From Entomortierella parvispora E1425 (Eukaryota; Fungi; Mortierellomycota): a stretch of DNA of 64,000 nucleotides. Below, in pieces: positions 1 through 64,000 of this stretch (positions are counted from its first letter, which is position 1; each line of letters starts with the position of its first letter). Both the position numbers and the translations under genes were made by a program. The stretch covers positions 930,001 to 994,000 of the forward strand of contig BQFW01000001.1 of the NCBI GenBank assembly GCA_020891255.1, read 5' to 3'. The notes below the pieces were generated by a model. That model was not told where the DNA came from and made no database searches. It saw only the letters and a list, made by a program, of their open reading frames with translations.

Positions 1-167
1 ACGGCACTCTCAGGATTAAGTCAGGGTCAAACAGAAGCCCATCGGCTAGCATAAGCGTGGCATTGCTTAGATTTGGTTGTCTTCAGGTGCTTCAAGGAGA
101 CCATTGGATTTCATCTCGAGATCAGTCCTTAATCGCCTATTTCTTCGCATTGACAATAATGAATTAG

Positions 168-613
168 GACCGTGCCAACTTGAACAGCCAGCTCGAGCAT
201 CTGCAATCAAAATACGTCGGCACTGGGCATGCCGACACCAGCAAATAGTAAGGTCGCCACTCACTACAATTATGGGAATGGGGCCTGGTATCATAGCCTT
301 ATTACCCTTTTATCGATTTTCGATTTTTTTATTAACCTCCAAACAATCGCCTGCTAGTGAGTGGGGTGTGAATCAGGCTAGGGACACCTATGCATCGTAC
401 ATTGGACATTACCCCATGATCTCGTATTTTGCCCTTGCAGAGAACGAGAGTATTGCAAGAGTCAAGTTCAATATAACAGAGGTACTTTCGTAACTGGCAA
501 TCCGCCTTGAACCTCAACGGTAGAACTAAATAAGGAAAACTAACTTATGCTGCAACTCCATTTCTTAGAAAATGCTTCAGCCTTGTGGCCCCCCTCCTGA
601 GCGTAGAGAATAG
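168..613 (+). CDS. SF3B5: Splicing factor 3B subunit 5 (Ysf3/Rcp10), 5'-partial; exons 168-247, 358-481, 569-613
   Basis: Spliced translation DRANLNSQLEHLQSKYVGTGHADTSKYEWGVNQARDTYASYIGHYPMISYFALAENESIARVKFNITEKMLQPCGPPPERRE* matches the SF3B5 signature. GT-AG introns with consistent phases. No usable in-frame ATG upstream in the window, so the first exon is probably outside it. Confidence 0.92.
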
Positions 614-924
614 AATATCTTGAAGGCGGTCCAGCATTGTATTTTTATAAACTCTCCTCTGACGTTGCATCCGCATACAAGCACAGCTTTCTTGCAGAGT
701 TACTTCTTTTAGGAAGATCGTGGCCAGGACCGATCGATGTTTTCCCAGTCGTGCCATTCCTCATTATTGAGGTCAAGGGGGTTCAAAACTCTGACTCACA
801 CTCTATGTGCAGTCTATGTGAGTTTCTTTTTAGTCGAATGCATCTTTCGTATGTCACTAATAAGTCGGTGCGGTCAGTGCGGTCCACGCCATCTCAGTCA
901 TGACTGTGAAATCCCTTGAAGTTA

Positions 925-1260
925 CTAGATCAGGTTTGGTGTCAAAAGCTCTTCGTCCTGGTCTGCCTTTCGTATTGCATTTTTGGTGACACCTCCATGT
1001 TCATCGTGCTTCCTGTCCAAGAGTCTTTGCTGAATGTGGTAATTGTCAACACCACGAGCAAGGTCTACTTTGTACAACAATTGCCACAATCCAGGGGGAG
1101 GGTCAACGTGGGGGAGCTTGATCACGTCCACCAAGGAAAAAGTGGACCAAGAACCACACACTCCCCTTGAAAGCACCAAATGAACTTCTTTGTTGCGATG
1201 GTACGATGGATTGCACTTGGTTGTGTAAGGCCTTATTTGATCGTTACCTTTGTAGGAAGA
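925..1260 (-). CDS. Hypothetical small protein, probably spliced (exon structure uncertain)
   Basis: Open frame of ~112 codons directly after a polypyrimidine tract + AG (1261-1300), with coding-like codon use (…LLYKVDLARGVDNYHIQQRLLDRKHDEHGG…). Possible further exon at ~714-803. No family recognised. Confidence 0.4.
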   Translation of the reverse strand, partial: SSYKGNDQIRPYTTKCNPSYHRNKEVHLVLSRGVCGSWSTFSLVDVIKLPHVDPPPGLWQLLYKVDLARGVDNYHIQQRLLDRKHDEHGGVTKNAIRKADQDEELLTPNLI

Positions 1261-3831
1261 CTTGACAGGGGTGAATGAGAATACAAAAAAAAAAAAAAGA
1301 ACGAGAGAGGGAGCTGGTCCCGCATTGACGGGGAGAGAAGGTCAAGTCAAGGAGGTCATCTGGCCACCGCGGGAAACCTTAGCTGTGCCCAGCATAGAGT
1401 TGTGGAGATGAGATGGGTGCGCATGCATGGTTGCATACGAGACGCTGCTGAACGCCGAAATCTCCGCTCTCTTTTTTTTCTCTTTTTCTGTTGTCCGATA
1501 TGCACTGGGGGTTGTCTACAAGCATAACATCCCATATGTTCTCATCCGTGATTCCGAGACTTGGTTTGAATACTCACCCCTAGCCAGGCACCTTCAGTAC
1601 CTTGTTTGGAGTACTGAACTTTCAAAGTTGTCCGTGTGCGACGGACCTTTTGTTTGTTTTGTGTGTTTGGTTGAATGTCTCTTTAGATCTTCTGTGGCAC
1701 GAGAGAACGGGGGATCTGGATGAGAGACACAACTAAAAGAGGCGACTCACCCTCTTTTTTTGGGCATCCGTCGTCAGGTCAGTTTTTTTATCATCCTTTG
1801 GCATTTTTGGCATGACATGCCAGGTAGAAGAGAAAACAACACAACAAGGAAAAAATGGCGCGTTCTGAGTTGGAAGCAGTAACCTACTCTGTGGTAGCAG
1901 TAAAGAAACACAGAGAGAAAGAGAGCCAGCTTCGTGGTTTTTCGTGTTTTTGGGGGTGGGGCATCCACGATGAATCCAACATTCGATCACCAACTAAAGG
2001 GCTTCATGTAGACAAGACGAGACGGACGATAATGTGTTCCACGTTCCGTTTTGGTGGCAATCGATCGATGCAATGCCAGATCGGATCGACGGCGTTTTCT
2101 CCTTGGGATCAAACAATGGCATGGGTGAGGAGAAGGGTTCTACCCCGAGAAGGAATGACGGTAAGGAGAAGATCCTCTTGAGCCAGTGAGGAGCAAAGCA
2201 TTCCGTCTGAGTCAAAACACGCAAACACAGTCTTGTCTTGTCATGTCATGACTGTGGGATTCACCCCCAGAACCTCCTTGCATGAGAGTTGTTGACAAAG
2301 AGTACAGGTGAAAAACAGATATGCACGAGAACGCGTGCTTACGATTGAGTTTCCCGCCATGCATCCACAACCGGAGGACAGTTATCGCGGACGAATGAAG
2401 AGAGAGGAGAGGCGGGAAGAGAGCTCACGGGGACATAGCTACGTCCAGTCCCCGCCAAGCAGCGCGCCGTCACCATCCTCATCGTCGTCATTGTTCGGGA
2501 TGCTGACAACGCCAAAAGGCTATTCTGTCTGTGTTTTTGTTTACCAGGTCTGCCGTCGACCTTGGATCCAAACCCATGTGCTTCAACTTGGCCCGAATCT
2601 CGACTCGATTGGTGTGGTCCCTCTTTTTGTCTTCCCTCTTTCCAGTTGGAATGGCTTAAGGTCAAAAGGATCAGTTAACTCGTTTTCTTCTTACTCTCTG
2701 TTGTCCATTTCAGTTCAGTTCAATCCTCCTGTCCTTTCTTTATCCTCCAGAACCTGACAGCCCTCGTTTTTGTTCCTTTCCTTTCTCTTTTTCTTTTGTT
2801 CTCTCTCTTTATTCACTTTCATCATCACGGCTTCCCCTCTTCCTAAACACCCCAGAGCCACATAACAACCCTGCTCAACAATCATAACGATACGAAATAA
2901 CGATCGATCACCAGTAGTGCGCATCCACACAGCAACCAAGAAACCACAGCAGGTAGCCTAGTACTAATGACAATGGGTTCCCCTCCTATAATTGCCTCCG
3001 AATCGGCTATTCCTCAGCGATCACAAGATGGTCGTTTTCCAGCCTCTTTTTTTTCACTGAGTACCACGGTTGAATTGGACGTCCTGACTCGATCTGATCC
3101 AACTCAACCCCAGGATGGTGCCATGGGTCACAAGGGGAGGAGCGGGAAACAGGAAGAAAAAAGGCGGCGACCAGCGTCTTGCGCCTCTTTCTTTTTATTT
3201 TTTCTCCTTTCACCCAGTTGATCCCTCATCTTCTTACTCTTCACCCTGTTCACCCTGTTCACCCTCTTCGCCTTTGTTCGTCCCTTTCCAGTCACCCGCC
3301 TTGTCGCTCTCAATCCCTCGCCTCGGTATGACGCTCTCCAGTCGACACTGAGATCACCCCTCGTGTCCCACAGTCTCATTTCTTCTCCTGTCGGGCTAAT
3401 AGCTGTTGCTAGCACTCCTTCTCTTTATTTATATCGCCGCTGAAGCCCAGTTTTTTCTTTTCTTTGTTTTTTTGGTGGTGGGATATGGCGTCTGGTGTCC
3501 GCTGTATCTGTTCACTAGTTCACTGCGTTGTCAATACACGGGATGTGCCCCATTCCACCTCCTATGCGTTACAAACCACGGAACCAAAGGGCCGTCTCCT
3601 GGTCGTCCTGATTTCGTTACCAGTCGTTGAGAGGAGGAGGGGAGAGTGTTTTTGTGGAGAAATCCATGTTCGCAAAAAAGCGTGGACTGTGAGGGGTTGT
3701 GGCGCTCTCGTTGCTTCTTTGTCTGCTCCTCTAATTCTTTTTCTTCTCATCCGCAGACAAACATTTTTGATATTTACTTTTGCCGCAAGTCATCCCAAGC
3801 CAAGATTTCCTCCTTCCACACAAACACATCG

Positions 3832-6075
3832 ATGTCCACTCAAGATCAACAACCTCAGAAAAAGCACGTCGAGGACGAGCAGTTTTCGATCGCCATTGTT
3901 CCCGAGGCGACTGCCATCGAGGAGGAACCAACATCCATCCCCGAGCCCTCGGATAAAGGTCCTGCCTCTACGACGACAGAGTCTTTGGCATCCGCAGCGA
4001 AACAGAGCCGCCTTTCCATGGCCTTTCACAAGATCTCCTGCGGTAAGAGCATGTTACCCGACACAGTGTCAATGAGCAGTTCGGGTGGAAGGGGTGTCTC
4101 TGGAGTGAGCCCCTTGGGCACATTGTGGCTTTCTGTCCTGCCTTTTGCTGCGCTTGTTCGCTGGGTCGACCGATGGACAGCCTGTTTTCTCATCTTGGCC
4201 TCTCTCCTGAGGAGTGACATCCTTTCAGTCATTCACTCGAAAAGCCTATGTGCGCCCCCTTCTCTCTCTCCCCTTGCATCTCTCTGCTCTCTGCTCCTCC
4301 CCTACTATCCGGATCCACTTTGCAGGGTACACCCCTTTTCCAATCATCCGACAACAGTATCGCTGTTGACTTCCTTGTTTGGACTCGAACCACTCATTGT
4401 TCATTTCCTCTGTCTGTCGAACTCTCGAGCCTTGGCGTTCGTTTTGCACAGAGCGAACTGATCGTCACTTGGGAGTCCTTTCGCTTGTCCCTTTGTTTGT
4501 GACCACAACATGGCACAGGCCCTCCTTACATCCTTACGCGTGGCTACTGCCAGGGGGGAATTTCAATGATCGGACACAAATTGATATCTATTGTTATTTA
4601 TTTATTTTCTGGAATTAGGACTCTGCTTCCACCCACTGAAGAACAATAGCGGGGTTGATTACCATCAGTTGGTCCATACCCCTACTGAGGAGGACGGCCC
4701 CTTCTTTGGACAAGATTCGGACTGCCCTGGCAATAATATCGATGGTACTGTTGTCATGCCAAGAGATATCCTACATGATAACAAGGAATCGACGGCAGAT
4801 CATCATCTCGCAGAGGCGAGTGGCTCAGCAACTCGTGCAGAGAGTTCACATCTCGAATCGAAGGAGCGCACTCAAGTACACGATCAAGTACAAGAAGATG
4901 AGCCACCCGCAGTCCTTCGGGAGAATGTCATCCCTACCTTTGTTGAAGAGTTTACTGTGGACGAGGATCCACTGGAGACCTCGGAGGAGATTACGGTTCT
5001 TAGCCGCGACGTCGCAGAAGAGCCAACTGCCACCGCGACTTTGGCAGTTGTGCAGGAGCAAGAAGAACCCACTGTTACTGCTAGCCCACGTGCCATTACC
5101 ACTAATGTCGTAACACCAGTGGCCTCTCCAACATCGTCGCCAGCTCGCAGCCGTGCTGCAGGAGCGTTCGCCAAGTTGACCAAGAGGTCCTCACCTTCCG
5201 CTACACCCACCCCCGCATCTAATTCCTCTTCACCTACGTCCTCGGTATCGTCCTCACCTCTGCTGGAGCGTTTGGGTCGATTCGCAAAGGTCATTCGTCC
5301 AAGCGACACAACGACGTCCTCATTCCAGACGACATCCTCATCCTTGTCAACCTCTTCCCAAAAGGTTGTCGAGTCCCTTGAAATAGCATCAAGAATCACC
5401 TCCGACCAGACCCACGTACAAGAAACAGCGAAAGTCGTGACCGTGTCGTCGCCCGTCGAGGTGGAAAAGAAGAACGAGGGAGCCCAAGTTCAGTGGACTC
5501 ATGCCACCCCCCCGCTACCTCCCGCGCCAGTCCAGCAGCAGCAACAGCAGCAACAACAGCCACACCAAATCTCACAGGTGAACAAGCGTCACTCTCTGGT
5601 TCTTGACACTGCCGCTTCTTTCTTGAATTCGACTTCCACCTCGCCTGTCCCGATTCCAGGGCAGTCACCGATCCACCCCTGGACCACCCATTCGCCCACG
5701 CTGCATCAAAACGACGCCAGTGTTGCCAGTCAAGTAACACACACCGGTTCTGGTAGTGTCAATAGCACGCGATCTTTGAGTCGAGTCGGCCGTGCTTCCA
5801 CCCTGGACAGCACATTGGAGGGAACACCCGGTAGTGACGCCGGTAGTCTGAGCTCGAGCACAAAAGAAGGTAGCGCTCCCAACAGCCAAGGCGCTGGCGA
5901 GGGCTTTATGAGCAAGACAACGAAGCGAAGAAAGAACGTGATGAAGAAGCTGGGCAAGATCATCAACAACATTAACACAAAAGAGGGCAAAGAAGCTAAG
6001 GCGAGCAAACGATCCAGTCGTCAGGGAAGCATGACGTTGGACAGCCCATTGGCGATGTCACCCACTGCAGAGTAA
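3832..6075 (+). CDS. Hypothetical Ser/Thr/Glu/Gln-rich low-complexity protein; exons 3832-4042, 4619-6075
   Basis: ATG at 3832. Phase-1 donor G|GTAAG at 4043 joins in frame to phase-1 acceptor TAG|GA at 4618, giving a continuous ~555-aa ORF. No known domain recognised. Confidence 0.7.
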
Positions 6076-6693
6076 TACGCCTGGTATACCCATCGTTGTA
6101 TATATATATTTGAGTGGAGCAAGTGGGAGCGGGAGAAAGAGAAAAAGAAAACCAGCAGGCCTGCATGGCCGTGTGCACCCTGGGGGGCAATAAATAAATG
6201 TTAGGACAACCACAGACAACCGAAATAACAACGGACGCGTCGATAGCGCGGTCCAATCCAATCTTTGCTCTTTCGTTTAGTGGTGCAATCCATTGCTCAT
6301 CTCGTCCAGGCTGCAGCCAACGCGACACGGCAGCAGAGGGAGAGAGGACGTTACTTCCTTTCTGCACAGAAACAGGGATTTGGCAGTTAAGAGTGAGACG
6401 ATGTGGCTGTTGAATGGGCATTTCTTGTTGACATTGGAATGGGCTGATCACCTTGGAATTCCACGCCATCGTTGGATCTCGCCCAGACCCGGTGTGTGTC
6501 CGTGGGCAGCAAAGTGGCGGCGTGCGAGGGAGGATCGATTTTTTTTTTTTTTTTTTTTTTTGGCAGAGGGGCGCTTTCGTTATCTTTCTAAATAAATTCA
6601 TCTTGCATCTTTTTCTTCTTTTCTTCTTTTCAACTCCTCATCCCACACTCTTCCCCGCGACTCACACAGATCCCACTTCCTCTCCGCTACAAC

Positions 6694-9104
<2,411 letters not shown>

Positions 9105-10680
9105 ATTGTTATTAATGCAAGAGGTGAAGAACCCGGAACCCGGAACTTCCTCGGACACGGACATTTTGAATGAGGTACCCGTCATAATCAGAACGTACTC
9201 TGAAAATAGCCAAAATACATTTCGGTTTTCATGCGATTGACCACACTACATTGACTGCAATGAATCCACTGACAGAACAGTGAGCCACTGAGAACATATT
9301 TGTAGTTTGCTGACATGATGCGTGCATGGCATGGTTTGCGGAAAAGGCTTTCCCGTGGTCCCAGATCACCGATCCTCTTCTTCCCGTCCCGACTTGTCGG
9401 GCACTCTGGTCGCCAGTACCTACTGTGCAGTTACAGTACGGCTTCTGTGAAATGAGAAAAAGATGGAGGACGTCCAAGGGTATTTTAGGCCCTGCACTCC
9501 GACATTATACAGTAAAATGAACGAGGGGGAACAGCCCTTGTGCCGCATTTTCTGTTCAAATTAGAGCTCTCCTTGAGCTCGTTTCACTTACGAATCACAA
9601 TGAACAAAGGTAATGAAGTGAATATAAAGTGCCGCTGTCAGCATCTTTGTAAGTTTGTAGACAAAGCTGAGAGCTAAGGAGTAGACAATCGCTCAGCTCT
9701 CTGGAGGCTTGAGGTCAAGCAAGGCACCGAAAAAATAAAAAATGAAGAGGCGACAAGAGCAATTGCCCAATTGGCACGAAGGGTGGGAGCACAGATAGCA
9801 GAGTGGATAAAAACCACTGACAAAATAGCGTTTTGGGGAGACCATGATTTAGGTTAATGACACTTTGCCTTTGTTTGTGGGATGCTCTCCCCGTAGCGTT
9901 TGACCTGTGCAAAAAGCGGTCCCTCCCGTCTATCAGTTCCTCGAGGAGGTTCTACGACACTGCAGCAGGATGCAAGATGATGGAAGTGACGATATTGATG
10001 GTGGTAGCAGGGGAAAGAGACTGGAGGAAGGGGCGGAGGGCGAGTGCACCATTTTCTGCGGACTGTTGCTGGTGAACGTGTGGACAACCAACGCAAGAGA
10101 GAACGGGAAGATGCACGCCCAATCTCGTTGTGCAGAGTGACGACTCAAGAGTGGGACAAAACAAGAAGACAAGGAGGGGGGCAGATGCAATGCAATGCGG
10201 TGCAACACAGTGCACTGTCTCTCCCCCTCGTCCTCCCCATCTGCCACTTCTGTCCTTCTGTCGTGTTGTCACGCTCGAAAGAAGAAGGTGCTGGGGATGC
10301 TGATTATCGTCAGGCCGAGGTCTGTCTGACATTGGGCCTGGCTGGCTCAATGTTTTTTTTTTTTTTTTTTTGGGTTGCTCTTTCTCAAATCCCATTGTTT
10401 CCCTCTTTCTTTACTCTTTCTTCTTCACCCTCTTTGCACCCTTCCCGCACTCCCGAGGACATTTTTTTTCGCTTGCTTTGACCACCTCTCTCTCTGATAA
10501 AGAACCTTTCTATCTCCTTATTGCCTTTCTTTTTCCTGTCACTTCACATTCCACTCTTCAAGGACTATCAAGTTTACCTTACACGCCAATTATCGTTCTT
10601 GCTTGTTTTCCAAAGAGTTCAATCCGTATTTTCACCTCAACCTTCAATACCAATCAACCAAAGAAAGAAACCAAACGGCC

Positions 10681-13600
10681 ATGGCGGAAACTCTTCATTT
10701 GCAACCTCAACAGCCCGCCCAGAAGCCTCAAGGTAAAAGGCAGAACAGAGAACTATATTCTACTTTTTTTTTTTTTTTGCATTGTTCAATATTGCCTCTT
10801 TTCTTTCAACAGTCTTTTTTTTTTACTTTCCTTGTGGGTCCGAGGAGAAATGTTTAAAGGGCCCTTTTGTTCCATCGTTTCACCAAAGCAGAAGTGTTGA
10901 AGTGTTGAGCGCAACAAACAAGCGAAAGGGCGGCCCAAAAAAAAAAACGGAGCTGTCACTTGGTTGTGGTTGCCCTGGGGTCATCCACCACACATTTTAC
11001 AGCACAGGGGGTGGTGGACAGGGGGGCACAAAAGATACTTCTTTTTAGTGGGTGGGTGGTGGAACGGAGAGTAATGGGCTCAAATTGGCACAATTTCACA
11101 CATGGAGATTGAAAAAACAAGCACTTTTTTTTTCTTTTCGAAAAGAGGGTCACCATGCTTGAGGCCAGCCTGCATGTTTGATAGCAAGTGCAGGTGCGAG
11201 GAGTGAATATGGGTGGAGGAACAAAAAAAGGAAAAAAAGGGCGAGAGTCGTTTCGCGTAATTCTGTCTGTTTCTCTTTTATTAGCGGACGGGCGTGTCGC
11301 CGAAACATACCAGGCCGAGTGAAAAGCAGACTCATGTTCTATCTCTCCTCTCTCTGTGCTTGATCATTGGACGAAAGAGAAGAGGACAAGTGAGGAAGGT
11401 GGAGGCACAGGAGAACGTGGGAGTAGGGAGAAAAGGCTAGGAGTGTGTTGTGTGTGTTGTGTTGTGTTGTGTTGTGTGTGACGATCGCAGTTGTTGCGAT
11501 TCGATGCGATGGGACACGAGTGAGGGCAGAGAGAGGCGAGGAAGGAAGGAAGCAAGGAAGGACAAGGAGGACAGAGAGAGGTCGATGACCTCCGCACGCA
11601 CGCACACGCACACGCAGGAACAACTGAAGGAGAGAGGGAGAGAGGGAGAGAGAGAGAGCAAAGGCAGATAGATACACACAAACACACGCAAACAGACACA
11701 CCCACAGTCAGAAGGCAGCCCGGTCTCGCGCTAATAATTCTTTCTCTTTTGTTCTTTCCTTTTGCATAATCTCTTCCCTCATTCTTCCTGTTCCCGCATC
11801 CTAATCCTTCAATGTCCTCGCTAGATCCGCATCAGGCCCCGGCCACAGACACAGAAACATCCTCAGCCGCGCCCTCCTCCTCCACAACACAGCAACAACA
11901 GCAACCGCCGCCAGCGCAACAACCACCACAGCAGCAGGACACCCAACAGATGGAAGCAGACCAGCCCAAGAAGGCAAAGCGAAAGAGAATTACACCCGAG
12001 CAGCTCGAGGACCTTGTGGGCCTCTTTGAGAAGACCGACACGCCGTCGTTCGAGGTTCGCGAGAAGCTGGCCAAGAAGCTGGGCATGTCCAACCGAGAGA
12101 TCCAGGTAGGCAGCTGCCACGTTTGCTTGAATGCATGCATGCGCCTTCTGCTGGCTTTACGCCATGTATCGCTGACCCTTCCATGTTCCCCGCTCTAGGT
12201 CTGGTTCCAGAACAGACGCGCCAAGGCCAACCGGGTCAAGATCAATGAGCAAGCCGCGTTGCATCACCAGCAGCACTTGCAGCATCAGCATCAACAGATG
12301 CTCCAGCAGCAGCAACAGCAGCAGCAGCATCACATGCACCACCACCGGTCCAACAGCGGCAGCAATGGCTATGGCACCCATCACGTTCACTCTGCACCCT
12401 CAACACCGATGCAGCCGATTCCCGTCCACCACCAGCATCTTCATCACCACAGCCAACAGCAGCCCCACCTGAACAACGGCCATCCTCAAGGCAGCGATTC
12501 AAGCGGCTACAGCTATTTTGGCCCGAATGGATCCTCGCCGCCCATGCCCACGCCCACGCCTCGCGCACACTCCTCGATGTCCCAGCCACACGGGCAGCCA
12601 AGCAGACGGCCCGCCTCTCTCTATAACATTGGCAGCTATGGTCATCTTATGCAGCAGCAGCAACAACAGCATCAACCGCAACAAAAATCTTCTTTCCAAC
12701 CACAGCAGCCAGCAGCAGGAGGATCACATCCTGGATATGCGAGTAGCCATGGGCAGCCTCCACAGCAGCATGGACATGGACATGGTCACGGGCATGGTCA
12801 CTCGCGCTCAGGATCCAACTATGGCATGGATATAATTTTGCCTTCCAGCTCGTCTAGTTCACAGCGCCCCGTCTTGCCTCCGCCCATCAGCACATTGGCA
12901 CCTCACAGACCAGGTCATTCGATCGAGGACTACGAGGAGTCCAGAAGGTCCGGCAGACACGAACGAACGATGTCTGAGGGACACCCAGCAGGATATCTCT
13001 CTCCAACCATGATGGCCTCGCCTACTTCACCGCCATCAGAGCGACGCGCTATCGACAATGGCCCCTATCGGGACGATTACGAACCAGATTCGCCTTCGTC
13101 TGTTACACAGTCTTCGCCTTTTGCCAATGGCACCAGCTCTACGACGGGGCCCCCTTCTAGCCGACACGGCTCATCTCTCTCTTCTTTTGGGAAGTCGACA
13201 GCTATTAAGCCTGAAGATGTAGAGCCAAAAGTGGTCCTGCGTGAGCCGCGGCCCTCAGCCACTGGCAACCACTACCCCGGTAGCAAGAATCGACGGTCGT
13301 ACGATGATGCTCTCTACGATGAGCATCAGCAGCTGATGCGAGATAATTTCAACATGGACAAGAGACTTGTCATTTCGGAGGATGAGCCCAGGCCAGAGTC
13401 TGCAATCGACCTTCTGGCCTATGCTGCTGCATTTATTCAGGAGTCAGAGGAGCACAAAAAGGATGGCGGTGCGAATACTGGGGTTGGTGCCAGAAGTGAC
13501 CTCGGCGGTAGCAACACTGATGATAAGCGGACCTCGTTGGGACAACTAAACTCTAGTAATAAGCGACAGTCGTTCCATGGACCGACTGGATACCCAAGCA

Positions 13601-14478
13601 AAGAACCCTTCTTTGAAGAGTCTTCCCGATACTCATCATCGAGTATGTCATGGGAGCCTAGTGGTGCCTCAGCATCAACAACCTCTGCGGGAGACATCAT
13701 GCCTGTTCCTCGGCAACGGAACAGGGACGGGGACGGGGCTTTTGCTCCACGTCGGCCACGACCAGTAACCTATGGTGGTAGTGGATTTTTGTACGATCAT
13801 CACGAAAACCAGTTCATGCCTCAGTCTATGTCCCCGTCTCTTTCGTCTTCACCGGGTGGATACAGTCGATCACCTTCCAGCAGTGCGCGGAGGGTGAGCA
13901 GCCATCGAAACTCGACAGAGGTAGGAAGCAGCGGGTTGTTACTGCAGCGGGGCTTGACCCGTCCTCGGCGCTCTTCTTCGACTGCAACACAGCAACATCC
14001 ATTCCCACAGCCCAACCCACAGTTTTATTCTCAGACGCCTTCACATCAACAGCAGCAACAATCCGTGGTTTTGGCACCCATTATGGGCGATAATCAGCGA
14101 TTACTCTCGCCTGCCATGGTGCCATCCCCTCCCCCATTCTCGTCTTCAGCATCCTCAGGACCTGCGCAGTTGGCTTCCAATCGACTGTCAAGACACGACA
14201 GCTACGGCAGCAACTCTGGTGGATTCCCAACAGGCACGTCCCAAAGTAACGGGCATCCTTCATACCCTCCTAGAGATTCGCCTGGTTCGGATTCTTACTC
14301 GCGGGAGTCTTTCAACGAGTCGAGGGGTAGTCGCGAGGATTTTGAAGAAGATGGAAGTTACAAAGAGCACGGTCGTGTTGAAGAACTAGATGAGGACATG
14401 GAGGACGAGGATGGGTACGATCGCCAAAGAGCAGCCAAACGACGGAGCGGTAACTTTTTTGCTACGGCGCTGCAGTGA
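10681..14478 (+). CDS. Homeodomain transcription factor with Gln/His/Ser-rich disordered C-terminus; exons 10681-10732 (probable), 11825-12105, 12199-14478
   Basis: Homeodomain KRKRITPEQLEDLVGLFEKTDTPSFEVREKLAKKLGMSNREIQ|VWFQNRRAK, split by intron 12106-12198. The upstream mini-exon joins in phase. Alternative in-frame ATG at 11812. Confidence 0.92.
11443..11480. repeat. (GT)/(GTGTT)n microsatellite in the homeobox first intron
   Basis: Direct reading: gtgtgttgtgtgtgttgtgttgtgttgtgttgtgtgtg. Confidence 0.85.
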
Positions 14479-15078
14479 TTCATGTGCGCTAGAAGTAGCA
14501 GAGTCGGAGATACCATATCTTGTCGCATCCGCGATACCCAACACTCGACTATGACCCTAGCAGTCGATCCATTAGAAGTCCCTTTCTTGTAATAAAACAT
14601 GACATTACCCACTAAAGAATATGCACCACTTGCACAAAAGACCGGCACGATGAGACTGTCAAACACCAATGCAGAATGTCCCCGAGACAAGACTCTTTGT
14701 CTGCATGAGCGAGTGAATTGGCCACGAAGGGTAGATTGTCCGTCTCCTCATGGGCAGGTGAGCTGGACTATGTCTGTTCCTCGACGCCCAAAAATGCCCC
14801 AGGATGGAATAAAGGGTTTCGGACGCGTTCTGCCAGCGGGGTCATTGGTCGCACTTCTTCCTCTGTTTGCGGAATCGGTGATAGGCTGGATCTCGACTGT
14901 CTTGGATTTTGGGCTCGCTTTTCCGTGTTGAACTTGAAAGGTGCTCCTTCACCTTTTTGTTTGTTTCCCTTATTTTCTATCCCTTCTTGGAACATTCCTA
15001 CTCGTTGACCCTTTTCTCTTCTTAAACACGAAAAATCAGAGATTGGTTCAGTGAGAAGTAGATTCTTCACGCAACACC

Positions 15079-16614
15079 ATGTCCCAATCCCCACAACAGG
15101 GCAATAGCTCACCAGCCGTGCGCCAGGGAATTCTTCGGAACCCCTCTAGTCGACCTGGTCCAGTTCAGCGCCACAACAGTATCATCCCGCCGCCCGATGA
15201 TTTCGGAGATGACCCTGAACTAGAAGACGACGACGACGACGATCTCTACCCAGAACTGACTGCAGATGAGGCTTACCAGAACGCGCTTGGTGGTCGATGG
15301 GGAGAAGGTCCTAGTAAAGTCGACGTGATTGATGCCGAGCGCGATTTCCGACAGCTCGAGCGAACCTTGACAACCTTGTCCCGTCGAAGTAGTGGTCTGG
15401 GCGGGGCTGCCGCCGCTGGGGTCGACCTAGATGAGCATGGAATGGTTCGAAGAAAAAGCTCTCGCAAAAGAATGCCAGGGCTTCCCCAAACAGCAGAAGA
15501 AGCCCAGGCTGAAGCTATCAAGCAGGAGGGTGACTTTGATTACGAATCGCACCTTAAGACCAATATCATTCCCAGTGCGAAGAAAGTTGGCTACAAGATG
15601 CGAACCATGGGTGTGGTCTGGAAAGAACTCAGCGTGATTGGAGAGGGTGTAGGCAATCAATTCATCCCCACGACTGGCGATCCCTTCATTGGCCTCTTTA
15701 ACTTGGTGAATCCATTCTTCTGGGTCCGCAAGTGTACAGGGCGCGATGGAACTCAGCCTCAGTTCCATTCTTCAGGCAATCCACAAGAAGATGCGGCTGC
15801 CGCTGCTGCCGCTGCCAAAGCAAAGAAGGTCACAAAGACGATCCTCTATCCAATGAACGGTTGTTGTCAGGATGGAGAGATGATCTTGGTCCTTGGAAGA
15901 CCAGGCTCTGGCTGCTCCACTTTGCTAAGAGTGCTTGCCAATGACCGCAAGAACTACAAGCAGGTCCTAGGCGAAGTCTCTTTTAATAACATTAGCGCCG
16001 GTACGGTCTCGAAACATTACAAAGGCGAGGTTCTGTACAATCAGGAAGGTGAGTCTACAGAAAGGCATCTTTTTCTGTTACGTTTTCTCCTGATATCTAA
16101 CGTTCACCTTTTTTGATTTGTAATATCAACCTGTGCGTTCGACACCTTAGACGACTTTCACTATCCCACACTCACGGTCCGTCAAACTCTTGAGACGGCC
16201 ATTAAGGCCAAGACCCCACGTGCACGCCTTCCGGAGGTTGCAACTCGAAAGGACTTCAGGGAAAAGTTCTTGGATGTCCTCACAAAAATGTATGGTCTCA
16301 CACGTCAGAAAGAGACCTTGGTCGGAAACGCTTTCATTCGCGGTATCTCTGGAGGAGAGCGTAAGCGACTTTCGATTGCAGAGCAAATGGCGACCCGGTC
16401 CAGTGTGAACATGTGGGACGGATCCACCCGTGGACTGGATGCTTCTTCAGCTCTAGACTACGTGAAGTCGCTGCGGGTTCAGACCAATTTGCTCAAAAAA
16501 GCCACCATTGTGACGATTTATCAAGCGGTAAGTTTGCGATATCTGGAGTGTCATCTCACTATCAGAGAAGTTGCAAGGTGTGTTATGAATATTCAAGCAG
16601 ATGCTAACTTCTTT

Positions 16615-16645
<31 letters not shown>

Positions 16646-19600
16646 GAAAAACTCGTAGTCTGAGAACATCTATGATCTCTTTGACAAAGTCCTGTTGCTG
16701 TACGACGGGCATTGCATCTACTTTGGCCCTGCAGAGGCAGCACGCCAATATTTTATCAATATGGGATTTGATTGCCCGGCCCGCCAGACCACTGCCGACT
16801 TTCTTACAGCTATTACGGACCCTCATGAACGCAAGCCTGCTCAAGGACTGGACCCAGCAGTGGCAGCTCAATTGCCAAGCACTCCAGAGCAGTTCGAGGC
16901 ATTGTACCAGCAGTCTGAATTCTATGAGCAGACATTACAACATATCCAAGAATATGAGGCCCAATTAGGCGGAAACGTGGCCGGAGATGAGTTCATTGCA
17001 GCTGCAAGGCAGGAAAAGCAAAAGCATGTATCAATCAAGAACCCATACACAATCACCTATTTGAACCAGATCTGGGCCATGACCACTCGCCAGGTTCAAT
17101 TGACTCGAGGAGACATTGGAAGTTTGATCTCGCGATACGTCTCTGTAAGTCAAAAGAGGGGCGGACAGGGTTTTGCTACTATGAGTTCTAATATCTGTCC
17201 CTCATCGCCTACAATAGATGCTGATCAAGGCTGCAGTCGTAGGAACTTGCTTCTTGCTACTTCCTACGACCAGTTCTGGTATGGGAGTGTTCTCACGAAA
17301 GAAAAAAAATCCGGTCAATCAGACACACTTCTCACCTTTCTCATCTTACCGTATTATTTCCTACAGGCGCATTCACTCGAGGAGGCGTCCTTTTTTTCTC
17401 ACTCCTTTTCAATTCTTTGATTGCTCAGGCTGAATTGCCTATGTCGTTACAAGGACGCCCCATCCTGTACAAGGTCAGTAGCAGACGCGAACATGATTTT
17501 CAACCCAACTTGAGGTCCTATGGCTCTCTAATTGTTCTTTTTTCACCACTGCCGCCAACATTCAATTCTCCATAACAGCTCAAGAACTTTGCCATGTATA
17601 GACCGTCCTCGTTTGGTCTTGCCCAGGTTGTCCTAGATATTCCCGTGATCGTGGTCCACAATTTGCTCTTTGCAGTCGTTCTGTATTTCCTCGCAGGTCT
17701 ACAGCGCACTCCCGGCAAATTTTTCATCTTTGTTTTGACCCTCAGTTTGTCGACCCTTTGCATGACAGCCTTTTTCCGAATGTGGGGTTGTGCCTCCAAA
17801 ACCTTTGATGATGCTACCAAATACAGTGGCCTGCTTCTTCTGGCCCTGATCTTGTACTCTGGCTATTTGATTCCATATCAAGCCATGCATCCCTGGTTCA
17901 TATGGATCTTTTGGATGTAAGTCAGTGACGCATAACCTTTTATTTTATATTTATTTATCATTGTTGAGATTGACTTGAAGTTCTTGAATCCAATAGAAAC
18001 CCTCTCGCATACGCGTTCAAAGCGTTGATGTCAAACGAAATGTCTGGGTTACGGTTCTCGTGTGATGGACCTTACCTGATCCCGTCTGGGCCTGAGTACA
18101 CGAATCTTTCTAATCAGGTCTGCACCTTGGCCGGATCCAAGCCAGGACAGAACTTTGTTGATGGACCCGACTACCTCTATGGAGCATTCCGCTACAAGGC
18201 GTCAGAAATGTGGATCAACATTGTGGCTGTAGCGCTGTTCTGGATTCTCTTCGCTTTCCTGACAACTATGGCTATGGAGCACCTCGAGTTTGGAAAAGGT
18301 GGTTTCTCCACCAACGTGTTTAAGCGATTAAGCGCCAAGGAACAGCGCAGCCGTCTTGCTGGAGTAGACGGCGGACCTGGTGTGGCAACGAGCGCACGGG
18401 TTGCTCCTGATGTGGAGAGAGGACTGAATCCTGCTATGTACGGTACCGATACCACGGCCACCTATCCAGTGGTTCACGACACCGCATTAGTAGGTAAAGG
18501 CGACTCCAAGGGCGGAGAAACAATGGTGAAAGGTTCCACCTTTGCTTGGCAGGATCTCGACTACGTAGTCCCTTACAAAGCTGATCCCTCTGGAAAGAAG
18601 CAGCTGTTGAACGGAATCGCGGGTCTTGTGAAGCCTGGTACGATGGTAGCTCTGATGGGATCCTCAGGAGCCGGAAAGACAACCCTCTTGGATGTATTGG
18701 CTCAACGCAAAAGCATGGGCACCGTTACAGGGCAGGTAGAGGTTGATGGTATGCCACTGAGAAGAGATTTTCAGCGGACAACTGGATACTGTGAGCAGTT
18801 GGATGTTCACGTTCCAGAGTGCACCGTTCGTGAGGCACTGCAATTCTCAGCCAATCTGCGTCAGCCAGCTGATGTGTCTGAGGCTGAGAAGGACGCGTAC
18901 GTCGACGAAATCATTCACATCTTGGAGATGGAAAGCATTGCGGACGCCATGATCGGCACCACAGAGTCAGGCCTAGGTATTTCGGTGGAGGAACGGAAGC
19001 GCTTGACAATCGGTGTAGAATTGGTTGCAAAACCAAAGCTGCTCTTTTTGGACGAGCCGACTTCAGGACTGGACGCGCAGGCATCGTACAACATTATGCG
19101 ATTTATGAGAAAGCTCACTGATCAAGGTCAGGCGATTCTTTGCACAATTCATCAGCCATCGTCGCAGCTTTTTGCCTTCTTTGATGGTCTTCTTTTGCTC
19201 GCCAAGGGTGGTCGGACTGTATTCTTTGGAGAGTTGGGTCAGGACTCCTCCAATCTGATCGAGTACTTTCAGAAGAATGGAGCGCCTATCTGCGCAGCCG
19301 ATGCAAATCCGGCCGAGTACATCTTGGATGTTGTGAACTCAAGACATTCGGACCTAGACTGGCCCACCATTTGGAACGCCTCCCCCGAGAAAGCCCAGTT
19401 GCTAAGGGATATCCAAGAGACGCGTGTGAACACAGATGGAGTGCCACCAGAACAAGTCGACCATAATTCCGAGCTGGAATTTGCCACCTCAACTAAAACG
19501 CAGTTCCACTACGTTTTCCGTCGCATGGCAAAGACATTCTGGCGTCTCCCTGGCTACAATATGGGTCGATTGGGCATGCTTATCGTGTTTGCTCTCCTTA

Positions 19601-20433
19601 ACGGATTCACATTCTACCGCCTGGGCAACAGCCTGGTCGCTCTCCAGTCCCGGGTCTTCGTCATTTTTCAAATCCTGGTCATGGCGCCTCTCTTTTGCAA
19701 CACTGTCGAACCAAGATTCCATATCGAGCGTCAGTGGTTTTTCCGCGAACTGGCAGGGAAATACTACTCTTGGAAGCCATTTGCCTTTTCAATCATCTTG
19801 ATCGAGTGGCCGTTCTTAATCTTTTCGGTAACAGTATTCTTCTGCATTCTGTACTGGACAGTCGGTTTTACCATGGATTCGGTCTCCACACTTTACACCT
19901 ATTTGATGCTTGTGATCTTCACGATCTTTGCCATCACCCTTGGACAGTTCATTGCAGCCTGGACACCTTCGACACAAATTGCGGCTTTGATGAACCCGTT
20001 CATTATTTCGGTCCTGAATTTGTTCTGCGGTGTGGTCATGCCTTACATGTCGATGCCAGGTATCTACCGATGGACGCTCTACTGGATCGATCCCTACCAC
20101 TATATCGTGGAAGGAATGGTGACGACTCAGCTGTACAATCTCGAAGTACGATGTGCCCCCACAGAGTACAACATCTTTCAACCCCCAGCGGGTCAGAGCT
20201 GCCAGGCCTTTGCAGCGGCGTTTCTGGCGAGGGCCCCTGGATATCTCAACAATCCCAATGACATGTCCAATTGTCAGTACTGTCAGTACTCAAAGGGGCA
20301 AGATTTCTACCAGAACCTGAACATGGATTTCGGACACCGGTGGAGAAACTTGGGTATTTCCCTTATCTACATTTGTTCGAACATCACTCTAATTCTTTTG
20401 GGCGTCAAGTTTTTCAAGGGTGCAAAGAGGTAG
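15079..20433 (+). CDS. Full-size PDR-type (ABCG) multidrug ABC transporter, multi-exon
   Basis: NBD1 with degenerate Walker A GRPGSGCST and signature ISGGERKRLSIAE. NBD2 with GSSGAGKTTLLDVLA, TTGYCEQLDVH and ISVEERKRLTIGVELVAKPKLLFLDEPTSGLD. Two TMDs and C-terminal CQYCQY…WRNLGI. NBD-TMD-NBD-TMD topology. Confidence 0.97.
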
Positions 20434-20530
20434 TGAGAAAGGCACGCGCAACATAATGGTCCCCTGCCGGGTTTTCAGGTTATAATTGAGGTGCTCTTTG
20501 TCTCCTATGAATAAAATATGACCCAGATAA

Positions 20531-21074
20531 AATTAGTGGTGCGCATCTAGTGGTGACCCCACCACTAGGCACCACTACACCACTGGAAGTTTTGGATGTC
20601 GATATTCGAGCGTCGCTCTTCAGGTACTAGGCCGTAACAATGTAGTACCCTTTGGTGGGAGGGAAAGTTCTTTTCAGGAACCAGCCACTTGACCATTGGC
20701 CTTTTCGTACCGTCGTAAAAGAGGAAACGACCGAGTATACCATAGGTTGAGTGACATTTGAGGTGAACAGAGATAATGGAAATATGAAGGGAGATATAAA
20801 GGATATTTAAAGAGAAGAAGGCGGTTCTGACGGTGGGCCTCTGGATAGGGAGACATGCAAGGATGGAGGAGGACAGCTGGCGAAAGAAGATAACAAAAAA
20901 AAAAAGAAAAGAAAAGTGACACACGAGTGTAGTTCAGATCGGAATTTTATTGGCATGGAGCCTGATGGCGCAGGGTGTCCACTGGTGCCTAGTGGTGCCT
21001 AGTGGTCCAGTGGTGCCTTGTGGTACCTAGTGGTGCCTAGTGGTGAGGTCACCACTAGACGCACACCACTAATT
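20531..21074. mobile_element. Non-autonomous DNA transposon (MITE-like), ~545 bp, ~47-bp terminal inverted repeats with subterminal CCTAGTGGTG repeats
   Basis: Left end AATTAGTGGTGCGCATCTAGTGGTGACCCCACCACTAGGCACCACTA versus reverse complement of right end AATTAGTGGTGTGCGTCTAGTGGTGACCTCACCACTAGGCACCACTA: 3 mismatches in 47. Tandem 10-mer repeats at ~20985-21045. No clear TSD. Confidence 0.8.
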
Positions 21075-21094
21075 TCTATGGCACCATGAAATAT

Positions 21095-21770
21095 TCATGG
21101 CGCAATCAGGCGTTCGAACCTGGCATATCCAATTCCCGTCGCAGAGTCGACATATTCACCTCGTTCCTCCAGTCCTCCGACTTCTCTGCCTCTAGATTTC
21201 TCTCTATAAAACTTCCTAAGCATGGGATTATTAGCTCGGCAATCCAACCGAAGATAACGCTTCTCGCCCTTAGTGGCCAGGATCAATTGCTCAACAAAAG
21301 TCAAAATATGGGGCACGATTCCTTGGCCCTGAAACGGCTTCTCTACCACCAGTCGATGAACATAGATCGCATCCTGCCAAGGGTCCACGAAATGCGCCCA
21401 CAACATCTCGTCAAAGGGATCATTGTAATTGAGCGCGAAAATCGCTGCAATGGTGCCTTCACTCTGATCTGATGAAGAAAGAGGACTGTGGATAATCACA
21501 TACGAATTCCTGCTCTGTATGGCCTCGAGGATATGGGTTCTCGACGTTTCTGAGCAGAAGGTGCCTGGGATCCATTGCTTCAGGCCCTGTGATTCCATCC
21601 ATTCCGCAGCACGTTCGAGAACATCGATGTAGGCTCCTAGTTGTGACGGGAGGGTCTATTGCATTACCATGAGTAAAAGGTCAGCGAACACACGCAAAGG
21701 ATAAGAGATCGTTGGGTGTTGCAATGCCTACGTTGCGGATGGCGAAGTCGCCAAAGCGATAGAGGTCCAT
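21095..21770 (-). CDS. GNAT-family N-acetyltransferase; exons 21770-21732, 21655-21095 (199 aa)
   Basis: Acetyl-CoA motif A YVHRLVVEKPFQGQGIV and motif B LRLDCRANNPMLRKFY. 76-nt phase-0 GT-AG intron with CTGAC branch site gives MDLYRFGDFAIRN|TLPSQLGAYIDVLERAAEWMESQGLKQW. Confidence 0.88.
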
Positions 21771-21869
21771 GGAGCTGGTTTTCAAGTGGTGCAAAGCTGC
21801 AACGCCAAAGAATGCCGCCATACATCAAAAAAACGTGACTCATATTTTATCAGCGGAACATATTGTTTA

Positions 21870-24843
21870 TTATGAATCACTGTCGGCTTCCCCCTCTTCA
21901 TCACCGTCTTCTTCTTCTACCATTGGAGGGCACTGATCCAGCTTTTTGCCGTGTTTATCGTCTTCTTCTGCAGTGGGCGCCCGATCGACCCTTGTCCGGC
22001 CGTCCTGCTGAATATAAACGTTGTTTGTGCAAAAGCTGATCCTACGCTTGCGCTCTCGCTCTTCTAACCGCTCAAGAGAGGAAGTGGTCGATGCTTGGTC
22101 ATCCAGAGCATCGTCGTCGGACCCGATCACCATCAACTCCTCCTTTTGCGCAGCTTCTTGATCCAGGTCCTTTTTCAATGATCCGATCGATCGAGATTGA
22201 GGATCGGCCTGGTCTTGCGACAACAGCTGGTCAAGACCAACAATCTTGCCCTGTTCGATTGTTGATCCTCCGACTTCTCCGAATTCAATATCATCCTCGC
22301 CAATATCGGATTCCTCTTCGACCTCATCATCATCGTCGTCGTCATCCGAATCATCGTCCGAATCATCATCCGACTCGTCTTCTTCATCCTCCAGCCAAGC
22401 AACAAATTTTGAGCTCTAAAATATACACGAATTCCATATTGGGTTAGACGTGTGCCTGGAGCACCAAAAAATAAACAATTACATCATGAAGCTATACAAA
22501 TGCAACATACCATGCTCCGAAGGCCGTCGCCATGACCAAAAACTCCCTCAGGTTCTTGTAGCAGTCGCCACCATTCCAAGATGGCATCCGCATCCAAGAC
22601 ATCGAACTTGTAGAGGGCCATCAGTTGAGAAACATGATTTCGCATCAACTTGTCGTTGGTCTTTGCGTTCCGCTCCAGCTTCTCCAACAGCTGCAACTGC
22701 TCGTGATGCGTAGCCACATAGTTGAGTAACAAGGGCACAAAAATACTCTTAAACCTCGTTTCCACCGCAACCTTGGCACTGACACGATCTCCAGTATCGG
22801 CCATCAACACCATTCCGGTCCCCCATCCTCCTGTGGCGGCTCCTCCGGCGTCAACACGTTCATTTTCCCACCATTTCATAAACTCTTGTGCGAGAACAAG
22901 GATCAGATCCTCCGAGGCGGCATCATACTTTAGCAAGAGGTCGTCTAGCTGGAGAATAGTCCGTGCTGGCGTGAATTTTGCCACAAGGGCTTGATGTAGA
23001 AATTTGTGAGCCATTGAATCAAAGGTTTCGTTGGCATCCGCAGGAGGGTCCTGAACGTCATCCTCCGGGGAACGCGAGCGGTCTTTCTTTAAAAGAATCT
23101 CCATCATAGTGCATGGTACATCGTCATTGTCGTCATCAGCCTCTTCATTCTCGTCCTCAGAGAATGCTCCATGATTGCCGCTTGGTGAATCCAGTACGTT
23201 AACTTCTGGGACGCTAAATGAAACCTTGGGTGCCTGTTCATTCTCTTTCCTAATCGCCAGAACTTGATTCTCCTGATCTTCCAAATGCTCTGTCACGTCG
23301 TTATTCCGCCAACACAGAGGTGGTGTCTTTGACGACTGAGAAGGGTTGTCCGAGGTCACGCCCTTGCGTGTCTTTGAGTGGGCTGAAGACGATTCATCTT
23401 CAGAGTGATGATCAAGGTTGGAATGGTGAAGCATCAAGCCTCCTAGCCCACTCGAAAGAGAATAGGGCGAACTGTCGTAACCAATTTTGTAGGAAGAGGA
23501 GGCCTGTTTGTCCTTAAGCTCTTGCATATCCAACTGCATCTGCTCCAGCTCTGCCTTCAAATTGGCTACTTTGAGTTCTTCAGCCTCCAGCTTGCTATTG
23601 AGTTCTTTTCTGATCCGCAGATAGATCTGATCTATAAGAGCTCTGTTGTGTCGCTCAGACCTCAGATCTGCCTTCGCTTGCGCCAAGGACGACTTGAGTG
23701 TCTTGTTCTTGGCAGAAAGTCGATGAATAGATCGTCTACGCCTCGATTTCCGGTCGAGGTTCAGGGAGTCATCTGCTACAGAGTCATTATCGTTCGAGTC
23801 GCTTCCTAGAATCCCTTTATCATCATCTTCCGTTTCCATTGTGTCGCAGTCGCTACTCTCTCGTAAACTTGAGGAGGAGGACACGTCAGAATCGAGTGCG
23901 GGAGGGTGAAGGCTTAAATTTAAATCTGAAGAAAACAATGGTCTATACAATGAGAGTGGGGGAGAAAAATGGGTTGTCAGTGTCTGTGTTGTTAGTTGTT
24001 GTGATGTATGTGGTCTAGGAGTTTGGGGGCAAGGAGGGGGGCGAAGTGGTAGCTGGGCTCAGTCGCCGGAGAGGGAAAATGAGAATATTTTAGGAGTCAT
24101 GATGCATACCCAGACGCAGATTTTGAAGATCGGAACTCTTGACTGTGGCGGTTGGATTGGAGGAGATGGTGCTGGTTCTGTTGGATATATTGCTCCATCT
24201 CACTTGGAGCTGGCTCGGGATCACTATTGTTTGCGTCTGATGTCCCTGTTGCCGCCGCAAGCATTACTGCTGGGTGGGTAGCAGTGGAGGCTGCAACACA
24301 CGACGCATAAGATAATGATGACGAATTGCGTGATGCTGTTCTTGACAAGGATTTTGCAAGTGGCGGTGGTGTGGTGGGGATATTTTTCTTTGGAGAGTTG
24401 TTCATTGAAAATGGGGTCGATGCTGCTGTTGACAAGGCGCTTCCAGCCTGGCGACAACTAGTGGAAGTAGGAATACGAGCTGGAGGACGAGCGCCAGAAC
24501 GACTGTTGGGAGATCGTTGTTGGTAACCCTGGTGATGGTGTTGAGCGAGTGAATGGTTATCTGGCCGGTACAGGGTGCGCTCATGCTGAAAGCTGTATTG
24601 CTGCTGTTGGTGCTGCTGCTTTTGGGCAACAGTGCCAGAAGAGCAGTACCTCTGTTGGTGTGGATGCTGCGGTTGATTTTGCTGGCGTGGTTCGTGATGC
24701 TGCTGCTGTGTCATTGTGCGTGTGCAAGAAGAGGAGGGTAGGCGGCCGCTGCGTGGGATACCACCAAAGGACCTTTGCTGGTGCTGCTGTGGTTGTTGAG
24801 GTTGTTGCTGGGAGAGGACAAGAATAGGTGTTTTGCCCTTCAT
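21870..24843 (-). CDS. Gln-rich/coiled-coil protein with C-terminal W2 (eIF4G/eIF5/eIF2B-epsilon-type) domain and acidic tail; exons 24843-24110, 23942-22511, 22415-21870 (~903 aa)
   Basis: W2 aromatic/acidic boxes LYKFDVLDADAILEWW and SSKFVAWLEDEEDESDDD across an intron, plus a coiled coil KTLKSSLAQAKADL…ELKDKQ. Both introns are phase-consistent and the exon total of 2712 nt equals 904 codons. Confidence 0.78.
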
Positions 24844-25841
24844 GGCTATGCTGTTTAGAACAAGAGCTGTCACTGGCGCTGGTGCTGTTGAAAGGGAGCG
24901 GAGAGATGCTTAGAGCAGGGAAAGTTGCAAGAAGGGTAAAAAAGGCAAGAAAGCGAAGTATGCAAGTCGACAGGGTCCAAAAAGTTGGTGTGCGTGGCAA
25001 TAATAATGGGTGGCAAAGAAGAGCTGAAAGAGACGAGAGGAATGGTGCAAAGGGATGAGGAGTGGGTAGACATGTAAACTCGAGGGTGTTTGTGAGTGTG
25101 TGTATGTGATAGAGAGAGCAGGCCAGAATAGAGGAATGAAGCGAGCTTGCGTTGCGTAGCGATGGAGAGGAGAGTGGGCAAGAATAGAAGAGACGAGAGT
25201 GAAGGTGATGGGAACTGGGCGAACAGAGGAAGAGGGATGTTGGTTGATGGGAAAGAGAAAAAAAAAGTGATTCATCGAACAAAAGAGAACGGCTGGCCGG
25301 AGGCAACGGGACGGGCTGAGACATGAAACACAGCTGGACAGTGCAGCCAGGCTGGCACCTCTTTCCGTTCTTTCTTCTTTCCTTGCGTCCCTTCTTCCTC
25401 CCTTCTTCCTCCCTTCGGACCCTGTTACCCCATCAGCCCTGGGTAGGTGGATGCGTCACTAAGCATCCGTTTACTGTCGTTGCTCCTTCCGTCTCTTGTC
25501 CTCTGTTTGTGCGTCAAGTGAACTGTGCAGACATTTCTCTGGTTCGAGTGAAGGACTGCGTTTGAAGCCTAGGTGACTCACATCCTTGGACCTTCAAGAA
25601 CTTACGGGGCGCGGATGCCCTTTTTGACTTTGAGTTTGGTGTCGGTGTTTGGGAGAAGGTCGCTGTGGACAGACAGACCGCAGAGCGACACACAGACAGC
25701 GACACAAGAAAGGGATTCACCCCATCCACACACCCACCAAACAAACGAACAAAAAAAAAAAACGCGTGACCCCACAAGCCAAGAGGGCCCTCTGACAACC
25801 CAGGACGGACAGACGGCTGTTGTGCTGCATGGTCTGGCACT

Positions 25842-25844
<3 letters not shown>

Positions 25845-25876
<32 letters not shown>
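25845..25876. repeat. (GA)n microsatellite in the divergent promoter region between the W2 gene and casein kinase I
   Basis: Direct reading of ~15 GA units. Confidence 0.9.
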
Positions 25877-25883
<7 letters not shown>

Positions 25884-26704
25884 GGACGCCAGCTTGATCC
25901 CCTTCTTCCTCGTCTTCCTCGTCTCCATCATTAACCTCGCTCCCCTCCCTCTCACTCTTTTGTCTCTCTCTTTTTCCTCTCTATCTCTCTCACTCTATCT
26001 ATCTCTCTTGTTCCCTTGTCGCGCTCTCCTCTTCTCCCTGCCCCTTCTCTCATCCACTTCTAGCATTAACTGCTGGGGTGCTTCTCTTACCCACACACGC
26101 TCTTTCACTCTTTGGACATCCCTCTCCTCCTACACTCACTCACTCACACACAATTGCTATTTTGGTTCCCATCCGTCGTTGGATTCCCGTCTCAACCTCC
26201 TTCCTTGCCTTCCCTCCCCTCCTTCCTTGCCTTCTCTCCTTCCTTCTCCCTTTCTCTTCTGCATCTGTGCTGCCCGTCTCCCCGCTGCACCTTCCATCCC
26301 TTCATCTTCCCTCAGATTTTGCTCTGCTCTTTCTGAAGTACTCCTACATTCATCCTCCCTCCCTCCCTGGAAAGGCCTTGATTCTCCACGTAAGACCCTT
26401 TCAGCTCTCCCTTTTCTTCTCTCTGTCCCGTCCAACGGTACCACCATCCATCCAGCAGCAGCATAAGATGATGTGGCCCCTCCTTGAACCTATTCAGAAA
26501 CTCTGAAAGGGGTCAAATCCAAATGGATCACAGTCAAGGAAGGGTTTTCTTTGACCCCCCCCCACCCCTTCTCATTCTCTTACCATTCTTTGATTTGTAC
26601 TGCATGTGCGCAAAAGCGAACCCACTGAGGAAGACTTAATAACAAACAATCTTTTTTTATTATTTTTTTTTTCTTCGTTACCTCATTCCACATCCATCCT
26701 TAGC

Positions 26705-26865
26705 ATGAGTAGCAGCTCCCATAGCACACACTCGTCCTCCAACGTTGTCGGTGTCCATTATAGAGTCGGCAAGAAAATTGGCGAAGGAAGCTTCGGCATC
26801 ATTTATGAAGGCATGTTTTATACCCGCTTATTATCTCCTTCCATCCTTGACCCTCGCAAAAGGGC

Positions 26866-26898
<33 letters not shown>

Positions 26899-29039
26899 AA
26901 CCTCACCGAGTTCCGAACCTGTTCCTAATCTCATATGTTCATCATCTTTAGGAATCAACCTTCTGAACAATCAGCAGGTCGCCATCAAGTTTGAACCGCG
27001 CAAAAGCGATGCACCCCAGCTTCGTGATGAATACCGGACATACAAGATTTTGGCCGGTTCGAGTAAGTGTGGAGGGTTGTGGCCATGCTTATCGTAGACT
27101 GGGATGAAGTATGCAGGATATCAGAGGCAGCGGGATGACGGGGAAGGCGTCTTGCGCACAACACGGATATGCATGGATGAAGCCTGAGGAGTGATCAAGG
27201 GTGTTTAGATATGCACAACAGATGGGACACGCTCCCGTGGTTGTGATCCAAGGACATGAGAGATGTGCCCGGCTGCTCCCTATTGTTCCAGGGGCAAGCG
27301 GAGAAAGGCGAGCAGCGAGCGGGTGGGGTGGGGCAGATACTGCGAAATAAGGCTGGTTTATATTTACCAATGATATGCAATTGAGCGGTTGTTGTTTTTA
27401 ATGCCATTTCACCTGCTGGTATTGTTCGATTTTTGGGCAGGCTCTGATCCATGGCCGTTCTCTCGAACCTACTTTTTTTTTGCTCCAACAAGATTCCACC
27501 ACTAACATTTCGTACTTGTCTCGCTCAATAGCCGGTATCCCCAATGCGTTCTACTTTGGTCAGGAGGGTCTGCACAACATTCTCTGTATCGACCTATTGG
27601 GCCCTTCGCTCGAGGACCTCTTCGACATGTGTGGGCGCAAGTTTACCATCAAGACTGTTGTCATGGTTGCTAAGCAAATGGTGTGTACCTCCCGTCAACT
27701 CCTGGTCTTTGGCTCACTTCTGAATTTGCTGATCAAGGAACTAACTGTACGTCCTCTTTTTCACTCCTATATTCCTTAATCAGTTGTGCCGTATCCAAAC
27801 TATTCATGAGAAGAATCTGATTTATCGCGATATCAAGCCGGACAACTTCTTGGTCGGTAGACCCCATACCAAAAACGCCAACCTTGTGCATGTCGTCGAC
27901 TTCGGAATGGCCAAGCAGTACCGTGACCCCAAAACAAAACAGCATATTCCTTACCGCGAAAGAAAGAGTCTGAGCGGCACTGCTCGTTACATGAGCATCA
28001 ATACCCATTTGGGCCGAGGTATGCGACTCAACTCCCGCTAGTTATTTTCTATTTATGTTTTAAGTATTGTAAACCGCCAAGGAGACATTTGTCACTTTTT
28101 AACTTTGCTTACTCTCGTTCCCACTCCCACCTGCAGAGCAATCTAGACGTGATGATCTGGAGGCTATGGGCCATGTGTTCATGTACTTTTTGCGAGGAGG
28201 TCTTCCTTGGCAAGGACTCAAAGCTGCTACAAACAAGCAAAAGTACGAGAAGATTGGCGAAAAGAAGCAATCGACGCCTATCAAGGAGTTATGCGAGGGA
28301 TTCCCAGGTATGAGATCGTGAACACTACTGCGATGACGGAGACAGGCATAAAAAAACGAGCTAACTTGTCATATTTCTAATTTATTAGAAGAGTTTGGTA
28401 TATACTTGAACTATGTTCGTAAGCTGTCGTTCGAGGAAACGCCAGACTATGACTTTTTGCGTGACCTGTTCACCAAGGCTCTCAAGAGCATGAACGAGGT
28501 CGAAGACGGTGTCTACGACTGGATGCTGTTGAACAATGGAAAAGGCTGGGAAGCCGAAGCGGACGTAAGTCTATCGATACATCAGTTTTCAAGCCGATCT
28601 GAACCACGACGACCCACTAATAGTTGTACTTACATTTTTTTTTTGCTAGGTTGATGTCTATGGAGATAACGGCCATATGGCCAGTGCCTCCCAGCAATAT
28701 TCCTCCAACCCCCTGCATCCTTCAGGCCAACATCATGATCGCCATGGATCGCGCGATGTTCATGCACAGGCTCAAGGACAGTCGCAAAGACCTCAAGGGA
28801 GAATTCAGCAGCCATCGGCCCTGGTTCACAGCAACTCGAAACTGAAGCACAAGCAGAGTCAGAGCCGTGGACAGCCTGCCGCCCAAGGCGATCAGGATTT
28901 GTTGCGTGACAATGCCTATAGCCGAGCAGCGCCTAATAATGGCAATCTTCGGGCAGAGGATGGTGAAGGCAGTCAAAAGAAGAAGGGTTTCTGGAGCAAG
29001 CTCATCGGTGTCATTACCTGCAGCACGTGCCGCAGATAG
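26705..29039 (+). CDS. cki1: Casein kinase I, CK1-gamma/Yck/Cki type, multi-exon
   Basis: [124 protein letters not shown]. Confidence 0.97.
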
Positions 29040-29298
29040 CACAGAGACTCTCGTTACGCTTCTATATCTATTGCCCCTTCTGCAATTATGCTCTTCGACT
29101 AGACGAGGAGCCCTGTCTCCTTCACCCTCCCACGGACATTTTCCCCCTTTTTAGCAGGCCCACCTATTCTACTTATTCCAGCCCTTACACCACTCTTTAA
29201 TAATGATCTTTGCACCCAAAATATTGGCCAATAATACACATCCTCGTAAAAAAAAGGGAACCAAACTGCCTTCTGAGAAATCCAATGCCCCGTATTTA

Positions 29299-30326
29299 TT
29301 ATCCCATCTTGGCCTGGCTATAAGGCGGAATAAAAAAATTGACAGGCGGTTAATATGATTGCCATCGCTGTACCAAAAAAGAACAGTTGCCCAATCTTAC
29401 CTGAAATCCAACTCTGGATGCTGACAACGATTGAAGAAGTATGGGGGAAAAGTCAGACTCGTTTGTCGAAAGTAGTCCATTTTCAACTATGTTAAACGCT
29501 TACCTGTGCCTGAAATCTCTTCAAAGCCTCCGCCTTCTTCAGGTCGTCACTTGTAGGCTTTCCGGCAGCCTTTTGGCGTTGGTCAAACTACGATTTGCTC
29601 GACATTCAGAGTGTAAGTCCATACCCAGACGACAGATACAGAAGAGCACATGTGATCTATCAACTTACCATCATTTTCTCAACCATTCCTCGTGTTTCCC
29701 CATCCAAATCGCTAAGCTTGGAGTTTTCTGGGTTGATTTTGGTGGTGTCGATCTCGGGGTGACCCTCAATAACACACTTCCACCATTCTGTACCCTTGTA
29801 CTTTTCGAGATGAATATTAATTTCTTGCTGGTTGTCAAGTGTCCATGTTGAGTCATCGACTTTAATGTCCTTGAAAAGAGCACCCTAATTTCGTCAACAT
29901 AGTAAACTGAGTTAACGAATGCACATCTCTCTAACCGTATCGATCATCAATTAACAGGTCTGCCAGCATTATTTACCTTGATAATGGGTTCCTGTCCCTT
30001 CAATCCAACGGTCAACGATTTCTTCTTGATGTCGACTACAAGATCCTTGCTGCGTGTTCCTTTTGGGACTTGGACAGACACGTCGAGGTCGACCAGAGTC
30101 TGGCGCCATACGTAAGGTAAGGCTAGCAGAGTGAAAACGACATGTTGAGTTTGCTGCCAGAGTTGACGAAGTTGACGAAGTTGACGAATGAACAAAATGG
30201 TTAGATGTAAAGACGGATTCCAATCGCTGTACCTGCTTGTTCCTCGGCCTCTTTTTTGCGAGCAGCAGCATCAAAGGCAGTGCGCTCTTCCTCGGTCATG
30301 GCATCGTACTCCTTGGAGGTTGACAT
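29299..30326 (-). CDS. nudC: Nuclear movement protein NudC (CS/p23 domain co-chaperone), multi-exon
   Basis: LPYVWRQTLVDLDVSV, IKVDDSTWTL, WWKCVIEGHPEIDTTKINPENSKLSDLDGETRGMVEKMM|FDQRQKAAGKPTSDD, and C-terminal HPELDFSQAKMG*. Confidence 0.95.
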
Positions 30327-30602
30327 TTTTTTTGGAGAGTAAGTGAATATGGCAGTGGTGATGTGCACGCGGATGGGAGAACGAGTGTTGAGAGCATGGA
30401 AAGAGCGAGAAGCCAGCTTCGCCCTCCACGTGACAGAAGTTATCATGATCGCATGTACTCCACCACGGACCTTGACACGATGCTTTCATTCAGTCATTGC
30501 ACCCACCTCCAGCTTCTCTCACTAGATCACCGTAGACGAACGCAACGTGAAGAACCCGGCCGCTCTCGACATTTCGACTTTCTTCAACTTATCACCTGCA
30601 TC

Positions 30603-33600
30603 ATGGATTATAGGCTGTGGGCTCAAGACCAGGACAACCCTCCTGAGGAGACCTGGCCTTTACCATACAAACGTGAACTTGCCCGTCTCAAGGACCAGCG
30701 ACTTGATGAGTTTAAGAGCACGATGAATGTCAATTTTGGCTGGCTTCAGGACTATTACGAGGGCTTCCGGTGGTCCGCGATGCATAGGTTTGCCGAATTA
30801 GATCAAGCTGCGTTCAGGCAAGATGCGATGCGAAATTAGTCATAATGAACGAGATTGAGCTAGAAATATGTCGTCAGTGATCGACCTTCTAACGCCCTAT
30901 ACTCCACTGGTTATAGCTGTCCTGGAGGCATTGAGGTCGCCCAGAAACAGCAGCTGGAAGATGATGATATGGACTATCCTGTGAGTTTACATGAGTTCTT
31001 TGCAAGACGTCCTAGTCTTCCTTATCTCCATCTGCCAACAGAACTGACAGTCCATATTTTCATGTTGTGCATGCGATGATAGTACGATATGGCTTACAAT
31101 AGCGGACTGAAAACCCCGACACAGACTTACACTGGCCGAGGAAGCTTTCCAAAATCACCAGGGAGTTTCTATGGCAACTCTCGATCAACCAGGAAAAGGC
31201 CGTCAATGGACCAATTCCGACTAAAGACGCCAAAGACTCCTCGAGGAATGATAGCTCTGCGGAGTCCACGCTCGCCTTTTGAACGACACCGATTCACCCC
31301 GAGACGCACCAAACTTCGAGTGAGCACCTCAGCATTCGCTAGGAAGGGTAGGCGTTCGCTTAAATCCATGCACAAGAAGTCAACAGGAGCACAATCACGA
31401 GGAGATGGAACCGTGCCAAGCAAAGAAAATCAACGCAGGGGTGATATCTCTATTGTCCAATCTTCTGAGCGAGACCGCGGGATTGATATACGGAGTCCAT
31501 CGACGAATTCCAGATCTCTCGACACCATGCGTACGCAACCTCGTCACATAAGCACGGAAGACATGGAAGACCGCAAATCTGTTGGTTGGGGATTCCTTGG
31601 AGATCGTGACGACGGCTGTTTGAGGGATGACGAGGATGAAGACGTGACAAGTCCTCATACGACTCCTGTTTCCAGAGCTCGGGATTCCATGCAGCTGTTT
31701 TCGCCTCCTTTACGACCTAATGCGAACCGGAACAGCTATTACTCTCTGACGCCAGAGCTTATTCATGGACAACCAAGCAGTCCGAGGATGTTTAAGCGAG
31801 GCAATACCCATTTGGACTTTGATCAGACGCTTGATCTCGAAGAGGCGGAATTCAAGCGACCGAAAGGTTCGCCGTTTTTGGACTCCACCACTCCAGTCCG
31901 TTTCTCCCCAGAACGCGAAAGTTACCCTGAGTCAGAGCTTTCAAAGCCGCCACAGGAGTCTGAGAGACCTCTGTCTTCGCCAAGTTGGACTAGTGACTGT
32001 TTGACAGGATCGGATTCTGACAGGAAAGAAAGAGTAGATGATCCCTTCCAAAACAAGAATCGCAATCAGTGGGAAAGTAATATTATGGAGAAGGACTGCG
32101 AGGCGCGTCGTGAGCCGTCGCTTCAGAAACTCTCATTTGATCGGAGGTTCGGCGAAAGAGTGGCGTCAGCGGATCCAATAGAGGGTCAAGGACGAAAAGA
32201 ACAGGGTACTTCTCACAGACTAGGCAGCAACTCTGCTGCATCACGGAAAGGATTATCGGAGGACCATCGTCTCGCTCTCAGACCCTCAACAGAGGAAAAA
32301 GACAGGTCAAAACGGGACATCCCGGACCTAACGCAGGACAGCCATGCCCCGCCTAAAACATCGCTACTTGAGCTGTCTAAGAAGACAAGGGTAACAAACA
32401 CCTTGCCGGAGAAACGAACTGTATTCCAGCGAAATCGCCTTGGACATGGGCCTGTGAACTTCAGCGCAGCTTCAGTAGCATTGTCATCTTCAAGACTCAC
32501 AAAAGTGGGAAATTTACACGATGCACAGACCTCAGACACCCCTCGCCTTACGACATCCACAGCCCAGGGTGCCACCAATACTGGTGCTAAATTTTCTAGG
32601 ACAGCATTGCAGAACTCGAGAGATGGAAAGAGCACTCCAACTCTAAGCTCCGGAAAAGCTACGCAGACGTCCTCATCGACTTCTGTAGCGGCGGTATTAC
32701 GACAAGGGGTTCCCCGCGCGCTTCTTCCGTCAATGAGACCAACAGAGAGTAGTCTTGCGCGCACTGGAAGCCAGCCCTCGTTAGTTCGCAAGCCATTTCA
32801 AACCTCCAAATCGACACTGTCACTCAAGAAACCTGTGCGGCCAGTCCTCCCTGACAGCACACTCACAGCAAAATCAATTTCACTCTCTCAATCTGATGGC
32901 CTCAAAGAGACCCGTCCCCCTGCATCTCCGAAAAGGGAAAAGAGGGAGATGACGCCGTTGGAGACCCGCTTACGCGAGCTGGGACCTGATATGACCGTTA
33001 AAACACTGAACACAACAGTATCCAGCGCTGATACCGCCTCTCTGAAAGAAACACGTTCAACGCCTGTGTTGATCACCGGTCCTCTTCTCACCGCTCAAAG
33101 TAACACCAAGCCGACATCGACATCGTCTACGACTTTCACGCTTTCATCACTTACACCGTCGAATATCGCCCACGGGAAGAAGGCTTCTCAGAGGCTACAG
33201 GACAGTTTGTTACAGATGGCGCAAAACTCTCGACAACGTCTCCAGAACGGCCAGTCGACCTCGACCTCAGCTTTGACAGTAGATATTGAGCAAAAAAAAT
33301 CCGGCATGTCCTGGGTAATTTCAACAGAGAACACTCACTCTGATACTATTCGAAATATTGATGGACCTGAATTGACTCTAACCTTTGACACTTTCTGTTT
33401 CTTGTGGGTAGTCCGCATCCTCAACCATAGACCAAAGACCATCAAATCGCACTGAGACTATTTTGCCTGAAATTTCCATCGAAGTGGATGACGATATCGA
33501 TGACATGATACCCATGAAAGCAAATTCGCGTTATATCCCTCCAGAGCGCAGGATACCTCCATGGGCAGAATGGGATGAATTGGAAAAGGCACTGCGAGCA

Positions 33601-33789
33601 CAAGCTAGTATCAACCCTCAAGAAATATTTGGAGCTTTACCGACCCTGGACATAGCATCCATGCTTCCGCAAGGCAATTGGAAGCGCCAACTTCGACTCA
33701 GTTCAGCTCAATGGGGAACTACAGATCAATTGACCAAGCAAGAGATTTTGAAGTACAATACCGATATGGGCTGGTCTGCTAGTGAATAG
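30603..33789 (+). CDS. INCENP: Inner centromere protein (INCENP/Pic1/Sli15-like), 4 exons
   Basis: C-terminal IN-box LPEISIEVDDD…IPPWAEWDELEKALRAQASINPQEIFG…LSSAQWGTTDQLTKQEILKYNTDMGW, N-terminal helix with FGWLQDY, and many S/T-P sites. Introns are phase-consistent. Confidence 0.85.
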
Positions 33790-33910
33790 AATAATACAAT
33801 GTACACTTATCAATAGCTCTTTGAATGATATGGTTTTTTTATTCATTGCCTTCCTTCTCCGGAAAGCATGCGGCGGTCAAATGCAAGGGGATGTTGATAG
33901 GTTGGTTGAT

Positions 33911-35108
33911 CTATTTCTTGTCTTTCTTTTCCTTCTTCTCTTTCTTGGATTTTTTCTGTTCAACAGCACTGGCATCTGCAGAATCCACCTTGCGCTTCTT
34001 GGCCGGTGCTTCTTGGACTGGCTCTTCTTCCTCTGCCTCGACAGCCTCTGAATCAGCAGACACAGGGGTAGTATCCATGGCTTCCTCAGCAGACTCGGCT
34101 GCTGCCTCCTCTTCCTCTTCGTTCTCCGCGTCACTCTCCTCAGCCTCTTGCTGAGCTCTCAAAAGGGCTTCCTCTTCTTCCTTGCGTCTCTTTTCAAGAG
34201 TCACTGCCCACTTAGCGGCAAATGCCTTGCCAGAGCCAGAAAGCTTGGCTCCTGGAACCTGAGTGTCAAATCCTGAAACCTTGAATCTCATCTTCAGTCC
34301 TTCGGGCTGCTCACGCTTGGGGATTGGCCTCGACAGGATTTCCTCCGCCAATGGTGCTCCCGAAGGGATAGAAGCCTGAGCAACCAAAGCCAAATGATGG
34401 TGAACTCCGAGAGGCGCTTGGACAAGACGGCCTCCCTTAGATGAATCAGGGACAAGGGCGTTCAAGGACAGCATCTCTCCAGCGAATCCGGAATCGGCCG
34501 AAACAGTCTGCAGGTGGTATTTGATGGTCGTAGACGATGAGGAGCTGGTGGACGTCTCCTTCTTCTTGAGCGTTCCAAGTGTGACAGGTGCCTCTGAGCT
34601 GTCGTGTGATGATTTGGATGATGACTGTGCAAGAGAAGAGGAGGACTTTGGGGGGAGGTTGATGGTCATAGTGGCAAGATCCTCGTTCGAGACGCCCTCA
34701 GGGACACGGATCAGCCAGAGCTCATGCTTTGCGGCTTCGTCTGTATCAAAGACTGAGGCCGTATGCTTTTTGGACTTGTATAATGAGAAGTCTCTTGGGG
34801 GCTTATAGTCCCTGAGAATCGTGCATGTCAAGTTGACAACGTTGTTGTTTCGTTGAATATAATGCGTTGGTAGAGCGGTTCCGATAACATGAAACAGTGA
34901 GTCAGCATTGTCGTCAGGGTCGTTTTTTAAGGATGTCGAACATATTTTGTTGAGGAGAAGAACAGTCAGAAACAGCAGATATCAAGCGAACAAAGACGAT
35001 AGATACAGTTCTATTAAACGAGTTCATTCTTTACAAGTTCTTAATGGTGCCTTCGTCGCCGCTCGACTCGCTGTCGCTGACGACGTGTTCTTTCGACTTT
35101 GGAGCCAT
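33911..35108 (-). CDS. RPA34: RNA polymerase I subunit RPA34.5-like; exon 1 at 35108-~35035
   Basis: DYKPPRDF, ELWLIRVPEGV and EQPEGLKMRFKVSGF motifs, with a Lys/Glu-rich tail KKEKKEKKDKK. First exon MAPKSKEHVVSDSESSGDEGTIKNL joins in phase 2. Confidence 0.82.
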
Positions 35109-35321
35109 GGTGGTGTCAATGCAGATGAATAAGAGAAGCTGAATGCATGCCTCTTTTGTCTTTTTGAACAATTTGTTTATTTTTGATTTTTTGTGACGGC
35201 GGACAGGACGCAAATGGAAGTGTTTGCACCCTTAATCAAATTCAACTCCGGAACTAAACATCCTCGCTGCCAACATCCCCTGCTGATCGTCCTCCATTCA
35301 TCCGCATTCACACCTCGCATC

Positions 35322-36354
35322 ATGCTGTCTTCTATCAGAGGTAAACACAGACAGAACACAGACACTGCCGGATTACCCTGAAGTCCTATACTTTTTGGTG
35401 TAGAGAGCTGATCAGCTCTAACTTCACCATGCTTTTCGATGGCAGCTTTTTGTCCCACCTGGGCCTGGCTTTCCCTGAATTTTCTTGCTATCCGATCGTG
35501 ACCCTTGAGCATGGAAGAAGGATCTAACTCGCACTCTTCGTTATTAGGTGCCGCCGCTCGCTCAGCAAGATCGCTGACTGCAGCTCGTCAATGTAAGGCT
35601 TTGGAAACCAGATGAAACACAAAGACAAGTCGCGAGGATCATTTATTAATCTGATTATTTTGCTTGGCTCTTATTTTTCAACTTTTCAGACGCCACGACA
35701 CAGTCTGCAGGAGTCAGGAGATCATCACCAACACCAAAGACAAAAGCTGCCGCGGCCGCTGCTGCTTCTGGAAAGCCATTGACCAACTATGGCAAGGAAT
35801 TCCGCCCCCAAAAGACTTTTTTGCATCACAGCTATTCTGAACTTATGGCCAAGAACCGTATCATGCTCATCTGCCAGCACAACAACATGTCAGTTCCAGA
35901 ATTGATTCAGCTTCGCACAGACCTCTCTGCTGCTGGAGCAGAGATGAAGGTAGTTCGACTTGGCATTTTTGCCGCTGCTTTGCGGGAAACTCGGTATGCC
36001 AATTTGGCGCCTTTGATCAACGGACCTACCTGTGTCATCAGCTGCAACATGAGTCCTGAAGACGAGGAGACAAAGTCTTCCTCAAAGACTCCCTTGGGAT
36101 TGGCAGGAATCAGGAAGGTTGTCGAGAAGCACCGTAAGATGATCTTGCTCGGAGGCAAGGTGGATGATGCTCTCGTGAGCGTGGATGATATGGAGAAGAT
36201 GGTCGAGATGCCCGGCATCCAGACATTGAGAGCACAGGTGACTGGATTGTTAAGCCAGGCTGGTGGTGGACGCTTGGTTCAGCTTTTGGGTATGAACCCT
36301 ACTCTGTTGGTCATGAACTTGGACGCACACGCCAAGTCGGGCGAGACTGCGTAG
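35322..36354 (+). CDS. MRPL11: Mitochondrial ribosomal protein uL10m (yeast MrpL11-like), 3 exons
   Basis: Presequence-like MLSSIRGAAARSARSLTAARQY, then L10 domain …ICQHNNMSVPELIQLRTDL…NLAPLINGPTC…ILLGGKVD…LRAQVTGLL. Confidence 0.88.
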
Positions 36355-36463
36355 GAGCTGCATAGTGGAATATTACAATAAATTATTAAGGGGTCCTTTA
36401 GGGATTTGAACACATACACTTTCGACATTTAAGCAACAAATTGCATGGGCAATTACTTACAGC

Positions 36464-38561
36464 ATGGACTCGGAACACGAGAGCGAGGACGAATTTCAAA
36501 ATGACGATGCCCGGACTGAGGACGGTTCTGAGCGAGGCGATGCAGATGAGGGTAACCTCCACTTGAACTTGATTCGATTACTTTGGGTTGATGGCTGGCA
36601 TGGCTGGCGCGTGGAGTGGTGCTCTGTTGATATTTAACCACTCTTTGTCCACGACAGACGCAAATCTGAACTTGACAGCAGCAGTGCCCCAGGCTTCAGC
36701 TAATGATTCAACCGCAGGAACAAGGACGCATACACCGCTGACACTTCAGCCAAACGTGCTGAGCTGCAAGACCTTCGATATTATGCCTTGCGTACGTTAC
36801 ATCTCGGTTGATCCCTTTTTCATTGTGTAGGACTAACGTTGTTTGAGATGCATTGGTCCCCATGGGCTTAATAGGTTTTGGCCGTTCATCCTTGCAATGT
36901 GTACTCATTGGCTGCCACTCAATGCATGCGCTGGGTCTTTACTGGATCAGAGGATGGATATGTCCGAAAATACGACTTTTTTGCATCCATGAACGGAAAA
37001 ACGCTGTTGACGGCCACTCAACGACATGGCCAAGTAGAGTCTGTGACCAAGGTACCAACATTAAGATCTAGATCTTTTCTGATAAGAACGGACCAAAAGC
37101 TCCACCATGACTCTAACCAGTACCTTATGTAAAATTGTAGGCTGGTATTCTGTGTTCTTATTGGGAAAACGAAGAGCAACCGAACAGAGTTCCTCCGCCG
37201 ATGACTGAAGATGGGGTCACAATAGCACTCCCAGGGTCTGGAGCAGGATCAAAGCCCACGGATATGGATTTGGATATGAACATTGTCAAGCGTGAGGGAT
37301 CGGTCGATCGAGGTGCAACGCCAATGACCCATCGAGCAACGTCTCCGTTTGATGAATCAAAAATGTCAGCCGTGTACAGTTTAGATTGTCATTCAGAAGC
37401 GATCTTTGCGATTTCTGGATTGGAAAGTGGCGCCATCAACCTTTGGACACCTAGGCACGAAGAGGGGACCTGTCAACACGTGTTTCGCCAACACACAGCG
37501 CCAGTGTCCGCACTTAAACTGACGCCTGACCAGCAAGGATTTATCAGTGGATCGTGGGACCATAGTGTTTTGGTAAATTTAGCATCTTAATTGTTTTTGT
37601 ACCTGATTTATATGAAGGAAACGATTGTACGAGGTCCTTAATTCTTAACAACCATATTTTTTTAGCAATGGGATCTGAACAATGGACAGATCGCGAGGAC
37701 GTACACCGGACATGGCTCTCAGATCTCTTCGCTATCGTTCCAGCCTTCGGGAGTACCATCCATGGACACTGACCTATCGAACCCGGCGGCCAGCCATGCG
37801 AACGATGCTGTATTGATGTCGACGAGTGTCGATGGTATGATGTGCCTATGGGATCGACGTGATCCAACAAAGATTCCCAGGAAGCTGTTGCCACTAGAAC
37901 GTGTTCCTCCTTGGTGTCTTTCTGCATGCTGGAGTGCAGATGGGGAGCGGATTTTTTGCGGTCGTCGAAATGGAACAGGTACTATTTCTGCACAGGCACT
38001 TTCGCTATATCTCAGAGTCAAGCAGTTGACCCCTTTTTTTTCCTGTTATTTAGTGGATGAGTGGGACTTTGCGGAAGGGCGGTTTATACAGTCAATCAAG
38101 ATGCCTGCCAACTCTGGACCAGTTTCATACGTGAAGAGTGTTCCGAACAACAAGCACCTTATTTGGTATGTCATGGCTTGCATTCATTTATTGACCTATC
38201 CCTCTACAGCATTCATTGACCAACATTACCCTCTACATAGTGCCTCGCAAGACAACATTCGCTTGTGGAATATAACAGAGCTGGACTCTAGATCATCTTT
38301 GCGACCTTTCCAAATTATTGCAGGTCACCACGGTGGACTCATCTCAAGCATCCGTAAGTATTCCATTTTCGTCTGTTTCAAAAAGACGATAACGCAAGAC
38401 CCTTGAACCCTTGACTGATCTTTGTTTGCTGACCTGTCGATCACGACACTATAGACATTGACCCGACCTGCAAATACATGATTACAACTTCAGGGAACCG
38501 GGAGTGGGAGGGACCAAGTACAAACGACTGTCTATTCTACCATATTCAGCCCATGCTCTGA
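36464..38561 (+). CDS. SPT8: SAGA complex WD40 subunit Spt8, multi-exon
   Basis: Acidic N-terminus, MRWVFTGSEDGYVRKYD…TQRHGQVESVTKAGILCSYWEN, FISGSWDHSV, PPWCLSACWSADG, GHHGGLISS, MITTSGNREWEG. Confidence 0.9.
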
Positions 38562-39307
38562 GAGTGGACAAAATAAACCAATGGCTGCTGTCGTCGCCTG
38601 CAATGGTGGCCCAATAAAACATGTACTGGCTGCTGGCACAAAAAAGAGTCCGGGCTGTGTGGATCCAGCCACAGCGCCCTGCCCGAAAATCCAAAAAAAG
38701 ATTTGAGGTAGCTGGTGTAGGACAAACGGACGCAGACAAACAAACAGACACCCACAAGCAGACAGATAGAATGAGGGCAAGAATGACCAGATGACGATGA
38801 AAGGAAAAAGGGAAGGGGGGAGATGCATCTGAAGGCAGCAGAGTGGTGAGTCGATGGGATGCTCCTGGCCAGTGTCACTTGTCGTCACATACACATAGCA
38901 CACAGAAGACACACCACACCCTCGTTTGCTCTCTCTTCTCTCCTTTCCCTCTCTTTTTTTTCCTCCCTCATTTTTTTCATCATCCTCTTCCTCCTCTTTC
39001 TCATCCTACATCCGTCATCCCGCGCTCGTGCACCCCCTGTCGTGATCCGCGTGAGTAAGGATCCTTCCCACTCCTTCCCTCCATCCCATCATCATCGACC
39101 TCACCTTCATCCCCTTCATCATCTTCCTGGATAACTCGCTTCCCATATTGTCATTGCCCCAAAACTGACTGTCTCCCCCCCCCCCCCTCCGCCTTCTGCT
39201 GTCACCACCAGGTCCTTTTCAACAGCACCTTTATCAATAGCAAAGTCCCGCCGACAACCTGCTGGCCAAATACCGGCAAGAAGCAACCGCACCCGTAGCA
39301 GACCATC

Positions 39308-42300
39308 ATGCGAGGCCTGTCCTCCAAGGAATCCGACTACTCGGACATGAACATCCCGCTCACGGCGGCAGAGGACAACTATGGGTTTGAGCAAGGAAGC
39401 AACAGCTCGCTGCACTCGCATTCACGCTACCCACCGGACTCGCCTTCATCATCGTCGCCCCTTGCCTCTCACCAGCCCCGCACCAACAGCAGCAAAGTCC
39501 ACGGTGCACCTTCCGCCTGGTCATCGTTCATTGCCATGTTTACGGGTGGGTCCTCGGCCAATCAGGATGGGATCCGCATTATCTATCTAAACAACCCAGA
39601 GCGCAACAGCCAGTCCAAGTACCTGCACAACCGCATCTCCACCTCAAAGTACAACTACTTCACTTTTTTGCCCAAGTTCCTTTATGAGCAGTTTTCGAAA
39701 TACGCAAACATCTTTTTCTTGTTCACTGCTTGCATCCAGGTAATCATCATCTCGTCGCCTGATCAAGTCTTGTCCACTGAGACTATTTTTTCAGAGCCCA
39801 TGGCCACTCACTAGCGACCTTTTTTGTTTATAGCAAATCGATGGTGTATCTCCAACTTCACGATATACTACGGCGGTGCCACTGGCTTTGGTTCTCTTTG
39901 CTACAGCTGTCAAGGAGGTCATGGAAGACTTTGTAAGTAGACTTTTTGCATCCTTCGCGCAATGGAATTTCCAGACAGACAAACAAATAGCCAAGCGCCA
40001 CACGTGAGACTTGAACGGGCTTTTTAGATGGTGCCTGTTACTAAACAAGTTTTCTTACCCCTTAGAAACGCCATGCCTCCGACAGCGAGACGAACGCCAG
40101 GACATCAAAGGTCTTGCAAGGAAGCACCTTCGTGCCAAGATCTTGGCACTCCATCAAGGTTGGAGATATTGTGCGTGTCGAAGGAGGAGAGTCCTTCCCT
40201 GCCGACTTAGTCCTTCTCAGTTCCTCAGAGCCAGAGGGCATGTGCTACATTGAAACCAGCAATCTGGATGGGTAAGAGGCTTGTGGTGAGCGGTATAGAG
40301 AGGAGGGATTATGGAGTTCGGCCTTCGCTACCAAAGGTGTCAGCTAACACAACTTCATTCATCTTGTGTCGCAAATAGTGAAACGAATTTGAAGATTAAG
40401 CAGGCATTACCAGAAACAGTGCATCTCATCACGCCTCTTGAAGCCTCTAATCTGGGGGGCCTGATTCGCTCTGAACAACCCAACAATAGCCTCTATACAT
40501 TTGACGGAACCCTCCTAATGAACAGAACTCAAGGCACTCCAAAAGAACTACCACTGGATCCCACACAAATCCTTCTCAGAGTAAGTCAGCATGGCCTTGT
40601 TAGCAACCCAAAGTATGTTTTTAATGGCGTATTAATCTGTCTTTAATCGATCATAGGGTGCCCAACTTCGCAATACCCGCTGGGTGTATGGTGTGGTCAT
40701 CTTTACAGGACACGAATCCAAGCTCATGCGGAATGCCTCTGCCACTCCTATCAAACGTACCTCGGTAGAAAAGATGACAAATGTTCAAATCATTTTCTTG
40801 TTTGGAATCTTGTTGGCCATGTCTTTGGCTAGTGCGGTCGGCAATATGGTGATCACGAACAAGAATATTACAGAACTCCAGTATATCGACCTCCAGACGT
40901 CGACCATGACGGACTTTGGACTCAATATCTTAACCTTCTTGATCTTGTACAACAACTTGATTCCTATCAGTTTGATGGTGACAATGGAAGTTGTCAAATT
41001 CTGGCAGGCGCAACTTATCAACTCGGACTTGGACATGTACTATGAAAAGACGGATACTCCTGCGTTGGCTCGCACCTCTTCGCTTGTCGAAGAACTAGGA
41101 CAGATCGAGTATATTTTCTCAGACAAAACAGGAACTTTAACTTGCAACGAAATGGAGTTTCGTCAGTGCTCGATCGCTGGTTTGGCATATGCCGACGTAG
41201 TTGAAGAGGGAAAACAGGCCCATATCGAGGATGGGGTTGAAGTAGGCGTACACGACTTTAAGCAGTTGGACGCCAATTTACGTAGTCATCCTACAAGCAA
41301 TGTCATTGACGAATTCCTTACAGCGCTTGCTGTCTGCCATACTGTTATTCCTGAACGTCAGGAGGCGAACCCCTCAGGTATTCAGCTATAATATTATTTT
41401 TTTTCCTACAGATCTGCTGTAGTGATCAAAGTGCTAACTAAGCTCACGTCTGAAAATTAGAAATTATTTATCAGGCGTCATCTCCTGATGAAGGTGCCCT
41501 TGTATCTGGGGCAGCTCAGTTAGGATATCAATTTACGACCCGTCGACCTCGATCTGTGAACGTTCAGGTTGGCCGCCATGATTTGGAGTACGAGATCCTT
41601 AACGTCTGCGAGTTCAACTCCACACGAAAGCGTATGTCAACCATCATTCGTGGACCGGACAGGAAGATCAAGCTGTTCTGTAAGGGAGCCGATACTGTCA
41701 TTCTGGAACGTCTTGGAAGCGAGAACGAATTTGTGGACGCTACCATGCAGCATTTGGAGGACTATGCCACAGAAGGTCTCCGTACTCTTTGTATTGCAAT
41801 GAGGGAGATTCCTGACAAGGAATACCATCACTGGGTTCAGATCTATGATCGCGCTTCGACTACGATCCAAAACCGCGGGGAAGAATTGGACAAGGCTGCA
41901 GAATTGATTGAAAAAAATTTGTTCTTGCTTGGTGCCACTGCCATTGAGGACAAACTTCAGGATGGAGTGCCAGAGACTATCCACACTCTTCAGCAAGCTG
42001 GAATTAAGGTCTGGGTTCTCACTGGTGATCGACAGGAGACTGCCATCAATATCGGCTATAGTTGTAAGCTCATTCAGGAAGATATGTCGCTCATTATCTG
42101 CAACGAGCAAACACACTGGGAGACCAAAGAGTTTTTGGAAAACAAGGTTAAGGCCATCAAATCGACATATCAGCGTGGAGACGAGATCGAGCCCTTGGCA
42201 CTTGTTATTGATGGCAAGTCTCTTGGTTATGCTTTGGAGAAGGATGTCGAGAAGGTCTTCTTGGAGTTGGCCGTTCTCTGCAAAGCCGTTGTCTGCTGCC

Positions 42301-43074
42301 GTGTTTCGCCTCTTCAGAAAGCCCTGGTTGTCAAGCTGGTCAAGCGTAACCTCAAGGCCATTTTGCTTGCAATTGGAGACGGGGCCAATGACGTGTCGAT
42401 GATTCAGGCTGCACACGTCGGTGTCGGTATCTCTGGACTTGAGGGTCTTCAAGCCGCGCGTAGTGCTGACTTTGCCATCTCGCAGTTCCGCTTCTTGAAA
42501 AAGCTTCTCTTGGTGCATGGTGCATGGAGTTACCAGCGTCTCAGTAAGCTGATCCTGTTCAGTTTCTACAAGAATATTTGCTTGTATACAACCCAGTTTT
42601 GGTTTGCTTTCTACAATGGCTTCTCTGGTCAGACAGTGTACGAGTCTTGGACAATCTCGCTGTACAACGTTGCCTTGACTGTTTTGCCACCATTGTCGCT
42701 CGGAATCTTTGATCAGTATGTCAGCGCCAGGATGCTGGACCGCTATCCTCAGATGTACATGCTTGGACAAAAAAGTGAATTTGTAAGTATCACCCACACA
42801 ATAAGGTCAAACATGATAGGTGTTACACGACGACTGAAGATTTAACCCTTCCTTCTGTGTCCTTAGTTCAATGTCAAGACCTTTTGGGGCTGGGCCTCCA
42901 ATGCCATTTTCCACTCGGTTTTGATCTTTTTCGCTGTCGCGTTCATCTTCAAGAGTGACCTGATCCTTACTAATGGCACCATTGCCGGAGCTTGGGTTAT
43001 GAGTGTCACTTTGTACACTGCAGTTTTGGCGACCGTTTTGGTCAAAGCGGCTTTGATTACTGAGTAAGATTTTC

Positions 43075-43105
<31 letters not shown>

Positions 43106-43687
43106 CCCATGCACAATTTTATGTCACAACAACCCGATCTAACGCTCTTATCCTCTTTTTTAGTCTTTGGACCAAGTATGCGTACATTTCTGTCCCTGGA
43201 TCGATGATCTTTTGGATAGGTTTCTTTCCCATCTTTGCAGTTGTTGGTGCCAAGATTTCGCTTACTCCAGACTATTACGGCATCGTTGGACCCTTATATG
43301 GCCAACCAGTGTTCTGGTTGACCATTATTTTGTTGCCTCTGATTTGTAACCTTCGTGATTACACCTTCAAGTAGTAAGTGGACATCACAAGTTGAGCTGG
43401 AAATGTCAGTTGACAGCAATGTACTCATCCGAATGAAACCTTTCCTTGTCTCCTCTAGCATGAAACGAACATTCTTTCCAAGGACGTACCACTATGTTCA
43501 GGAAATCCAGAAGCTTAACATCCCTGACTACCGCCCCCGCATGGAGAGGTTCCGAAAGGCTGTGCACAAGGTCCGAAACATCCAGCGTCTGCGACGCAAC
43601 CGCGGCTTTGCGTTTTCGCAAAACGAGTCTGGCACGGCTCATCTCATCCGTGCCTACGATACCACTGCCCAGAAACCTCTGGGTTAA
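39308..43687 (+). CDS. DRS2: P4-ATPase phospholipid flippase Drs2, multi-exon
   Basis: ISTSKYN…QFSKYAN, YIETSNLDGETNLKIKQ, IFSDKTGTLTCNEM, QASSPDEGALV, KVWVLTGDRQETAINIG, LAIGDGANDVSMIQ, and the Drs2-type tail RRNRGFAFSQ. Confidence 0.97.
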
Positions 43688-44222
43688 AGAAGGATTATCT
43701 CGATTAGAAGTTATTAACAGCAATAAAAAAATTGGTGGCGTTTAATTGGCAGTCCTGTATGTGAAACCAAAAAAAAAAAAAAAAAATGTCTTGCACGACG
43801 CGACGAGTTGAAAACGGATTGACTCCTTTCCAAGCATCTCAACCTCTGTCCATCTCCCTTTCGACCTTGTACATATTCACTCTACCTCTTTCTCTCTGTA
43901 AGTAATTCGACGATGAGGATATATTTGTAATTGGAGACAAGGTTTAAAAATACTCACCGCCTCTTGTGTTAACTTTTGTGTAGTCAAAGGAGGGAATCAA
44001 TCTCTGTCCATTTGTATCCTTTGTATACACTCCCATATTGGAAACTTTGGAGTGCAATGTATGTCACTGTGCCCATGAATAGCATTTGGAATGAGCGTGG
44101 TAGCTGGTCAGGAACGAAGAATGGCTAATTGACTTGTGTGCGACTGTTGTTGAACTGAATAGATATCAGCTCGAATCCCAGAATCCCATCAGATCTGCAC
44201 TACATCGACAGTGACATCAGCA

Positions 44223-47200
44223 ATGGTCTATGCTACTCGTAGCCGGGTCATCACTCCAAGCACTGTGATCACACCCCGATCCAGTGGAATTAAAAAGGCA
44301 ACGACTCCTATTTCCCAAAAAAAGGCCATCATCAGCACTGGCGACTCGCACCTTCGACACGCTACAGATGGAAAAGATCATCATGTTGTTGAGAATGACG
44401 GTCTTGACCATCATCACATTTGGTACAAAGACTTTGCCTTGGCCAACCGCAATCACGATGGCCAGTCGCAAGCTGAACCAGCCCCTGGCCTGCAGCCCCG
44501 CACGCATTCATCCTCCAACAGTTCTGCAAGTCATGTGGCCCGCAGTCGCCGAAAGCATGCGTTGGATGGCTTTGATGACGCTATCCACGCCGGCGAAGGG
44601 GCAGCCAAGGCCTCAAAACTAAGCTCTCACTCCTCTGCTATTTTCAACTCCCGTCATGAAAGCCATGGTGACTCTGGTCATGACCTTCGAGGTGGCCGCC
44701 ACGGTAGCCCCACCATCCAGTCGACATCCATCTCTGGTAGCAAGCATGTTTCAGAGAAGGGAACTGTTAGTGCCAAGACTACAAAATCGAGCACTCCCAT
44801 GCACCACATCGAAACAGTTAACCTTAGCCGCGATGGCCATCATGCCACAAGCCACCGCTTCCAAGGGACCGATAGCACCACAACCACAACGACGACCACA
44901 ACTACCAGCACGGCCCTCCAGAAGGAGCACCGTGAGCGTATTATCCACGATGAGTCTAGGACCCGGGTCTTAACTCAAAAGTCACAATTGGATCGTCAAA
45001 AGGCTCGCGACGCGATCTTGTCCTTGGACAACGATGTCATGCTGCTTCAAAAGCTCATTCAAGAAAAAGAAGATGCCCTTCGTGCAGCTGAAGCCCGTAT
45101 GTCCGAGTTCCAACAGGTGACGATTCGTACTGAAACGCTTACAAGGGAGATCCACGACTTGGAAATTACCATCCGTGACCTTCGCACGAATATCCAGTCC
45201 AAAGACAAGGCTCTGGAGGATACGAAGCATCAGTTGATTCAAGATCGCCACAAGGGTAAAGAGCAACAAAAGCAGCTCCAGCATGAGATCTCCAAATTAA
45301 ACACCCATCTTAAGGCGAAAGAGCAGGTCCAAGAACACTCTGAGCACATTCAGAAGAATTTGGATGAAGCCAACAAGCAGCGCGCTCGCCTCATGGTTGA
45401 GGTTCGCGAGATCTCTGAGAATCTGAAGGGACGCGAAGCGGATTTAAAGGGTGCCCAGTCCGCTCTCCAAAGTCTTGAACGAATCAACCACAAGCATTCT
45501 GAGAAAACCCAGCGCTTAGAGGATGAGCTCCGAATGGTCAAAAAGGGCCTCTCTGAGCATGAGCACGAGCTCAAAGACTGCCATCGCGAGATCAAGTCCT
45601 TGGAAGGATCTCATGAAAAGGTCCGTGCTCTCAGCCTCCAGCTGCAGCATTTACGAGATCAGCTCAAGGATACTGAACATCAGTATCGCGAACTTGAGAA
45701 GGAGAACAAGTCTTTGACGCAGGACAGCTATCGCGCTCACAAGCTATCTGAACAGGTTCGGGTCCTCAAAGATGATATCAACGACAGGGAGATCCAGCTA
45801 AGCAAGGCACTGAAATCCGTTCAGGAGCTCGAGGGCTTTAAAGATCAAGCGGAAGAGCTGGAGGAAGAGCTGGAGGAGTTGCGCGATCAAGTCATTGTTC
45901 AAGAAAAGCACCTCACGTACCTTGAGAACGCCTTGGAGGCTCATGAGAACTGTGCAGTAGAGGCACTCAAGCTCCAGGACCAGATCGATATGCTTGAAAA
46001 CCGGCTGCATGAGAAAGAAACTATGATTACTGCTCTGGAGGAAGCCAATCAAGATCTCAATCAGAAAGACAATCGTATCCAAACACTTCAAGCTGAAATC
46101 AAGACAATTCTCCATGAGATGGAGTCCAAGGGACATCATGCACAAAAACTCAAGGAGAAGGCTGACCATGACATTGCCAAGATCAGCTCAACAGCAAACA
46201 CCCTTCGCACCGAAGTCGAAGGCCTTCGACAGGAACTGAAGGACAAGAACCATGCGCTTAAACAAGCTCATAAAACGGGTGAGGCTTTTGAGACTGAAAG
46301 GGACAAGAATATGACGTTGACTGTCGAGATCACTCGCCTAGAAAGGATTGTGGCCGATAAAGACCGCCAAGTTAACGATCTCGAGAAGATCGTGGAAAGC
46401 CTGAAGCATCACTCTGACAGAGCTGACCATCTCGAGAACCAGGTGAAGCAACTTGAGAAGGATGCAAAGCACGCTCGCGGGGCCGCAGACCAGGCATCGA
46501 AAGATATGGCTTCGACTTCCGCCAACGCCGCCAATATGGTGATCGAGCTGGATACTTTGCGCGAGAAATTGGACTATGCAGAGAAGGCATCCCATCTCAA
46601 CAAAAAAATTGCGGAGCAGAGCTCAAAAGATCTTGCCGCGACATCTTCTACTGCCAGTCAGCTTGTGGTCGAGGTTGAGTCACTTCGTGACAAGCTCAAC
46701 CACAAAGAGAAACAACTTGCACATGCAGACAAAAACGCCAAGGATCTGGAGCACAAAGCAGCTCACATTCAAGAACTCTTGGCGAAGATCGCGGGCCTTG
46801 AAGAGTCGTCTCATCATCATCTCACCCGCGCCCACAATGCTGAAGACAAGTCTACATCCCTTGAAGCAGACATCCGCTCAATGGAAGTCCGCCTTAGTGA
46901 ACTTCAAAATCAGCTCCACGCAAAAGAGACTGGACTCAGCGTGTCGTTGGAAAAGGCCAACAAAGACCATGAGACAACCACAAAGAGTCTTCATGACATG
47001 CGTGGAGTTGTTGCCGATTTGAAGAAACAGCTTAAAAATGCTGAGAAGGAAACTAAGCACCAGATCAGGGCTAAGGAGGACCAAATTGCCAAGCTGCAAG
47101 GCGAGATTCGGGAATGGGAGAATCACGAGGAAGGATGGGTCATCAAGGTAAACAAAACACAAATTCATGTTGTTCCATTTGGCTTGGTTTAATATATATT

Positions 47201-49271
47201 AACGCCTTTTATTATTTACGTGTTTGCTTTACTAGACCACTGATCTCACCCAAGAGCTCGAGCGCGGAACAGATCTCGTTCGTCATAATGAAAAGGCGTT
47301 GCATGATCTGAAGCACAAGCTAAATGATCAGAATATCGAGATTGGCCGTTTGAATGAGGTGATAAACAGTGCCCGTGGTGAACTCGCAGAAGACCGCAAG
47401 AGACGTGCATCGGAAATTGAGGAGCAAGTCAAGGAGCACACACATAACTACCACAATGACAAGGCCCAGCTAAAGGGTAGGATCTCTGAGCTCGAGAATG
47501 AGATCAAACACCTTGAAAAGAGGATCCGTCTCGATCATGATCATGAAATCAAGGAGCAAGAACTGGGTGAACAGATCCGCGAACTCAACTACTGGAAACA
47601 AAATGCGACTGAACAGACTAAAGAGTGGGAAATAACTGTGGCGAATCTCGAGAAGGAGAAGGAGGCACAAGTCGCACTGTTGACTCTGAATGAGCGTCAA
47701 ATCCAGACCCTCCAGTCTCAGGTCGATGAGTCTGACGTTTGGAGACAAAAGGCTATCGAGCAGGCCGGGAAGCTAACCGCCATGATAATGAGGCTTGAGA
47801 AGGAATTGGTTGTCTTGCGTGGAACATTGGCTGAGCACGATGCTAATGACGTGAGACAAACCGAGAGAATTCGCACTTTGCATGTCGAGATTGAGTCTCT
47901 CGAAGCTACTCGAGATGAGCTGCAGCGCGAGATTCGGGCCAAGGACTCGCATGTTCACGATCTTGAGGAGCGACTTCGGGATGAGATCAATAGCTATAAG
48001 GCTCGATTCGTCGATGCTCGCAAGGATCTTGCTGCGAAGGACCAAAAGATCGAAGCTTTAAATGCTCGCATTTCTGAGTACACCAGGTAAATAATTGAAA
48101 GAGATCTTTTTTTGTCGCGTCCAGAGTATTAACCTCATAATATTTTGACACTGCACGATATCTAGACACAATGTAGATCTAGAACTTCGAGTTTCTAAGG
48201 ACAGAGATATGTTGTCCCAGCTCGAGTCTACGCTTGACAAGCTACGCCACTCTCTCGCATCTCAGATGGAAAAGTACAAAGCTGTTGAATCCAAGTACCA
48301 ATCCACACTCGCTATTCAAGCAGATCAAGACAAGCAACTGTATCAACTTGAAAAGAAGATGGATCGTATCTCTGCCGAAGATATGGAGAAGCAAAAGCAA
48401 CTTCATTCGAAGAACCGTCATCTCGAGAAGGAGCTGGACGATGCTTCCAACAAAATCGATGACCTGCAAGTCGAAGTCCACAACGTCACTCGCAAGTATC
48501 ACGAGACGCTGAAGTTACTCGAGAACGCCAACGCCAAGATGTTCAAGATGGTGCCAGCCGAGAAGGCCAACCACGATGCCTGCGCTACTCGCATTCACGC
48601 TGGTGAAAAAGAGGTCACGAAGCTATCAAACCGAATCGCCGACCTGAAGGCTACTGTTGACAGCCTGAGTGCAGATCTTATAGTGCGTGAAGAGCAGTGG
48701 AAAGTATCAGAGCACGATTATAAGTCTCGCATCCACAGCTTAACCAAAAGCCAGCATACTCTGGAGACCGAACTTCGCAATGCTGGAAAGCAGCGAGAGC
48801 AAGAGCGCCTGGTCCACAGCCAAGATCGTGTTCGTGCGCAGAACGAGAAACAGTTGGATGAGGAGCTGATCCAATCTCTTCGCCATCAAGTCCAACAGAT
48901 GCAGAAAGAGTTTACGACCATGGAAACACGAATGCGTCGGGAGAGGAGCGCCACCAGAGACCTTGTTGAATTGCTTGGAAATCTTCGTCAGAGTATCAAA
49001 AGAGGTTCCGAAGCCGAGCTGCGCTCTTTGGACGAACTGGAGAAGGTATAACGCAACCAGAGGAGCAATGATGACACGATGATCGTCTAAATGTCACATT
49101 AATCTGTTTAATCTGTTTCCCTCATTCTAGGAATTGAAAACGCGTGAATCGGTCGTGGAGGAGACCATTCAGATCACGCGCAGCCGCGTGGACAGTGGTG
49201 CGTTCCTGGAGAGCCACGACTCCGGAAACACTTCGGCCTTGCAGAGCCGGCGCCGCGCAGCTGCCCACTGA
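44223..49271 (+). CDS. Large His-rich long coiled-coil protein (~1,600 aa, 4 exons), function unknown
   Basis: Disordered Ser/Thr/His-rich N-terminus followed by >1,200 aa of heptad-pattern E/K/L/Q-rich sequence. Introns at ~47149-47234, ~48088-48166 and ~49048-49129 splice in frame. Confidence 0.85.
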
Positions 49272-49445
49272 GCTGAACAGGTTTCTGTGGGACCCAAAAG
49301 AAATAAAAAAGAAGTGCCTGAGCAACTCTTTCCCACGATCCCTCTTTCATTTTTCGTTTCCTTTTCAGTCATCGTTGCTCCAATCTTCCATCCCATTCAT
49401 CCGCCCGACCTCTTCATCTCACATATTCACATCTTCAATTGCGCC

Positions 49446-51861
49446 ATGGCCCCAATTGTCGCACCCTACGGTAAGTTCTTTGCGTTGCTGTACGTGGTTG
49501 ATCGCTATCGCTACCTAAGCACTTACCATTTATTTGAACTTCATTCAATGTAGGCGAGTGGAAGTCGCCCATCGACACCAACTTCATCACTTCATCCACT
49601 GTGACCCACTCTAACCTCCGCAAAAACGAGCGCACTGGAGAGCTCTTTTGGGCCGAGATCAATGCATCCACCAATGGCCGCCAGACCATCATGACTCGCA
49701 GCGCTGACGGCGTTGTCTGTGAGCTCACCCCCGCGCCATTCATTGCCCGCAATCGAGTTCATGAGTACGGTGGTGGTGTTTTTTCGCTTGGAAGCACGTT
49801 TCTTGTAACCAGCAATGATGCTGATTGTCGATTGTACAAAGTTGACACCATTACCAAAGAGGCGACGCCGTTAACTCCCGAAAACAAGGCTTGGAGATAT
49901 GCTGACATTGAGATCCACCCTTCAGAGAAATTCTTGATCTGTGTTCGTGAAGATCACACTGTTGACACTCCTCAAACCGTCATTAATACTTTGGTCGTAG
50001 TTCGCCTTGATACCCAAGAGCCAAACGTCCAAATTTTGGCTGAAGGCGCAGACTTTTACTCTGCCGCCCGTTTCAACCCTGTTAATCCCTCCGAGTTTGC
50101 ATACTACTCTTGGAACCATCCGTTCATGACGTGGGATCACACTCAGCTCTATTACAACCACTTGAACATCGCCGATACGACTATCAGTATCGCATCTCAG
50201 ACCCTTCTTGCAGGATCAGACAAGGCCCATGAGGAGAGCACTAACCAGCCACGCTTCGCAGCTGACGGTACTTTGTACTTCATGAATGACAAAACTGGAT
50301 TCTGGAACCTGTATTCCTACAAGGCAGGCGGGCAGCCCCAGCTGGTACTCAAGGATGCAGTGGCGGCCGAGTTTCAGGGTGGGTTCTCATGGCTAGGAAT
50401 TATAAATACCGTCAAAACTGTAACTCACCTGCCTGCTTCAATAACTATTTCTGTCGGATAGATCCTGCCTGGAGATTCGCAGAGAGATCGTTCTACCCCC
50501 TGAAGTCTGACCCAACCAAGATTGCAAGCATTTATACCAAGGATGGTCAGTGACGATGATAAACTGGACGAAGCAAGAAGAAGAAAGATCACAACTTTAT
50601 GCTGACGTATGCGCCTTAATTTAATAGGCTTGGATCATCTTGCCATCATTGATGCTAAGGAGGGAACTCTCAACGATATCCCCACCGAGTTCCAAGTCAT
50701 TGCATCTGTGTATGCCTCGAAGGAGGGTGATGATGACGTTCTACTCCTGTCTGTGGGTAGCTATGATCTTCCCAGTCAGAGCATCAGCTACAATCTGCGC
50801 ACCAACCAATATGAAATCCTTATGAAATCGAGTTCCGTTGAGGTGCCCAAGGGCTGGATTTCAAAGCCAGAGCCTTTGACTTTCAAGACTACTGGAGGCT
50901 TCTGTAAGTAGCGTCAAAAAAAAAAAAAAAAAAAAAAAAAATGTCGCAGATTGTAGCCGCTAATATTTACAACTTGTATCGCTAGATGCTTACGCTCTTT
51001 ATTACCCTCCGACCAATGCTGAGTATATTGCCCCAGAAGGAACTCTTCCTCCTCTCCGTGTTTTGTCCCATGGCGGCCCTACTGGTGCCTACGCCTCGAA
51101 CTTGAACTGGAACATCAACTACTTCACATCCCGTGGAATTGCATGTGTTGCTGTCAACTATGGAGGATCCACGGGCTATGGTCGCGAATTCCGCAACCGC
51201 CTTCGTACGCAGTGGGGAGTGGTCGATGTGGATGACTGCTGCCATGCAGCCACATACTTGGTTGAACGAGGAGTTGTTGATCGAAACAAGCTTGCAATTG
51301 TCGGAGGTAGCGCTGGTGGATACACTACATTGGCGTGCCTGGCTTTCAGAGATGTTTTCAAGGCTGGAGTCAGTCACTATGGAATTGGCGATCTTGAAAC
51401 ATTGGCCAAAGACACGCACAAGTTTGAGCTCCTCTACCCGGAGAGTCTCATTGGCCCTTACCCCGCTGCACGTGATCTGTACCTTGAACGCTCTCCACTG
51501 TACTCCGCAGACAAGATCACCTGCGCCTGTGCATTCTTCCAAGGTGTTGAAGACAAGGTTGTGCCTCCCAATCAAGCAGAGATGATGGTGAATGCATTGA
51601 AAGAACGGGGCCTGCCCGTAGCATATGTACTTTTTGAAGGAGAAGGACATGGTAAGAACTTTTTTTCGGATTTTATCACCTTTCATCATGTTCATTTGCT
51701 GAAAGCTAATTTGTTGCCACGATCATATAGGTTTCCGCATTCCTAAGAATGTCAAAGCTGCACTGGAAGGTGAAGTCTCTTTCATTGGACGTATCTTCGG
51801 CTTCACACCTTTTGACGCTGTTCCAATGAAGATTGAGAATGAGGATGCAATTGGCAATTGA
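49446..51861 (+). CDS. S9 family peptidase (prolyl oligopeptidase/acylaminoacyl-peptidase-like), multi-exon
   Basis: N-terminal APYG|[27 protein letters not shown], nucleophile motif GGSAGGY, catalytic Asp in EDKVV and His in EGEGH|GF. Confidence 0.95.
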
Positions 51862-52022
51862 GCATTCGTGATGATTTAACACCATCCTTGGGGCCACCTT
51901 AAGTTTGGTAAAATCCTGCTTCGTTCTTTTCTTCGACAGACGAGGAATAATATACTTCTCATCTAAAAAAAATAAACTGAGACGATATCATGAAGTAGAG
52001 TATATGAGTATATACTGTAAAG

Positions 52023-52160
52023 TGTAATGGTCGGACAGGCAGAGAATGGGTGACGGATATACAGTAGAAAGGAATAAGGGCAGGCTAATATAATGTGAGT
52101 TCCAGATTGTGGAACTATGAAGTCGCATCTATGGGTTTTATACTAGTAGGCGGGCGAGAC
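52023..52160 (-). mobile_element. Possible truncated LTR remnant (TATA-R-U5 part) of another family
   Basis: Minus strand shows TATAAAA, then a pyrimidine-rich tract ending …CCATTACA, cut off exactly where the A3 LTR begins. No second copy in the window. Confidence 0.3.
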
Positions 52161-52366
52161 TGTAACAGTATGACATTAGTACGGTGACATCACTCGGTCC
52201 AAGATCTGGCTCACTGCGATCACTCGCTTCTTCAAAGGCGCCCGCATCCCCGACCACGAACGCACCTTGCATGCAACCATCTTCCTCATCGACGATGCCA
52301 CCCTGAGGTGGGAGGGCAATGCCCTCTCCGACGAGGCCCCCTGGGACGACTTTGTCAAAGCTTTCC
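52161..52366 (+). mobile_element. Degenerate Ty3/Gypsy remnant A3: 32-bp LTR start fused to a gag fragment
   Basis: TGTAACAGTATGACATTAGTACGGTGACATCA resembles the first bases of the A/A2 LTRs in opposite orientation. It is followed by a gag-like frame SKIWLTAITRFFKGARIPDHERTLHATIFLIDDATLRWEGNALSDEAPWDDFVKAF. Confidence 0.65.
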
Positions 52367-52910
52367 TGCAATAGGAGTACTGGGGACAGAGTGGAGACAA
52401 GAAGTGATGTTTATTCAAGTGCTAGCAACTAACTTATATAGGCGAGGATCGCGTAAGGTCACCGTATTACTGTCCTACTGTTACACCTTCCCCTTTTAAA
52501 AAATTAGTCCACGTTTCTGTTTAAAACTCTGGACCATGTCGGCACAATTGTCTAAGTTGCTCAATAGGACCCATTCGTCGGCTTCTCTGCCATAGCCTTT
52601 CCATGAAACCAAGAACTGATGTTGCCTGCGGAAACGACGGTAATTCAAAATTTCCTCGACTTCGTACTCCTCTTCGCCGTCGATGATGGTCGGGTCCGGT
52701 GGTGCTACTGTTCGAGGCCCGAGAGATTCTGGGGACGACTGAAAAGGTCGGAAGGTGTCAACATGAAATACATCATGGATCTTGTAGAACGGAGGGAGCT
52801 CAACGCGGAAAGTGACTGGCGAATGTTGCTCCAACAGTGTGAATGGCCCAAGGTACTGTGGACGCAGCTTGTCAGCTGGCCTAGTGCTATCCGCGGGGAT
52901 CGTGATGTTG
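52367..52910 (-). mobile_element. 3' end of Ty3/Gypsy chromovirus A2: integrase C-terminus + chromodomain, PPT, 119-bp 3' LTR (52367-52485)
   Basis: ORF …ITIPADSTRPADKLRPQYLGPF…EEEYEVEEILNYRRFRRQHQFLVSWKGYGREADEW…GLIF*, PPT AAAAGGGGAAGG, LTR TGTAACAG…TACTCCTATTGCA. Confidence 0.88.
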
Positions 52911-53031
52911 TGCAATAGGAGTATCGAGGGTGGAGTGGAGACAAGAAGTGAGTTTTATTATATTGCAAGTTTCTAGCTTTTGTAGGTACACATCGCGTGA
53001 TGTCACCGTATTCCTGTTACACCTTCCCCTT

Positions 53032-54404
53032 TTAAAAAATGATACCGTGCTGCTCTTTGAAGGTTGTGACCAAGTCCATGCAGTTGTCCAAGTTGCTTAC
53101 TGGGAGCCATTCGTCAGCTTCTCTGCCGTAGCCTTTGAATGACACTAGGAACTGGTGTTGTCTGCGGTAGAAGCGGTACTTTAAAATTTCGTCCACTTCA
53201 TACTCCTCTTCGCCGTCAATTACAGTGGGATCCACGGGGGCAGGAGCTCGAATGCCGAGTGACTCCGGGGACGGCAAATAGGGTCGAAAGGTATCAACGT
53301 GGAAGACGTCATGGATTTTGTAGAATGGTGGCAGCTCGACGCGGAAGGTGACAGGTGAGTGTTGCTCCAAAAGTGTGAACGGGCCAAGGAATTGAGGTCG
53401 AAGTTTATCGGCTGGTCTGATACTGTCGGCAGGGATGGTGATATTGGTGGCACGCAGCAGGACCTTATCGCCAACCTTGTACTTGTGATCCCGTCGTCGC
53501 TTGTTTGCCTGTTGCTCCTGATGATCCTGAGCACGCTGCAGAGCATCCTGGGCCAGGGCAAGGGTGGTCGCCTGCTCAGTCAGGAAGGTATCGACAGTGG
53601 GGACTGAGCTGCTGGGTTTACCGAGGAGAGCGGTGGGGAGACGAGGGTGCTGGCCAGAGTTGAGGAAGAACGGCGAGTATCCCGTGGATGCATTGACAGC
53701 GTTGTTATAGGCGAATTCCAGTGACGGAAGGAGCTGGTCCCAGTTAGACTGCTTGTTGTCAATAAACGCTCTCAACATAGTCTTCAGCGTCTTGTTCATA
53801 ACCTCTGTCTGCCCATCCGTCTGTGGGTGGTAGGCGGTTGACAGTGCAAGTTTGACATCCATTAGCCTGTGCAACTCTTGCCAGAATCTACTAGTGAATC
53901 GAGTGTCGCGGTCCGAGATGATGGATGTTGGTGTGCCATGCAGCTTAAAGATGTTGTCAAAAAACTGGTGGGCGACGTCGACGGCTGTGGCAGAGGTAGT
54001 ACTGGGGGCGAAGTGAGCTTGCTTGGTCAGCTTGTCGACAAACACTGTGATGGCGTCAAAATTTCTAGCTGTGGGCGGAAGAGGGCCGATGAAGTCCATG
54101 GTGACTACCTCCCAACGTTGCGAAGGAATGGGTAGCGGTTGCAAGAGTCCAGCTGGTCGATCCTGTGAGTCCTTGTTCCTTTGACACTTCTCGCAGGTTG
54201 CTACATACTGCTGGGTATCCTTGGCGATGTGGGGCCAATATACGAAACGGCGCAGGTTGTCGTAAGTCTTTTGAAAACCAAAGTGTCCAGCAGTGGCAGA
54301 GTCGTGAGCGTCGTGCAAGAGAGTGAGGCGGATCGGGGAGTGCCGAGGGATGGCCAGGGTGGTTGCTCCACGTCGGGTAAAGTAGAGGAGGTTGTTCTGG
54401 AATG
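53032..54404 (-). CDS. Element A pol, 3' part: integrase + chromodomain
   Basis: HDSATAGHFG…CEKCQRNK, VTMDFI, SIISDRDTRFTS, QTDGQTEVMN, GPF (GPY/F) motif and chromodomain EYEVDEILK…VSFKGYG. In frame with the RT part once element B and one TSD are removed. Confidence 0.92.
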
Positions 54405-54616
54405 TGTGATATTCTCGTGGGGTCTTACTTACAAACAATAACCGTCAATAGAAGTCAACGAGAACAAGAGAGGGTTTTATTAAAGACAGGCACCAGCAGG
54501 TCTTTTATAGTCCGGCGGGTGCCAGTCACGGAAGACTCTTAAACATCGGAGAAGTAAAAAAGGACTGCGACTCAGGACTGGCGTCCTGAACCCCATACCT
54601 AGTGCTAAACATCACA
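54405..54616 (-). repeat. 3' LTR of element B
   Basis: 212 bp, TG…CA. TATAAAA at 54509-54503 and AATAAA at 54481-54476 on the minus strand. Confidence 0.97.
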
Positions 54617-55209
54617 GACTCCCCCTCCAGAACTGAACTAGGGAAGTGTTCGTAATGTGTGGCTAGAAGCGGTAGCTAACCGTTCTGAGTAGCCATGATT
54701 AAAGGAAAAAAAACCGTTAGGACGGGCAAAATAAGCCTTTAGTCAATAAGCGAGGGATTGAAACCTCATTGTGAACTAAGCAGATTGTACAAGTCTGTCT
54801 TTGTCACTTGAGAAGTAAACCGTGAAGATCGGGAAAGCTTCTACTCTCAGGCAAAAAATAAAACCTGTGCGAGACAGTGCGTCTGCAGATTGCAACTGTC
54901 TATTACTTAGACTGGCTTGTGCCATGTCATTAGTCAGGGGTGATCTGACTTGTCAAGATGGAAAACGCAAAGCGGACAAAACCATTGACAATGTAGTTGC
55001 ATGAGGAGAGGAATGACAAAAGCAAAAAGCTTGTTTGTCTCACTCACGCACGGGTCAAGGAGTTAGAGCATGCGCGCCCACTCCCCCCGCAAAAAAAAAA
55101 AAAAAATGAAAAAATTTTCTAAGCCACCGCCCATTAGGATGGCCCATCATCTAATTCATTCAACTCAATTCAGCTCCCCATTCCTTTTCACTTTTCTCCC
55201 AGAGGACGA

Positions 55210-58200
55210 CTACAGCTTCGCTCTTTTGTTTCGCTCTGACCTTCGGACAGACTGGACATTGTCAACAGTAAAAGAGACCTTCTTAAGCGCCTTATTCGGG
55301 ACTTTTCGTTGTCTCGTCTCCGTCGCCTGTAGAGCGTGCAGTCTTTTCAACTCTTCCTTCTTGGCCTTCTCCAACTTGCGTTGATGCTTGGCGACCACTC
55401 GCGGATTCTTTTCATTCATGCGTTTCCAGTATTGGTGGACCATCTGGTCTGAGTCAAACCTCTCGTAGGGGATGTAGGAGTCTTCACTATCCTTGTATCC
55501 CTTCCAGTGGACCTTGTAGAGTATTCTGCCGTCTTCAAAAGTATGGCCTTTGATTGATTCTACTTCATAGCTCTCTTCGGAGGGCTTTTCTAGGTCCTGG
55601 GTTACTACGTTGAGCTGCTCAGGTGCATAATGACGAGGAAGAATCTCACCAATTGCGTTTTGTAATTCATAGGCTCCGAAAGCTGTCCTTCTTGTTACTT
55701 TAAAAGGGCCGTCCTTTTTAGGGGTAAGAGCACCTTCGGCAACAGGATCTTCAGCCATGACGAATGCACCAGGTTGTATTTCGCGAATGGTGTGAGATTT
55801 GTTGAACTTATCGATCATTTTCCTTTGGTTACTGGAGCTAAGCTCTGATAACGCAGGAAATACCAGGTGAGTCAAGTATAATAATCTTTTCTCTAATTCT
55901 TCATCATTTAGAAGACGACTCTCGGCCGCTGTGAAGTTTGATATCCCAGGAAATGCTCGACCATAAAATAGTGAGAATGGTGTTGAATTGTGAAGTGACA
56001 CAATTTTGCTGTTCATCTGAAGCTGAACCATGGGTAAGTGCACATCCCAATCAGTAGGGTTTGCTTCAATGTTTTTTCGCAAGATGTCCTTCATTGACTT
56101 GATATGTCTTTCCGCCACTCCGTTACCTCGAGGGTGGTATGGCGTTGAGACTCGGTGGTCAATCTGTAGAGTTTCTGTCAGATTGGTAATAATTTTGTTG
56201 ACAAACTCTAGACCATTGTCGCTTTGGATAATCTTTGGAAATCCAATGTCGCAAAATAGACGAAAGAGACGCTTACTAACTGAAGCAGCATCTTTTGTTT
56301 TCAATTCAAATAGGAAAACAAATCTAGTGCAGACATCGACAACTAGGAGGGCATATTCATTGCCGTCTTTACTTGGTGGAAATTGAGCCAAGTCAATAGC
56401 CAGATGTTCACCAGGGAGTTCTGCGTGAATGGCTTTTTAAAGGGTGGTATCCCTTTCTAGCAATGTTGTACCGCTGACATGATGAACATGATTTAACCCA
56501 GAGGACACAGTCTTCTTTCAATTTGGGCCACGTCATATTGTCTAGCTGGATCATGTTGACCATTGCTGTCGCACCTAGATGACCAAAGGAGTGAGTCCTG
56601 TTCAAGATCTCTCTTCTTTTGGACTTCTCAGGTACTTGTCTATTATCAGGTTCAGGAATTTGATGCATGAAAGGTTTATCAGACAATTGAACGCCTTCTG
56701 CTAGTTTAAGACCTTCTGGACTCATCCGCAGGGCAAAATCTACAGAGTCGATAGTCTCTGCATCTGGAGCTGCCATTGCTGCATTGAATCTCTTACGAGC
56801 CTTAATCTCTGACATCTTGCTTTCCTCCCATAGATCATCAGGAAATGCTCTGGACAATGCATCTGGAATAACATTCAGGATCCCAGGACGATGGATGATC
56901 TTAAAGTCATAGTTGAAGATCGTCTCTTTCCAGTCTGCCATGATGTTGTTCAGATTCTCTTGATCCATCAGGAAGGTCAATGGCTTATGGTCAGTGAACA
57001 GAGTGAAGCGTCTTCCCCACAGGTAATAGTGGAACTTCTTAAGTGTAAAGATAATTGCCAACAATTCTTTCTTGTATGCAGGGTATCGCTTCTCATGATC
57101 ACGCAGTGCCCGAGCCATAAACGAGATGTAATTAATCTTGCTGTCATCTTTTTCTCCCAATGGTAGTTGATACAACATTCCTGCAATACCACGATTGGAC
57201 GCATCGGTTGCAACGTACATCGGAAGTTCCCAAATGACATGGCAAAGGATTGGTGCTTGAGGAATCAATTTCTTAATTCCTTCAAAGCTTCGCATTTGGA
57301 GACTATCCAAAACGAATGGTCCCTTTACGTTTCTCAGGGCATCTAAAGGACTGGCTATGTCACCAAACAGAGGAATATATTCTCTGAAATGGTTGAACAT
57401 TCCCATGTATCTTTGTACCATCTGACCGCTGGTAGGTGGAGCCCATGACTTGATGTTGGCAATCTTTTCAGGATTAATTCTTCTCCCGTACTTGTCAACA
57501 ACAAATCCCAACAGTACAATCTGTGTGCACAGGAAGCGACTCTTCTCTCGATTGATAATGAGTTTTGCTTTTGTTAACCTGTCTATTACAATTTTGACAT
57601 GTTGTAGGTGCTCTTCCTTGGTGTGAGAAAAGATAACTATGTCATCTACATAGATGCAGACAAACGAAAGGTCTCCCAGGAGGTAAGTCATTCCTCTCTG
57701 AAAAATACTTGTCATTGGCTTTAAACCAAAAGGAGCTCTCGCAAACATATATTGCCTCCCCTTGTAGGTGAATGCCGTCAGGGGTTGACTCTCTTTTGAT
57801 AGTGGCAACCGATTGTAAGCTTGAGCAAGATCGAGCGTGGAGTAATAACTGTGACCAGCTGTCTTTTTCAGGATGTCGGCGATCTCAGGTAGCTGAAATG
57901 TATCCGATAACAATAACTGCTTGTTTAACAACCTAGGATCTAAACAGACTCTATATTTTAATATCTTGCCTTCTAGGTCTCTTCTGGCTGATAAGGTCAG
58001 CGAGTTATTGTGTGGATTGCCTTTCGGCGCAGGCACAATCACCCCACTATCCCACCATTTTACGATTTGTTGAGCTACTTCAGCATCTGCTGTCTGCGCA
58101 TGGAATTGTCTTGTCTTGACAAAGACTGTGCAGTTAGGAGGTACTTTGAGTTCAACTCTCATAATCTCCAAGGTACAGTGGCTCTTGGGATCAATCGCGG

Positions 58201-60385
58201 TGTTGAGGTCCAGTAGATTCTGAATCTCTTTCTCAAAAAGGGCTTTGTCTCTGATAAATTCAGCAGTTTTTTCTTCTTCAGGCTTTTCGTCAGGAATGAT
58301 CGGCGGCTTGTCTTCATCATGAATCCAGATGTCAGGTAGAGGAGATGGTTTGGGCATTCGGACACCTCCGATGTAATACCCAAAGCGATGGAATAGGTCT
58401 GCTCCGACATAAAAGTCATAGTAAGGTATGTTCATAACACCCACTTGACAAGAGACCGAACGTCCATTGCAGGCAAGATCTAATTTATCACATGTAAGTA
58501 GGTTCTCTGCCTTAGCTCCTGCTTTCTCCCAGCTCAACTGGATCTGGTAGCTTTGCCACTCGAATTCCCAGCTCTTTAGCAATCGCTGAATCAATGAACG
58601 AATCCGTCGATCCAGTGTCTAGAACTGCTGTAAGTGATTTACCATTGGCAATTAATTCTACCGCAAAACGGTTGTCACCCTCTTGCGCACCTCTGAAAGC
58701 ACAAAGCTTCTTCGTTGGTGGTGTTGGGTCAAACTCATTAAAGTACTTTGAAAATTCAGCAATTTTATTAATACTAACAGTTCCAATTTCTTCTGCTAGA
58801 TTGGCATCCAGACTCGAACTGCGGATCATATCGATTTCTCTAGTGATGGCAGCTAGTCTCTTAGGATTCAATGGAACCAATGGAATTGGGCTACTCTTTT
58901 TCATGGCTGCGACCGCGCGGATAGGACCTTGCTCAGGCCTTGCTTTCTTGAAGGACGGTCGCAACTCAGGGTGCACAAAGTAGCACTTGGAGTGATGATG
59001 CTTCTTGGAGTTGCATCTCTCACTGGTACATGGCTGCTTCTCCTTCTCGCTACGAGGGTGCTTGCCAGTGCTTGCTTGCGGAATCTGCGCCTTCTTCCCA
59101 ATGGTGGTAGAGGAGGAAGCACTCTTTCCTGCAAGTGACTTGAATCTTGACTTGAACCACTTGGCCCAATCAGTCTTGCGACCAGGAAGTGCAGTATTGT
59201 CGGCTCGGAGGCACTCGAGGAACTTCAATACGTTCGGGACATCAGGCAGATTTGGGTAAGTCTTTGTAACTGCTTTCTGGCCCTCATCCGGCAAACCCGC
59301 ATAAAGTGACTGAATGACCAACTTCTCATGCACAGTATCCGTTAGGCCAGACGCTTCTAACAGAAGATCAACCTTGTACGCATAGAGGTGGATATCAGCA
59401 AATGATGCTGAATCCAAAGAGAAAAAGCTTGTTCATCGCCTCAGCTTGCAAGAGCTCGACTCGAAATAACTCCTGGATGCACTTCTCAACTGGAATCCAA
59501 GTGTTGATGGAGCTGTAATCGTAGCACGGAGGAGACTCTGTCTCAATCACATTGTCCATCTGGGTGGCTAGGTCCTTGCCCATTTGCTTGAGCATGTCGT
59601 CTAGCAACTTTACTTCGATACCAGCCTTGCGGAACGCCTTCATCATGTACTGACTCGCCATGATGTCAAACAGACTGCCCAGCTGGATCTTGTAGAACTC
59701 GGAGAACTCACGCATAAACTTGTTGATTGCACGAACGATTTCCATGGCGTCAGTGCTGGCTTGGAAGTTCAGCTTCAGTTCCGGCTCATCGTCGAAGTTT
59801 ATCGGGATCACTCTGGAGAAGTCGATCTTCTCACTGTCCTTAAATACAGGAACGGCCTTTTCTTTCAAGCGCCTGATGTCAATATGATACAGGTTGGAGT
59901 TGTTGAAGGGAATGGCGTAGGCACCGGTGGTTTCGACTGATGGAGTCGTAGTGGTTGGTGTAGGTGTAGACATGGGCGTCTCGCTTCGACCTCTCCAACT
60001 CATGTCCACTGGCTCTCGAGGACAAAACTCCTTCCAGTGATGGTATGCCAGGTCCATGTCTCGGGTCACCGTTTTAATCTTGCTGAATGTGGCATCGATC
60101 TGAGCGCTGTGGTTGCTGAGGATCTTGTCTCTTTCCTCAGGGCCCATGTTCGCATCCTGGTCGAGCTCTTTGGTCGCCTTTCGAAGGGCGTCCTTTTGCT
60201 GCACGAACTTCAGCAGTAATTCGGTCCGCTCAATTGTGACTTTGTCCAGTTCTTTTCTTCATCACATCAGCCATAGAAATAGCTTCTGTCGGAATAGGAA
60301 CGGCGTCGTCATACTCTTGCATTGGGACATCTTCGGACAGAGGCGCTGGAGGGCGCTCTGGACTTGCATCGACCTCGGCACTCAT
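55210..60385 (-). CDS. Element B gag-pol polyprotein, broken into 5 frames by four +1 homopolymer indels; ~1,723 aa if corrected
   Basis: ATG at 60385 (MSAEVDASP…), protease VLDTGSTDSFI, RT CIYVDDIVIF, RNase H VATDASNRG, integrase HSFGHLG…CSSC/AIDL/SDNG/ER, chromodomain YEVESIKGH…VHWKGY. 5176 nt minus 4 = 1724 codons. Confidence 0.9.
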
Positions 60386-60838
60386 AAGGTAACGCTATTG
60401 ATGCGAATGAATACAAAAGAAGCGTTACGCTATGTCTCTTGAATACAGATAGTGAACGCTAACCAGTCAATCGAGTTGGTGGTTTAGACGTAAACAATAA
60501 TATTTTGTTTTGGGACTCAGCCAACAAAAACAAAATCAGTGATATGGACGACAACAGTTGCTGGACTCACTGCAGTGGATCAACCTCTGAACAATGGATC
60601 TACAGTAACAATGTTGTTCGAACAATGTGTGGAGCACAAAGGAGTGATCAAAGAAAAGGGGCACAAAGGACAAGCCGTTGTGTTCTTTCCGATCAACCTG
60701 CACGGGTGGATACGACTGAGAGGAGATCCCAATTACTGTACACTACACAACAGAGAGGATGATCGATTCTCAAAGGATGGATGATCAACCGGACTGATAG
60801 ATGTATAATGGTAATGGATGGATGCCCACTCTTAAGTA

Positions 60839-60850
60839 CGTTGAAAAAAA
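60839..60850 (-). promoter_or_regulatory. Non-canonical primer-binding site of element B (TTTTTTTCAACG)
   Basis: Lies directly 3' of the 5' LTR, lacks the TGG needed for tRNA-CCA priming, and is complementary to CGTTGA+poly(A) of the LTR. Confidence 0.65.
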
Positions 60851-61062
60851 TGTGATATTCTCGTGGGGTCTTACTTACAAACAATAACCGTCAATAGAAG
60901 TCAACGAGAACAAGAGAGGGTTTTATTAAAGACAGGCACCAGCAGGTCTTTTATAGTCCGGCGGGTGCCAGTCACGGAAGACTCTTAAACATCGGAGAAG
61001 TAAAAAAGGACTGCGACTCAGGACTGGCGTCCTGAACCCCATACCTAGTGCTAAACATCACA
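60851..61062 (-). repeat. 5' LTR of element B
   Basis: Matches 54405-54616 base for base by eye. Confidence 0.97.
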
Positions 61063-63512
61063 GAATGAATATCCATTGGCAACCTTCCCATCCAGGCAAT
61101 CCTTGTAGATGGGTCCAAGTCGAGGATCGTCGTTGTAGTCCTGGACAAGCTGGTCACGGACGTCCGGGGACAGGGAGACGCTGAGGTTGTATAGCTCAAC
61201 AGGGTCAGGCTCGCGGTAGTCCGGTCGTCGGGAGAGAGCGTCTGGGACGATGTTGTCAACTCCTCGCTTGTACTTGAAGTCAAAGTCGTATTCCTGAAGC
61301 AACTCCATCCAGCGAGCCTGTCGACGAGTGAGTTTGGGCTGTGTGGGGAAGTGGCGGAGGGTGGCGTGGTCGGTGTGGACGCTGAACTTGGTTCCATCGA
61401 GGTAGTAGCGCCAAGTGCGGAGCGCATGGATGACAGCCAACAGTTCCTGCTCATGGACAGGGTAGTTCCGCTCAGCTGACTGCATTTTCCTGGAAGTGAA
61501 TGCGATGGGATGGGTATTCCCTTCCCGGTCAGTCTGCAGCAGCACTGCACCGATGGCGAAACCGGATGCATCTGTTTCGACAAAGGTGAGGAGATCAGGG
61601 TCGAAGATGCGGAGGACGGGGGCGGAGCAGATGGCGCGTTTGAGCTGAAGGAATGCAGATTGTTGTTCGTCGGTCCATTTGAAGGGAGTGTTGTTGGCGA
61701 GGAGGGAAGAGAGAGGGAGGGCAATCCCTGCAAAGCCCGATACGTACTGTTGATAAAATTGCGCAAGCCCCAAAAATTGCTGGACGTCCTTTGTGCTCTT
61801 GGGGGTGGGCCAGTCACTGATGGCTTTGCTGAGCCCGGCCGATGTTTTGATCCCGTCCTTCGTGATGGTGTGGCCCAAAAATTCAGTTTCGTCTTGCATG
61901 AAGGAGCACTTGCTCAATTTCGCGTACAGACCATTCTTGCGGAGGAGAGCCAGGACGCTTCGGAGATGCTGCAGGTGTTCTTTCTTTGTCTTGGAGTAGA
62001 TCAACAGATCGTCGAGATACACGACAACCCATTTGTCCAAGACTGGATCGAGCACTCGCAACATCATATTGGAGAACGAAGCAGGAGCGTTAGTAAGGCC
62101 AAAGGGAACAACATTGAACTCAAAGTGACCATAGCGACAACGGAAGGCAGTCTTGTGTGTGTGTGGTTCAAAGATACGCTGCTGATGATAACCGGATAAC
62201 AAGTCCAACTTGGAGTAATAGCGTGCTCCACGGAAGCGGTCAAGAAGCTCGTCGATACGGGGCAGCGGGTGTCTGTTCTTCCTGGTGATCTTGTTGAGGC
62301 CACGGTAGTCGACGCACATTCGGAGTGTGCCGTCCTTCTTCCGCACAAAGAGCACGGGGGCGCCATAGGGAGAGGTATTGGGTTTGATAAAACCTGCTGC
62401 TAGCAATTGGTCCAGTTGTTTGCGAAGTTCGTCAAGCTCGGCGATTGAAAGTCTAATGACAGGGCGGAAGGGTGGGTCGGCTGTCGGGTCGGTCTCGATC
62501 TTCATAGCATCACCACGGTCTGGGGGCAGGCCGTCCGGGAGTTTCTCCGGAAAGACATCAGCGAACTCTTCCATGACAATGGACCGCACCTCTGGGGGTC
62601 ATATCGGGAATTGTACGCGGTTGGTCAGTTTCTTCAGAGGGCTCTGGGGTGTTGCGAATAAGGGCCAGGAACACCTCCGAGCCGGGCAGGGTTGCCATGG
62701 AATGAAAGTGCATGTGTGTGAGGAGGAGTCCTTTGGTGCGGCTTTTGGATGTGATCGGCCTTGAAGCCGCGGCAGCTCCATTTGACATCGATTCCATTGT
62801 GAGTGAAATGAAGATCGTTGGTGCGCCAATTGATGCAAGGGTTAACTTTGGTGAGCCAGGGTTTGCCAAGGATGAGGTCGTATTTGTTGAGAGGATAGAG
62901 AATAGGGTTGAGCGAATCGGAGTAGTCGCTGCGGTTGAGGGTGATGGGGACGGTGTGTGATGTGAGGGAGGAAGAGCCATTGGGGAGGAGGATGGGGATG
63001 GGCAAGCATTCAGTGCCGAGGAGCTGGTGTCGCTTTTGAAAAGACGAACTGATAATATTACCTTCTGCACCACCATCAATCAGGATTCTGGCAGCGTGGC
63101 CATTGACAGAACCGATGAAAGTGAGCAGTTGGCTCTCTGCCTTTTGGACAGTGAATTCGTGTAGGCGAATCGCACGACGCTTCAACTTCTTCAACTGACT
63201 TTTGGACAGAGGTACACTAGGTGCCGGCGGTACAGCGAGAGGGTCCGGTTCATCTGTATCGGAGGATCTAGGTAGAGGAGCGGACAGGGCAACTGGAGCG
63301 GGCGAGGCAACAGGTTTTTTGGTTTGGTTTTGGTTTCGGTCCGATAGAACAACCAGAGCATCGTGGATGTGAGTTCGCTTGTCATGATTGGAGTCATGTT
63401 TCTGAGGTGTAGAATCAAGTGAAGTTTTATTTGAGGTACTTAGCTCAGGGTTGTTGGCTACAGTTTCGACAACTGGGGTCCGGACCGACCCTAGTTGCCG
63501 GAGGCTTTTCCC
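61063..63512 (-). CDS. Element A pol, 5' part: protease, RT, RNase H (two +1 indels near 62765 and 62595)
   Basis: ORFs 62634-63194 (protease) and 61051-62589 (RT/RH), bridged by a third frame SKSRTKGLLL…PDMT. Opens in the -1 frame from the slippery site at 63512. Confidence 0.9.
63468..63512 (-). promoter_or_regulatory. -1 programmed ribosomal frameshift signal (gag to pol) of element A
   Basis: Slippery heptamer G GGA AAA (63512-63506), 6-nt spacer, then hairpin GGCAACT-A-GGGTC/GGTCCG/GACCC-C-AGTTGTC. The -1 frame has no stop through to the protease. Confidence 0.8.
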
Positions 63513-64000
63513 GAATCAGGGGATTCACCCGCGGTTACTTGATTAATTCCTCGGCTGCCGTTGCCGTACTTAGGGCAATTGGGACTGATGTGACCCAATT
63601 CGCGGCAGCGGAAGCAGCCACCGTTACGTACAAGGTACTCTCGGTCGGCGGCGGTCAGGGGTGCGGGGCGATCTCGAGAAGGGTTGTTAGTACCGTTGGT
63701 GGGGCGGTTCTGTAAGGAGCGGTGAAGGGTGCCGAGTTGCTTGTGGATATTGTTGAGTTGGATATGAATATTGTCCACTTCCATTGCGTTGGGGTCGGTG
63801 ATACCAGCAGAGGATCCCGAGGCAGCCAGTGCTTTGGCACCGAGTGATGGGTCTCCAGTGTGGAAGATACGACCGAACTCCTCCGCGGCCTTGAAGAGTC
63901 TGGGCAGATCTATGGTGTCGTTGCCTGCATTAACAATGGCCACTTCCAGCATCTGGCGAAGCTGAGTAGGTGCACCACTGAGAAAGGCAGTACGGATAGT
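63491..64000 (-). CDS. Element A gag C-terminal part with CCHC zinc knuckle (5'-partial)
   Basis: …DPNAMEVD…GGCFRCRELGHISPNCPK…*, typical of chromovirus gag. Confidence 0.92.
   Translation of the reverse strand, partial: TIRTAFLSGAPTQLRQMLEVAIVNAGNDTIDLPRLFKAAEEFGRIFHTGDPSLGAKALAASGSSAGITDPNAMEVDNIHIQLNNIHKQLGTLHRSLQNRPTNGTNNPSRDRPAPLTAADREYLVRNGGCFRCRELGHISPNCPKYGNGSRGINQVTAGESPDSGKASGN

Follow-up and report, generated by a model that had tools for sequence, protein, structure and literature searches.

How does an LTR retrotransposon begin synthesis of its minus strand when no tRNA-type site adjoins its 5' LTR? The question is raised by an element of the fungus Entomortierella parvispora located within the window analysed here (a stretch of 64,000 nucleotides, to whose numbering all plain coordinates refer), in which the 5' LTR is followed directly by a run of T's. 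To our knowledge, only three kinds of primers are established for LTR retroelements: the 3' end of a tRNA, internal tRNA fragments or halves, and the 5' self-primer of Tf1-type elements. A comparison with related elements points to a further answer, namely that this element is probably a member of a clade in which the primer-binding site is complementary to the polyadenylated 3' end of the element itself. On balance, we also lean towards the broader proposal that chromoviruses of early-diverging fungi (Mortierellomycota and Mucorales, possibly together with Skipper and Tcn1-like elements) prime from this end, i.e., from R plus 6–8 A's.

The element occupies positions 61062-54405 on the minus strand (6,658 bp) and has the full anatomy of an LTR retrotransposon. 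Its two 212-bp TG...CA LTRs (5' LTR, 60851..61062, with edges set by the flanking duplication; 3' LTR, 54405..54616) are 100% identical direct repeats; they are bounded by the 5-bp target-site duplication CATTC (61063..61067 and 54400..54404), and a polypurine tract, GGAGGGGGAG (54619..54628, minus strand), ends 2 nt before the 3' LTR. Gag-pol (55210..60204, minus strand) encodes protease, RT, RNase H, integrase and a chromodomain (Pfam matches: Asp_protease_2, RVT_1, RT_RNaseH, Integrase_H2C2, rve and Chromo), and both the domain order PR-RT-RNase H-IN and the position of the chromodomain at the integrase C-terminus are those of chromoviruses. Thus, the element is a young chromovirus (Ty3/Gypsy with chromodomain). 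Its family is represented in the genome by five copies with a 5' LTR and leader, plus about a dozen more LTRs. The copy on contig 11 (L042), 99.85% identical to that of the window, contains a single 1723-aa gag-pol ORF, and the differences between them are almost all single-base indels in A/T homopolymers (at 60256, 59426, 58525, 56438 and 55104-55106, as well as at 61008 and 54562) that split gag-pol of the window copy into four frames, reflecting genuine decay of a copy that is very young or else homopolymer errors of long-read sequencing. A second Ty3/Gypsy element (61068-62589 and 53032-54404, minus strand) hosts this insertion; its RNase H/integrase frame is broken exactly at the CATTC duplication, and its RT is ~34% identical to that of the inserted element.

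The primer-binding region (60829..60850, minus strand) consists of a T7 run that begins at the first base past the 5' LTR (60844..60850), CAACG (60839..60843, hereafter helix 1'), a TACTT loop and AAGAG (60829..60833, helix 2'). The T-run is absent after the 3' LTR, where CATTC follows, and thus lies outside the LTR. Within the LTR, a TATA-like box, TATAAAAG (60948..60955 in the 5' LTR), starts 28 nt upstream of AATAAA (54476..54481 in the 3' LTR, 60922..60927 in the 5' LTR), which is followed by ACC and then by CTCTT-GTTCT-CGTTGA (54470-54455 and 60916-60901, respectively; all on the minus strand). The last A of CGTTGA is located 21 nt past AATAAA and, in the 3' LTR (A54455), marks the predicted cleavage and poly(A) site; it ends the predicted R, ACCCTCTCTTGTTCTCGTTGA (54455..54474, minus strand), which is complementary to the primer site. 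The corresponding R block of the 5' LTR (60901..60920, minus strand) can pair with the primer site in cis, leaving the T-run unpaired.

A preliminary description of this locus had drawn attention to the match between the site and the element's own poly(A) junction, and its layout and positions were all confirmed upon re-reading of the window sequence. No TGG is found within 0–5 nt of the 5' LTR, as would be expected of a tRNA-primed element; CGTTGA followed by six A's can pair without mismatch with the 12 nt immediately past the 5' LTR; and the second block, CTCTT, is matched by AAGAG beyond a 5x5 internal loop. RNAduplex extends this pairing by CCC/GGG. Without the added A's, complementarity begins 6 nt from the LTR and is just 6 nt long. 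The folding energy of the whole leader is unremarkable (z = -0.9). As a separate observation, an 80%-identical LTR variant elsewhere in the genome (L014, G000:C13:1965952-1966144) lacks exactly the block from AATAAA to CGTTG (~26 nt), i.e., the predicted poly(A) signal and R, while its U3 and U5 flanks are kept and no T-run follows it.

The primer site is identical in all five full copies of the window family, which makes covariation within the family impossible. The preliminary description had named a better-matching cellular RNA as a finding that would speak against its proposal, and the search for it came back empty: the 17-nt site and its complement occur exactly in the genome only at the five element copies, near matches of the site are fewer than for the control, no tRNA gene lies within the window, and Rfam returned nothing relevant. 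Searches for RNA-like ends and for junction copies were likewise negative, as not one of the ~100 related contigs has a terminal poly(A) or an initial poly(T), and genomic DNA copies of the R-poly(A) junction (TTCTCGTTGAAAAAA, up to one mismatch) amount to 14 matches vs. 23 for the reversed control. The sole exact junction match (L057, 1488-1518; G000:C13:1147290), which reads ...CTCTTCCCTGTTCTCGTTGA followed by A9, has no U3 upstream and is probably due to chance.

Relatives were collected from three sources: other Gypsy families of the same genome (by an RT search, with loci excised), contigs with Pol homologues (from 85% down to 37% identity) and 80 metagenome loci. The same layout is shared by 21 related families, comprising four in this genome, 16 on contigs from soil metagenomes or sequencing runs, and one in Absidia glauca (37% Pol identity), with exact LTR ends established by target duplications in families A–D and inferred from CA and its context in the metagenome families. 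It opens with a TATA-like box, which in 15 families is followed after ~22–28 nt by AATAAA or ATTAAA; a CT-rich helix 2 comes next, then a loop and helix 1 ending in YA or GA, and the layout continues with 23–59 nt of U5, the LTR end CA, T6–8, helix 1', a loop and helix 2'. The TATA-to-AATAAA spacing of the window LTR recurs in relatives. Loci with no recognisable 5' LTR were left out (L044, L045/L046/L070, L047, L072, L079, L081, L107 and L108).

The T6–8 run is present in 21/21 families, either directly at the LTR end or preceded by a single C (D_L034, L053 and L076) or G (L052 and L083), which is compatible with 1-nt end processing. It is followed by a 4–7 nt motif (helix 1') complementary to the LTR motif (helix 1). 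The latter ends 20–28 nt past AATAAA/ATTAAA in 15/21 families, two further families show the poly(A)-signal variants AATACA and AATAAG, and in the other four (C_L041, L055, L083 and L085) neither the canonical signal nor a variant is found near the site. The LTR bases past helix 1 are C/T/G-rich (e.g., CTTC, CTCC, CTCA, GTTC, TTAC or TTTT) and never A-rich in any of the 21, and sequence conservation in the A-type trio drops right past CGTTGA.

The partners themselves differ widely. The LTR motif CGTTGA faces T7 CAACG in the window family, L048 and L043; TCACTGA faces T7-8 CAGTGA in family B; CAATTA faces T6-7 AATTG in family C and L055; and CGTCA faces C-T7 GACG in family D, L053 and L076. CGTTA is matched by T7 AACG in L052 and L054, and further pairs are CCTTGA with T6 CAAGG (L050), CCTTA with T7 AAGG (L051), TCATCA with T7 GATGA (L083), CAATCTA with T6 AGATTG (L085), CAACA with T8 GTTG (L086), TCATCGA with T7 CGATGA (L102) and TCCTGA with T6 CAGGA (L116). 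In the Absidia glauca family, at 37% Pol identity, TCATCATA corresponds to T6 ATGATG.

Some variation around the T-run was also observed. Its length differs within family B (T8 vs. T7 in L024 vs. L025/L030/L031) and within family C (T6 vs. T7 in L032 vs. L026/L041), consistent with slippage in homopolymers or with the run being rebuilt in every cycle. At the expected position of the run, a (CA)n tract is found in L071 (at about 95-120) and in L045/L070 (upstream of the ORF); in L071 it directly follows the LTR end that in L068 precedes T6-CAAGGA. These relatives may be dead or rearranged copies, or possible exceptions.

Covariation between the primer site and the LTR sequence ~20 nt past AATAAA, on which the preliminary description had made its reading depend, proved to be strong, with ~15 helix-1 sequences, all of them compensated. 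In 21/21 families the T-run plus motif is complementary to the LTR motif plus A(n) and covaries with it, helix 1 and the A-run together providing 11–13 perfect base pairs from nt 1 of the site, while the lengths of the T-run and of helix 1 trade off against each other (T8 with 5, T6 with 8). Positions 1–4 of helix 1 in the first 13 families show 52/52 Watson-Crick pairs with 2–4 pair types per column; permutation of the sites among these families gave 24 pairs on average and 44 at most, with 0/20,000 permutations reaching 52, and sliding the register along helix 1 gave 1–13 pairs vs. 52 in the true register. As a background set, we have used 607 other T6–8 runs in all fetched loci, seeking an anchored complement in the preceding 130 nt; such a complement of at least 5 nt was found for 17% of them and of at least 6 nt for 7%, vs. 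21/21 (range 5–8 nt) and 14/21, respectively, for the post-LTR runs (Mann-Whitney p = 5e-13), where the support rests on this background control, the permutation and the constant structural position, since the LTR anchor was found by matching, and where the diversity of compensated states is what counts, since the families are related and the trials are not independent. A chance match is effectively excluded by the background test.

Helix 2 covaries too (CTCTT/AAGAG, ATCTT/AAGAT, GCTTT/AAAGC, TCTTT/AAAGA and TCTTC/GAAGA), while the loops between the helices are non-complementary in every family. According to RNAduplex, the duplex starts from nt 1 of the site and comprises two or three helices in every family, with a mean energy of -18 kcal/mol for cognate vs. 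-9.6 for non-cognate partners.

The same genome provides controls of other types. Two unrelated Gypsy families (L036/L037 and L038) have a tRNA-type site, TGGTAGCAAAGG, adjoining the LTR. A further element, L039 (G000:C14:2036700-2046690), carries TTGCAGACT flush with its LTR, the complement of AGTCTGCAA, which is located ~35 nt past the TATA sequence TATAAAAA and before AATAAA, as in the classical Tf1-type arrangement. Thus, three types of primer sites (T-run, Tf1 and tRNA) coexist in one genome. In a quick maximum-likelihood tree covering 13 of the T-run families and the same-genome controls (midpoint root, long branches), these 13 families form one clade (SH-aLRT 100) apart from the three controls, the true Tf1-type L039 included, and the helix-1 types map onto its subclades.

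How could a T-run at the LTR edge serve as a primer site? The position of the outer U5 edge in LTR retroelements is determined by where the minus-strand primer has its 3' end. Since the T-run stands at this edge, the primer would have to end in helix 1 plus oligo(A), and since the LTR encodes no A's past helix 1, the obvious source of such an end would be the element's own transcript, cleaved after helix 1 and polyadenylated. The poly(A) tail appears to be the sole constant partner of the invariant T-run. Most LTRs also hold an A-rich heptamer (5–6 A of 7, e.g., AATAAAA), which might conceivably contact the T-run by way of a pseudoknot. The 20–28 nt spacing from AATAAA, the terminal YA or GA and the U/C-rich sequence that follows would all fit a cleavage site. 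The position of the TATA-like box ~28 nt before AATAAA leads to a predicted transcription start at or after AATAAA and to a predicted R of ~20–25 nt, and the location of the motif at the predicted 3' end of this R fits a 3' poly(A) junction and does not fit a 5' end. A comparable arrangement is familiar from RSV and MMTV, which have a very short R (~15–25 nt), AAUAAA in U3 and TATA ~25–30 nt before AATAAA, so that the poly(A) signal is present only at the RNA 3' end; these viruses are primed by tRNAs, and no complementarity exists between their R and the primer site. The likeness to the present clade would thus extend to the TATA spacing, the signal at the RNA 3' end only and the short R.

The proposed cycle may be outlined as follows. 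Transcription would start ~30 nt past TATA, at or just after AATAAA, yielding an RNA whose 5' end lacks a working poly(A) signal and whose R would comprise only helix 2, the loop and helix 1 (~20–25 nt). The AATAAA of the 3' LTR would direct cleavage after the final A of helix 1, so that in the window family the RNA would end in ...CUCUU-GUUCU-CGUUGA-A(n). The 3' end of the same RNA, or of a co-packaged sister, would anneal just past U5, helix 1 and 6–7 A's of the tail forming a perfect 11–13 bp duplex on H1'-U(6–8), with helix 2 adding family-specific stability. A 3'-OH would arise at the A paired with the first U, through RNase H cleavage where the duplex ends (as performed by Tf1 RNase H), through deadenylation or with the excess tail bulged out. 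RT may then extend this end through U5 and R to minus-strand strong-stop DNA, which would be transferred to the 3' R on another RNA or by fold-back, and plus-strand strong-stop DNA would copy the short primer back, regenerating T(n)-H1'. The persistence of the non-complementary loops suggests that only a short primer of 11–13 nt is copied back.

Two steps of this scheme are demanding. Fungal poly(A) tails are far longer than 7 nt and are bound by protein, so that an extra step of cleavage, trimming or bulging must be assumed; likewise, as the ~20-nt R would act as both primer and transfer acceptor, the first strand transfer would need a second RNA or fold-back. The preliminary description had suggested that the oligoadenylated 3' end of the element's own RNA, or that of a sister copy, primes minus-strand synthesis after tail trimming. 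Its core is the best-supported reading of the present data, by virtue of the covariation and of the lack of a cellular match, as a comparative inference and not a demonstration of priming; trimming is retained as just one of several routes to the 3'-OH.

The most obvious competitor is a Tf1-type mechanism, whereby the capped 5' R would fold onto the site, RNase H would cut after helix 1, and the T-run would be a spacer trimmed by integrase. Tf1 primes with the leading 11 nt of its mRNA, which anneal to a site directly adjoining the LTR, and its RNase H cuts at the end of the duplex. The Tf1/sushi group (Tf1, Tf2, Tj1 and Tosmo) and the present clade are both composed of chromoviruses that lack a tRNA site and draw, or would draw, their primer from their own LTR-derived RNA; self-priming is typical of Tf1/sushi chromoviruses, both groups share a short perfect duplex flanked by extra helices (11 bp in Tf1, 11–13 bp in this clade), and cleavage where an RNA duplex ends is probably needed in both. 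Moreover, the 5' R pairs with the site in the predicted cis fold, and helices 1 and 2 would be expected to covary under this alternative too. Indeed, as the 5' copy of R forms both helices in cis, covariation alone cannot separate a 5' from a 3' primer, the two being distinguished only by the T-run, by its position flush with the LTR and by the spacing from AATAAA. Several points weigh against a 5' primer. The T-run, the sole invariant feature across 21 families, would be left without a partner; complementarity would begin 6–8 nt from the LTR, whereas it is flush in Tf1-type elements including L039; integrase would have to remove 7–8 nt; and the complementary block is located past AATAAA and ends at the expected cleavage point. 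The clade thus differs from Tf1 both in the need for 6–8 A's that are not encoded past the motif and in the placement of the motif past AATAAA, at the predicted 3' end of R, and a flush site complementary to the first ~11 nt of the predicted mRNA is not found. In addition, if cleavage occurs where predicted, no R would be left for the first strand transfer after the cut, and copying back of the whole 5' primer would erase the loops, which persist in all families. R and the site are joined by two or three coaxial helices in the form of a simple interrupted stem, which appears to differ from the three-duplex Tf1 'pretzel' of the 5' UTR as described (PMC10085805). The objection of the preliminary description to a plain Tf1 model, that the LTR bases past the motif cannot pair with the T-run, has been borne out, as these bases are not A-rich in 21/21 families and L039 differs. 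Altogether, we regard a 5' primer as unlikely, if still a serious contender.

Covariation is evidence of pairing and not of priming, and the contact between R-oligo(A) and the site might instead serve circularisation, dimerisation, packaging or strand transfer, with another A-ended RNA as the primer (e.g., short, prematurely polyadenylated LTR transcripts or other oligoadenylated RNA). A precedent exists in Ty3, where the 5' and 3' ends of the genome are bridged during initiation via a bipartite tRNA site (PMC4974528). In Ty3 as in the model for this clade, the 3' end of the genomic RNA contributes to the initiation complex formed at the 5' site, cyclising the genome, the difference being that tRNA(iMet) primes in Ty3 and bridges both ends, whereas here the 3' end itself would prime (PMC4974528). 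A purely structural role is nevertheless quite improbable in our estimate: the duplex starts exactly at the U5 edge, the place required of a primer 3' end, no alternative candidate site adjoins the LTR, and the version invoking short R-poly(A) transcripts would be a mere variant of the poly(A)-junction model. Least probable by far is that a tRNA, a tRNA fragment or another cellular RNA primes, or that the match arose by chance in a dead element. While tRNA priming is the default in Ty3/Gypsy elements and a TGG does occur 22 nt past the 5' LTR of the window copy, conservation of this TGG does not extend to the 85% and 70% relatives, and no TGG adjoins the LTR; the site tracks each family's own LTR, which a cellular primer would be unable to do; and the confinement of the 17-nt site to five element copies, the identical LTRs, the intact 1723-aa ORF of the sister copy and the background test all speak against this possibility.

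The poly(A)-junction model may also bear on chromoviruses described without a recognisable primer site. In Skipper elements, a polypyrimidine tract replaces the primer site, and the mechanism was called novel and unknown (Spaller et al., PMC5006619). Both Skipper (dictyostelids and Protostelium) and the present clade are chromoviruses with a T/C-rich stretch directly past the left LTR and no TGG. By published description, the authors report no complementary LTR region for Skipper, whereas this clade has one (PMC5006619). Spaller et al. doubted a simple poly(A) primer on the grounds that a C faces the LTR (PMC5006619); a single C in this position is also present in D_L034, L053 and L076, and a G in L052 and L083. 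Likewise, SM-Tcn1 of Selaginella has no primer site but a conserved thymine-rich leader, and its mechanism was called unclear (Novikova et al., PMC2864245), while the Tcn1 clade is otherwise predicted to self-prime (Neumann et al., PMC6317226). A T-rich leader and the lack of a tRNA site are thus common to SM-Tcn1 and this clade, although, judged by its description, a link to the poly(A) junction was not proposed for SM-Tcn1. The T-rich sites of Skipper and SM-Tcn1 are the nearest known counterparts of the present one, and the model would offer an explanation for both, i.e., for the polypyrimidine tract ('non-PBS') of the former and the thymine-rich leader of the latter.

If true, the use of an element's own poly(A) junction as primer would represent a fourth way of priming LTR retroelements and a new variant of self-primed retrotransposition; in the literature searched, we found no description of an LTR element primed by a poly(A) tail or by its own poly(A) junction, which is not proof of absence. 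It would tie 3'-end processing directly to replication, as only correctly cleaved and adenylated transcripts would prime, and priming would at the same time cyclise or pair genomes. Annotation tools that seek tRNA or 5' self-primer sites would call such elements 'PBS-less'. They could be recognised by a simple rule: T6–8 at the LTR edge, followed by a 4–7 nt complement of the sequence 20–28 nt past AATAAA.

Two additional features of the 3' part of these elements are worth recording. Just past the pol stop of the window copy (55081-55100, minus strand), a run of T10-15 is followed by GCGGGGGGAG. This arrangement, kept in the 85% relative L048, is reminiscent of a further polypurine tract preceded by a U-box. 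Closer to the 3' LTR, the 3' UTR (~54640-54810) contains tandem small hairpin-like units of the form GAGGTTT...TTTCCCTC, with a GAGG/CCTC stem and a U-rich loop. Such units, 3–6 per 3' UTR in the clade, are also found upstream of the polypurine tract in L044, L045, L050, L053 and L054, and across the 3' UTRs of the clade their pattern, and not their sequence, is conserved.
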